A stretch of 64,000 nt of DNA from an uncultured Acidobacteriota bacterium (GTDB lineage: Bacteria; Acidobacteriota; Thermoanaerobaculia; UBA5066): the NCBI GenBank assembly GCA_963801475.1, contig CAWDEX010000001.1, positions 2,567,019 through 2,631,018 on the forward strand. Reading direction: 5' to 3'. Under the pieces are notes generated by a model, which worked only from the letters and a program-made list of their open reading frames with translations, searched no databases and was not told the DNA's origin. This document shows, in pieces, positions 1 to 64,000 of the stretch (its first letter is position 1; each line of letters begins with the position of its first letter). The position numbers and the translations under genes are program-made.

Positions 1-1776
<1,776 letters not shown>

Positions 1777-1798
1777 GGGACGCGGAGAGTAGCAGAGC

Positions 1799-2338
1799 CT
1801 ACTTCTTCTTCAGGCTGCTCGTCTGGAAGGCGACGAAGTCCCGGCCCGGAGGCGAGAGGTCCAGCGCCGTGTCGAGGCCGCCGTCGGCGCGGCGGGTGAA
1901 GGTGATCCGGGAGCGGGCTCCGGCCTCGTAGTTCACGAGCGCGGAGGAGGTCATCCGGACCGTCCCGTCGGCCGCAAACTCCACGTCGAAAGGCCCGGAG
2001 ACGCCCGTCGAGAAGTAGTACGTGGCGACATACCGCCGCTTCTCGCGATCGTAGGTGACGCAGCCGAGTTCCTCCGCGGTCTCTTCGGGCTTTCCATCGC
2101 CCGCCGGGAAGATCGTGCTCCCGCGCTCGACGAGGACGGTCCCGTTCATCTCCATCGTGAAGCGGACGACGCGCCCGCCGATCCGGCCGCCCGAGGAGGT
2201 GGTCCCCGACCAGGATCCGAGCAGGAAAGCGATTTCGTTGAAAGGGCGCCAGGCCGGCACGGACGCCGTCGGCGCCTGTGCCCCGGCGGGCCCGGCCGTC
2301 AACACCAGCACCAGGAGTCCCGTTGCGACCCGCGTCAC
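1799..2338 (-). CDS. Secreted hypothetical protein (signal peptide, beta-rich)
   Basis: 179-aa ORF. The N-terminus [23 protein letters not shown] looks like a Sec signal peptide. Amino-acid composition is normal, unlike the overlapping + frame ORF. Confidence 0.6.
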
Positions 2339-2451
2339 AGTTTCTCCGCCAGCCTGATTGGAAATTATAGACTTAAGGGCAGATGGTCGGGCTTCGGCCC
2401 GGGAACCCCGAGAACCGGACGACGCCGCTTCTCGTTCCTGAATGACGGAAG

Positions 2452-3072
2452 ATGCCGCCTGCCCTTCATCCCGACGCGGACCTCGTCTCCCGGTGCCAGC
2501 GGGGGGACGACGCGGCCTGGTCCGAGCTGGTCGACCGGTACGGCCGGAAGGTCTACGGCATCGCCTGGCACTTCACCTACGACCGCGCCGAGGCCGAGGA
2601 GCTGACGCAGGACTGCTTCCTCAGGCTCTGGGAGAACCTCGACCGGTACGAGCCGTCGGAGGCATCGCTTCTGGCTTGGATCGCGGCGCTCTCCCGGAAT
2701 CTCTGCATCGACCATTACCGCAAACGTAGACGGGAGAAGGGTTTTCGCTTCCTGACCGACGAGGCGGTGACCGCGATCCTTCCCGCCGGGGACGACCCGC
2801 AGGCGGACGCCGTGCGGCGCGAGCGGGTCCGGTTCCTCCTCGAGGCGCTCGAGGACCTCCCGGACGAACTGGCCGAGGTCGTCATGCTCCGCGACCTCGA
2901 CGGCCTCGACTACCGGGAGATCGGCGACTTCCTCAAGCTGCCGGACGGAACCGTCAAGTCGAGGCTGAACCGTGCCCGGATCGAGCTCGCCAAGGCGATC
3001 CGCAAGCGCCTCGGCCAGAACACCGACGGGCAGGGTTCGGTCTTCGTCTCGGCGTCCGGAGGGGCGTCGTGA
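2452..3072 (+). CDS. ECF-type RNA polymerase sigma-70 family factor
   Basis: The region 2 pattern is AWSELVDRYGRKVYGIAWHFTYDRAEAEELTQDCFLRLWENLDRY...LLAWIAALSRNLCIDHYRKRRRE. The region 4 pattern is VVMLRDLDGLDYREIGDFLKLPDGTVKSRLNRARIELAKAI. Confidence 0.85.
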   Translation: MPPALHPDADLVSRCQRGDDAAWSELVDRYGRKVYGIAWHFTYDRAEAEELTQDCFLRLWENLDRYEPSEASLLAWIAALSRNLCIDHYRKRRREKGFRFLTDEAVTAILPAGDDPQADAVRRERVRFLLEALEDLPDELAEVVMLRDLDGLDYREIGDFLKLPDGTVKSRLNRARIELAKAIRKRLGQNTDGQGSVFVSASGGAS

Positions 3073-3890
3073 GCGCGAATCCGCGGACGGCCTGCCGCGC
3101 CTTCGAGGAGGCGCTCCTCCGCCGGCTCGAGGTGGGCGGCACGGACGCTCCCGTTTCGCCGGCCGACGGGCACGCCGCCGACTGCGCCGACTGCCGGGGG
3201 CTCGTCACACTCCTGAACGTGACGGGTGAGACGTTCCGGTCCCTCCCGCCGCCGCGCCCTCCCCTCCGGCTCCTGCGGTCGCTCTCGGCCCCTCCGGCGG
3301 ATTTCGCTGCCCGACGCGAGTCTGCCGCCTTGCTCGACCTCCTCGAGCCGGGGGCGCTCGTTCTTCCCGAGCCGTCCCCCGAGCTGATGCGACGCCTCCG
3401 CTTCCTTCCGACGCGAGCCGAGGCCGCCACGGGGGCCGAGGCCGGGCCGAGACCCCTCTGGCGCCGCCTTCTCTCCGACTGGCGTTTCACGGTCGCGGCC
3501 GCCTACGCCGCCTCGCTGGCCATCGTCGCCCTCCTCGGGGTCGACCCGATGTCGGCGGCGCGCGGCGCGGCGTCGAGCCTCACTTCCGCCGGCGAGAGGG
3601 CCGTGCAGGAAGCCCGGCAGGCGGCCTTCGCCGGCCTCGACGCCGCCGCGCGCGCCGAGGCCGAGAAACCCCTCACCGAGCGGCTCGACTACCGGATCTA
3701 CCGGACGATCGCCCAGGGGAAAGCGCGCGCCACGGCGTTCGCCCAGATCGCCTTCGAGAAAGTCTTCGGTGCCCGGGAGACCGAGAACGCCGCGGCACCG
3801 ATGCCCCGTCGGCCCGGCGGGCCGGAACCACAGCGCGATCGCCTCCCTCCTCCGACGCCGGAACCGAACGCGAAGGTATTGCGTTCCTGA
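3069..3890 (+). CDS. Putative anti-sigma factor (zf-HC2-like N-terminus, one TM segment)
   Basis: The GTG start overlaps the sigma gene stop (GTGA). The N-terminus CRAFEEALL...HAADCADCRGLV resembles the H-x3-C-x2-C anti-sigma zinc finger. A hydrophobic segment FTVAAAYAASLAIVALLGV follows. Confidence 0.6.
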   Translation: MSANPRTACRAFEEALLRRLEVGGTDAPVSPADGHAADCADCRGLVTLLNVTGETFRSLPPPRPPLRLLRSLSAPPADFAARRESAALLDLLEPGALVLPEPSPELMRRLRFLPTRAEAATGAEAGPRPLWRRLLSDWRFTVAAAYAASLAIVALLGVDPMSAARGAASSLTSAGERAVQEARQAAFAGLDAAARAEAEKPLTERLDYRIYRTIAQGKARATAFAQIAFEKVFGARETENAAAPMPRRPGGPEPQRDRLPPPTPEPNAKVLRS

Positions 3891-3927
3891 CTCTGGGTAC
3901 GGCCCGTACCGGGCGCGTGCCGAACGA

Positions 3928-4545
3928 ATGAAGGTGAAGACGATGAACGAGACGAGCCAGCCCCCGACCCCGACGTCAACGGCCCCTTCGACCTCGTGGC
4001 CGGCCCCGCCGCCCGCCGCGGCGCCTCCGGCCCCGCCGGTCGCCTATCCGCCTTTTCCGGCCACCGCCCCCTCGCCCCAGGCGAAGAACCCCGCCGCGGC
4101 GGGGCTTCTGTCGGTCATCCCCGGCCTCGGACACGTCTATCTCGGGCTGTACCAGCGCGCCGTCATCTTCTTCGCGGTCTGGGTGGTCGTGATGACGGTG
4201 GCCCCGCACGGTCCTGGGCCGGCCGGTCTGATGATCCCGTTCTGGTGGTTCTTCGTCCTGATTGACGCCGTCCGCCAGGCCAAGGCGATCAACGCGACGG
4301 GGGCTCCCGAGTCGAACCTCCTGCCCAACGAGAAGCCGATGAACTTCAGCGGCAGCCTCACCTTCGGGATCTTCCTCGTCCTCGTTGGGGTGTTCTTCCT
4401 CCTCGACCGCTACTTCCGGATCGACCTCTCGTTCCTCTTCGACTTCTGGCCGGTCCTGCTGATCGCGTTCGGCGCGTGGCAGATCTTCGCCTACTGGAAG
4501 TCGAAACAGCCGGCGGAGCCGAAGGAGCCGAAGCTCGAGGGCTGA
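3928..4545 (+). CDS. Small integral membrane protein with a Pro/Ala-rich N-terminus
   Basis: In-frame ATG at 3928 ([11 protein letters not shown]). There are four hydrophobic helices, including the motifs [30 protein letters not shown] and [15 protein letters not shown]. The part of ORF 3769..4545 upstream of 3928 overlaps the anti-sigma gene. Confidence 0.6.
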
Positions 4546-4609
4546 CCGGAACGGAAATCGACGGGTCCGCTCCGAGGGCCGGGTCGCGAGACCCGGCCCT
4601 TTCCTTTCC

Positions 4610-6554
4610 TCAGGCGCCTCGGCGGAGGACCCAGACACCCGCTCCGACGAGGAGGGCCGTCAGGAGCGCGAGCGCCCGCGGATCGAGCGCCGGGATGTCG
4701 GCCGGCGAGCCGCCGTTCCCGACGATCACGACGACCTGGGAGGTCGCCCCGACCCCCGGCCCGTTCGAGGCCGTCGCGGTCGCGAGATTCGTGAGAGTCG
4801 TCGAGACCGGCGGCGCCTGGGCCGAGATCGTCACGGTGGCGGTCGCGCCAGGCGCGAGCGTCCCGAGCAGCGCCGTCACGAGCCCCGCCGAGTCGCTGCA
4901 GCTCCCTTGTGACGCGCTGCAGGATACGAACGCCAGCCCCGGAGGAAGCTGATCGGAGACGGTGACGTCGAGGGCCGTCACCGTGCCGGTGTTTCCAACG
5001 ACGATCGTGAACGCGACGATGCCGCCCGGGGGCACCGGGTTCGGCACTGCGGTCTTCTGGACGGCGAGCGTGACGGCGCCTCCCGGAGGCGTCGGGGTCG
5101 GCGTGGACGTCGGTGTAAACGTCGGCGTCGGAGCCGGCGGAGTCCCCGTCGGTGTCTGAGTCGGCGTCTGCGTCTGGGTCGGCGTCCCCGTCGGCGTCTG
5201 AGTCGGCGTCGGTGTCCACGTAGGAGTCCACGTCGGCGTCACTGTGGGCGTCAGCGTCGGAGTCGGCGTCGGAGTCGGCGTATTCGTCGGCGTGAACGTC
5301 GGCGTCGGGGGCGGCGGCGTCCCGCGGCGTACTCGTCGGCGTCGCCGTCGATGTGCTCGTCGGAGTGGGCGTCACGGTCGGCGTGACTGTCGGTGTGTTC
5401 GTGGGAGTCGACGTCACCGTCGACGTCGGGGTCGGCGTCCACGTCGGGGTCAAAGTCGGCGTCAGCGTCGGCGTGTTCGTCGGCGTGAACGTCGGCGGCG
5501 GGGGGGTCAAGGTCGGCGTTTGAGTCGGTGTGGGCGTGGCCGTCGGCGTCCATGTCGGCGTCTGAGTCGGCGTCTGGGTCGGTGTCGGGGTCGGGGTCGG
5601 CGTGTCCGTCGGCGTCTGAGTCGGTGTGGGCGTGGCCGTCGGCGTCCACGTCGGCGTCCCCGTCGGCGTCTGCGTCGGCGTTGGGGTGGCCGTCGGCGTA
5701 AGCGTAGGCGTGTTCGTTGGAGTGAACGTCGGCGTCGGAGGCGGCGGCGTAAAGGTCGGCGTACTGGTCGGGGTCCCCGTCGGCGTGAGCGTCGGAGTGT
5801 TCGTCGGGGTCGCCGTCGGTGGAGGGAAGGTGCAGGGTGGCGCAGAGCCGGTCGGACGGATCGTGACGGCGCTCTCCGCCCAGAAGGCTCCGTTAGAGAG
5901 CGTCCAGGACATCGTCACGCTCGGCGTCGTCCCCGACCTGACGCTCCCGCCGCCGAATGCGTTCTGCGAGTTCGCCCCCCCCGTCGTGCCGGCGTTCCAG
6001 AGCGGCGTCTGTCCCGGCCCGGCCGTCAGGCCCCCGGCGTCTCCCCGCGCCGCCACGTTGTCGAAGAGATACTGTCCTTCCGTCGTCGGGCAGGCCACCG
6101 ACGCCAGCGTCGTGTTCCCCTGCGCGCTCGCCGCCGAGTAGAAGCAGACGGGGGAAGTCTGATCGACCCCGGCGAAGGAGGCGGATCCCCCGACCGCGCG
6201 GACGGCCGAGCCGAAGGTCACCGTGATCGTGGCGGTGCCGGAGCTCGGGTTCACGAGGCGGAAGATCTCCGACTTCATCATGTTGTTTCCGTCCACGGCG
6301 CTTCCGGCGGACGTGAGCGCTTGAGCCCCGAAGGTGACGCTCGAAACCGTCGTGCCGCCGCCGCGGATGGAGAGACCCACGAGAAGAAGCCGGTTGCTCC
6401 CGGAGCCGACCGTGTGACTCCACGAGAGGGTGGTCTGATCGCCCGACGTCACGATCGTGCCGCTGGCGTCATAGGAGACCTGGGCGGTCGAAAGCGACGC
6501 CGGGAGAAGGGAGCCGAAAACGAGAAGAAAGACCCCGAGGCTCGGAGGTCCCAC
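4610..6554 (-). CDS. Surface/secreted protein: signal peptide, about 230-aa beta-rich domain, about 250-aa Pro-Thr linker, DUF11-like repeat domain, IPTL-CTERM-like sorting tail. It is interrupted by one apparent 1-nt insertion near 5324.
   Basis: Frame of ORF 4491..6674: [20 protein letters not shown] signal, then TPT repeats up to ...TPTSTP. Frame of ORF 4610..5242 continues [13 protein letters not shown]... into [42 protein letters not shown] (DUF11-like) and the C-terminal [28 protein letters not shown]. Removing one base gives 1944 nt, which is 648 codons. The GTG start at 6554 is a guess. Confidence 0.6.
5080..5834 (-). repeat. Low-complexity coding repeat (Pro-Thr linker, degenerate ACGCCG units)
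   Basis: Visible as cgtcgg/cgtcgg periodicity on the + strand. All three reverse frames stay open here, reading as PT-rich, D/A/H-rich and R-rich. Confidence 0.85.
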
Positions 6555-6750
6555 CCAGCCCGGCGCGCCGTCCACGCCACCTGATTCGCTTCTAGACACC
6601 AATCGACGTGATTCTAGGGCCTCCACGGCGAATTTCGATCCTCCGGCATCGACCCGAGACCTGAAGCGCAACATGGGCCACCGCGACGCCCCAAGCCATG
6701 GCTGCGGCGAAACAGGCCGGCGTGGCCGCCGCGAAACGAGCGCTACGCGC

Positions 6751-7323
6751 TCAGTTCTCGAACGACGTGACCAGCACGACCGTCTTCTTCGTGATCCGGC
6801 CGTCGCGGGGATCGACGAGATGGTCCTCGATCGCGATCGAGAGCCGCTCGGCCTCCCGGGTCCAGCGGGCCGACCGCCCCTGCTTCCCCGCCGCCTCGCG
6901 CACCCGCTCGGGGCCCGCCTTGATGGCCCCGGCGCGGATCGCCTCGTCGAGATCGGCCGCGAGGTCGCGCACGCCGAAGACGAACTCGGCGCGGGGGACG
7001 GTCTTCTCGTAGAACGCGGCCACTTCGTCGAGGGGCCGCGCCGTCGTCATGACGGCGATCCTCATCGAGACGAGCTTCCCCCGGATCTCCGCCTTCTCCT
7101 TCTTCGAGAGCTTCCGGTTCGCGTCGAGCTGAGCGAGCGCCTGCTGGCGCTCGACGTCGGCCTGCTGCAACCGGAGTCGCGTCAGTTCCGTGTCGACGGC
7201 TCCTTCCGGGGGGAGCGGAACGCCGGGAATCGGCGACGGGACGACGGCATAGGACGAAGCCGCGGGCGTGGGCGACGGCGCGGCCGCCGCGAGGAGTAGA
7301 GCGACGAGGGGGAGGAAGGTCAC
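6751..7323 (-). CDS. Secreted hypothetical protein
   Basis: 190-aa ORF with signal-like [24 protein letters not shown]. The remainder has a balanced composition with a coiled-coil-like [27 protein letters not shown]. Confidence 0.6.
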
Positions 7324-7345
7324 CCTCCGATTCTAAGGGGACCGG

Positions 7346-8266
7346 TCAGCCTTGCGGCTTCACGACGATTTCCGCCGGCTTTCCCCGGACGTAGCGGAGG
7401 GAGCACTCGGCGAATCCCTCGCACTTCAGGCAGATCCCGTCCTTGTCCCCCTTGAAGTCGACCGGCTTGCAGATGTTGACGCCGGGGACCACGAGCTTCT
7501 GGAGCTCTCCCTCGAACTCCCGCAGCTTCGGCGCGGGGTCGCCGCCCGCCCGGGCCGCGAGCCGCAGCTCCTCGACGCGAGGGAAGAGGTCCCGGTTCCG
7601 CCGCTCGAGCACGGCGTCCTCGCGGATGGCGCCGGCCGACTTGAGCGCGACGACCGCCTCGCGCCGGACCTTCTTCGCCTTCTGCACGCCGCGGTGCCGG
7701 ATCCAGAAGAAGAGGAACCCCGCCGAGGCGCCGACGAGGTTCGCGAAACCCGCGCCGGCCCGACCGGCGAGCAGCGCGCCGACGAACGTCCAGACGAGCA
7801 GCGCCGCCCCGAGCCAGGCCATCCACTTCACCTTCACGGGGACGACGAAGAAGACCAGGAACCGGGTCTCGGGAAACAGGTACGCGTAGGCGAAGAGCAT
7901 CGAGACGCCCGTGATCTGCCAGCCGCTCGTCAGGAGCCCGCCCGTCGCCCAGGCCGCGAGCGAGCCTCCCAGCGTCGCCACGAGCCAGAAGACCGAGAAC
8001 TCGGGCGTCCCCCACTCCGCTTCGAGCGCCATGCCGAGGATGTACAGCATCATCGTCCCGAAGAAGAGGCCCAGCGCTCCGGAGTTCAGGAACTGGTAGG
8101 TCACGAAGGTCCAGGGCATGGCGAGCGCTGTCCCGGGCTGGAAGGCGAAGAGCCGGTAGGTCCGCTCCGGGTCCATCTGGATCAGGAAGAAGAAGACGAA
8201 ATTCAGCCCGCAGAGCGGCAGCGTCAGGCCGAGACGCGGGGCGAAGAGGTCGCGCCCGTCGCTCAC
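7346..8266 (-). CDS. Rhomboid-family intramembrane serine protease with a Cys-rich cytoplasmic tail
   Basis: The GTG at 8266 overlaps the mutL stop (GTGA). TM core: WTFVTYQFLNSGALGLFFGTMMLYILGMALEAEWG...GGSLAAWATGG...GASAGFLFFW. The tail contains CKPVDFKGDKDGICLKCEGFAEC. The upstream part of the 645-aa track ORF is an off-frame read-through of mutL. Confidence 0.8.
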   Translation of the reverse strand: MSDGRDLFAPRLGLTLPLCGLNFVFFFLIQMDPERTYRLFAFQPGTALAMPWTFVTYQFLNSGALGLFFGTMMLYILGMALEAEWGTPEFSVFWLVATLGGSLAAWATGGLLTSGWQITGVSMLFAYAYLFPETRFLVFFVVPVKVKWMAWLGAALLVWTFVGALLAGRAGAGFANLVGASAGFLFFWIRHRGVQKAKKVRREAVVALKSAGAIREDAVLERRNRDLFPRVEELRLAARAGGDPAPKLREFEGELQKLVVPGVNICKPVDFKGDKDGICLKCEGFAECSLRYVRGKPAEIVVKPQG

Positions 8267-10032
8267 GTTCGCCTCCCGAAGCGCTTCTCCAGCTCGAGGT
8301 GGTCGAAGGTCAGGAGAATCGGCCGCCCGTGCGGACAGGTCCACGGGTCGCGGCACCGGGCGAGGTCCGTAAGAAGCGTCGTCGCCTCGGCCGGCGCGAG
8401 CGGCGTATTCACCGTCACGGCGCCCCGGCACGCCAGCGAAGCCGCCAGCGCCTCGCGCCGCCTCGCGGCCCCCGGGTCGCCCCCCTCGGGAATTCCGGCG
8501 ACACGGGCGAGGAAGTCGCGGAGGAAGGGAACGACGGCGCCTGACGGCGTGTCGGCCGGCGCCGCCGAGACGACGAAGCTCCGCCCCGACCGCTCCGAGA
8601 CGACGAAGCCCGCCGCAACGAGAAGGTCGTCGGTGCGGGAAAGAAGGAGCGCCTCCTCCGCCGTCGCCTCGAACGCCACCGGGAGAAGGAGACTCTGCGA
8701 CACGGTGGAAGCGGCCTCGAGCCGCGGGAGGATCCGCTCGTACCGGACCCGCTCGTGCGCCACGTGCTGGTCGATCAGGACGAGCCCTCGCTCCCCTTCC
8801 GCCACGAGGAAGGAGCTGCGGTACTGGCCGAGGAGGCGGAGCGTTCCAACCGGGGAGGCCGTGACCGCCGCCGGCGGATAGGTCGAGCGCGCCACGTCGG
8901 CGGCCGCGAGCGGCGCCAGCGCCCCGCCCCACGCCTCGAGGGTCTCGGCCATCGGGGCGATGGAGCGCCCGAACGGCTCGGCGCGTCGGAGCGCCCACGA
9001 CGCCGGCGCCCTCAGCGCCTCGCCCTCCACGCCCGTAGCCCCCTTCGCCCCGCCGAGTGCGACGAGGAGGCCCCGATGCACGAGGGAGTGGACGGCGCTC
9101 GGGTCGCGGAACCGGACCTCCAGCTTCTGCGGGTGGACGTTGACGTCGCACGCGTCGGGCGGGCAGGCGACGAATAGCGCGAAGGCCGGGTGCCGGCCCT
9201 CGCGGATCGCCTCGCGCGCCGCCAGCTGCGCCGCGTGCGAGGCCGTGGCGTCCTTCACGGCCCGGCCGTTCACGAAGAGCCATTGCTGCGTCCTCGACGG
9301 ATAGCTCTTCTCCGGCGGCGTGACGGCGCCCGAGAGCGTCATCCCCCGGTGGACGAACGAGACGGGGGCGAGCGTCCCCTCGAACGCGCCCCCGAGCACG
9401 TCACGGAACCGGGTCAAGGCTTCCGGAGCGGGCGGCAGGTCGAGGAGAAGCCTCTCCCCCGCGCGAAGGACGAACGAGACGTCGGGACGCGCGAGAGAGA
9501 GCGCCGTGAACGTCCGGACGATCGCGCGCAGCTCGGCGTCGACGCTCTTCAGGAACTTCCGGCGGGCCGGGACGTTCGCGAAGAGGTTCTCGACGACGAC
9601 GCGCGTCCCTTTCGTCTGCCGGACCGGGCGGACGGCCGGCGGCGCGCTCCCGTCGGCGACGACCTCCGTGCCCAGCCCGGACCCGTCGGGCGACGTGGCG
9701 AGGGCGAGGCGCGAGACCGACGCGATGGAGGGGAGCGCCTCGCCCCGGAAGCCGAGCGTTCCGATCCGGGAGAGGTCGTCGGCCACGGAGATCTTCGAGG
9801 TGGCGTGCCGCTCCAGCGCAAGGCGCGCGTCCTCCGGTCCCATCCCCGAGCCGTCGTCGGCCACCTCGATCCGGGCGACGCCTCCCCCCTCGACGTCCAC
9901 CGTGATCCGCGCCGCGCCGGCGTCGAGCGCGTTCTCGACCAGTTCCTTCACGACCGACGCGGGGCGCTCCACCACCTCGCCTGCGGCGATCTGGTTCACG
10001 AGGGCATCGGGCAGGACGCGGACCGTCGACAC
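8263..10032 (-). CDS. mutL: DNA mismatch repair protein MutL
   Basis: VSTVRVLPDALVNQIAAGEVVERPASVVKELVENALDAGAARITVDVEGGGVARIEVADDGSGM is the GHKL ATPase signature. A C-terminal dimerisation region follows. The GTG at 10032 is the first plausible start. Confidence 0.9.
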   Translation of the reverse strand: MSTVRVLPDALVNQIAAGEVVERPASVVKELVENALDAGAARITVDVEGGGVARIEVADDGSGMGPEDARLALERHATSKISVADDLSRIGTLGFRGEALPSIASVSRLALATSPDGSGLGTEVVADGSAPPAVRPVRQTKGTRVVVENLFANVPARRKFLKSVDAELRAIVRTFTALSLARPDVSFVLRAGERLLLDLPPAPEALTRFRDVLGGAFEGTLAPVSFVHRGMTLSGAVTPPEKSYPSRTQQWLFVNGRAVKDATASHAAQLAAREAIREGRHPAFALFVACPPDACDVNVHPQKLEVRFRDPSAVHSLVHRGLLVALGGAKGATGVEGEALRAPASWALRRAEPFGRSIAPMAETLEAWGGALAPLAAADVARSTYPPAAVTASPVGTLRLLGQYRSSFLVAEGERGLVLIDQHVAHERVRYERILPRLEAASTVSQSLLLPVAFEATAEEALLLSRTDDLLVAAGFVVSERSGRSFVVSAAPADTPSGAVVPFLRDFLARVAGIPEGGDPGAARRREALAASLACRGAVTVNTPLAPAEATTLLTDLARCRDPWTCPHGRPILLTFDHLELEKRFGRRT

Positions 10033-10121
10033 GGCGGGCGATGTTACCCGTGGAAGGAAAAAAGAACCGGGAAGGCGCGACGCCCTCCCGGTCCGGGTCG
10101 CCGGACGCCCGGGGGATGAGT

Positions 10122-10637
10122 TCAGCCCTTGGGCCCGTAAGGGCAGTTCGGGTTCGGGCCCGTGCCGTCCTGAAGCCCGTGCGGGCCATGGCCGTGCATG
10201 CCGCGGCCTCCCTGCGGGCCGGCAAAGAGAGGAGAGCCGTCGGCGGCCCGGAGCTTGAGGACGTCGCCGGACCGGACGTTCTGGATCTCGGCCACGACGT
10301 TCCCCTGCGGGCACGACGTGCAGGCCCATAGGGTGAGATGGAGGCGGTCGCCCGCCGCCGGGGCGAACTTCTGCGCGGCGAGGTAGCGGTACGACCCGAG
10401 AACGAACGACTGCTCCGTCCCACCGACGTTAAGGACGAGGGTCGGCATCCCCTGCCCGGGGGCCGCCGTATACGAGACGACGTCGCCCGTGACGTTGGTG
10501 ACCTTGGTCGGGTCCACGAGCGGCCCGGTGCCGTCCATCTTTCCCTTCCCGGCGCTGGATCCCTGCTGCGCGGCGAGCGTGCCCGCCAGAACCAGCGTGG
10601 AGAGGAAGAGGGTGAGGATCGTGAGGGTCTTCTTCAT
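10122..10637 (-). CDS. Small secreted protein with a CxxC motif and a Gly/His/Met/Pro-rich C-terminus (possible periplasmic metal binder)
   Basis: ATG at 10637 is preceded by GAAGGAGG. Signal peptide MKKTLTILTLFLSTLVLAGTLAAQQ. Internal WACTSCPQG. Tail GPQGGRGMHGHGPHGLQDGTGPNPNCPYGPKG. Confidence 0.6.
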   Translation of the reverse strand: MKKTLTILTLFLSTLVLAGTLAAQQGSSAGKGKMDGTGPLVDPTKVTNVTGDVVSYTAAPGQGMPTLVLNVGGTEQSFVLGSYRYLAAQKFAPAAGDRLHLTLWACTSCPQGNVVAEIQNVRSGDVLKLRAADGSPLFAGPQGGRGMHGHGPHGLQDGTGPNPNCPYGPKG

Positions 10638-10664
10638 GAGAGCCTCCTTCATGCTCCTCCCCTT

Positions 10665-10680
10665 CGCACGGTTCGGGCCA
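10665..10680 (-). promoter_or_regulatory. Candidate sigma54 (-24/-12) promoter
   Basis: The reverse strand reads TGGCCCGAACCGTGCG. The GG and GC are separated by exactly 10 nt, as in TGGCAC-N5-TTGC. It lies about 14-29 nt upstream of the two candidate ATGs of the 10122..10637 gene. Confidence 0.4.
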
Positions 10681-10756
10681 GCTGCCGCCCTCTCGCGCAA
10701 ACGACTCCGGCGACAGGGCTTTTCGAAAAAATGGCGCGCTCGCGGACCCGGGCTCC

Positions 10757-10773
10757 GCTGCAGGAGTTGCAGC
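10757..10773. promoter_or_regulatory. 17-bp palindrome GCTGCA-N5-TGCAGC (possible enhancer-binding-protein site)
   Basis: The + strand reads gctgcaggagttgcagc. A second imperfect palindrome, gttgcaggcaac, sits at 10786-10797. Both lie about 80-120 bp upstream of the candidate sigma54 promoter. Confidence 0.3.
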
Positions 10774-10798
10774 CTCCACGCAGCCGTTGCAGGCAACG

Positions 10799-12085
10799 TC
10801 AGTTCAGGCCCCAGCGGCGAAGGCGGTAGTAGAGCGTCCGGACCGAGATGCCGAGGAGCCGCGCCGCCTCTTCGCGGTTTCCTCCGCACCGGCGGAGGGC
10901 CTCGAGGAGCGCTTCGCGGCCCCGGGTCTCCTCGTCGAGCGAAGGAGCGGAGGCTCCCGCCGCAGACGGGGCGAGCCGCAGGTCCTCGGGGCGGATCGGC
11001 TGACCGGCCCGGATCACGACGGCGCTCTCGAGGACGTTCCGGAGCTCGCGGACGTTGCCCGGCCACGGATGCCCCTCGAGCGCCGCGAGGGCCGCGGCCG
11101 TCAGTTCGGGCGGCGACACGCGGTGCCGGACGGCGAGCCGCGCGACGAAGTGGCGGGCGAGGCGTTCCACGTCTCCCGTCCGCTCGCGGAGCGGCGGCAG
11201 GATGACCGGCACGACCGCGAGCCGGAAGTAAAGGTCCCGTCGGAAAGCACCCGACTCGGCCTCCCGCACGAGGTCCCGGTTCGTCGCCGCGACGATCCGG
11301 ACGTCCACCGGGAGGTCGCGCTCGCTTCCGACGCGGCGGACGATCCTCTCCTCGAGCGCCCGGAGGAGCTTGGACTGGAGCGCCGCCGGCAGCTCGCCCA
11401 CCTCGTCGAGGAAGAGGGTGCCGCCCGACGCCTCCTCGAACCGACCCGCGCGCGCCCGGTCGGCTCCCGTGAAGGCTCCCTTCTCGTGCCCGAACAGCTC
11501 GCTGTCGGCCAGGGTCTCGGGAAAGGCCGCTGCGTTGACGGCCACGAACGGGCCGGCGGCGCGCCTCGAGCGGGTATGCACGCGTCGGGCGATCACCTCC
11601 TTCCCCGTTCCCGACTCTCCGAGGACGAGGACCGGAACGTCCGCCGCGGCCACCCGGTCGACGAGCTCCAGCAGCTCCTTCATCCGGGCGTCCCCCGTCA
11701 CCAGCTCCACCTCGCCCGCCTCCGGGGCCAAAAGGCGCCCCGCGAGCGCGAGGAGTGCCCGAGGCGACTCGAGCGGCTTCGTCAGGTAGTCCGCCGCGCC
11801 GAGCCGCACGGCCTCCACGGCGTCGGGGATCGTTCCGAAGGCCGTCAGAAGGACGAACGGAGGGAGGGCCGGAACCTCGGCGCGGCCTTTCCGCAGGAGC
11901 GCGAGACCGTCCAGCTTCGGCATCCGCTGGTCGGCGAGAACGAGGTGGAACGCCTCCCGGCGGAGGAACAGGAGCGCCTCCTCGCCGTCGCGCGCCTCGG
12001 TGACGGCGTGGCCCTCCCCCTCGAGGATGTCCCGGAGGAGCGCGCGGAAGGACGGATCGTCGTCGGCGACGAGGACCCTCGCCAT
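10799..12085 (-). CDS. Sigma54-dependent response regulator (NtrC family: receiver + AAA+ + Fis-type HTH)
   Basis: MARVLVADDDPSFRALLRDILEGEGH...LADQRMPKLDG (receiver). GESGTGKEVIARRVH (Walker A). ELFGHEKGAFTGA (GAFTGA). LFLDEVGELP (Walker B). C-terminal NREEAARLLGISVRTLYYRLRR. Confidence 0.9.
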   Translation of the reverse strand: MARVLVADDDPSFRALLRDILEGEGHAVTEARDGEEALLFLRREAFHLVLADQRMPKLDGLALLRKGRAEVPALPPFVLLTAFGTIPDAVEAVRLGAADYLTKPLESPRALLALAGRLLAPEAGEVELVTGDARMKELLELVDRVAAADVPVLVLGESGTGKEVIARRVHTRSRRAAGPFVAVNAAAFPETLADSELFGHEKGAFTGADRARAGRFEEASGGTLFLDEVGELPAALQSKLLRALEERIVRRVGSERDLPVDVRIVAATNRDLVREAESGAFRRDLYFRLAVVPVILPPLRERTGDVERLARHFVARLAVRHRVSPPELTAAALAALEGHPWPGNVRELRNVLESAVVIRAGQPIRPEDLRLAPSAAGASAPSLDEETRGREALLEALRRCGGNREEAARLLGISVRTLYYRLRRWGLN

Positions 12086-12086
12086 C

Positions 12087-13292
12087 TCAGCCCCCGCCTG
12101 CCGGGAGAGCGAGTCGCGCCACGCATCCGCCCCCTTCCCGCGCCGCGAGCGTCACGTCACCGCCGGCGGCGCGAGCGAGCGCGCGGACGATCGGAAGGCC
12201 CAGGCCGGTTCCACCCGGCCGCGTCGTGACATACGGGTCGAAAGCCTCTTCCGGGTCGACCGAGAGACCGGGGCCGCGGTCGAGCACCTCGGCAAGGCTT
12301 CTCTCTCCGACCCGGCGGACGGCGAGGCGCACCTCCCCGGAGGGGTCGAGAGAGCGCGCGTTTGCGACCAGCTCCTCGAGAATCTCCCTCGCGTGCCCGG
12401 CGTCGCCCACGGCCATGACCGGCGCCGCGCCCTCGAGCGGAAGCCCTCCCGCCTCCGCGGCGACCTCGCCCGCGAGGGCGGCGAGGTCGAACGGACCCGG
12501 GACCGGCTCGGGTGGCCGGGCGAACCGGAGCAGCTGCGCGACCATGCCGTCGATCCGGTCGCTCGCCTCCACGATCCGCGCGGCCCGCGCCCCCATGGGC
12601 GAGGCCGGCTCGTCGGCCATGAGCTGCGCCGTTCCCTTGATCGCGGCGAGAGGGTTCCGGATCCGGTGCGCCAGTCCGGCGCCAGCCAGCGCGAGGGCGT
12701 CCAGCCGTTGTCTCTCGATCTCGAGAAGCTCGGTCCGCCGCCGCTCGGCAAGGCCGCGCGCGGCAAAAAGAGCGAAGCCGACAAGGCCGGCCCCGGCCAC
12801 GACGGAGCCGAGGACGAGAGCGTTCGCGAGCCTCGTCTCACGCCCGAACGCGGGCGCCGGATAGAGCCGGACGACGAGACGCGACGGCCCCATCCCGCCG
12901 CGCCCCATCGCGGGACCGCGTCCCGGTCCCATGCCGATCGCGTCCCGCCAGTCGCGCCCCAGCATCCCGGGCATCTCGAACGGGACGCCGTCGGTCGCGC
13001 CCGCCGAAGCGAAAACACCCGCCGGACCGGCCACGGCCGCACCCACGAGACGATCGCGCTGCTCGGACACGAACTCGGCGAGAATCGCCGCCGCCCCCGC
13101 GGGCCCGCTGTCCCTCAGGCGCAACTCGAGCTCGTGCCCCGCGCGGCCGAGGACCCCGTCGCGTACGGCCGCGTCTCGCTCTCGCAGCGTCCGCGCCGCC
13201 ACGAGCGCCACCCCGACCAGGCCCAGGGCGAGCATCGCGGCAGCCACCACGGGAGCGGCGAGGAAAGGGGTCCGATGTCGGGGGGAGCTCAC
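12087..13292 (-). CDS. Sensor histidine kinase (two TM segments, HisKA + HATPase_c)
   Basis: The GTG at 13292 overlaps the upstream stop (GTGA). H-box LAGAGLAHRIRNPLAAIKG. G-boxes DRGPGL and GGTGLGLPIV. The periplasmic loop contains IGMGPGRGPAMGRGGMGP. The N-terminal 225 aa of the track ORF are off-frame read-through. Confidence 0.8.
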   Translation of the reverse strand: MSSPRHRTPFLAAPVVAAAMLALGLVGVALVAARTLRERDAAVRDGVLGRAGHELELRLRDSGPAGAAAILAEFVSEQRDRLVGAAVAGPAGVFASAGATDGVPFEMPGMLGRDWRDAIGMGPGRGPAMGRGGMGPSRLVVRLYPAPAFGRETRLANALVLGSVVAGAGLVGFALFAARGLAERRRTELLEIERQRLDALALAGAGLAHRIRNPLAAIKGTAQLMADEPASPMGARAARIVEASDRIDGMVAQLLRFARPPEPVPGPFDLAALAGEVAAEAGGLPLEGAAPVMAVGDAGHAREILEELVANARSLDPSGEVRLAVRRVGERSLAEVLDRGPGLSVDPEEAFDPYVTTRPGGTGLGLPIVRALARAAGGDVTLAAREGGGCVARLALPAGGG

Positions 13293-14086
13293 GGCGTGGA
13301 GCCTACGGTCTTTCCCACTCCCCGGCCCTCGATTCTGCCGAGAAGCCGGAGGAGCCCGTCGAGAATCGTCAGCGGATGCGGCGGGCAGCCGGGGATGAAG
13401 AGGTCGACGGGGACGGTCGAGGCGGCGCCGCCGTGCTGCTCCGGCCGGTCGAGGTAAGGCCCCCCCGAGATGGCGCAGGCGCCGACGGCGATGACGATCT
13501 TCGGGTCGGGGACGGCGTCGTACGTCTTCTTGAGAGCCAGTCGCATGTTCTCCGTGACGGGGCCGGTGATCAGAAGGCCGTCCGCGTGCCGCGGCGAGGC
13601 CACGATCTGGATGCCGAACCGGCCGATGTCCCAGACGACCGTGGAGAGGACGTTGACGTCGGCCTCGCAGGCGTTGCACCCCCCCGCGCTGACCTGGCGG
13701 AGCTTCAGCGACCGCCCGAAGAGCCTGCGGAGCTTCCCGTCGAGGGCCGCGGCCCGCTCGATCTCTCGCCCCTTCGTGACGAGAGCCTCGCGGCTCCCCG
13801 TGGCGAGCCGGTAGTCGCCCGTGAAGGCAACCGCCTTCTCGGGACAGGCCCTCTCGCACTCGGGACAGAAGAGGCACTTCCCGAGGTCGACGGAGACCCC
13901 GCCGCTTCCGACCGCGATCGCCTGCGTCGGACACGCGTCCGCGCAGTCGCGACATTCCGCGGGACACCGGACCGCGTCGATCGAGGGAAGGCCCCGGAAG
14001 CGATCCGGAAGCGCCGGCGGAGGCCCGTCGGGGAACGGGCTCGTCCGGTGCCCCTGTGCAAGCCTTGCCCTGAGGGCCTTCAGCAC
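13289..14086 (-). CDS. Fusion of a 2x[4Fe-4S] ferredoxin domain (HycF/NuoI-like) and a NuoB/HycG-like small subunit
   Basis: CPAECRDCADACP and CLFCPECERACP are two ferredoxin motifs. Next come GGCNACEADV, GACAISGGPY and PGCPPHP, the proximal-cluster Cys pattern of group-4 hydrogenase small subunits. Confidence 0.8.
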   Translation of the reverse strand: MLKALRARLAQGHRTSPFPDGPPPALPDRFRGLPSIDAVRCPAECRDCADACPTQAIAVGSGGVSVDLGKCLFCPECERACPEKAVAFTGDYRLATGSREALVTKGREIERAAALDGKLRRLFGRSLKLRQVSAGGCNACEADVNVLSTVVWDIGRFGIQIVASPRHADGLLITGPVTENMRLALKKTYDAVPDPKIVIAVGACAISGGPYLDRPEQHGGAASTVPVDLFIPGCPPHPLTILDGLLRLLGRIEGRGVGKTVGSTP

Positions 14087-14096
14087 GCGCGCTCCA

Positions 14097-15617
14097 TCAC
14101 AGGTCGTGCCCGCAATACGAGAGGTTGAAGCTCTTGTTGCAGAGCGGGAAGTCGGAGATCTCCCCGCCCCGGAGGGCGAGCGCCAGCCCGAACCAGTTGT
14201 GGAACGAGGGATCGGTGATCTTGTACCTCTCGAAGCACCCGTCGGCGCCGGTCACGGCCACGTGGCAGATCTCGCCCCGCCATCCTTCGACGAGGGAGAC
14301 CGCCAGGCTTTCCCTGGCGAGCGGGCCTGTCGGCGTCCGGATCGGCGTATCCGGAAGCGCCGCCAGCCGCTCGCCGACGAACTGAATCGACTGCTGCATC
14401 TCGAGCCATCTCACGACGGCCCGGGAGTTCACGTCGCCGTAGTGGGCGGTCATGACCGGGATGTGGGCGTACTGGTAGATGCCGTTCGGGTGATCGTGCC
14501 TCACGTCGCGCACGAGGCCCGTCGCCCGGGCCGCCGGGCCCACGAGTCCGATCTCCTCGGCCGTCGCGCGGGAGACCGTTCCCGTGTTCTCGAAGCGGGC
14601 CACGACCGTCGGGGTCGCCCAGAGAAGCTCCACGGCTCCCCGGACATCCCGATCCGCCGCGGCGAGGCGCGAGGCCAGATCGGAGAGGGCGGCGTCGTCC
14701 ACGTCGAAGCCGACGCCGCCGGGGCGGATCAGGCCGCGCCCGAAGCGGCTGCCAGAGAGCGCCGCGGTCATGTTGAGAAAGTCGCCGCGGATCCGCCCGC
14801 AGTAGGAGGCTGTCGGCAGATAGCCGACGTCGCCCGCGAGCGCGCCGAGGTCGCCCGTATGGTTGGCGAGGCGCTCCAGCTCCAGCGCCACGCCCCGGAG
14901 GGCCTGCGCGCGGGCCGGCGGCGCCGTTCCCGAGAGCGCCTCGAGCGTCTGGACGTAAGCGATCGCGTGGCCGGCCGTCGTGTCGCCCGCCACCGTCTCC
15001 ACCTGGTGGATCGTCGACCGGTGCGGCCCACCCTTCAGCGCCTCCTCGACCCCCCGATGCTGGTAGCCGAGGGAGATCTCGAGGTGGAAGACGCGCTCGC
15101 CGTGGCACTGGAAACGGAAGTGCCCCGGCTCGATGACGCCGGCGTGGACGGGGCCGACGGCGACTTCGTGGACCTCGTCCCCTTCCACGCGGAAGAAGGG
15201 CGTCACGCCCGGGACCGCCTCTTCGCCCGGAGCGCGCCCGAAGGCGTCCCGCCCCGGTCGCCAGGAACTCCGGAACCTCACCGGTTTCAGCCAGGGATGG
15301 CCCTGCGGCTTCACGCCGAGCTGTTCCGCCATCTCCCGCTCGAAGAGGTGTGCCTGCGGGCAGAGGGGCGTGAGCGCCGGATAGTCGTCCCCGGAGAGCC
15401 GCGTCCTCGCCACGTGGAGCCACCCCTTCCGGTCGTCCGCGAGAACCGCGAACATCCGGAGGTGGTCCGCGCCGGACGGTGCGTCGGCGAAGAGCGAGAC
15501 GAGCCTCCGGCCGGCGGAGACTTCCGACAGGACCGTTCCGCGGAAGTCGTCGAATTGACTCTCGGGGATCTCCCCGAGCGGAACCGCGGTCGCGTTTCGA
15601 AGCGGAAGGAAGCTCAA
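14097..15617 (-). CDS. NuoC+NuoD / HycE-HyfG-like large subunit lacking the canonical Ni-Fe cysteine ligands (Ehr-type)
   Basis: GPVHAGVIEPGHFRFQCHGERVFHLEISLGYQHRGVEE is typical of HycE/NuoD. The L1 position reads ETVAGDTTAGH instead of CGxC...H. The C-terminus reads FPLCNKSFNLSYCGHDL instead of DPCxxCxDR. The TTG start at 15617 (TTGA overlap) is tentative. Confidence 0.8.
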   Translation of the reverse strand: MSFLPLRNATAVPLGEIPESQFDDFRGTVLSEVSAGRRLVSLFADAPSGADHLRMFAVLADDRKGWLHVARTRLSGDDYPALTPLCPQAHLFEREMAEQLGVKPQGHPWLKPVRFRSSWRPGRDAFGRAPGEEAVPGVTPFFRVEGDEVHEVAVGPVHAGVIEPGHFRFQCHGERVFHLEISLGYQHRGVEEALKGGPHRSTIHQVETVAGDTTAGHAIAYVQTLEALSGTAPPARAQALRGVALELERLANHTGDLGALAGDVGYLPTASYCGRIRGDFLNMTAALSGSRFGRGLIRPGGVGFDVDDAALSDLASRLAAADRDVRGAVELLWATPTVVARFENTGTVSRATAEEIGLVGPAARATGLVRDVRHDHPNGIYQYAHIPVMTAHYGDVNSRAVVRWLEMQQSIQFVGERLAALPDTPIRTPTGPLARESLAVSLVEGWRGEICHVAVTGADGCFERYKITDPSFHNWFGLALALRGGEISDFPLCNKSFNLSYCGHDL

Positions 15618-17047
15618 GGCCCGCCCTCCAGGCCGCCCGCCGCCCCCGCGATCAGCTTCCGGAGCGGCTCCGGAACCCAGAGGCCGAGGAGAAGGACGAG
15701 AGCCATCGAGAGGAGGATCGGGCCGGTCTTCCGGATGTTGTCCTGGTACGGCGATTCGAGAGCTTCCCGCGAGGGGCGCCCCTGAACGACGGAGAGGACC
15801 GTCGCCCCCATCCCGAGGAAGACCACCGCGAGGAGTCCGACGTAGAGGGCGGCGACGACGAACCGACCCGACGCGACGGCCGCGTTCAGGATCGCGAAGA
15901 GGCTCACGAACGGGCCGAAGGGCGGGGACCCCGTGATGGCGAGGAATCCCGCGAGGAACAGGCCGCCGGAGAGCGGCAGCCTCACCAGGGCCCCCGACAC
16001 GTCGTCGAGGCTCTTGCTCCGGAAGGCGCGGTGGACGTTCCCTGCCGCGAGGAAGAGAACGGTCTTCGTCAGGCCGTTGTTGATCGCGTGCAGGATGGCC
16101 CCGGCGAGCCCCGCCCCCCCGATCCCGACGCCCAGGACGAGGATTCCCATGTGCTCGACGCTCGAGTAGGCGAGCATCCGCTTGAAGTCGCGCTGGCGGA
16201 CCATCAGGACGGCGGCGACGGCCATGGAGAGGAGCCCGAGGGCGACGAGCAGGCCGCGCGCGAAGGCCCCTTCGCCCGCCGCGCCCACGATCCCGTAGAC
16301 GCGGAGGAGCGCCAGGAAGGCGCAGCTCGTCAGCCCTCCGGCGAGGAGGGCGCCGACGAGACCGGGCGCCTCGCCATAGACGTCCGGTTTCCAGGTGTGA
16401 AGCGGCGCCAGGCCCATCTTGGTGCCGTACCCGACGAGCAGGAGGACGAAGCCCGCCCGGAGCCAGGGCCTCGAGAAGCCGCCGGCGTTCTCGCGAAGCG
16501 TCGCGAAGAGGAGCGACGGCTCGCCGCCGCCGAGGTACGCCGAGTAGCCGAGAAAGAGCGAACCGAGAAGGGCCAGCGCGATCCCGACCGACGCGATCAT
16601 CAGGTACTTCCACGTCGCCTCGATCGAGCGCGCGTTCCTGTTGAAGTAGACGAGCGGCGCCGTCGCCAGCGTCGTCGCCTCCACGGCGACCCACATCAGG
16701 CCGAGGTGCTGGGAGAGGACGAGGAGCGTGGCCGCGGACAGGAAGACGAGCAGGCAGGCGCAGAGGACGCGGTTCGGCCGGTCCAGCCTCAGGCGGAGAT
16801 AGCCGGGCGCGTAGAGCGCGCAGATCGCGAAGAGGACGCTGACGAGGCCGAGCGTCACGCCGCCGAGGGCGTCGAGCTGGAGCCACGTCCCGCGCACGAC
16901 CGGCCCGAGCCCGGCGAGGGCGGCGCTGGTGAGGGCGAGATGCGCCAGGGCGGCCGCCGGAAGGACGAGGGGCCGGGTGCGGTCCGAAGGGACGAGGAAG
17001 GCGAGGACCGCCGCCGCGAGCGGGACGAGGATCAGCGCGAGGGCCAC
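15614..17047 (-). CDS. NuoN/NuoM/HyfF-like antiporter-type membrane subunit
   Basis: 477 aa and highly hydrophobic. It shows the pattern WKYLMIASVGIALALLGS...GYGTKMGLAPLHTWKPDVYGEAP...AYSSVEHMGILVLG, characteristic of Mrp/NuoN-type proton-pumping subunits. Confidence 0.8.
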   Translation of the reverse strand: MALALILVPLAAAVLAFLVPSDRTRPLVLPAAALAHLALTSAALAGLGPVVRGTWLQLDALGGVTLGLVSVLFAICALYAPGYLRLRLDRPNRVLCACLLVFLSAATLLVLSQHLGLMWVAVEATTLATAPLVYFNRNARSIEATWKYLMIASVGIALALLGSLFLGYSAYLGGGEPSLLFATLRENAGGFSRPWLRAGFVLLLVGYGTKMGLAPLHTWKPDVYGEAPGLVGALLAGGLTSCAFLALLRVYGIVGAAGEGAFARGLLVALGLLSMAVAAVLMVRQRDFKRMLAYSSVEHMGILVLGVGIGGAGLAGAILHAINNGLTKTVLFLAAGNVHRAFRSKSLDDVSGALVRLPLSGGLFLAGFLAITGSPPFGPFVSLFAILNAAVASGRFVVAALYVGLLAVVFLGMGATVLSVVQGRPSREALESPYQDNIRKTGPILLSMALVLLLGLWVPEPLRKLIAGAAGGLEGGP

Positions 17048-17050
17048 GGG

Positions 17051-17689
17051 CTATTCCTTCAGGTCCGCCAGGCGCTCGGTGTCGAGCGACGAGAACTCGC
17101 GCCGGATGTGGTTGAGGACGATCCCCATGATGAAGATCGCTACGAGGAGGTCGAGAAGGACTCCCACCTCGACGAGGAACGGCATCGCCTCGATCAGGAC
17201 GAGCCCGAAGACGAAGACGCCGTTCTCGAGGATCAGATAGCCCACCACCTGGACGATCGCCTTCCGCCGCGTCGTCAGGAGGAGGAAGCCCGAGAAGAGT
17301 GTCGCCAGCGAGGCCGGGACGATGAGCGTCCCGACGTGCTCCGGCGCGAGAGGCAGACGGCCCGCGAAGAGGAGCGCCAGGGCCGTGACGATCGCGCCCA
17401 GAAAGAGCGACGGGACGAAGCCGACATACGGCTCGATCTCATGGGCGACGTGGACGTCGCGCATGGCTTTCCGGAGGAGACCGGGAATCAGGACCCCCTT
17501 CAGCGCCGCGGCGCCGGCGGCCATCGCCAGTACGTTCCACCCCGGCTGGCGGTGGACGAGAAGCGGCAGGACCGAGAGGATGGCACCCTGCAGCGCCGCC
17601 GCCCGGATGCAGACGCGCATCCCGCTCGCCCCCAGCGCGAGGAAGTTCATCAGGATGACGAGAACGAGCAGGAGGTCGGCGGGGTGCAT
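17051..17689 (-). CDS. HyfE-like small membrane subunit (NuoK-related C-terminus)
   Basis: ATG at 17689 (MHPADLLLVLVILMNFLALG). 212 aa with about 6-7 TM helices. GYLILENGVFVFGLVLIEAMP is HyfE-like. The upstream part of the 386-aa track ORF is off-frame. Confidence 0.7.
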   Translation of the reverse strand: MHPADLLLVLVILMNFLALGASGMRVCIRAAALQGAILSVLPLLVHRQPGWNVLAMAAGAAALKGVLIPGLLRKAMRDVHVAHEIEPYVGFVPSLFLGAIVTALALLFAGRLPLAPEHVGTLIVPASLATLFSGFLLLTTRRKAIVQVVGYLILENGVFVFGLVLIEAMPFLVEVGVLLDLLVAIFIMGIVLNHIRREFSSLDTERLADLKE

Positions 17690-18606
17690 CAAGGCGCAGA
17701 CCCCGCCAGAAGGAGCATCCCGAGCCCCGAGAGGAGGCACGCGGTGACGAGAAGCTGCGGCACGGCCACGAGCCGGAGCCGTGCCATGACCGACTCGACG
17801 ACCCCGATGAGGATCGCCAGAATGAGCATTCCGGCGAGGAAGACGAGACCGGAGAGCCATGGATCCGCTGCGCCGAACGGAATGGCGACCCGCATCAGGA
17901 GCGCCCCGAGGACGAAGAGCTTGATCGCCGACCCGTAGAGGATGAGTCCGAGGGAGGGACCGGAATGGTCGAGGACCATCACCTCGTGGATCATCGTCAG
18001 CTCGAGGTGCGTGTTCGGGTCGTCGAACGGGATCCGGCTGTTCTCGGCCAGAAGAACGATGAACCACCCCGCCACGACGAGGACGAGCGAGGCCCCGGAC
18101 GTGAGCCAGCCGAGGGACCACGGGTGGGCCAGCATCGAGGAGAGGGAGAACGACCCGGAGATCCGCGCGATGGCCAGGAGGCCGAAGAAGAGAGCTGGCT
18201 CGGCGAGGCACGAGAAGCTCACCTCCCGCGCGGCCCCCATCCCCTCGAACGCCGAGCCGGTGTCGAGCGCGGCCGCGGCCGTGAAGAAGCGCGAAAGTGC
18301 GAAGAGGTAGGCGAAGAGGATCAGGTCGCCGGTGAACGAGACGGGGGCACGCGGGCTCCCGATGGGGACGAGGAGGGAGGCCGCGAGGGGCGCCACGACG
18401 GCGAGGACCGGGCCCGCGAGAAATATCCCCGTGGTCGTCGGGCTCAGGACCGACCCCTTCCGGAAGAGCCGGGCGAGGTCGTGATACGGCTGGAGGAGGG
18501 ACGGTCCGGAACGCCCCGCGAAGGCTGCCTTCGTCCTGCCGATCACCCCGAGGAGGAACGGCGGCGCGAGGAGGACGACGAGAAGGTGGAGCGCGACGTT
18601 CAGCAT
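17689..18606 (-). CDS. NuoH/HycD/HyfC-like membrane subunit
   Basis: MLNVALHLLVVLLAPPFLLGVIGRTKAAFAGRSGPSLLQPYHDLARLFRKG and AENSRIPFDDPNTHLELTMIHEVMVLDHSG match the NuoH/HycD quinone-module signature (the E..R.PFD motif). Confidence 0.85.
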   Translation of the reverse strand: MLNVALHLLVVLLAPPFLLGVIGRTKAAFAGRSGPSLLQPYHDLARLFRKGSVLSPTTTGIFLAGPVLAVVAPLAASLLVPIGSPRAPVSFTGDLILFAYLFALSRFFTAAAALDTGSAFEGMGAAREVSFSCLAEPALFFGLLAIARISGSFSLSSMLAHPWSLGWLTSGASLVLVVAGWFIVLLAENSRIPFDDPNTHLELTMIHEVMVLDHSGPSLGLILYGSAIKLFVLGALLMRVAIPFGAADPWLSGLVFLAGMLILAILIGVVESVMARLRLVAVPQLLVTACLLSGLGMLLLAGSAP

Positions 18607-18610
18607 CGGC

Positions 18611-37340: not shown

Positions 37341-38545
37341 TCGATGACGTACCCCTCGGGGATGGTCGCACTCTTGGCGGACTCGATCTTGTGCGCGAGT
37401 TCCGGGGCACTCCACGGCGGGATGCACCGGACGTTGTACTCGGAGAGAAGGTCGAACGCCTCGACGTCGTCCAGCGCGAAGCCCTTTACGAGCGCGAGCG
37501 CCACGGCGAACGTCGCAGCGTGACCCCCTTGACCCGAGATCGCTTCGGGCATCGCCTGCACGTAAGCGCGCGCCCGGTCGTACGGGGTCGCGCCTGCGGA
37601 GACGGGGCGCGGCACCCGCGGAAGTGCTGGCGTCGCCTCACACGGGGCCGCGGTCTCGGGTGTCCAATGCGCCGTCGCCGCCTTGACGATCGCGTCCGCG
37701 ATGGTGTCGGGTGTATAGGTCTGGCCGTTCCCGGCCTTGAACGTCACGAGCACCGGCTCCCCTTTCCGGTGCAGGAATCCGGGGACGCGCATCACGCGCG
37801 GCAGATCGTGAATGCCGGGATCAGAGTCGAACCAGACCGCGATGCCCTTCTGTAGCGGCTCGAATGCCTCAAGCGGAGTCTCGGGGATGAGCTTGAAGTA
37901 GAAGTGCGGGCCTCGTGCGCTCTCGACGATGAACGAGGGCGGCACCGGACTCTTAGGGATGCCGTCTCGCCGTTCGTTGTCCGCGAATACTGCACGAATC
38001 GTCTGCACGTTCTCCGCGCATCGCCCCTTCAGGTCCCCCGCGTTCACCATCACAAACACGCCCGCGCCCTTCTCGTTCAATTCCTTCAGCGCGTCGGCGT
38101 GCTGGGTGAGGGTGCCGTGAAGGATGCGGGCCAGAGACTTGCTCTTCCGCGTCTTGTCCTCGTCGAACGTCTGGAAGGTCACGACCGGGTCGGGGTCACC
38201 CGTGAGGGCCATGAGATACGCGCGCGCGTGCGATGTGTCGATATCTGGCGGACTCGTGCCGCTCGCCTCGCTCGGCTTCGGCTCGTCCGCGAACGGATCA
38301 GGCGGGAGCGTGGGGGGCGCGATCACTTCCACTTGATCCTTCCCGAAGGCGTCGAAGATCACGGCTAGCGGTTGATGCTTGCGGAAGCGTTCGGCCTCCT
38401 CGCGCGTCATCTCCTTTACGCCACCTTCGGGGACGAAATCAGTACCTTCCCGTGGCCTGCCGCTGGCGCGGAGGTCCGAGGTATCGCGGAGTGCATGCTC
38501 AAGTCGATCATCGCGCACCGCCCGCGACGACGACAAGCGGGACAT
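37318..38545 (-). CDS. RepB-family DNA primase / primase C-terminal helical domain protein. The frame meets the helicase frame at a C6/G6 run (37318-37323).
   Basis: VTFQTFDEDKTRKS...GAGVFVMVNAGDLKGRCAENV...SFIVESARGPHFYFKL...DLPRVMRVPGF is RepB-primase-like. GGHAATFAVALALVKGFALDDVEAFDLLSEYNVRCIPPWSAPELAHKIESA is PriCT-like. The start is uncertain: 38545, or ATG 38410. Confidence 0.65.
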
Positions 38546-38816
38546 CCGCTAGCGTCTCGATTCGCGCGACCTTGCGCCGCAGCCGCCGCGCCTGTCTCTT
38601 CCGTCTGATCCGCTGGCGAGCTTCCTTAATTGAGCCTTCCGCTCTCTGTCCTCTCGTGTGGCATGCATGTTGTTTTCCCTTTCCTGTTGGTGCCCCCGCT
38701 GGCGCGGGAGCGGTTGACGATCGTGGCGTTATCGGCCGACAGTCGCGAGGGCGCGCGATATGCGCCGCTGGCGGCTAGGACAGAAACGTGAGATTGGCGC
38801 GCGGTCAGGCGTCGCG

Positions 38817-39275
38817 TCAGGTCGGATAGATCGGCGGGTACGATGCCGGAGCGCGACGCGCAGGCTCGGCGGTCGAGCGATAGTAGTGAAGCTCGGCCTC
38901 CTCGATCGCCAGCGCGTCGACAAGCTCTTCCGCACGAAGGCTAACCATCTCCCGCGCGGCCGTGACTCGTTTAGTAGCCTCGTCCGCGGCCTCGCTGGCA
39001 ATTCTGAACGCTTCGTCGTCCTTGGCCTTCAGCTCCGCAGCTTCCGCGTCCGCGAGCGACTTCCGGGCGTCGTCGAGCACTTTCGCGCTCGCCGTCCAGA
39101 TCGCCTGTGCTTGTAGCAGCGCGGCGGCTGTAGAGGTCACGTCCTCGCCCGCCTGCGCGGCGTCCGAGTACCGCACCTCCGCTTGGGTGGCCGCGATCCC
39201 CGCGTCACTCAGCACGGCTCTGCGTTCTCTACAGCCTTGCGCGCTCTCGAAATGGGATCCCCACGCTCGCTCCAC
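38817..39275 (-). CDS. Hypothetical alpha-helical protein (5' limit uncertain)
   Basis: The central part AQAIWTASAKVLDDARKSLADAEAAELKAKDDEAFRIASEAADEATKRVTAAREMVSLRAEELVDALAIEEAELHYY looks like genuine coding sequence. The first ~30 codons overlap the Kelch fragment in antisense. Confidence 0.3.
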   Translation of the reverse strand: MERAWGSHFESAQGCRERRAVLSDAGIAATQAEVRYSDAAQAGEDVTSTAAALLQAQAIWTASAKVLDDARKSLADAEAAELKAKDDEAFRIASEAADEATKRVTAAREMVSLRAEELVDALAIEEAELHYYRSTAEPARRAPASYPPIYPT

Positions 39276-40464
39276 ACGGCGGTCTGGACGGGTTCGAGGA
39301 TGATCGTCTGGGGCGGGTTCGGCTTGAAAGGTTACCTGAACGATGGAGGCCAGTACGACCCGGTGACGGACACCTGGACACCGATGACGACAACAGGCGC
39401 GCCGGCGGCGCGCGAGGTGCCTACGGCAGTCTGGACGGGTTCAAGGATGATCGTCTGGGGCGGGCAGGACCACACAACCATCATGAACACGGGTGGCCTG
39501 TACGACCCGACGGCGGACACCTGGACGCCGACGACTACAACCGGCGCGCCGTCCCCACGCACGGAATACACGGCGGTCTGGGCGGGTTCGAGGATGATCG
39601 TCTGGGGGGGGTTCGACAGCACCGGAAGAGGTGTCGTCAACGATGGCGCCCAGTACGACCCGGCGACAAACACCTGGACGCCAACGGCAACAACGGGCGC
39701 ACCGTCACCACGCTTTCGCCACACGGCGGTCTGGACCGACTCGAGAATGATCGTCTGGGGCGGGGTGGGCAGCGCAAGCTACCTGAACGACGGCGGCCAG
39801 TACGACCCTGTGACGAACACCTGGACGCCGATGACGGGCGCACCGTTCAGCAGCAGCGGCAACACGGCGGTCTGGACCGGCTCGAGAATGATCTTCTGGG
39901 GTCCGGCGGTGGACGTACGCTACCCGAACGTCGGTGGCCTGTACGACCCGGTGACGGACACTTGGACATCGATGACGACATCAGGCGAGCCGGTGGCGCG
40001 CCATGCGGCATACTGCGGTCTGGGCGGGTTCGAGGATGATCGTCTGGGGCGGGTATTGCTGCTGGGCAAACTCCCTGAACGAGGGCGGACAGTACTACCC
40101 TGAGTCACCTGCGGCTGGCTGCACCGAAGACTCGCAGACCATGTGTCTCATCGGTGGCCGGTACAAGGTCACGAGCTACTGGAGAAACCAGTACGCGGGT
40201 GGAGTCATTTCCGACCTGAACAAGATGCGGCTGACGGACACGACAGGTGCCTTCTGGCTCTCCGACGCGAGCACATACGAGTACCTGATTCGGATCAATA
40301 CGGCCACGGACAACGGGCGCGCCTGGATCGCCATCCCGTCGTTCACCGATGTCGAGTTCTGGGTGACGGTGCAGGACACCGTCAACGGGCAGGCGAAGGC
40401 GTATCACAGCGAGGCGGGCAACAGGACGCTGATCTACGACCCGTACTTCTTCGTGTATCCGTAG
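39247..40464 (+). pseudogene. Six-blade Kelch-type beta-propeller + conserved ~115-aa C-terminal domain. It lacks an N-terminal signal/start region and carries a 1-nt insertion near 40002.
   Basis: There are six ~49-aa repeats of the form HTAVWTGSRMIVWGG...GGQYDPVTDTWTPMTTTGAPS.R. The frame changes at ...EPVAR|MRHTAVWAGSRMIVWGG. The C-terminal CTEDSQTMCLIGGRYKVTSYW...LIYDPYFFVYP is paralogous to 45827-46171. Confidence 0.7.
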
Positions 40465-40559
40465 AGGTGTGAGAGCGCCGACGCGGGCTTACGGAACCAG
40501 CTGCGGACGAGGTCGGCGAGCGAAGCGCGGTCCGCTGCAACGCGTGGTTGAACCGACGC

Positions 40560-40814
40560 CTACTGAAGCCTAAAGGTAAGGACAAGGCTGACGATTACGG
40601 GGTATGCCTTGCCGTCGAGAAGCGCAGGTTTGTACCGCCACGTTGAGACGTTATCAACCGCCGGAGTGCGTAGTTCAGGGTGAGTGGCCTTCAGAACCGT
40701 GACGTCCTTCAGCGTTCCGTCGCACGCAACGAGGGCGGCGATAACAACCTCACCCTGTATGCGGCGGCGGCGGACTGGCGGCCTAGTGGTTAGCGCCGAC
40801 GATCTTCTGCACAC
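40560..40814 (-). pseudogene. TonB C-terminal domain fragment
   Basis: RIQGEVVIAALVACDGTLKDVTVLKATHPELRTPAVDNVSTWRYKPALLDGKAYPVIVSLVLTFRL matches the TonB_C pattern. No Pro-rich or TM N-terminal part is present upstream. Confidence 0.5.
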
Positions 40815-41122
40815 CGCAGTGCAGCCACGTCGGCTTCGCGGCCGTTCACATCAGAGAGCGACGAGTCACGCGACGCCTTTAGCTCGTTCTTGCGGATGAG
40901 CTTCGCGTAATTCTGCAGGCACTGACGAAGGAGAAGCGACGCGAGTGCGAGCTGGAGCGCTCTCTCGTTCGGCCGTCTAACGATACCGCGTCAAGCAGCG
41001 AGCGCAACTCGCGCCTACTCGAAGGGTCCGCGCGGCAGCTGGTCCGCGTCGTCCGGGGAGGAGTTCGCAGGGAGTTCGCAGGTGACGCGTCGCATCGCAT
41101 CGCGCGCGACGTTCTCGCATGG

Positions 41123-41173
41123 TACCCCGCCATCCGCGCCTCGCGCCTGACGCCGATGGAGGCGATGCGGTAG
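41123..41173. repeat. 51-bp direct repeat, right copy (attR-like)
   Basis: Identical to 34564-34614. It is not attached to any permease coding sequence here. Confidence 0.85.
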
Positions 41174-41182
41174 CTCCGTCCG

Positions 41183-43186
41183 TCAGGGCTTGATCCCGAC
41201 GGAACGGAGGAGCGCCGCGGGGTCGAAGACGACCCCGTCCTTCACAACGAGCGACACCTTTCGCACGTCCGAGATCCGCTCCGTGGGTTTCCCGTCGACG
41301 AGGATCAGGTCCGCCCGCTTTCCCGGGGCGATCGTCCCGAGGTCGTCCGCGCGGTGCGCCACGCTCGCCGCCCCGAGCGTCGCGAGCTGGAGCACCTCGG
41401 CGGGCGGAAGGCCCGCCCGGACGTACAGCTCCAGCTCGCGCGGGAGCGTGAACCCCGCGAAGCCGTCCGTCCCCGCCACGATCCGGACGCCCGCGTCGTG
41501 AAGAACGCGGATCATCCGGAGCAGCGCATCGAACGAGGCGCGGTAGCGCGCGTCGTTCCCCTCGGGAACCGGGAGCCCTCCGGCGAGGAGGCCGCGCCGC
41601 GACTGGGGCGGCAACCGGTCCGCGACCGCCGCCCAGGCCTCGGGGACGACACCGCGGCGGGCGAGGAAGAGCTCTTCGAAGGTGCCCGCCGTCGGGTCGA
41701 CCGCGACGCCCCGCACCTGAAGCAGCCGGACGAACTCGCGGACCGCCGGCGAGCCGAGGTCCATGGAGGCCGCATTCTCCGCGACGGCGACGAAGCGCGC
41801 GGGCGTCCGGGTGTCCTGGACCTTGTCGAAAAGGAAATTCAGGAAGAGGAAGTTCGCGTGGTGGATCTCGTCGTACCCCGCGCGGACGGCCTCGTCCGCC
41901 GTCATGAACGCCGGCACGTGGCCGCTCGCCCGGAGCCCCTTCGCGTGCGCCGCGCGGACGAGCGCCGGGACCAGCTCCGGCTTGATCGAGCTGTAGATCT
42001 TCAGCCCCGTGCAGCCCGCCTTGACGCAGGCGTCGATGGCCGCGCGCCCCTCCTCCTCGGTCGCGACGAGGAACTTCGTCGGCCCTGCGAACGGCCCCGG
42101 CCCGTCGATGAGAACCGACGTCAGGATCCGCGGGCCGAGGGCGGCCCCCGACTCGAACCGGTCCCGGCGGTCGGTCACCTGGGGGAGGTCGTTACCGAGA
42201 TCGCGGACGCTCGTGACGCCCGAGGCAAGGTAGAGGATCCCGTCCACGTCGCTCCCGACGTGAACGTGCATGTCCCAGAGACCGGGCAGGAGCGTCTTCC
42301 CATTCCCGTCGACGATCTCCGCCCCCTCGGGAGGGACGACCGATCCGTCCGGACCGACGGCCGTGATCCGGCCTCCCGAGACGACGACCGTGGTCCCGGG
42401 CCGGATCGCCGCCGCGTCGGCGTCGAAGAGGTCCACCCCGCGAAAGACGAGCGGGCCCTTCGGCCTGCGGGCCAGTTCGCGGGCCCGCCTTCCGCTTTCC
42501 TCCGCCTCGTCGGCCTCCAGCGACGCGAGGAGCGCCGGGGCGGCGACCTCCCATCCTTCGCGGATGGTCATCAGCCAGAAGGCACCCGTCGCGAACAGGT
42601 CTCCGTTCTCGTCCAGAAAGACGCGCACCGGCTCGAGGCCCAGCCCGGCAATGTCGAAGCGCGTCACGCTTCCCGTCCGACTCTCCGCCTTGACGTCGAG
42701 CCGCGTCGACCCGACGAGGCGCGCCTCCCCGGCCGGGAGAAGCGGCAGCGCGTTTCCCTTCGCGGCCCGAAGCGCCCGGACGAGAATCCCCGCCATCTCC
42801 GGGACGTCCTCGAAGGGGAGGTAGAGCGTCGGCGCCGTGACGCGCCGCTTGCCCGACTCGACGGTGCTGTTCCAGCTCGCGGTCCCCTTTTCGAGCGTGA
42901 AACGCTCGTCCACATGGTCCTTGAAATAGTTGTTTCCGGTGATCGCGGTCCGCACGGGAATCCCGTCTCTCCCGGCCGTGAACACCGCCTCCAGCTTCGG
43001 CCCGCGTCCACGGTCGTCGTACGAGAACGAGCATCGAGTCTCCGCTCCCGACGTCGTGCACGTTTCGGTTCCCGCCTTCTGTCCCATCAGGAGGACTGTG
43101 TATCGGCGCTCCCCGGGACCCGCGGCGTGCACGGCCGGGAGCGAAAGGAGCAGGGCGAGAACTCCGGCGAAGCTGCGTGTCGACAT
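41183..43186 (-). CDS. Secreted amidohydrolase-family metallohydrolase with a ~270-aa N-terminal extra domain
   Basis: Signal peptide MSTRSFAGVLALLLSLPAVHAAG. GKTLLPGLWDMHVHVG is the HxH metal motif. KGLRASGHVPA, YDEIHHANF and IVAGTDG are typical amidohydrolase_1 motifs. Confidence 0.85.
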   Translation of the reverse strand: MSTRSFAGVLALLLSLPAVHAAGPGERRYTVLLMGQKAGTETCTTSGAETRCSFSYDDRGRGPKLEAVFTAGRDGIPVRTAITGNNYFKDHVDERFTLEKGTASWNSTVESGKRRVTAPTLYLPFEDVPEMAGILVRALRAAKGNALPLLPAGEARLVGSTRLDVKAESRTGSVTRFDIAGLGLEPVRVFLDENGDLFATGAFWLMTIREGWEVAAPALLASLEADEAEESGRRARELARRPKGPLVFRGVDLFDADAAAIRPGTTVVVSGGRITAVGPDGSVVPPEGAEIVDGNGKTLLPGLWDMHVHVGSDVDGILYLASGVTSVRDLGNDLPQVTDRRDRFESGAALGPRILTSVLIDGPGPFAGPTKFLVATEEEGRAAIDACVKAGCTGLKIYSSIKPELVPALVRAAHAKGLRASGHVPAFMTADEAVRAGYDEIHHANFLFLNFLFDKVQDTRTPARFVAVAENAASMDLGSPAVREFVRLLQVRGVAVDPTAGTFEELFLARRGVVPEAWAAVADRLPPQSRRGLLAGGLPVPEGNDARYRASFDALLRMIRVLHDAGVRIVAGTDGFAGFTLPRELELYVRAGLPPAEVLQLATLGAASVAHRADDLGTIAPGKRADLILVDGKPTERISDVRKVSLVVKDGVVFDPAALLRSVGIKP

Positions 43187-43251
43187 GGGGAAACCTCCGG
43201 GCGGAAGGAATTCTCCCGCACTCGACGGGACGTCCGGTCTACGATGACGGC

Positions 43252-44259
43252 GTGATACGGAATCGCCCGACTTCGCCCGGTGTCCGGCGCGCCACGCCGG
43301 CGGCGCTCCGGGCCGCGGCCACGCGGCTCCGGCGCGGCGGCATCGTGGCCTTCCCGACCGAGACCGTCTACGGCCTCGGGGCCAATGCCCTCGACGAAGA
43401 GGCGGTCGAAAAGGTCTTTTCGGCGAAGGGGCGGCCGGCCGACAACCCTGTGATCGTCCACGTGTCGGATCTCCGGATGCTTCGACGCATCGCGTCGAAG
43501 GTGCCGGCGAAAGCCCGTCCGCTCATCCGGCGCTTCTGGCCCGGGCCCCTGACGATCGTCGTTCCGAAACGGTCGATCGTCCCCGATGCCGTCACCGCCG
43601 GCCTTCCGACCGTCGCCGTCCGGATGCCGGAAGGAATCGCGCGCGACCTCGTCCGCCTCGCGGGCGTCCCGATCGCCGCGCCGAGCGCGAACCTCTCGGG
43701 TCGTCCCAGCCCGACGACGGCCGCGCACGTGGTCGAGGACTTCCCCGGCTTCTTCGTCCTCGACGGCGGCCCGACGACGCACGGCCTCGAGTCGACCGTC
43801 GTCGCCTTCGACCCGCCGCGGATCCTCCGGCAAGGGGCCGTCCCCGAGGAGGAGCTGAAGGGCTTCCTGGGAAAGAGGCCCCGGCCTGCGGCCCGGGGAC
43901 GCCTCCGGCGCTCCGAGCCGAGCTTCGGGGTAGAGCCGGTCGAGAGCCCGGGAACGAAGTACCGGCACTACGCCCCGCTCCGCCCGCTCATCCTCTTTCG
44001 CCGGAAGGCCGCCCTTCTCGCCTACGCCGGGTCGCACCCCGACGCGCTCGTCCTCTGCCCCGCCTGGCTCGCGCCGTTCTTCGCAGCTTGGCGTGTCGTC
44101 CCGCTCGGCGACACGATCGAGGAGATCGGCCGCAACCTCTTCGCGGCGCTCCGGACGCCTCAGAAGGGGCGCGAGCTGCTCGTCCTCGCCGTCCCGCGCC
44201 GCGGCCTCGGCCGCGCGGTGATGGACCGCCTCGAGCGCGCGGCGACGCGGATCGTCTGA
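43252..44259 (+). CDS. L-threonylcarbamoyladenylate synthase (Sua5/YwlC type: YrdC domain + Sua5 C-terminal domain)
   Basis: GGIVAFPTETVYGLGANALDEEAVEKVFSAKGRPADNPVIVHV...RRFWPGPLTIVV...VAVRMP...APSANLSGRPSPT. The GTG at 43252 was chosen as the first in-frame start after the convergent gene. Confidence 0.85.
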   Translation: MIRNRPTSPGVRRATPAALRAAATRLRRGGIVAFPTETVYGLGANALDEEAVEKVFSAKGRPADNPVIVHVSDLRMLRRIASKVPAKARPLIRRFWPGPLTIVVPKRSIVPDAVTAGLPTVAVRMPEGIARDLVRLAGVPIAAPSANLSGRPSPTTAAHVVEDFPGFFVLDGGPTTHGLESTVVAFDPPRILRQGAVPEEELKGFLGKRPRPAARGRLRRSEPSFGVEPVESPGTKYRHYAPLRPLILFRRKAALLAYAGSHPDALVLCPAWLAPFFAAWRVVPLGDTIEEIGRNLFAALRTPQKGRELLVLAVPRRGLGRAVMDRLERAATRIV

Positions 44260-44275
44260 GGTACGGAACCGGCCC

Positions 44276-45157
44276 GTGAGGAGCTGCCCCTGCCCGGAGG
44301 ACGGCTTCCTCCACCGCGAGATCGAGGCGAACGGCGTCCTGTTCCACGTCGTCGAGGCCGGACGCGGCCCGCTCGTCCTCCTCCTTCACGGCTTCCCCGA
44401 GTTCTGGTACGCGTGGCGGCACCAGCTCCCGTCCCTCGCCGCGGCAGGATTCCGCGCGGTCGCTCCCGACCTCCGGGGGTACAACCTCTCCGGTAAGCCG
44501 CGGGGGATCGCGAGCTACGCCGTCGCGACGCTCGCCGCCGACGTGGCGGCGCTCGTGACGGGCCTCGGCGAGGAGCGCGCCTTCGTGGCCGGGCACGACT
44601 GGGGCGGCGCCCTCGCCTGGAGTCTTCCGGGCCTCCAGCCCGGCCTCGTCCGGAAGCTCGCGATCCTGAACGCTCCGCACCCCGCGGCCTTCCGGCGCGA
44701 GCTGAAGGGCTCCGCCGAGCAGAGGAAGAAGTCGAGCTACATCCTCTTCTTCCAGCTTCCGTGGCTCCCGGAGCGGGCCCTCCGGAAGGACGGCTTCGCG
44801 TATCTCGCCAGGATGCTGCGGCGCGACCCGGTCCGCCCGGGCGCCTTCTCCGAGGACGACATCGCCCGGTACCGGGAGGCCCTCGCGCGGCCCGGCGCGC
44901 TCTCGGCCGCGCTCAACTGGTACCGCGCCGCCCTCCGGCACCCGCCGCGCGTCCCTCGAGAGCGCCGGAAGATCGACGTGCCGACTCTCGTCGTCTGGGG
45001 CGAGAAGGACCGCTACCTGGGGACGAAGCTCGCCGAGGGGCTCGAGCGCTGGGTCCCGGACCTCTCCGTCGAGCGGATTCCCGAAGCCAGCCACTGGGTG
45101 CAGACCGACGCGCCCGAGCGCGTGAACGAGCTCCTGGTCCGCTTCTTCCGCGCCTGA
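44276..45157 (+). CDS. Alpha/beta hydrolase (epoxide-hydrolase-like)
   Basis: GPLVLLLHGFPEFWYAWRHQLPSLAAAGFRAVAPDLRGYNLS...FVAGHDWGGALAW carries the HGFP oxyanion motif and the GHDWG nucleophile elbow. The C-terminus has ASHWVQTDAPERVN. Confidence 0.85.
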   Translation: MRSCPCPEDGFLHREIEANGVLFHVVEAGRGPLVLLLHGFPEFWYAWRHQLPSLAAAGFRAVAPDLRGYNLSGKPRGIASYAVATLAADVAALVTGLGEERAFVAGHDWGGALAWSLPGLQPGLVRKLAILNAPHPAAFRRELKGSAEQRKKSSYILFFQLPWLPERALRKDGFAYLARMLRRDPVRPGAFSEDDIARYREALARPGALSAALNWYRAALRHPPRVPRERRKIDVPTLVVWGEKDRYLGTKLAEGLERWVPDLSVERIPEASHWVQTDAPERVNELLVRFFRA

Positions 45158-45292
45158 GACCGACCCGGGCCGGCACTCGTCTTGCGTCCCGGTCTCAACG
45201 GCGCTGAAACGGCGCAGTAATCAACCATTTCAAACATTCCGGCGCGCCGGGAAGGCGCCTTCTCACGAGACAGACCGGATACGGAGGTTCCC

Positions 45293-46171
45293 ATGACGTC
45301 ATTCAAGCCTTTCGTCGGCGCGGTCGTTCTCGTCGGAAGTCTCACCGGACTTCCGGCCCAGGCCCAATATGGCGGCGGGAGCGGGACCGAGATGATGAAC
45401 CCGCCTTACGGTTCGCTCTACAACCCGCAGTGCATGATGTGCCTGTCGGGCTCGGCGTCGACCCAGTGGATGGGGACCACCGGATCCTTCCACGTCGGCG
45501 ACATCATGAGCAGACAGACCATGATGTCCGGGATGATGGACCTCAGGCTCGTCCTGACTCCGACGATGCCTGTCTGGGGGCAGCCGTTCTCCTACCAGAA
45601 TTTCTCGGACGCCATGACCTTCAATCCGATGGCACCCGGCGCTCAGTTCCCCGTCGATTCCGGCACCATCAACATGTATGGCAGCACCATGCCGGCCGGC
45701 ACGTACTACATGCTGCTCTACATGAGGCAGCAGATGGGCCCCATGATGACCGCCGCCGACTGGATCGTCTTCCCGAAGCAGGTGAGCTGCGATGGCTACG
45801 GATGTTCTGCGCTCGCGGTTGAAACCTGCACCGAGAATGCCAACACCATGTGCCTGGTCGGTGGCCGGTACCGGATCACGAGCTACTGGAAGAACCAGTA
45901 CGCGGGCGGGACGATCTCCCAGCTCTTCAAGACGACCCTGACGGGAGCGACGGGCGCCTTCTGGCTGTCGGACAGCAGCACGTACGAGTACCTGATCCGG
46001 ATCAACACGGCGACGGACAACGGCCGAGCCTGGATCTCCATCCCGACGTTCACGGACGTGGAGTTCTTCGTCCTGGTGGAGGATCTCGTCGGTGGGCAGG
46101 CCAACCTCTATCACAACCCGCCGGGCGGTCGCGAGCTGATCTACGACCCGACCACGTTCGTCTATCCGTGA
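45293..46171 (+). CDS. Secreted Met-rich protein with the same ~115-aa C-terminal domain as the island Kelch protein
   Basis: GGAGG lies 7 nt upstream. Signal peptide MTSFKPFVGAVVLVGSLTGLPAQAQ. The N-terminal half has many Met residues (MMNPPYG, CMMC, MSRQTMMSGMMD, MRQQMGPMM). The C-terminal part reads CTENANTMCLVGGRYRITSYW...LIYDPTTFVYP. Confidence 0.7.
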   Translation: MTSFKPFVGAVVLVGSLTGLPAQAQYGGGSGTEMMNPPYGSLYNPQCMMCLSGSASTQWMGTTGSFHVGDIMSRQTMMSGMMDLRLVLTPTMPVWGQPFSYQNFSDAMTFNPMAPGAQFPVDSGTINMYGSTMPAGTYYMLLYMRQQMGPMMTAADWIVFPKQVSCDGYGCSALAVETCTENANTMCLVGGRYRITSYWKNQYAGGTISQLFKTTLTGATGAFWLSDSSTYEYLIRINTATDNGRAWISIPTFTDVEFFVLVEDLVGGQANLYHNPPGGRELIYDPTTFVYP

Positions 46172-46299
46172 TCGATCTGGACCAGTGAAGGTCTCGCTCG
46201 TCGGCGAGGTCCTCGGGGCAGAGACCACCTGGTTGAACGTTTACCGCGAACGCGCCGGCGCCGTCTTCGGCGGTCGCGGCGTGCGTGGGCGAGTCGACG

Positions 46300-47067
46300 T
46301 CAGTTCGGCCAGTGCAGTCCAAGGGCCTTCGCCAGGAAGACGGCCATCTGGGCGCGGGTCACGTTGGATTCCGGCTCGAACGTCGTAGGCGTGACGCCCT
46401 GGGTGATCCCCGACGCCTTCAGCGCCTCGATGTACTGAAACGCCCAGTAGTCCGTCGGGACGTCGGTGAAGCTGGCCACGCCCGGCGCCGGAGAGACCTG
46501 GAGCCTGTAGTAGAGCTTCACGCCGCTGAACGCGGTGGTCGAAGTAGGTCCCGTCCTCAACGTAACAGCGAGTAAATTCTGGTTGTTGACCACAAGGGGA
46601 GCCGGGAGCTGGTAGAGAAAGTTTCCGCAGCCGGGGGTGGCCGTCGTGCCGGTCGTCACCGAGGCAATTTCGCTGCAAGGCGCCTCGCAGTTATAGAGTC
46701 TGGCCACTACTTCATCCGTCGCAGAAGAGTCACAAGCCCGCAACTCGATGTACTCGACCCGGGCGCCGTTGGGAAGCACCGGGTGGGCAATAGCCGCTTG
46801 AGATGCAGAAGTGATGAACCTCCCCAAGTTAGAGGCAGGGTTAAGCGACCCCACTCCCAGGTCGTAGTACTCATGAAACTGGTACGACCCCATCATCAGG
46901 ACCGTAAGTTGCGCCACGCCATAAGTATCCGGCTCCGTCGATGGGCTCACCACCACGGGAGCGACCTTGCCCTGGAATAGACCTCTCTCGTCAGCGACTC
47001 CGGTGCACGGCACCACGAGCAGCGCGGCAAAGAGAAGCGCGACCAGCGGTCCGCCTCGAGCTTTCAT
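46300..47067 (-). CDS. Secreted protein with a C-terminal SLH (S-layer homology) domain
   Basis: Signal peptide MKARGGPLVALLFAALLVVPCTG. The C-terminal FTDVPTDYWAFQYIEALKASGITQGVTPTTFEPESNVTRAQMAVFLAKAL is a typical SLH motif. The segment is visibly less GC-rich than its flanks. Confidence 0.7.
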   Translation of the reverse strand: MKARGGPLVALLFAALLVVPCTGVADERGLFQGKVAPVVVSPSTEPDTYGVAQLTVLMMGSYQFHEYYDLGVGSLNPASNLGRFITSASQAAIAHPVLPNGARVEYIELRACDSSATDEVVARLYNCEAPCSEIASVTTGTTATPGCGNFLYQLPAPLVVNNQNLLAVTLRTGPTSTTAFSGVKLYYRLQVSPAPGVASFTDVPTDYWAFQYIEALKASGITQGVTPTTFEPESNVTRAQMAVFLAKALGLHWPN

Positions 47068-47243
47068 CTTGTCCTCCCGAGAAGCCTCTCAGCCTCTACT
47101 TCGGCCCTCGGCCCGGAAAGGACCGGGTTTGGTGGGGCGTCCCGGGCGACGCAAGCAAGGTTCTCCCTCCAGCATATGCCCGCGTCTCCGCGTTCGAAAG
47201 CCCCGAAGGGCTCGACCCACTAAGAAATCGGCTTGAGCCGTCC

Positions 47244-48725
47244 TCAGCCGGCGTGCCGGTTCTTCCGGACGAAGTCGATGAAACCGCGCTCGACATCCGT
47301 AGCGACGAGCTTCACCGACACCTTGTCGCCCACGCGGAGGCCGCCGAACCCCTCCAGGATCTTCCCTTCGACCGGCGGCCGGAAGATCCGCGCCCAGGTC
47401 CCCTTCGCCGAGGCGCCCGTCACCACGCCTTCGAACCACTCGCCGATCCGGTCCTGAAGGAGCATAGCCGCCGCCGACTTCCTCACCTGCCGTTCCACCT
47501 TGTCGGAGTCGTTCTCCTGCTCGGTGCAGTGCGCGGCCAGCTCCTCCAGCTCGGCCCAGTCGTAGGGCGACGGGCGGCCAGCAAGCGCCGCCTTGAGGAG
47601 CCGCTGCGTGACGATGTCGGGGTAGCGGCGGTTCGGCGCCGTGGAGTGCGTGTAGTCGAGAACGGCGAGGCCGAAGTGTCCTGCGGCGGCGCTGCCGGGA
47701 TACTCGACCGCGTACTCTCCCCGGCCCATCAGCTTCACGACGACGAGCGAGAGGTCCGGGAAGCGGAGCGGGTCGGCCTGACGCCTTCGCGCGAGGAACC
47801 CCGCGAGCGCCTTCGAGTCGGGCTCGGGCGGCAGAGCATCGCCGTAGTCGGCGGCCAGCTCGACGATCCGCGGCCAGCGCTCGGGCGAGCGGACGACGCG
47901 CCGGAGCGACGCCATGTCTCTCGCCCGGAGGAACCGCGCCGAGACGCCGTTGGCCGCGATCATGAAGTCCTCTATCAGGTCGCGCGCCCGGTTCTTCGCG
48001 TCGAGCTTCAGCTCGGTCAGGTCGTTGTCGACAAAGACGGCCCGCGGCTCGAGCGTCTCGAAGTCGAGCGCTCCCTCCTCGTGCCGCCGCTCCTTCAGCC
48101 GCCCGGCGGCCGCGTCCTGGAGCCGGAGGTTCTCGGCGAGGCCGGGCGCCGTCCCGAGCGGCGCGGGGGCGGGCCCCTCGCCGGACAACCACGCGGCGAC
48201 CGCGTTGTAGGCCAGCTTCGCCTTGTTGACGACTGTCGCCCGGTAGATCGCCGAGGCGCCGAGACCACCTTCCCCGTCGACGACGTACTCGGTGACGACG
48301 GCGAGGCGCTCTTCCCCTTCATTCAGCGACGTCAGGTCGTAGGACAGCTTCTCCGGGAGCATCGGGAAGACGGTGGCCCCGGTGTAGACGGAGGTCGTGT
48401 TCTGCCGCGCGTGAAGGTCGATCGGCGACCCTTTCCTCACGACGGCGTCCACGTCGGCGATCGCGACGAGGACCCGCGCTCCGCCCGATGGAAGCGCCTC
48501 GGCGACCGTCAGCTGATCCAGGTCCCTCGAGTCGTCGTTGTCGATCGAGCACCAGGGCAGGTGGCGGAGGTCCCGGAGGCCGTCCCCCTCCTCGCGCGCC
48601 GGCCCCCTGATGGCCTCGAGTTGCCGGAGCGCCTCCTTCGGGAAATCCGGGGCGAGGCCGCGCTCGAGCATCGCCTGGCGGGCAATTTCTAGGAGGTCGG
48701 CGCGCTGTCTGCCTGTGAAGTGCAT
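47244..48725 (-). CDS. RNB-domain exoribonuclease (RNase II/R family) with a C-terminal S1 domain
   Basis: WCSIDNDDSRDLDQLTVAE...VAIADVDAVV...TTSVYTGATVFPMLPEKLS is the RNB catalytic motif set. HFGLAVLDYTHSTAPNRRYPDIVTQRLL follows. The C-terminal VVTGASAKGTWARIFRPPVEGKI is S1-like. Confidence 0.85.
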   Translation of the reverse strand: MHFTGRQRADLLEIARQAMLERGLAPDFPKEALRQLEAIRGPAREEGDGLRDLRHLPWCSIDNDDSRDLDQLTVAEALPSGGARVLVAIADVDAVVRKGSPIDLHARQNTTSVYTGATVFPMLPEKLSYDLTSLNEGEERLAVVTEYVVDGEGGLGASAIYRATVVNKAKLAYNAVAAWLSGEGPAPAPLGTAPGLAENLRLQDAAAGRLKERRHEEGALDFETLEPRAVFVDNDLTELKLDAKNRARDLIEDFMIAANGVSARFLRARDMASLRRVVRSPERWPRIVELAADYGDALPPEPDSKALAGFLARRRQADPLRFPDLSLVVVKLMGRGEYAVEYPGSAAAGHFGLAVLDYTHSTAPNRRYPDIVTQRLLKAALAGRPSPYDWAELEELAAHCTEQENDSDKVERQVRKSAAAMLLQDRIGEWFEGVVTGASAKGTWARIFRPPVEGKILEGFGGLRVGDKVSVKLVATDVERGFIDFVRKNRHAG

Positions 48726-48840
48726 CCCCGGACTTTAGATCAGCGGGGCCTTCCGGGGGTAAACCGGAGGGCCGGACGGAGCGTCTCCTCCGGGGGGCAT
48801 CCGTCCCGGCACGGATCTGGCAAGGACCCGGGGCCGAAGG

Positions 48841-49281
48841 ATGCTCAGCATGGAGCAGACACAGATGATCCGCCCGCCCTCCACCAAGATCTTCCTCGCG
48901 GTCTTGATCGTCCTGACGGCGGCCGCGGCGCTCCTGCTGACGGGCTGCAGCAGCGTCTCGGCCGAGACGATCCGATACGTCGGCGCGCCGCAGCCCCCGC
49001 CGACCGACCCGTCCCGCGTCGAGATCCTCCGGCAGAGGCCGAAGCGGCCGCACGAGAAGCTGGGCGAGGTCGTCCTGAAACCGTCCGGAGACCCCGACGT
49101 GGCTGCCATCGAGAAAAAGATCCGCGAGGAGACGGCAATGCTCGGCGGCGACGCCGCGGTCCTCGTCTACGACAAGACGAAGCGGATGGGGACTCTCATC
49201 ACCGGAGACTGGTGGGTCGTGCGCGCCACACCCCTCTACGAACGGGTCATCGTCGCCGTGACCATCAAGTACCGGAACTGA
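48841..49281 (+). CDS. Lipoprotein, function unknown
   Basis: Lipobox ALLLTGCSS follows a hydrophobic segment. 146 aa of balanced composition. Confidence 0.65.
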   Translation: MLSMEQTQMIRPPSTKIFLAVLIVLTAAAALLLTGCSSVSAETIRYVGAPQPPPTDPSRVEILRQRPKRPHEKLGEVVLKPSGDPDVAAIEKKIREETAMLGGDAAVLVYDKTKRMGTLITGDWWVVRATPLYERVIVAVTIKYRN

Positions 49282-49332
49282 GCCGGTCCGCTCCCGTCAC
49301 CTCGCCGTGGACTCCGCGCGAGGCCCGGCGCC

Positions 49333-52140
<2,808 letters not shown>

Positions 52141-52265
52141 GGCGCGTCCTCCCTCCCGTGGGCGGATCCTCCCCCATCCGGGGCCCCGGGGGTACCCCTT
52201 CTTTATCCCATTGACTGTTGCAAAAAGCCGGGGATATGCTTCAACCGGCAGGTCCAGAACTAGGT

Positions 52266-52850
52266 ATGTCTCGCAGGCACGACGAGATTCGGCCCGAGGT
52301 TCAGGGTCCCCATGGCTACGGCGTTACGGGGCCCCTGAGAACCTCCGTTCCGGCCCAGTGGAACTGGGAGGAACTGAATTCCGTCTACAGGCCGCGCCTC
52401 ATCGCCGCAGGCATCGTCCGCTTCGGTCTGACGCGCGAGGAGTGCGAGGACGCCGCGCAGACCGTCTTCCTCAAGGTCATCGCGCAGAACCCGCGCGTTC
52501 GCGATCCCAAGGCATATCTCCGCGCCGCGTTCCTGCACCAGGCGCAGAACATCGCCGAAGCGCGCACGCGCGCCCGGGGGCGCGACACCGAGCTGGATCC
52601 CGAGGGGATCTACCGCAGCGCCATCTACGATCCCGAGGAGCGCGAGCGGCAGGCCGAGAAGATCCGGAAGATCACGGCCGTGACCGGCGCCTTCAAGCGG
52701 ATCGGCGACAAGTGCCAGACGGTGATCCGCTGCTACTGCGTCGACGACTGCTCGCTGGCCGAGACGGCCGAAAAGGCCGGCTACTCGGAGAAGACGATCT
52801 GGAAGCGCGTTCAGGAGTGCCTGAAGAGGATGCGGCAATGCCTCGCCTAG
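52266..52850 (+). CDS. ECF-like sigma-70 family factor
   Basis: Region 2-like [42 protein letters not shown]. Region 4-like [39 protein letters not shown]. The start may instead be at 52218. Confidence 0.7.
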
Positions 52851-54253
52851 TCACTGCGAGCCACCCGAGCGAGGCGGACCTGCTGAACCTCGCCGCCGGC
52901 CGCAAGGCCGAGGGGCTCGAGGAGTGCCGCCGCCACCTCGAAACGGGCTGCCGCCTGTGCGAAGTGCGCCTCTCGGAGCTGGCCGATCTGGTGGAGTCCG
53001 TCCGCGAGGAAGAGGCCTTCAACGCCATCCTCGAGGCGGACGACCTTCCGGCCGTTCCCGAGTTCGGCGGCCAGAAGCTGGAATTCAGGAAGCCCGCGCC
53101 GCAGCTCGAGGAGATCTACCGCCTCGCGCAGAGCGCCGAGCCCCTGGCCGAAGGAATCCTGGCCGCAGCCCGCGCCGGCGACGCAGAGCTGGACACCGCA
53201 CTCAGCGCCTTGTACGGCAACCCTGCCCGCGGCTTCGCCCTTCTCTATGCCTGCCAGAAGGGGAACGCCCTCGTCGTCCAGGAACCGCTCCGCGCCCGCG
53301 AGCTGGCCCGTGCCGTGTTCGAGGAGGCGAAGAGCCTCATGGACGCAAACACCGAGGCCCGTCTTGCGACACCTGCCCCGCGAGAGAGCGTCCAGGCCGA
53401 GGCGAAGCTGCTCGAGTCGCAAGCGGAGAACCAGCTCGCGCGTCCCCTTGAAGCGCGCGTAGCAGCCGTGGAGGCTCGTGAGTACTTCCGCGCCTCGGGC
53501 GACATGGGCTTCGGCCTCGCACTCGCCGACTACTACGAGGGCTCGGCTGCCAGCTTCGCCAAGGACTACGTTGCCGGCGAACGGCTTCTGAAAAAGGCCC
53601 TCAAGGTCTTCGCCGAGTTCGGCCAGGACAACCTGATGGCACGGGCCCAGGGAATGCTGGGACTTCTCTATTTACATCGGGGAGATGAGACCAGAGCCCT
53701 CACGTACTTCGACCACGCCATCGGCGTGTTCGATCCGGTCGAAGACGCACGGTTCCTGACAGCCTCGCTCATCAACCGCGCGATGGCACTCCTGCGTCTC
53801 CGTCGACTCGACGAAGCCCGTCCCACGTACGCCAGAGCCCTGAGTCTCGTGCGAAAGCATCAACTGACGAGCTATCTCGGAGCGATTCGCTCTGGATTAG
53901 CACAAATTGACATTCAATGCCGGGAATACGGCCGCGCTTTACGGGCCTTCCAAGAGCTTTCGCGAGAAGAGCGGGCCGCTGGGTGGGCCCAGCAGGCCTT
54001 CATTTCCGACCTTTACGTTGCCGAGTGTCTCGGCAGACTCGGCCGCGACGAACAGATGGCGGAAGCGATCATTTCCCTTCGAATCGAACGGAGAACGAGT
54101 CCCTTCTCGGCGTCCCCGGCGATTGAGGAGCTCTTCTCTTGCTTGGACCAAGGCGCCCTCAATGCCGACCTCGTGGCGCACGTCCGTACCTACCTCCAAG
54201 AAGAGGCAAACGGCACGCAGTGCGAATACCGCCCCCTGCGTATCGCCAGCTGA
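52838..54253 (+). CDS. Putative anti-sigma factor with a zinc-finger-like N-terminus and TPR repeats
   Basis: The ATG at 52838 overlaps the sigma gene end. CRRHLETGCRLCEVRL is zf-HC2-like. The C-terminal half has TPR-like repeats (AQGMLGLLYLHRGDETRALTYFDHAIGVF...). The upstream 233 codons of the track ORF are off-frame overlap with the sigma gene. Confidence 0.6.
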   Translation: MPRLVTASHPSEADLLNLAAGRKAEGLEECRRHLETGCRLCEVRLSELADLVESVREEEAFNAILEADDLPAVPEFGGQKLEFRKPAPQLEEIYRLAQSAEPLAEGILAAARAGDAELDTALSALYGNPARGFALLYACQKGNALVVQEPLRARELARAVFEEAKSLMDANTEARLATPAPRESVQAEAKLLESQAENQLARPLEARVAAVEAREYFRASGDMGFGLALADYYEGSAASFAKDYVAGERLLKKALKVFAEFGQDNLMARAQGMLGLLYLHRGDETRALTYFDHAIGVFDPVEDARFLTASLINRAMALLRLRRLDEARPTYARALSLVRKHQLTSYLGAIRSGLAQIDIQCREYGRALRAFQELSREERAAGWAQQAFISDLYVAECLGRLGRDEQMAEAIISLRIERRTSPFSASPAIEELFSCLDQGALNADLVAHVRTYLQEEANGTQCEYRPLRIAS

Positions 54254-54274
54254 CACCCCCAGGCTGTAGCTCCT

Positions 54275-54297
54275 CTGCCGGCCAAAACGGCAGTTTC
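54275..54297 (+). terminator. Candidate intrinsic terminator
   Basis: ctgccg-gccaaaa-cggcag is a 6-bp stem, followed by tttctgactttctgac. It lies 22 nt after the stop of the TPR gene. Confidence 0.45.
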
Positions 54298-54426
54298 TGA
54301 CTTTCTGACACCCCTCGGGCTCGGGAGGGGTCAAAATTGCGACGGACGTTGTCTCAGTTAGTGGAAGGTCACAGAGGACCCTTCGTTCCGGGCGAGGGGC
54401 CTCGTGAATCTTCCAGAGGAGGATTC

Positions 54427-54492
54427 ATGGTTAGCTTCTTTGCTCTTATCATCATTCTCGTCTGCGCCGGCGGAACTGTCCCTCTGGGCTGA
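54427..54492 (+). CDS. Candidate 21-aa hydrophobic mini-protein
   Basis: AGAGGAGGA Shine-Dalgarno lies 5 nt upstream of the ATG. The peptide is MVSFFALIIILVCAGGTVPLG. It sits in an AT-richer intergenic patch and is too short for the ORF track. Confidence 0.3.
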   Translation: MVSFFALIIILVCAGGTVPLG

Positions 54493-54610
54493 CCGCTCGC
54501 TGAGAATCCGAGAGAGACTGTAATTGCAGCGCCCGCGGGGGGTGTAGCACCCGCGCGAGCGAGGTTCGTCATAAGAAGCAATTGAGAAGCGCTCGCAAGG
54601 AGATTCCCCG

Positions 54611-55033
54611 ATGACGAGTGCGAGGGCCGATGCAGCAAAGACGGCGACGCGCCCGGACGTGTCGTTGTCGCTCGCGCTGCGAATGCCCTCGAAGCTGTTC
54701 GTGGAAGACGTTGCCGAGGCCGGCGGGGGTGTCCTCCTCCACCTCGAAGTCCGGAACCGGAACGACGTCCCGTGGAACGCCTGGGTCCCGAACGGCCCGC
54801 TCCTGGAGATCGCCGTCCTCGACGAGCGCGGCGACGAGAAGACCCGGCAGACCCGGCAGCTGAAGATGCTCTCCCCCCCGACGAGGCTCGATCCCGGAAG
54901 AGGGTTCCTCCTCCCCCTCCGGGTCGTCCTCCCGGACCTTCACGCCCGGGGGGAGACCTTCACGCTGCGCTTCCGCTTCGCCCCCGGCACCGAGGGAACG
55001 GAAGTCACCCTCCACCTCGCGCCGCGCGCCTGA
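54611..55033 (+). CDS. Hypothetical protein (beta-rich)
   Basis: AAGGAG lies 8 nt upstream of the ATG. 140 aa of balanced composition (VLLHLEVRNRNDVPWNAWVPNGPLLEIAVLDERGDEKT...). No recognisable motif. Confidence 0.5.
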   Translation: MTSARADAAKTATRPDVSLSLALRMPSKLFVEDVAEAGGGVLLHLEVRNRNDVPWNAWVPNGPLLEIAVLDERGDEKTRQTRQLKMLSPPTRLDPGRGFLLPLRVVLPDLHARGETFTLRFRFAPGTEGTEVTLHLAPRA

Positions 55034-55131
55034 CCGCGCGGCGCGAAGGCGGCCGGGCGTCAGCCTGATTTTCGGAATCGGCGATATTCGCGCTGAATGC
55101 CGTTGGCCCCGTCCTCGAGGTAGGTGCGGAC

Positions 55132-55551
55132 GTGGCAGGGATCGTTCATGCCGCACTGATGGGAGCAGCAAGCATCGCCAGGGGAGCCCTTCAGATGGCT
55201 GGAAACTCAGGATCGCTTGTAGCCCGTTTCAGTAGAGGCACCGGCCGATTCTTCACTGACCCTCGCCGGCACGGAACCGTAGCCAGACAGTACTGGCAAG
55301 GCGAAGCTAACGGCTGGCACCTACACGATTGGTTCTTCCCACAGAGATCCGAATGGGCCACCAGTGCTGGTTGGAATCTTCTCGAGGTTCCGGGCCCCTT
55401 CAACAGCTGGATGGGATACAGCTCGGTTGGCAGAGGCGTCGAGTGGCTCCTGCGAATCGGAATTCCAAGCTCCCTGGTGGGCGGTGCATACGCTGGCGGA
55501 AAGTGGGGTCTCACGAAGGAAGAATGGGAGGCGCGCTGTGCTTGCCGCTAA
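55132..55551 (+). CDS. Hypothetical protein; possible orphan toxin module
   Basis: 139-aa ORF in the AT-richer patch. It overlaps the downstream immunity-like gene by 14 nt. No family was recognised (GWHLHDWFFPQRSEW...). The start (GTG 55132 or an internal ATG) is uncertain. Confidence 0.4.
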   Translation: MAGIVHAALMGAASIARGALQMAGNSGSLVARFSRGTGRFFTDPRRHGTVARQYWQGEANGWHLHDWFFPQRSEWATSAGWNLLEVPGPFNSWMGYSSVGRGVEWLLRIGIPSSLVGGAYAGGKWGLTKEEWEARCACR

Positions 55552-56056
55552 TCACGACGCGACAGCCTGGAAAGTCGTCGCTGACGGCCGGCAGTTTCAG
55601 CTCTCAGACATCCACGACCTTCTAGCCCATCTCGATCGGCTCAGGCGAGGAGAAACCAGGGAGTTCACCCTCCTAAAGAAGGGGGCGCGCGCTGGCGGCT
55701 TCGAAGGGTGGCTTTACCGCATACTTGGTGTTTCATCGCCGCCACAGGAAAAATCAGTTTGGGTTCTCATTCAGGGACCCCGAGCACTGCTGACCTTCCT
55801 AGACGAAGACTTCAACGAGAGACGGGCAAGAGATCCGATGCGGCGTTCGTCCGCACCGGATGTACATGAGAAGGTCGAGTTTCGGACAAGGGAAGGGCGC
55901 GGCGAAATCGCATCAATCGAGGAGTGCGTCACGACGGATTCCGCCGTCCAGGCGATTACAGAGTTCTTCGAACACGGGTCCCCGCCCGGCTGGCTTCAGT
56001 ACGATGAATTTCCCGAGCGCAGTCGGAAAAGAAGGGTCAAGAAGCGCAGCGGTTGA
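55538..56056 (+). CDS. Imm1-like immunity protein (tentative)
   Basis: The GTG at 55538 is preceded by GGGAGG. The C-terminal SAVQAITEFFEHGSPPGWLQYDEF resembles, from memory, the A..EF..tG.rP..v.W signature of the Imm1 polymorphic-toxin immunity family. Confidence 0.45.
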   Translation: MLAANHDATAWKVVADGRQFQLSDIHDLLAHLDRLRRGETREFTLLKKGARAGGFEGWLYRILGVSSPPQEKSVWVLIQGPRALLTFLDEDFNERRARDPMRRSSAPDVHEKVEFRTREGRGEIASIEECVTTDSAVQAITEFFEHGSPPGWLQYDEFPERSRKRRVKKRSG

Positions 56057-56247
56057 GAATCGAAGGGTTCGGGTGACCTGCGCCCCTCCTGTGGCCAGAT
56101 CGGGTTGGGAGACTCCGGGTTGAAATCGTAGCAGTCGTCGTGGGAGCGAATAGGGTCGCGTCTCAACTATCGACTACAGGAAGTAACCAGCCGCGCTACC
56201 AGCCCGATTCGCGCCGGCCGTGACTCTCGCTCGATCCCGAAAGGCCC

Positions 56248-56472
56248 TCACCGCCGCCAGAACCTGGCGATCAGCCAGAGGAGCCCGCTCAGGACGAGGC
56301 TGAGAAGGACGCAGGTGGCGAGTGGAAAGTGGAATTCGAAGCTCTCGCGCTTGACGTGAATGTCGCCGGGCAGGCGGCCGAGAAAAGGGATCCTCGCGCC
56401 GGCAAGCAGTAGCGCCCCCGCGACGAGGAAGACGACCCCGAGGACGATCAGGAGCTTTCCGATCCCAGTCAT
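56248..56472 (-). CDS. DUF2905-family small membrane protein
   Basis: MTGIGKLLIVLGVVFLVAGALLLAGARIPFLGRLPGDIHVKRESFEFHFPLATCVLLSLVLSGLLWLI matches the LGRLPGDI...F.FPI pattern of DUF2905. Confidence 0.7.
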   Translation of the reverse strand: MTGIGKLLIVLGVVFLVAGALLLAGARIPFLGRLPGDIHVKRESFEFHFPLATCVLLSLVLSGLLWLIARFWRR

Positions 56473-56505
56473 CTTGAAGCACTCGCGTCGAGTTCCCGAG
56501 CCCGG

Positions 56506-56832
56506 TCAGCGTTCGAGGTGTCGAAGAAGTTCCCGCAGATCCGAGGTCACTACTGTCCAGACGATGTCGTGATCGACGGAGGCGTCGCCGTGAACGAGAC
56601 GATTTCGCATCCCGATGATCTCGTTCCAGGGGACACCGGGAAGCCGCGATCGGGTTTCGGCCGAAACTCTCGATGCCGCTTCGCCAACCACCTCGATGAA
56701 CCGCTCGAGCGCCGCGGCGAGAACGGGGTCCCCGTCGAGGTCTGGCCGCGACCTGCCCTTCACCGCGGCCACGGCCATTCGGGCGTGGTCGGCCATGTCT
56801 TTCAGGAGGACTTCGTCGTCAGGCCGCTTCAT
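56506..56832 (-). CDS. HepT-like (DUF86/HEPN) RNase toxin
   Basis: IIGMRNRLVHGD carries the HEPN R-x4-H motif. The ATG at 56832 overlaps the upstream MNT gene by 14 nt. Confidence 0.8.
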   Translation of the reverse strand: MKRPDDEVLLKDMADHARMAVAAVKGRSRPDLDGDPVLAAALERFIEVVGEAASRVSAETRSRLPGVPWNEIIGMRNRLVHGDASVDHDIVWTVVTSDLRELLRHLER

Positions 56833-57124
56833 AGAGCGGCACGGCCTCATCGAGGACCCTCGGCCGGAAGTGGGGGCTCAAGAAGCCAGCCGTCAGAAGA
56901 TCGACTCTCCGCCCGAAGAACTCCGAAAGCTCGGATTGAAGCGTGATGAATCGGAGTCCGACGGCCGTTCCCCGCTCGAACTCGACGAGCACGTCGAGGT
57001 CGCTGTCGGGCGCCAGCTCGCCCCTCAGGACCGAGCCGAAGACTGCCAGCCGCCGCACGGCGTAGCGCCGACAGAGAGCTCCGAGAGCCCCCTCGTCAAC
57101 GGACAAGCCCGGGACGCGATTCAT
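56819..57124 (-). CDS. MNT-type nucleotidyltransferase antitoxin
   Basis: LAVFGSVLRGELAPDSDLDVLVEF is the G-S-x(n)-D-x-D minimal nucleotidyltransferase motif. 101 aa. Confidence 0.8.
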   Translation of the reverse strand: MNRVPGLSVDEGALGALCRRYAVRRLAVFGSVLRGELAPDSDLDVLVEFERGTAVGLRFITLQSELSEFFGRRVDLLTAGFLSPHFRPRVLDEAVPLYEAA

Positions 57125-57261
57125 CGATTGATCGTAGCACCGGGTTTCTCTTCGGCAGGCTCCGGGGCCTCACAGGATTCACGGCCAAGGGAACCGGTAC
57201 AGTCAGTTCCCGCGCCGGCTCCGATTGACGCTCCCCTCCCCTTACGGCAACATCCGCCGCC

Positions 57262-58176
57262 GTGAACGGCGGCGAAGGCCTGACCCGCGCTCCCAAGGTC
57301 CAGATCGGCATTCCGGTGCAGCGCCCGACGTCGTGGTGGCTGGAGATCCTGAAGCGGCGGGCCGAGCGGATGTACGAGGAGAAGCTGGACCTCTCGAAGC
57401 CGGTGGAGTTCTCGTCGGAAGAGGAGCGAAAGGCCTGCATCGCCTTCTTCAACGCGGCCTACCGCGCGGAGGAGTCGGGGCTGTCGGGCGCGCACAAACT
57501 GGCCGCGGAAGTCCGCGAATGGGACCCGGAACTCGCCGAGTGCCTCGTCCTGTACGGGAACGAGGAAGGGTGGCACCGCGAGCTGCTGGAGGAGTTCCTT
57601 CACCACATCGGCGGCGGGGTGGCGCCGATGGGGTGGATGGTCCGGTCGTTCTACAGGACCTACTCGAAGGCCGAGCGGATGGAGTCGGTCATGCTCACGA
57701 ACCTGATGTTCGAGACGATCGGCGCCACGACCTACCGGCTGTCGCTGCGGGGGGTGAAGCAGCCGCTCGCCCGGCAGGTGCTGAAGATCCTGACGCGCGA
57801 CGAGTCGTTCCACATCCCGCTGAACGTCCATTTCATCCGGGAGATCCTGAAGCGCCACCCCGAGCGGAGCCGCCTGCGGCTGAAGCTGATCTACCACGTC
57901 GTCTTCCGCTCCCTCATCTTCATGTCGTACGGGAGCCGGAAGGTGGCGGCGGGGTTCGACCACGTGACGGCCCGCGACCTGACGACGGCCTACGTGGAGA
58001 ATCTCGGGCGACTCTTCGCCCAGGAGCAGGACCTCGACTTCCGCCCCCCGCGATACATCCTTCGCGCCTTCGGCGTGACGGAGGAGAAGCTTGCCGAAGA
58101 GGGACCGGGAGCGATCTCAGTCGAGGCGGCCGAGAAGGCGGCCCGACGGGAGCACGTCGAGGTGAGGGAGCTGTGA
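57262..58176 (+). CDS. Ferritin-like di-iron carboxylate protein (AurF/desaturase-like four-helix bundle)
   Basis: Two E...ExxH pairs: YRAEESG...NEEGWHRELL and MFETIGA...RDESFHIPL. 304 aa with a GTG start. Confidence 0.6.
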   Translation: MNGGEGLTRAPKVQIGIPVQRPTSWWLEILKRRAERMYEEKLDLSKPVEFSSEEERKACIAFFNAAYRAEESGLSGAHKLAAEVREWDPELAECLVLYGNEEGWHRELLEEFLHHIGGGVAPMGWMVRSFYRTYSKAERMESVMLTNLMFETIGATTYRLSLRGVKQPLARQVLKILTRDESFHIPLNVHFIREILKRHPERSRLRLKLIYHVVFRSLIFMSYGSRKVAAGFDHVTARDLTTAYVENLGRLFAQEQDLDFRPPRYILRAFGVTEEKLAEEGPGAISVEAAEKAARREHVEVREL

Positions 58177-58330
58177 ATGACCCGGGCGGAACCGGCAGCC
58201 TGCCGGTTCCCCCGGACCCCCTCCCGAATCGCCGGAAACGAAGGCGTCTGCCCGACCGAAGCCGGGTCGGGTGAAGCAGTTGCACCATATCGCCGGGGGG
58301 GCCGGGAGGAGGATAGTCTCGCCGCCTCGA

Positions 58331-59168
58331 ATGACGGGGGGGAACGTGTACCAGATCGTCAAACGCGAGCAGTTTTCCGATGTCACCTTTCTCTGGGACG
58401 TCCACGCGCCCGACGTGGCGAACGCCGCCAAGCCCGGCCACTTCGTCATGGTCCGGCTGCGACGAAGGGGGCGAACGGATCCCGCTGACCGTCGCGGACT
58501 ACGACCGGGACTGGGGAACCGTGACGATCGTCGTCCAGGCTCTCGGCAAGACGACGCGGGAGATGATGCGGGACTTCAAGGAGGGAGACACCTTCTCCGA
58601 CTTCGTCGGGCCGCTCGGGCTCGAGAGCCACGTCGGAAAAGTGGGGCACGTCGTCCTCGTCGGCGGCGGCCTCGGCGTCGCGCCCATCTTCCCGCAGCTC
58701 CGCGCCTTCAAGGAGGCCGGGAACCGGACGACGGGGATCATCGGCTTCCGCACGAAGGACCTCGTCTTCTGGGAAGACCGCTTCAAGCACTACTGCGACG
58801 ACCTGATCGTCTGCACGGACGACGGCGTCGTACGGGAAGCCCGGCTTCGTGACCGTGGCGCTGAAGGAGGTGATCGAGAAGGAGAAGCCCGACCTCGTCG
58901 TCGCGATCGGTCCGCTGCCGATGATGCGCGCCTGTTCCGAGGTGACCCGCCCCGTTCGGCGTGAAGACGATGGTCTCGCTGAACGCGATCATGGTCGACG
59001 GGACCGGGATGTGCGGCTCGTGCCGCGTGACGATCGGCGGGGAGACGAAGTTCGCCTGCGTCGACGGCCCCGACTTCGACGGCCACCTCGTCGACTTCCC
59101 CGAGCTGCAGCTCCGGCAGGAGCGGTTCAAGCCGCAGGAGACGATGGCGAAGGACGACTTCGACGAAG
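58331..59168 (+). CDS. NfnA/SudB-like FAD + [2Fe-2S] oxidoreductase module (ferredoxin-NADP reductase-type), interrupted by four 1-nt insertions. There is no stop before the next module.
   Basis: Joined frames read MTGGNVYQIVKREQFSDVTFLWDVHAPDVANAAKPGHFVMVRL|DEGGERIPLTVADYD...VLVGGGLGVAPIFPQLRAFKEAGN...CTDDG|SYGKPGFVTVALKEV...EVTRP|FGVKTMVSLNAIMVDGTGMCGSCRV...FACVDGPDFDGHLVDF. Breaks are near 58460, 58827, 58954 and 59168. Confidence 0.7.
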
Positions 59169-62704
<3,536 letters not shown>

Positions 62705-62786
62705 TCGTCCCGGCGGAAAACGCGATATAAAAGATGCCTCCGCGGGGCATGGAGATCCCGCAGCGTCGAATCCGAAGGAGACCGCC

Positions 62787-63464
62787 ATGGGTGAGAAAGT
62801 GACGTTCGCGTTGAGCGGCCACACGTGCGAGGGATACCTCGCGAAGCCGGCCGTCGGGAAAGGTCCCGGCGTCGTCGTGATCCAGGAGTGGTGGGGCCTC
62901 GTCCCGCACGTCATGGAGATCTGTGATCGCTTCGCGAAGGAGGGCTTCGTCGCCATCGCGCCCGACCTCTACCACGGGAAGACGACGAGCGCGCCGGACG
63001 AGGCGGGGCGGCTCCTGATGGAGCTGGACGTGGAGAAGGCGAACGCCGAGATCGCGGGGGCCGCGGCTTACGTCCTCTCCCGCGCCGAGTGCTCCTCGAA
63101 GACGGTCGGCGTCGTCGGCTTCTGCATGGGCGGGGCGCTCGCGCAGTACGCGGCGACCAGCATCGCGACGGTCGGCGCGGCGGTCAGCTTCTACGGCGGC
63201 TTCAAGAAGGTGCCCCTGGCGTGGGAGAGGCTGGGCGCGCCCATCCTCCTGATCTACGGCGAGCTGGACGAGGGCGTGCCGGCCTCCGGGGCCGCGCCGC
63301 TCGAGAAGAAGCTGAAGGAGCTCGGAAAGACGGCGGAGCCGGTGATCTACCGCGGCGCGCCCCACGGCTTCTTCAACGATTCGCGCCCTTCCCAGTACCG
63401 GGAGGAGTGCGCCCGCGACGCCTGGAAGCGGACGCTCGAGCTGTTCCGGGCGAACGTGAAGTGA
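62787..63464 (+). CDS. Dienelactone hydrolase family protein
   Basis: GAAGGAG RBS. GPGVVVIQEWWGLVPHV...GVVGFCMGGALA is the nucleophile-elbow Cys. APHGFFND carries the catalytic His. Confidence 0.85.
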   Translation: MGEKVTFALSGHTCEGYLAKPAVGKGPGVVVIQEWWGLVPHVMEICDRFAKEGFVAIAPDLYHGKTTSAPDEAGRLLMELDVEKANAEIAGAAAYVLSRAECSSKTVGVVGFCMGGALAQYAATSIATVGAAVSFYGGFKKVPLAWERLGAPILLIYGELDEGVPASGAAPLEKKLKELGKTAEPVIYRGAPHGFFNDSRPSQYREECARDAWKRTLELFRANVK

Positions 63465-64000
63465 CGGTCCACCGGACCCTCTGCAACCGCGACTGCCCCG
63501 ACGCCTGCGGCCTCGTCGTCACCGTCGAGGAGAGAAAGGTCGTGCGGGTCGGCGGCGACCCGGACCACCCCGTCACGCAGGGATTCATCTGCTCGAGGAC
63601 CTCGCAGTTCCCCGTGCGGCAGAACGACCCCTCCCGGATCACGGCACCGCTGAAGCGGACGCCCGCCGGCTTCGAGCCGGTCACGTGGGAGGACGCGCTC
63701 GGCTCCATCGCGGACCGCCTGCTCGCCATCCGGCGGGAGTCGGGGCCGGCCGCGATCCTCCACTACCGGTCGGGGGGCTCGCTCGGCCTCCTGAAGTACG
63801 TCGTCGACCTCTTCTGGGAGTCGTTCGGGCCCGTCGCCACGAAGAGCGGCGACATCTGTTCGGGAGCCGGCGACGCGGCCCAGGAGACCGATTTTGGCCA
63901 CGAGGACGCGCACGACCTCTTCGACCTTCTGAACTCGAAGAACATCCTCCTCTGGGGGAAGAACCCGAACGTCTCCAGCGTCCACCTCCTTCCGCTCCTC
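63461..64000 (+). CDS. Molybdopterin (bis-MGD) oxidoreductase, N-terminal part (runs off the window end)
   Basis: Not in the ORF track because it has no stop. The GTG overlaps the upstream stop (GTGA). Hand translation gives VTVHRTLCNRDCPDACGLVVTVEERKVVRVGGDPDHPVTQGFICSR, the 4Fe-4S Mo/W-bisPGD N-terminal motif, followed by AAILHYRSGGSLG. Confidence 0.8.
   Translation, partial: MTVHRTLCNRDCPDACGLVVTVEERKVVRVGGDPDHPVTQGFICSRTSQFPVRQNDPSRITAPLKRTPAGFEPVTWEDALGSIADRLLAIRRESGPAAILHYRSGGSLGLLKYVVDLFWESFGPVATKSGDICSGAGDAAQETDFGHEDAHDLFDLLNSKNILLWGKNPNVSSVHLLPLL

What the first reader, a model, noticed from the sequence alone, without database searches (positions are those of the whole stretch)
14097..15617. 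Catalytic 'large subunit' has lost all four canonical Ni-Fe cysteines while the small subunit keeps its Fe-S ligands
At the position of the group-4 L1 motif the protein reads E-T-V-A-G-D-T-T-A-G-H-A-I-A-Y (nt about 14968-15000). As I recall it, the E. coli HyfG motif is E-R-V-C-G-I-C-G-F-A-H-S-V-A-Y. That makes Cys->Ala and Cys->Thr, with the flanking residues conserved.

At the C-terminus the usual D-P-C-x-x-C-x-D-R is replaced by N-L-S-Y-C-G-H-D-L (nt about 14100-14150). Two non-canonically spaced cysteines are present (LCNKSFNLSYC).

The partner subunit at 13289-14086 retains CNAC...GACAISGG...GCPP plus two full ferredoxin motifs.

This is the signature of a hydrogenase-derived enzyme that cannot bind a Ni-Fe centre yet is not a NuoD. 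The displaced Cys pair could mark a different cofactor or substrate site.
Basis: partly seen in the sequence, partly recalled or inferred. Interest (0 to 1): 0.65.

Follow-up and report, generated by a model that had tools for sequence, protein, structure and literature searches.

The report
Ehr complex: hydrogenase relative without nickel-iron site
This gene encodes the large subunit of an "Ehr" complex, a known and very widespread membrane enzyme that descends from hydrogen-producing hydrogenases but has lost the four cysteines that hold the nickel-iron centre; what the complex does is still unknown.

Summary
The 506-aa protein at 14097-15617 (minus strand) is a fused NuoC/NuoD-type group-4 hydrogenase large subunit. 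All four Ni-Fe cysteines are replaced: L1 RxCGxC becomes T-V-A-G-D-T, and L2 L-C-Y-S-C-T-D-R becomes L-S-Y-C-G-H-D-L. The partner at 13289-14086 keeps all 12 Fe-S cysteines.

This is not a sequencing error and not a one-off. 194 relatives carry the same replacement signature, [A/S]-G-D-[T/S] ... S-Y-x-G-x-D-L. More than 573 species in many phyla encode it at 60% identity or more. The operon is fixed: HTH/PTS-EIIA regulator, HyfB (one or two copies), HycD, HyfE, HyfF, large subunit, NuoI-NuoB fusion.

The literature already names this class Ehr (Ech/energy-converting hydrogenase-related complex, first described in Geobacter). The rhizobial hyq operon is a more distant relative. Its function is still unknown.

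The "displaced" cysteine pair is C-x8-C, not C-x9-C. It is specific to one clade and is not a family feature.

My best guess is a ferredoxin-fed, ion-translocating oxidoreductase that passes electrons through three [4Fe-4S] clusters to a membrane-side acceptor, probably quinone, possibly reversibly.

Verdict: a new member of a known kind, of moderate-to-low interest.

The parts
14097..15617 (-). Large subunit (EhrL/HyfG-like). It is a NuoC-like domain (about residues 1-125) fused to a NuoD/[NiFe]-large-subunit-like domain, 506 aa, with no Ni-Fe cysteines.
   Evidence: Pfam Complex1_30kDa plus Complex1_49kDa. Best solved relative is HycE 7z0s_E, E=3e-44. The AF2 model best matches 7z0s_E, TM 0.76. 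Homologues at 97% to 64% identity.
14955..14999 (-). Former L1 motif, E207-Y221: E-T-V-A-G-D-T-T-A-G-H-A-I-A-Y. Cys is replaced by Ala210 and Thr213. Gly211, Asp212 and His217 are conserved.
   Evidence: Alignments to HycE, MbhL and Nqo4. Column counts in 194 sequences.
14100..14141 (-). Former L2 motif at the C-terminus, C493-L506: C-N-K-S-F-N-L-S-Y-C-G-H-D-L. Cys is replaced by Ser500 and Gly503. The clade-specific Cys493 and Cys502 lie here.
   Evidence: Register fixed against Cys-containing relatives that end NKSFELCYSCTDR. Nearly invariant in the 120 closest homologues.
13289..14086 (-). Small subunit (EhrS-like), 265 aa. An N-terminal NuoI/HycF-like 2x[4Fe-4S] domain is fused to a NuoB/HycG-like domain that carries the four Cys of the proximal [4Fe-4S] cluster.
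   Evidence: Pfam Fer4_7 plus Oxidored_q6. NCBIfam NuoB, HycF and NuoI hits. All 12 Cys conserved in at least 70 of 74 homologues.
15614..17047 (-). HyfF-like antiporter-type membrane subunit (NuoM/N family).
   Evidence: Pfam Proton_antipo_M. NCBIfam hydrogenase 4 subunit F, below cut-off. Syntenic in all loci.
17051..17704 (-). HyfE-like membrane subunit.
   Evidence: NCBIfam hydrogenase 4 membrane subunit, E=7e-22. Syntenic.
17689..18606 (-). HycD/NuoH-like membrane subunit.
   Evidence: Pfam NADHdh, E=1e-33. Syntenic.
18600..20609 (-). HyfB/NuoL-like antiporter-type membrane subunit. In this window one extra base near 18906 breaks it; the true C-terminal 99 aa are in ORF 18611-18910.
   Evidence: NCBIfam hydrogenase 4 subunit B, E=1e-151. 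Frame comparison with L001. A contig of run X2 lacks the base.
20582..21313 (-). HTH_17 plus PTS_EIIA_2 (PtsN-like) protein, the presumed regulator. It is the first gene of the conserved cluster.
   Evidence: Pfam. Present within 400 nt upstream of hyfB in 55 of 58 loci, and overlapping hyfB in one more. Independent gene calls in L082. The phospho-acceptor-type His (GIAIPH) is invariant in 54 of 54.
10799..13286 (-). Histidine kinase (12087-13286) and sigma-54-type response regulator (10799-12085), directly downstream on the same strand. They are adjacent here but are not part of the conserved cluster.
   Evidence: Pfam HisKA/HATPase_c. NCBIfam NtrC/AtoC-like. Not conserved downstream in other loci.

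Best explanation
The gene encodes the large subunit of an Ehr-type complex (Ech/energy-converting hydrogenase-related). This is a six-protein, complex-I-like membrane enzyme that descends from group-4 [NiFe] hydrogenases and no longer has a cysteine-ligated Ni-Fe centre.

Shown:
- The four ligand cysteines are replaced by Ala, Thr, Ser and Gly, in a pattern that is strongly conserved across phyla.
- The electron wire is intact: two ferredoxin-type [4Fe-4S] sites plus the proximal cluster site, all in the fused NuoI-NuoB subunit.
- The membrane arm is present (NuoH-like, HyfE-like and two or three antiporter-like subunits).
- The conserved cluster contains no donor module (formate dehydrogenase, NuoEFG) and no hyp maturation gene.
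- An HTH/PTS-EIIA gene always heads the cluster.

Inferred:
- A soluble low-potential carrier such as ferredoxin docks on the NuoI-like domain.
- Electrons pass through the three clusters to an acceptor that binds in or beside the now metal-free, polar pocket (Gly211, Asp212, Thr213, Thr214, His217, Ser500, Cys502, Gly503) at the interface with the NuoH-like subunit. The acceptor is most likely a membrane quinone.
- The reaction is coupled to ion translocation by the antiporter-like subunits. It may run in reverse, with the membrane potential driving quinol-to-ferredoxin transfer.
- Expression is probably tied to the phosphorylation state of the EIIA-type regulator.
For: Family identity:
- Motif and fold.
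- More than 8000 homologues, the top 120 at 64-97% identity with the same motifs.
- 573+ genome hits in Acidobacteriota, Planctomycetota, Verrucomicrobiota, Chloroflexota, Desulfobacterota including Geobacteraceae, and other phyla.
- Identical synteny.
- The literature defines Ehr as group-4-related complexes that lack the Ni-Fe ligands, lie close to group 4f and have unknown function.
- The Geobacter subunit names (NuoL-like EhrA-1, HyfE-like EhrC, EhrL, EhrS) match this layout, and the proteins are detected by proteomics.

Intact wire: 12 of 12 Cys conserved.

The site is constrained, not decayed: Asp212 in 189 of 194, Ser500 in 190 of 194, Gly503 in 192 of 194; C-terminal entropy is 0.92 bit against a mean of 2.12.

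No donor or maturation genes lie in the conserved neighbourhood.

The family occurs in quinone-respiring aerobes such as Cupriavidus, Burkholderia, Rhodococcus, Variovorax and Allomeiothermus.

Relatives are transcribed in soil and wetland metatranscriptomes.
Against: - No biochemical activity has been shown for any member.
- The acceptor is a guess. The two canonical quinone ligands of complex I (Nqo4 His38 and Tyr87) are absent at the aligned positions (Ile162, Gly211).
- Some Ehr-bearing lineages were reported to lack quinone biosynthesis, although those may belong to another Ehr clade.
- The A. caulinodans hyq genetics link a related Cys-less complex to H2 evolution.
- The AF2 model is unreliable exactly at the pocket, with pLDDT below 50 at residues 147-184 and 488-506. 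The geometry of the site was therefore not seen.
- In this window hyfB carries a frameshift.
Confidence: 0.45

Rival explanations
1. It is still a hydrogenase. The complex makes or consumes H2 at a non-canonical site, as was claimed for the rhizobial Hyq "endo-hydrogenase".
For: - In A. caulinodans, deleting hyqRBCEFGI removes about 80% of the very high microaerobic H2 evolution of a hupSL mutant. A nifK hupSL mutant still evolves H2.
- The hyq deletion slows diazotrophic growth.
- The gene order of hyq is the same as here.
- The Rhizobium HyqG I read also lacks the four Cys: RTSGDSTVAY ... NKSFNCSYSGHDL.
- Ehr proteins are more abundant in formate-grown Geobacter.
Against: - All four Ni-Fe ligands are missing, and no [NiFe] hydrogenase is known without them.
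- No hyp genes lie in the conserved cluster.
- The Hyq evidence is genetic and in vivo only. The authors themselves call the catalytic site speculative, and 20% of the H2 has another, unidentified source. An indirect effect on electron supply would fit as well.
- Ehr expression in Nitrospira moscoviensis did not rise with H2.
- Hyq is only about 36% identical to this protein and lacks the ferredoxin domain.
Confidence: 0.06
2. It reduces a soluble, non-quinone acceptor (for example polysulfide or sulfane sulfur) directly at or near the proximal [4Fe-4S] cluster. This is what is proposed for the Pyrococcus MBS (Mbx) complex, another hydrogenase derivative that lost its Ni-Fe site.
For: - It is the same kind of evolutionary event: a group-4 scaffold whose metal site is lost while the proximal cluster is kept.
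- MbsL (6u8y_L) is a detectable relative, E=3e-17.
- The pocket residues are polar rather than quinone-like.
Against: - The subunit set is Hyf/Ech-like, not the 13-subunit Mrp-type set of MBS.
- HycE, MbhL and NuoD are all closer relatives than MbsL.
- The family is common in aerobic soil bacteria, where polysulfide respiration is unlikely.
- No sulfur-metabolism genes are conserved nearby.
Confidence: 0.12
3. It runs mainly in reverse. It uses the membrane potential to push electrons from quinol up to ferredoxin or flavodoxin, to serve N2 fixation, CO2 fixation or other low-potential reactions.
For: - hyq belongs to the NifA regulon, and its loss slows growth only on N2. A role in electron supply to nitrogenase would fit this.
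- Geobacter authors suggest a role in reverse electron transport.
- The family occurs in autotrophs and aerobes that need reduced ferredoxin, such as Nitrospira.
- The complex has two or three antiporter-like subunits.
Against: - This is the same machine as in the best explanation, only run in the other direction. Nothing here fixes the direction.
- Rhizobial HyqI lacks the ferredoxin-docking domain.
- The quinone site is unproven.
Confidence: 0.2
4. It is a decaying relic or pseudo-enzyme. The metal site is simply lost, and in this genome the operon is dead because of the hyfB frameshift.
For: A +1 insertion near 18906 breaks hyfB.
Against: - The replaced site and the Fe-S ligands are among the best conserved parts of the proteins across phyla.
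- Identity is 60-80% across very distant phyla with fixed synteny.
- Proteins and transcripts are detected.
- The window carries other apparent indels, for example in hsdM, so the hyfB break may be an assembly error.
Confidence: 0.04

Closest known systems
Ehr complex of Geobacter sulfurreducens (GSU0739-GSU0745; EhrA-1, EhrC, EhrL, EhrS and others), and the "Ehr" complexes reported in Nitrospira, Margulisbacteria, Melainabacteria and other lineages
   Same: - Group-4-hydrogenase-related membrane complex whose large subunit lacks the CxxC Ni-Fe motifs.
- NuoL-like, HyfE-like, large and small subunits.
- Function unknown.
- Geobacteraceae genomes carry this very operon at 62% identity (L061 and L080).
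   Different: I could not read the G. sulfurreducens PCA sequence itself. "Ehr" is used loosely in the literature for any Cys-less group-4 relative, and it covers several clades that are only 35-45% identical to each other.
Hyq "endo-hydrogenase" operon hyqRBCEFGI of Azorhizobium caulinodans and Rhizobium
   Same: - Same gene order: regulator, B, C, E, F, G, I.
- HyqG is a fused NuoC::NuoD of 504-505 aa.
- It has no canonical Ni-Fe cysteines and the same S-G-D-S / S-Y-S-G-H-D-L type of signature.
   Different: - Only about 36% identical.
- HyqI is a bare NuoB homologue without the 2x[4Fe-4S] domain.
- HyqR is a short HTH protein without an EIIA domain.
- Hyq has Ser where the window has Cys502.
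- Hyq is claimed, from genetics, to turn over H2.
E. coli formate hydrogenlyase / hydrogenase-4 (HycE/HyfG, HycG/HyfI, HycF/HyfH, HyfB-F); group 4a [NiFe] hydrogenases
   Same: - Best solved structural and sequence relative: 7z0s_E, E=3e-44, TM 0.76.
- Fused NuoC-NuoD large subunit.
- The same families of membrane subunits.
- The beta1-beta2 loop EPGHFR is shared.
   Different: - HycE has RVCGICGFAH and DPCYSCTDR; here all four Cys are gone.
- There is no C-terminal extension for proteolytic maturation.
- There is no formate dehydrogenase or HycB partner.
- HycF and HycG are fused into one protein here.
Cys-containing group-4 relatives nearest to this family (the literature places Ehr next to group 4f)
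   Same: 36-38% identity to the query, and the shared C-terminal frame D-F-P-L-x-N-K-S-F-x-L-x-Y-x-x-x-D-[RL].
   Different: They keep E-R-I-C-G-V-C...H and L-C-Y-S-C-T-D-R. I did not classify them with HydDB, and I could not inspect their genomic context.
Respiratory complex I Q-module (NuoD/Nqo4, NuoB, NuoI, NuoC, NuoH)
   Same: - Same fold and subunit families.
- No Ni-Fe site.
- Three terminal [4Fe-4S] sites lead towards the membrane interface.
   Different: - The NuoD equivalog models score far below their cut-offs.
- The Q ligands His38 and Tyr87 (Nqo4) align to Ile162 and Gly211.
- There is no NuoEFG input module and no NuoA/J/K set.
MBS (Mbx) sulfane-sulfur reductase of Pyrococcus furiosus
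   Same: A group-4 hydrogenase descendant that lost hydrogenase chemistry but kept the Fe-S wire and ion pumping. It is a detectable homologue (6u8y_L).
   Different: It is a more distant relative than HycE, MbhL or Nqo4. It has an Mrp-type multi-subunit membrane arm that is absent here. That it retains part of its Cys ligands is from my own knowledge and was not tested here.

Membership tests
[NiFe] hydrogenase, group 4, large subunit | L1 motif with two Ni-Fe-ligating cysteines (RxCGxCxxxH) | tested here: not met
   T-V-A-G-D-T-T-A-G-H aligns to R-V-C-G-I-C-G-F-A-H of HycE and R-M-C-G-I-C-S-F-S-H of MbhL. Position 210 is A145/S37/C8 and position 213 is T143/S36 among 194 relatives.
[NiFe] hydrogenase, group 4, large subunit | L2 motif with two C-terminal cysteines (CxxCxDR) | tested here: not met
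   L-S-Y-C-G-H-D-L against L-C-Y-S-C-T-D-R of the nearest Cys-containing relatives. Position 500 is S in 190 of 194 and position 503 is G in 192 of 194.
[NiFe] hydrogenase, group 4, large subunit | Large-subunit/NuoD fold, and a small subunit that carries the proximal [4Fe-4S] cluster | tested here: met
   Foldseek best hit is 7z0s_E. Pfam Complex1_49kDa and Oxidored_q6. The four NuoB-type Cys are conserved.
[NiFe] hydrogenase, group 4, large subunit | Ni content, H2 turnover and dependence on Hyp maturation | not testable with these tools
   No hyp genes in the conserved neighbourhood. Whole genomes were not examined.
Ehr (Ech/energy-converting hydrogenase-related complex) | Homologue of a group-4 large subunit that lacks the Ni-Fe-binding residues | tested here: met
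.
Ehr (Ech/energy-converting hydrogenase-related complex) | Encoded together with a small Fe-S subunit, a NuoH-like subunit and Mrp/NuoL-type antiporter-like subunits | tested here: met
.
Ehr (Ech/energy-converting hydrogenase-related complex) | Orthology with the founding Geobacter sulfurreducens EhrL (GSU0743) | tested here: inconclusive
   Geobacteraceae MAG loci L061 and L080 hold the same operon at 62% identity, with two hyfB copies in L061 ("EhrA-1" implies two copies). The PCA sequence itself was not available to me.
Hyq (rhizobial hyqRBCEFGI) | Seven-gene order R-B-C-E-F-G-I with a fused NuoC::D HyqG of about 504 aa | tested here: met
Hyq (rhizobial hyqRBCEFGI) | Close sequence relationship and the same subunit architecture (bare NuoB-type HyqI, short HTH HyqR) | tested here: not met
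   36% identity. The window's small subunit has an extra 2x[4Fe-4S] domain and its regulator has a PTS_EIIA_2 domain. The two fall in separate clades in a rough NJ tree.
Complex I NuoD (49-kDa subunit) | Scores as NuoD with the curated equivalog models | tested here: not met
   NF004739 scores 175.5 bits against a cut-off of 360. TIGR01962 scores 144 against 459.
Complex I NuoD (49-kDa subunit) | Quinone head-group ligands His38 and Tyr87 (T. thermophilus Nqo4 numbering; their role is from established knowledge) | tested here: not met
   In an ungapped alignment block, His38 aligns to Ile162 and Tyr87 to Gly211.
MBS/Mbx | Mrp-type multi-subunit membrane module (13-subunit operon) | tested here: not met
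   Only Hyf-type subunits are present in the operon.

The most novel reading that the evidence does not exclude
The conserved cysteine-free pocket ([A/S]-G-D-[T/S]-[T/S]...H plus S-Y-C-G-H-D-L) is a real catalytic site of a new kind. In the extreme form suggested by the A. caulinodans hyq genetics, it supports H2 formation or oxidation without a Cys4-ligated Ni-Fe centre, which would be a fourth way of doing hydrogenase chemistry. In a milder form, it binds a cofactor or substrate not known for any complex-I-like enzyme.
Probability: 0.05. Interest if true: 0.95.

Novelty: new member of a known kind. Interest (0 to 1): 0.3.

Why it matters
Ehr complexes are among the most widespread complex-I relatives with no assigned function. 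Here they appear in more than 573 representative species across more than ten phyla, at 60-80% identity and with fixed synteny. Genome annotation usually calls them "Ni,Fe-hydrogenase III large subunit" or "NADH-quinone oxidoreductase subunit C". Both names can mislead metabolic reconstructions, for example by inferring H2 production in soil Acidobacteria, Planctomycetes, Verrucomicrobia or Nitrospira.

Knowing the acceptor would fill a gap in the evolutionary story that links membrane hydrogenases to complex I. It would also settle the contested rhizobial "endo-hydrogenase" claim.

For this particular window the finding adds one more member. It also yields some family-level details: the replacement signature, the clade-specific cysteines and the conserved HTH/EIIA regulator.

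Tried and rejected
- **Sequencing error hiding the cysteines.** Rejected. The gene is full length and 97% identical to an independent homologue, and 194 relatives share the replacements.
- **Gapped alternative alignment placing Cys502 on the second L2 cysteine.** Rejected. The nearest Cys-containing relatives share the frame NKSF-x-L-x-Y-x-x-x-D-[RL] without gaps, which puts Gly503 at that position.
- **Cys493/Cys502 as an obligate pair.** Not supported. The four combinations among 75 cluster representatives are 28/22/5/20.
- **Structure prediction of the pocket.** AF2 gave pTM 0.83 but pLDDT below 50 for residues 147-184 and 488-506.
- **Sigma-54 promoter upstream of the operon** (by analogy with hyq/NifA and the adjacent sigma-54 regulator). 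No match near the operon.
- **Conserved genes downstream of the small subunit.** None; at most 7 of 58 loci share an ORF family, and those look like spurious high-GC ORFs.
- **Supplementary alignments of the Hyq paper.** Not held.
- **Literature searches.** Two were wasted on "Ehr"/"EhrL" matching health records and Ehrlichia.
- **Source reads.** The runs found hold only relatives (at most 0.34 of the sampled words), so they could not settle whether the hyfB frameshift is real in the source organism.
Full report
**What is there.** The finding lies in a minus-strand operon in DNA of about 70% G+C. The gene at 14097-15617 starts with a TTG that overlaps the stop of the upstream gene (TTGA) and encodes 506 residues. 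Pfam finds a Complex1_30kDa (NuoC) part and a Complex1_49kDa (NuoD / hydrogenase large subunit) part. The best solved relative is HycE of E. coli formate hydrogenlyase (7z0s_E, E=3e-44). It is followed by MbhL of Pyrococcus (6cfw_L), T. thermophilus Nqo4 and many NuoD/NuoCD chains. An AlphaFold2 model (pTM 0.83) matches 7z0s_E best (TM 0.76), then NuoCD. The best solved sequence relative is HycE at 27% identity, so no closer member of this protein's family has been solved.

**The observation.** In the alignments to HycE and MbhL, the query segment E207-T-V-A-G-D-T-T-A-G-H217 lies on D/E-R-V/M-C-G-I-C-G/S-F-A/S-H. The two L1 cysteines are therefore Ala210 and Thr213. At the C-terminus the protein ends D-F-P-L-C-N-K-S-F-N-L-S-Y-C-G-H-D-L. 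The nearest Cys-containing relatives found by an exhaustive profile search end D-F-P-L-I-N-K-S-F-E-L-C-Y-S-C-T-D-R (P0240, P0242, P0248, P0253 and P0266, at 36-38% identity). That fixes the register without gaps. The L2 cysteines are now Ser500 and Gly503, and a cysteine (502) sits one position before the lost second ligand.

The partner protein at 13289-14086 is a fusion of a NuoI/HycF-like 2x[4Fe-4S] domain and a NuoB/HycG-like domain. All twelve of its cysteines are kept in at least 70 of 74 homologues. Two small corrections apply: the spacing of the two extra cysteines is C-x8-C (C493, C502), and the first ferredoxin motif is CxxxCxxCxxxCP.

**Not an error, not a singleton.**
- A word-indexed search returned 8000 proteins at E<1e-10, which is its candidate limit. 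The best 120 are 64-97% identical and nearly all carry A-G-D-T-T-x-G-H and end C-N-K-S-F-N-L-S-Y-C-G-H-D-L.
- An exhaustive search of 1.84 billion cluster representatives gave 936 clusters at E<1e-30.
- In an alignment of 198 full-length sequences, 194 are Cys-less at the ligand positions. The counts are: position 210 A145/S37/C8; 211 G191; 212 D189; 213 T143/S36; 217 H172; 500 S190; 503 G192.
- The C-terminal 19 residues are much less variable than the rest of the NuoD-like part (0.92 against 2.12 bits). Much of that motif is shared with the Cys-containing relatives, so part of the conservation is structural.
- The two extra cysteines are not a family trait. Among 75 representatives of 50%-identity clusters, 28 have both, 22 have only C493, 5 have only C502 and 20 have neither. 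Position 502 is C/S/A and position 493 is C/I/V.

**Distribution and operon.** The 80 best are 60-80% identical and come from:
- Thermoanaerobaculia and Holophagales (Acidobacteriota), which give the best match at 80% and so are the likely source of the window;
- Planctomycetota, Verrucomicrobiota, Lentisphaerae and Kiritimatiellota (Pontiella);
- Chloroflexota, Latescibacterota, Zixibacteria, Ignavibacteria, Methylomirabilota and Binatia;
- Desulfobacterota including Geobacteraceae, Treponemataceae and Methylococcaceae.

Synteny is essentially invariant: HTH/EIIA gene, HyfB-like (one copy in 28 loci, two in 30), HycD/NuoH-like, HyfE-like, HyfF-like, large subunit, NuoI-NuoB fusion. Independent gene calls on a 653-kb contig agree. 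Nothing is conserved downstream. No hyp, formate dehydrogenase or NuoEFG genes belong to the cluster.

The histidine kinase and sigma-54 response regulator that follow the operon in this window are not conserved elsewhere. No sigma-54 promoter consensus lies near the operon.

**What it is called.** The literature defines energy-converting (or Ech) hydrogenase-related complexes, Ehr, as relatives of group-4 [NiFe] hydrogenases that lack the Ni- and Fe-coordinating residues and carry antiporter-like subunits.
- They are reported in Margulisbacteria, Saganbacteria and Melainabacteria (PMC6349859).
- They are reported in comammox and other Nitrospirales, "phylogenetically close to group 4f", with function unknown and no induction by H2 (PMC10284858 and PMC12342949).
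- The founding example is Geobacter sulfurreducens GSU0739-45 (EhrA-1 NuoL-like, EhrC HyfE-like, EhrL, EhrS). All of its subunits were seen by proteomics and were more abundant on formate (PMC7894505).
- Degli Esposti lists ehr and hyq together as group-4 subtypes without canonical Ni-Fe ligands (PMC4758237).

The window's operon fits this definition, and Geobacteraceae genomes hold the same operon at 62% identity. I could not read the PCA sequences themselves.

**The Hyq connection.** The A. caulinodans hyqRBCEFGI operon has the same gene order, and HyqG is a 504-residue NuoC::D fusion (PMC2650096 and PMC3357923). A Rhizobium plasmid copy that I read (L081) has R-T-S-G-D-S-T-V-A-Y and ends N-K-S-F-N-C-S-Y-S-G-H-D-L, so it too has no canonical ligands. 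It is only about 36% identical to the window protein. Its small subunit lacks the ferredoxin domain, and its regulator is a short HTH protein.

In a rough neighbour-joining tree, the Hyq-like sequences and the S-Y-S/A-G-N-D-L sequences sit with the few Cys-containing relatives, far from the window's S-Y-C-G-H-D-L clade. The tree is unrooted and approximate. It does suggest that "Ehr" covers several deep clades.

The Ludwig laboratory reported that the hyq deletion slows diazotrophic growth. It also reported that about 80% of the very high microaerobic H2 evolution of a hupSL mutant depends on hyq and not on nitrogenase. They call the catalytic site speculative. This is the only functional claim for any relative. 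It is genetic and could be indirect.

**How it probably works.**
- Shown: the Fe-S wire and the membrane arm are conserved. The former metal site is replaced by a conserved polar set (Gly211, Asp212, Thr/Ser213, Thr/Ser214, His217, Ser500, Gly503, plus Cys502 and His504 in this clade). There is no dedicated donor module.
- Inferred: a soluble low-potential carrier (ferredoxin) donates to the NuoI-like domain, as in Ech. Electrons reach the proximal cluster and then an acceptor near the emptied pocket at the NuoH-like interface. I favour quinone for three reasons. The family is common in quinone-respiring bacteria, including aerobes on whose plasmids and chromids it sits (Cupriavidus, Burkholderia, Rhodococcus, Variovorax, Allomeiothermus). 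The cysteines are replaced by small or polar residues, which would leave room. No metal cofactor remains.
- Against quinone: the complex-I quinone ligands are absent (Nqo4 His38 and Tyr87 align to Ile162 and Gly211). The beta1-beta2 loop is of the hydrogenase type (EPGHFR). Some Ehr-bearing lineages reportedly lack quinone synthesis.
- The reaction could run in reverse, from quinol to ferredoxin at the cost of membrane potential. That would fit the nif-regulon membership of hyq and the reverse-electron-transport idea for Geobacter.
- The structural model cannot help. The pocket-forming segments 147-184 and 488-506 have pLDDT below 50.

**Regulation.** The first gene of the conserved cluster (20582-21313) has an HTH_17 domain and a PTS_EIIA_2 (PtsN-like) domain. 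It lies within 400 nt upstream of hyfB in 55 of 58 loci, and overlaps it in one more. Its G-I-A-I-P-H histidine is invariant in 54 of 54. This suggests control by a phosphotransfer signal of carbon, nitrogen or energy status. That is inference only.

**Expression.** Contigs from four soil, wetland and other metatranscriptomes match the conserved parts of the large and small subunit genes at 85-95% identity. Relatives are therefore transcribed in nature, with the caveat that such libraries can contain DNA.

**State of the operon in this window.** hyfB has one extra base near 18906, in a GCGCGC run. It moves the last 99 residues into another frame. The closest genome (L001) and a contig of run X2 lack the base. 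The hsdM-like gene at 22341-23765 also looks doubly frameshifted. The window may therefore be indel-prone, and the break may be an assembly error. The large and small subunit genes are intact.

**Verdict.** The window adds a member from Thermoanaerobaculia. The family's function remains an open question, which gives the finding some residual interest. Nothing here makes that question newly testable beyond the family-level details listed above.

Noticed in passing
window 18600-20609 (-), break near 18906: The hyfB-like gene carries one extra base in a GCGCGC run. It shifts the last 99 residues into the frame of ORF 18611-18910. The closest genome (L001) and a contig of run X2 lack the base. It is unclear whether this is an assembly error or a real pseudogene.
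   Followed up: partly
window 20582-21313 (-); L082 4262-4960 and most of L003-L080: A gene for an HTH_17 plus PTS_EIIA_2 (PtsN-like) protein heads the Ehr operon in 55-56 of 58 loci from many phyla. It has an invariant GIAIPH histidine. I did not find this link in the papers I read. Several Acidobacteriota loci carry a second, 26-32% identical paralogue just upstream.
   Followed up: partly
window 22341-23765 (-) and 23102-23416 (-): In the type I restriction-modification methylase (hsdM-like) gene, the middle of the long ORF reads as Arg/Pro-rich nonsense. The true middle (GQYFTPR...DPACGTGGFL) is in an overlapping ORF in another frame. That means two compensating indels, and it suggests the window is indel-prone.
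   Followed up: no
window 10799-13286 (-): A histidine kinase and an NtrC/AtoC-type sigma-54 response regulator lie directly downstream of the operon on the same strand. They are not conserved next to Ehr operons elsewhere, and no sigma-54 promoter consensus lies near the operon.
   Followed up: partly
window 4491-6674 (-): A large secreted-looking protein has a very long (P-T-P-T-x-T)n linker. The tail of the ORF (D-A-D-S-D-A-D... and Arg-rich) looks like the same repeat DNA read in another frame, so this may be another indel.
   Followed up: no
L004, L008, L010, L017, L024, L027-L030, L043, L061 and others, upstream of the hycD-like gene: About half of the loci (30 of 58) have two tandem hyfB-like (NuoL-type) genes and the rest have one. 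The window has one. This matches the "EhrA-1" naming in Geobacter.
   Followed up: partly
P0129, P0132, P0138, P0139, P0154, P0156, P0178, P0186, P0192: A minority of Ehr-like large subunits keep a cysteine at the first L1 position (x-C-G-D-[ST]) while lacking the other three ligands. They may be intermediates in the loss of the site.
   Followed up: no
L035 18261-21237 (-), L061 12904-21277, L080 13918-15864: Some genomes carry a second, distant group-4/complex-I-like cluster (27-41% identity) within 10 kb of the Ehr operon.
   Followed up: no
window 49333-52323 (-): A pyruvate phosphate dikinase / PEP-utilising enzyme (PPDK_N, PEP-utilizers, PEP-utilizers_C) is encoded elsewhere in the window. 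No link to the EIIA-type regulator was tested.
   Followed up: no
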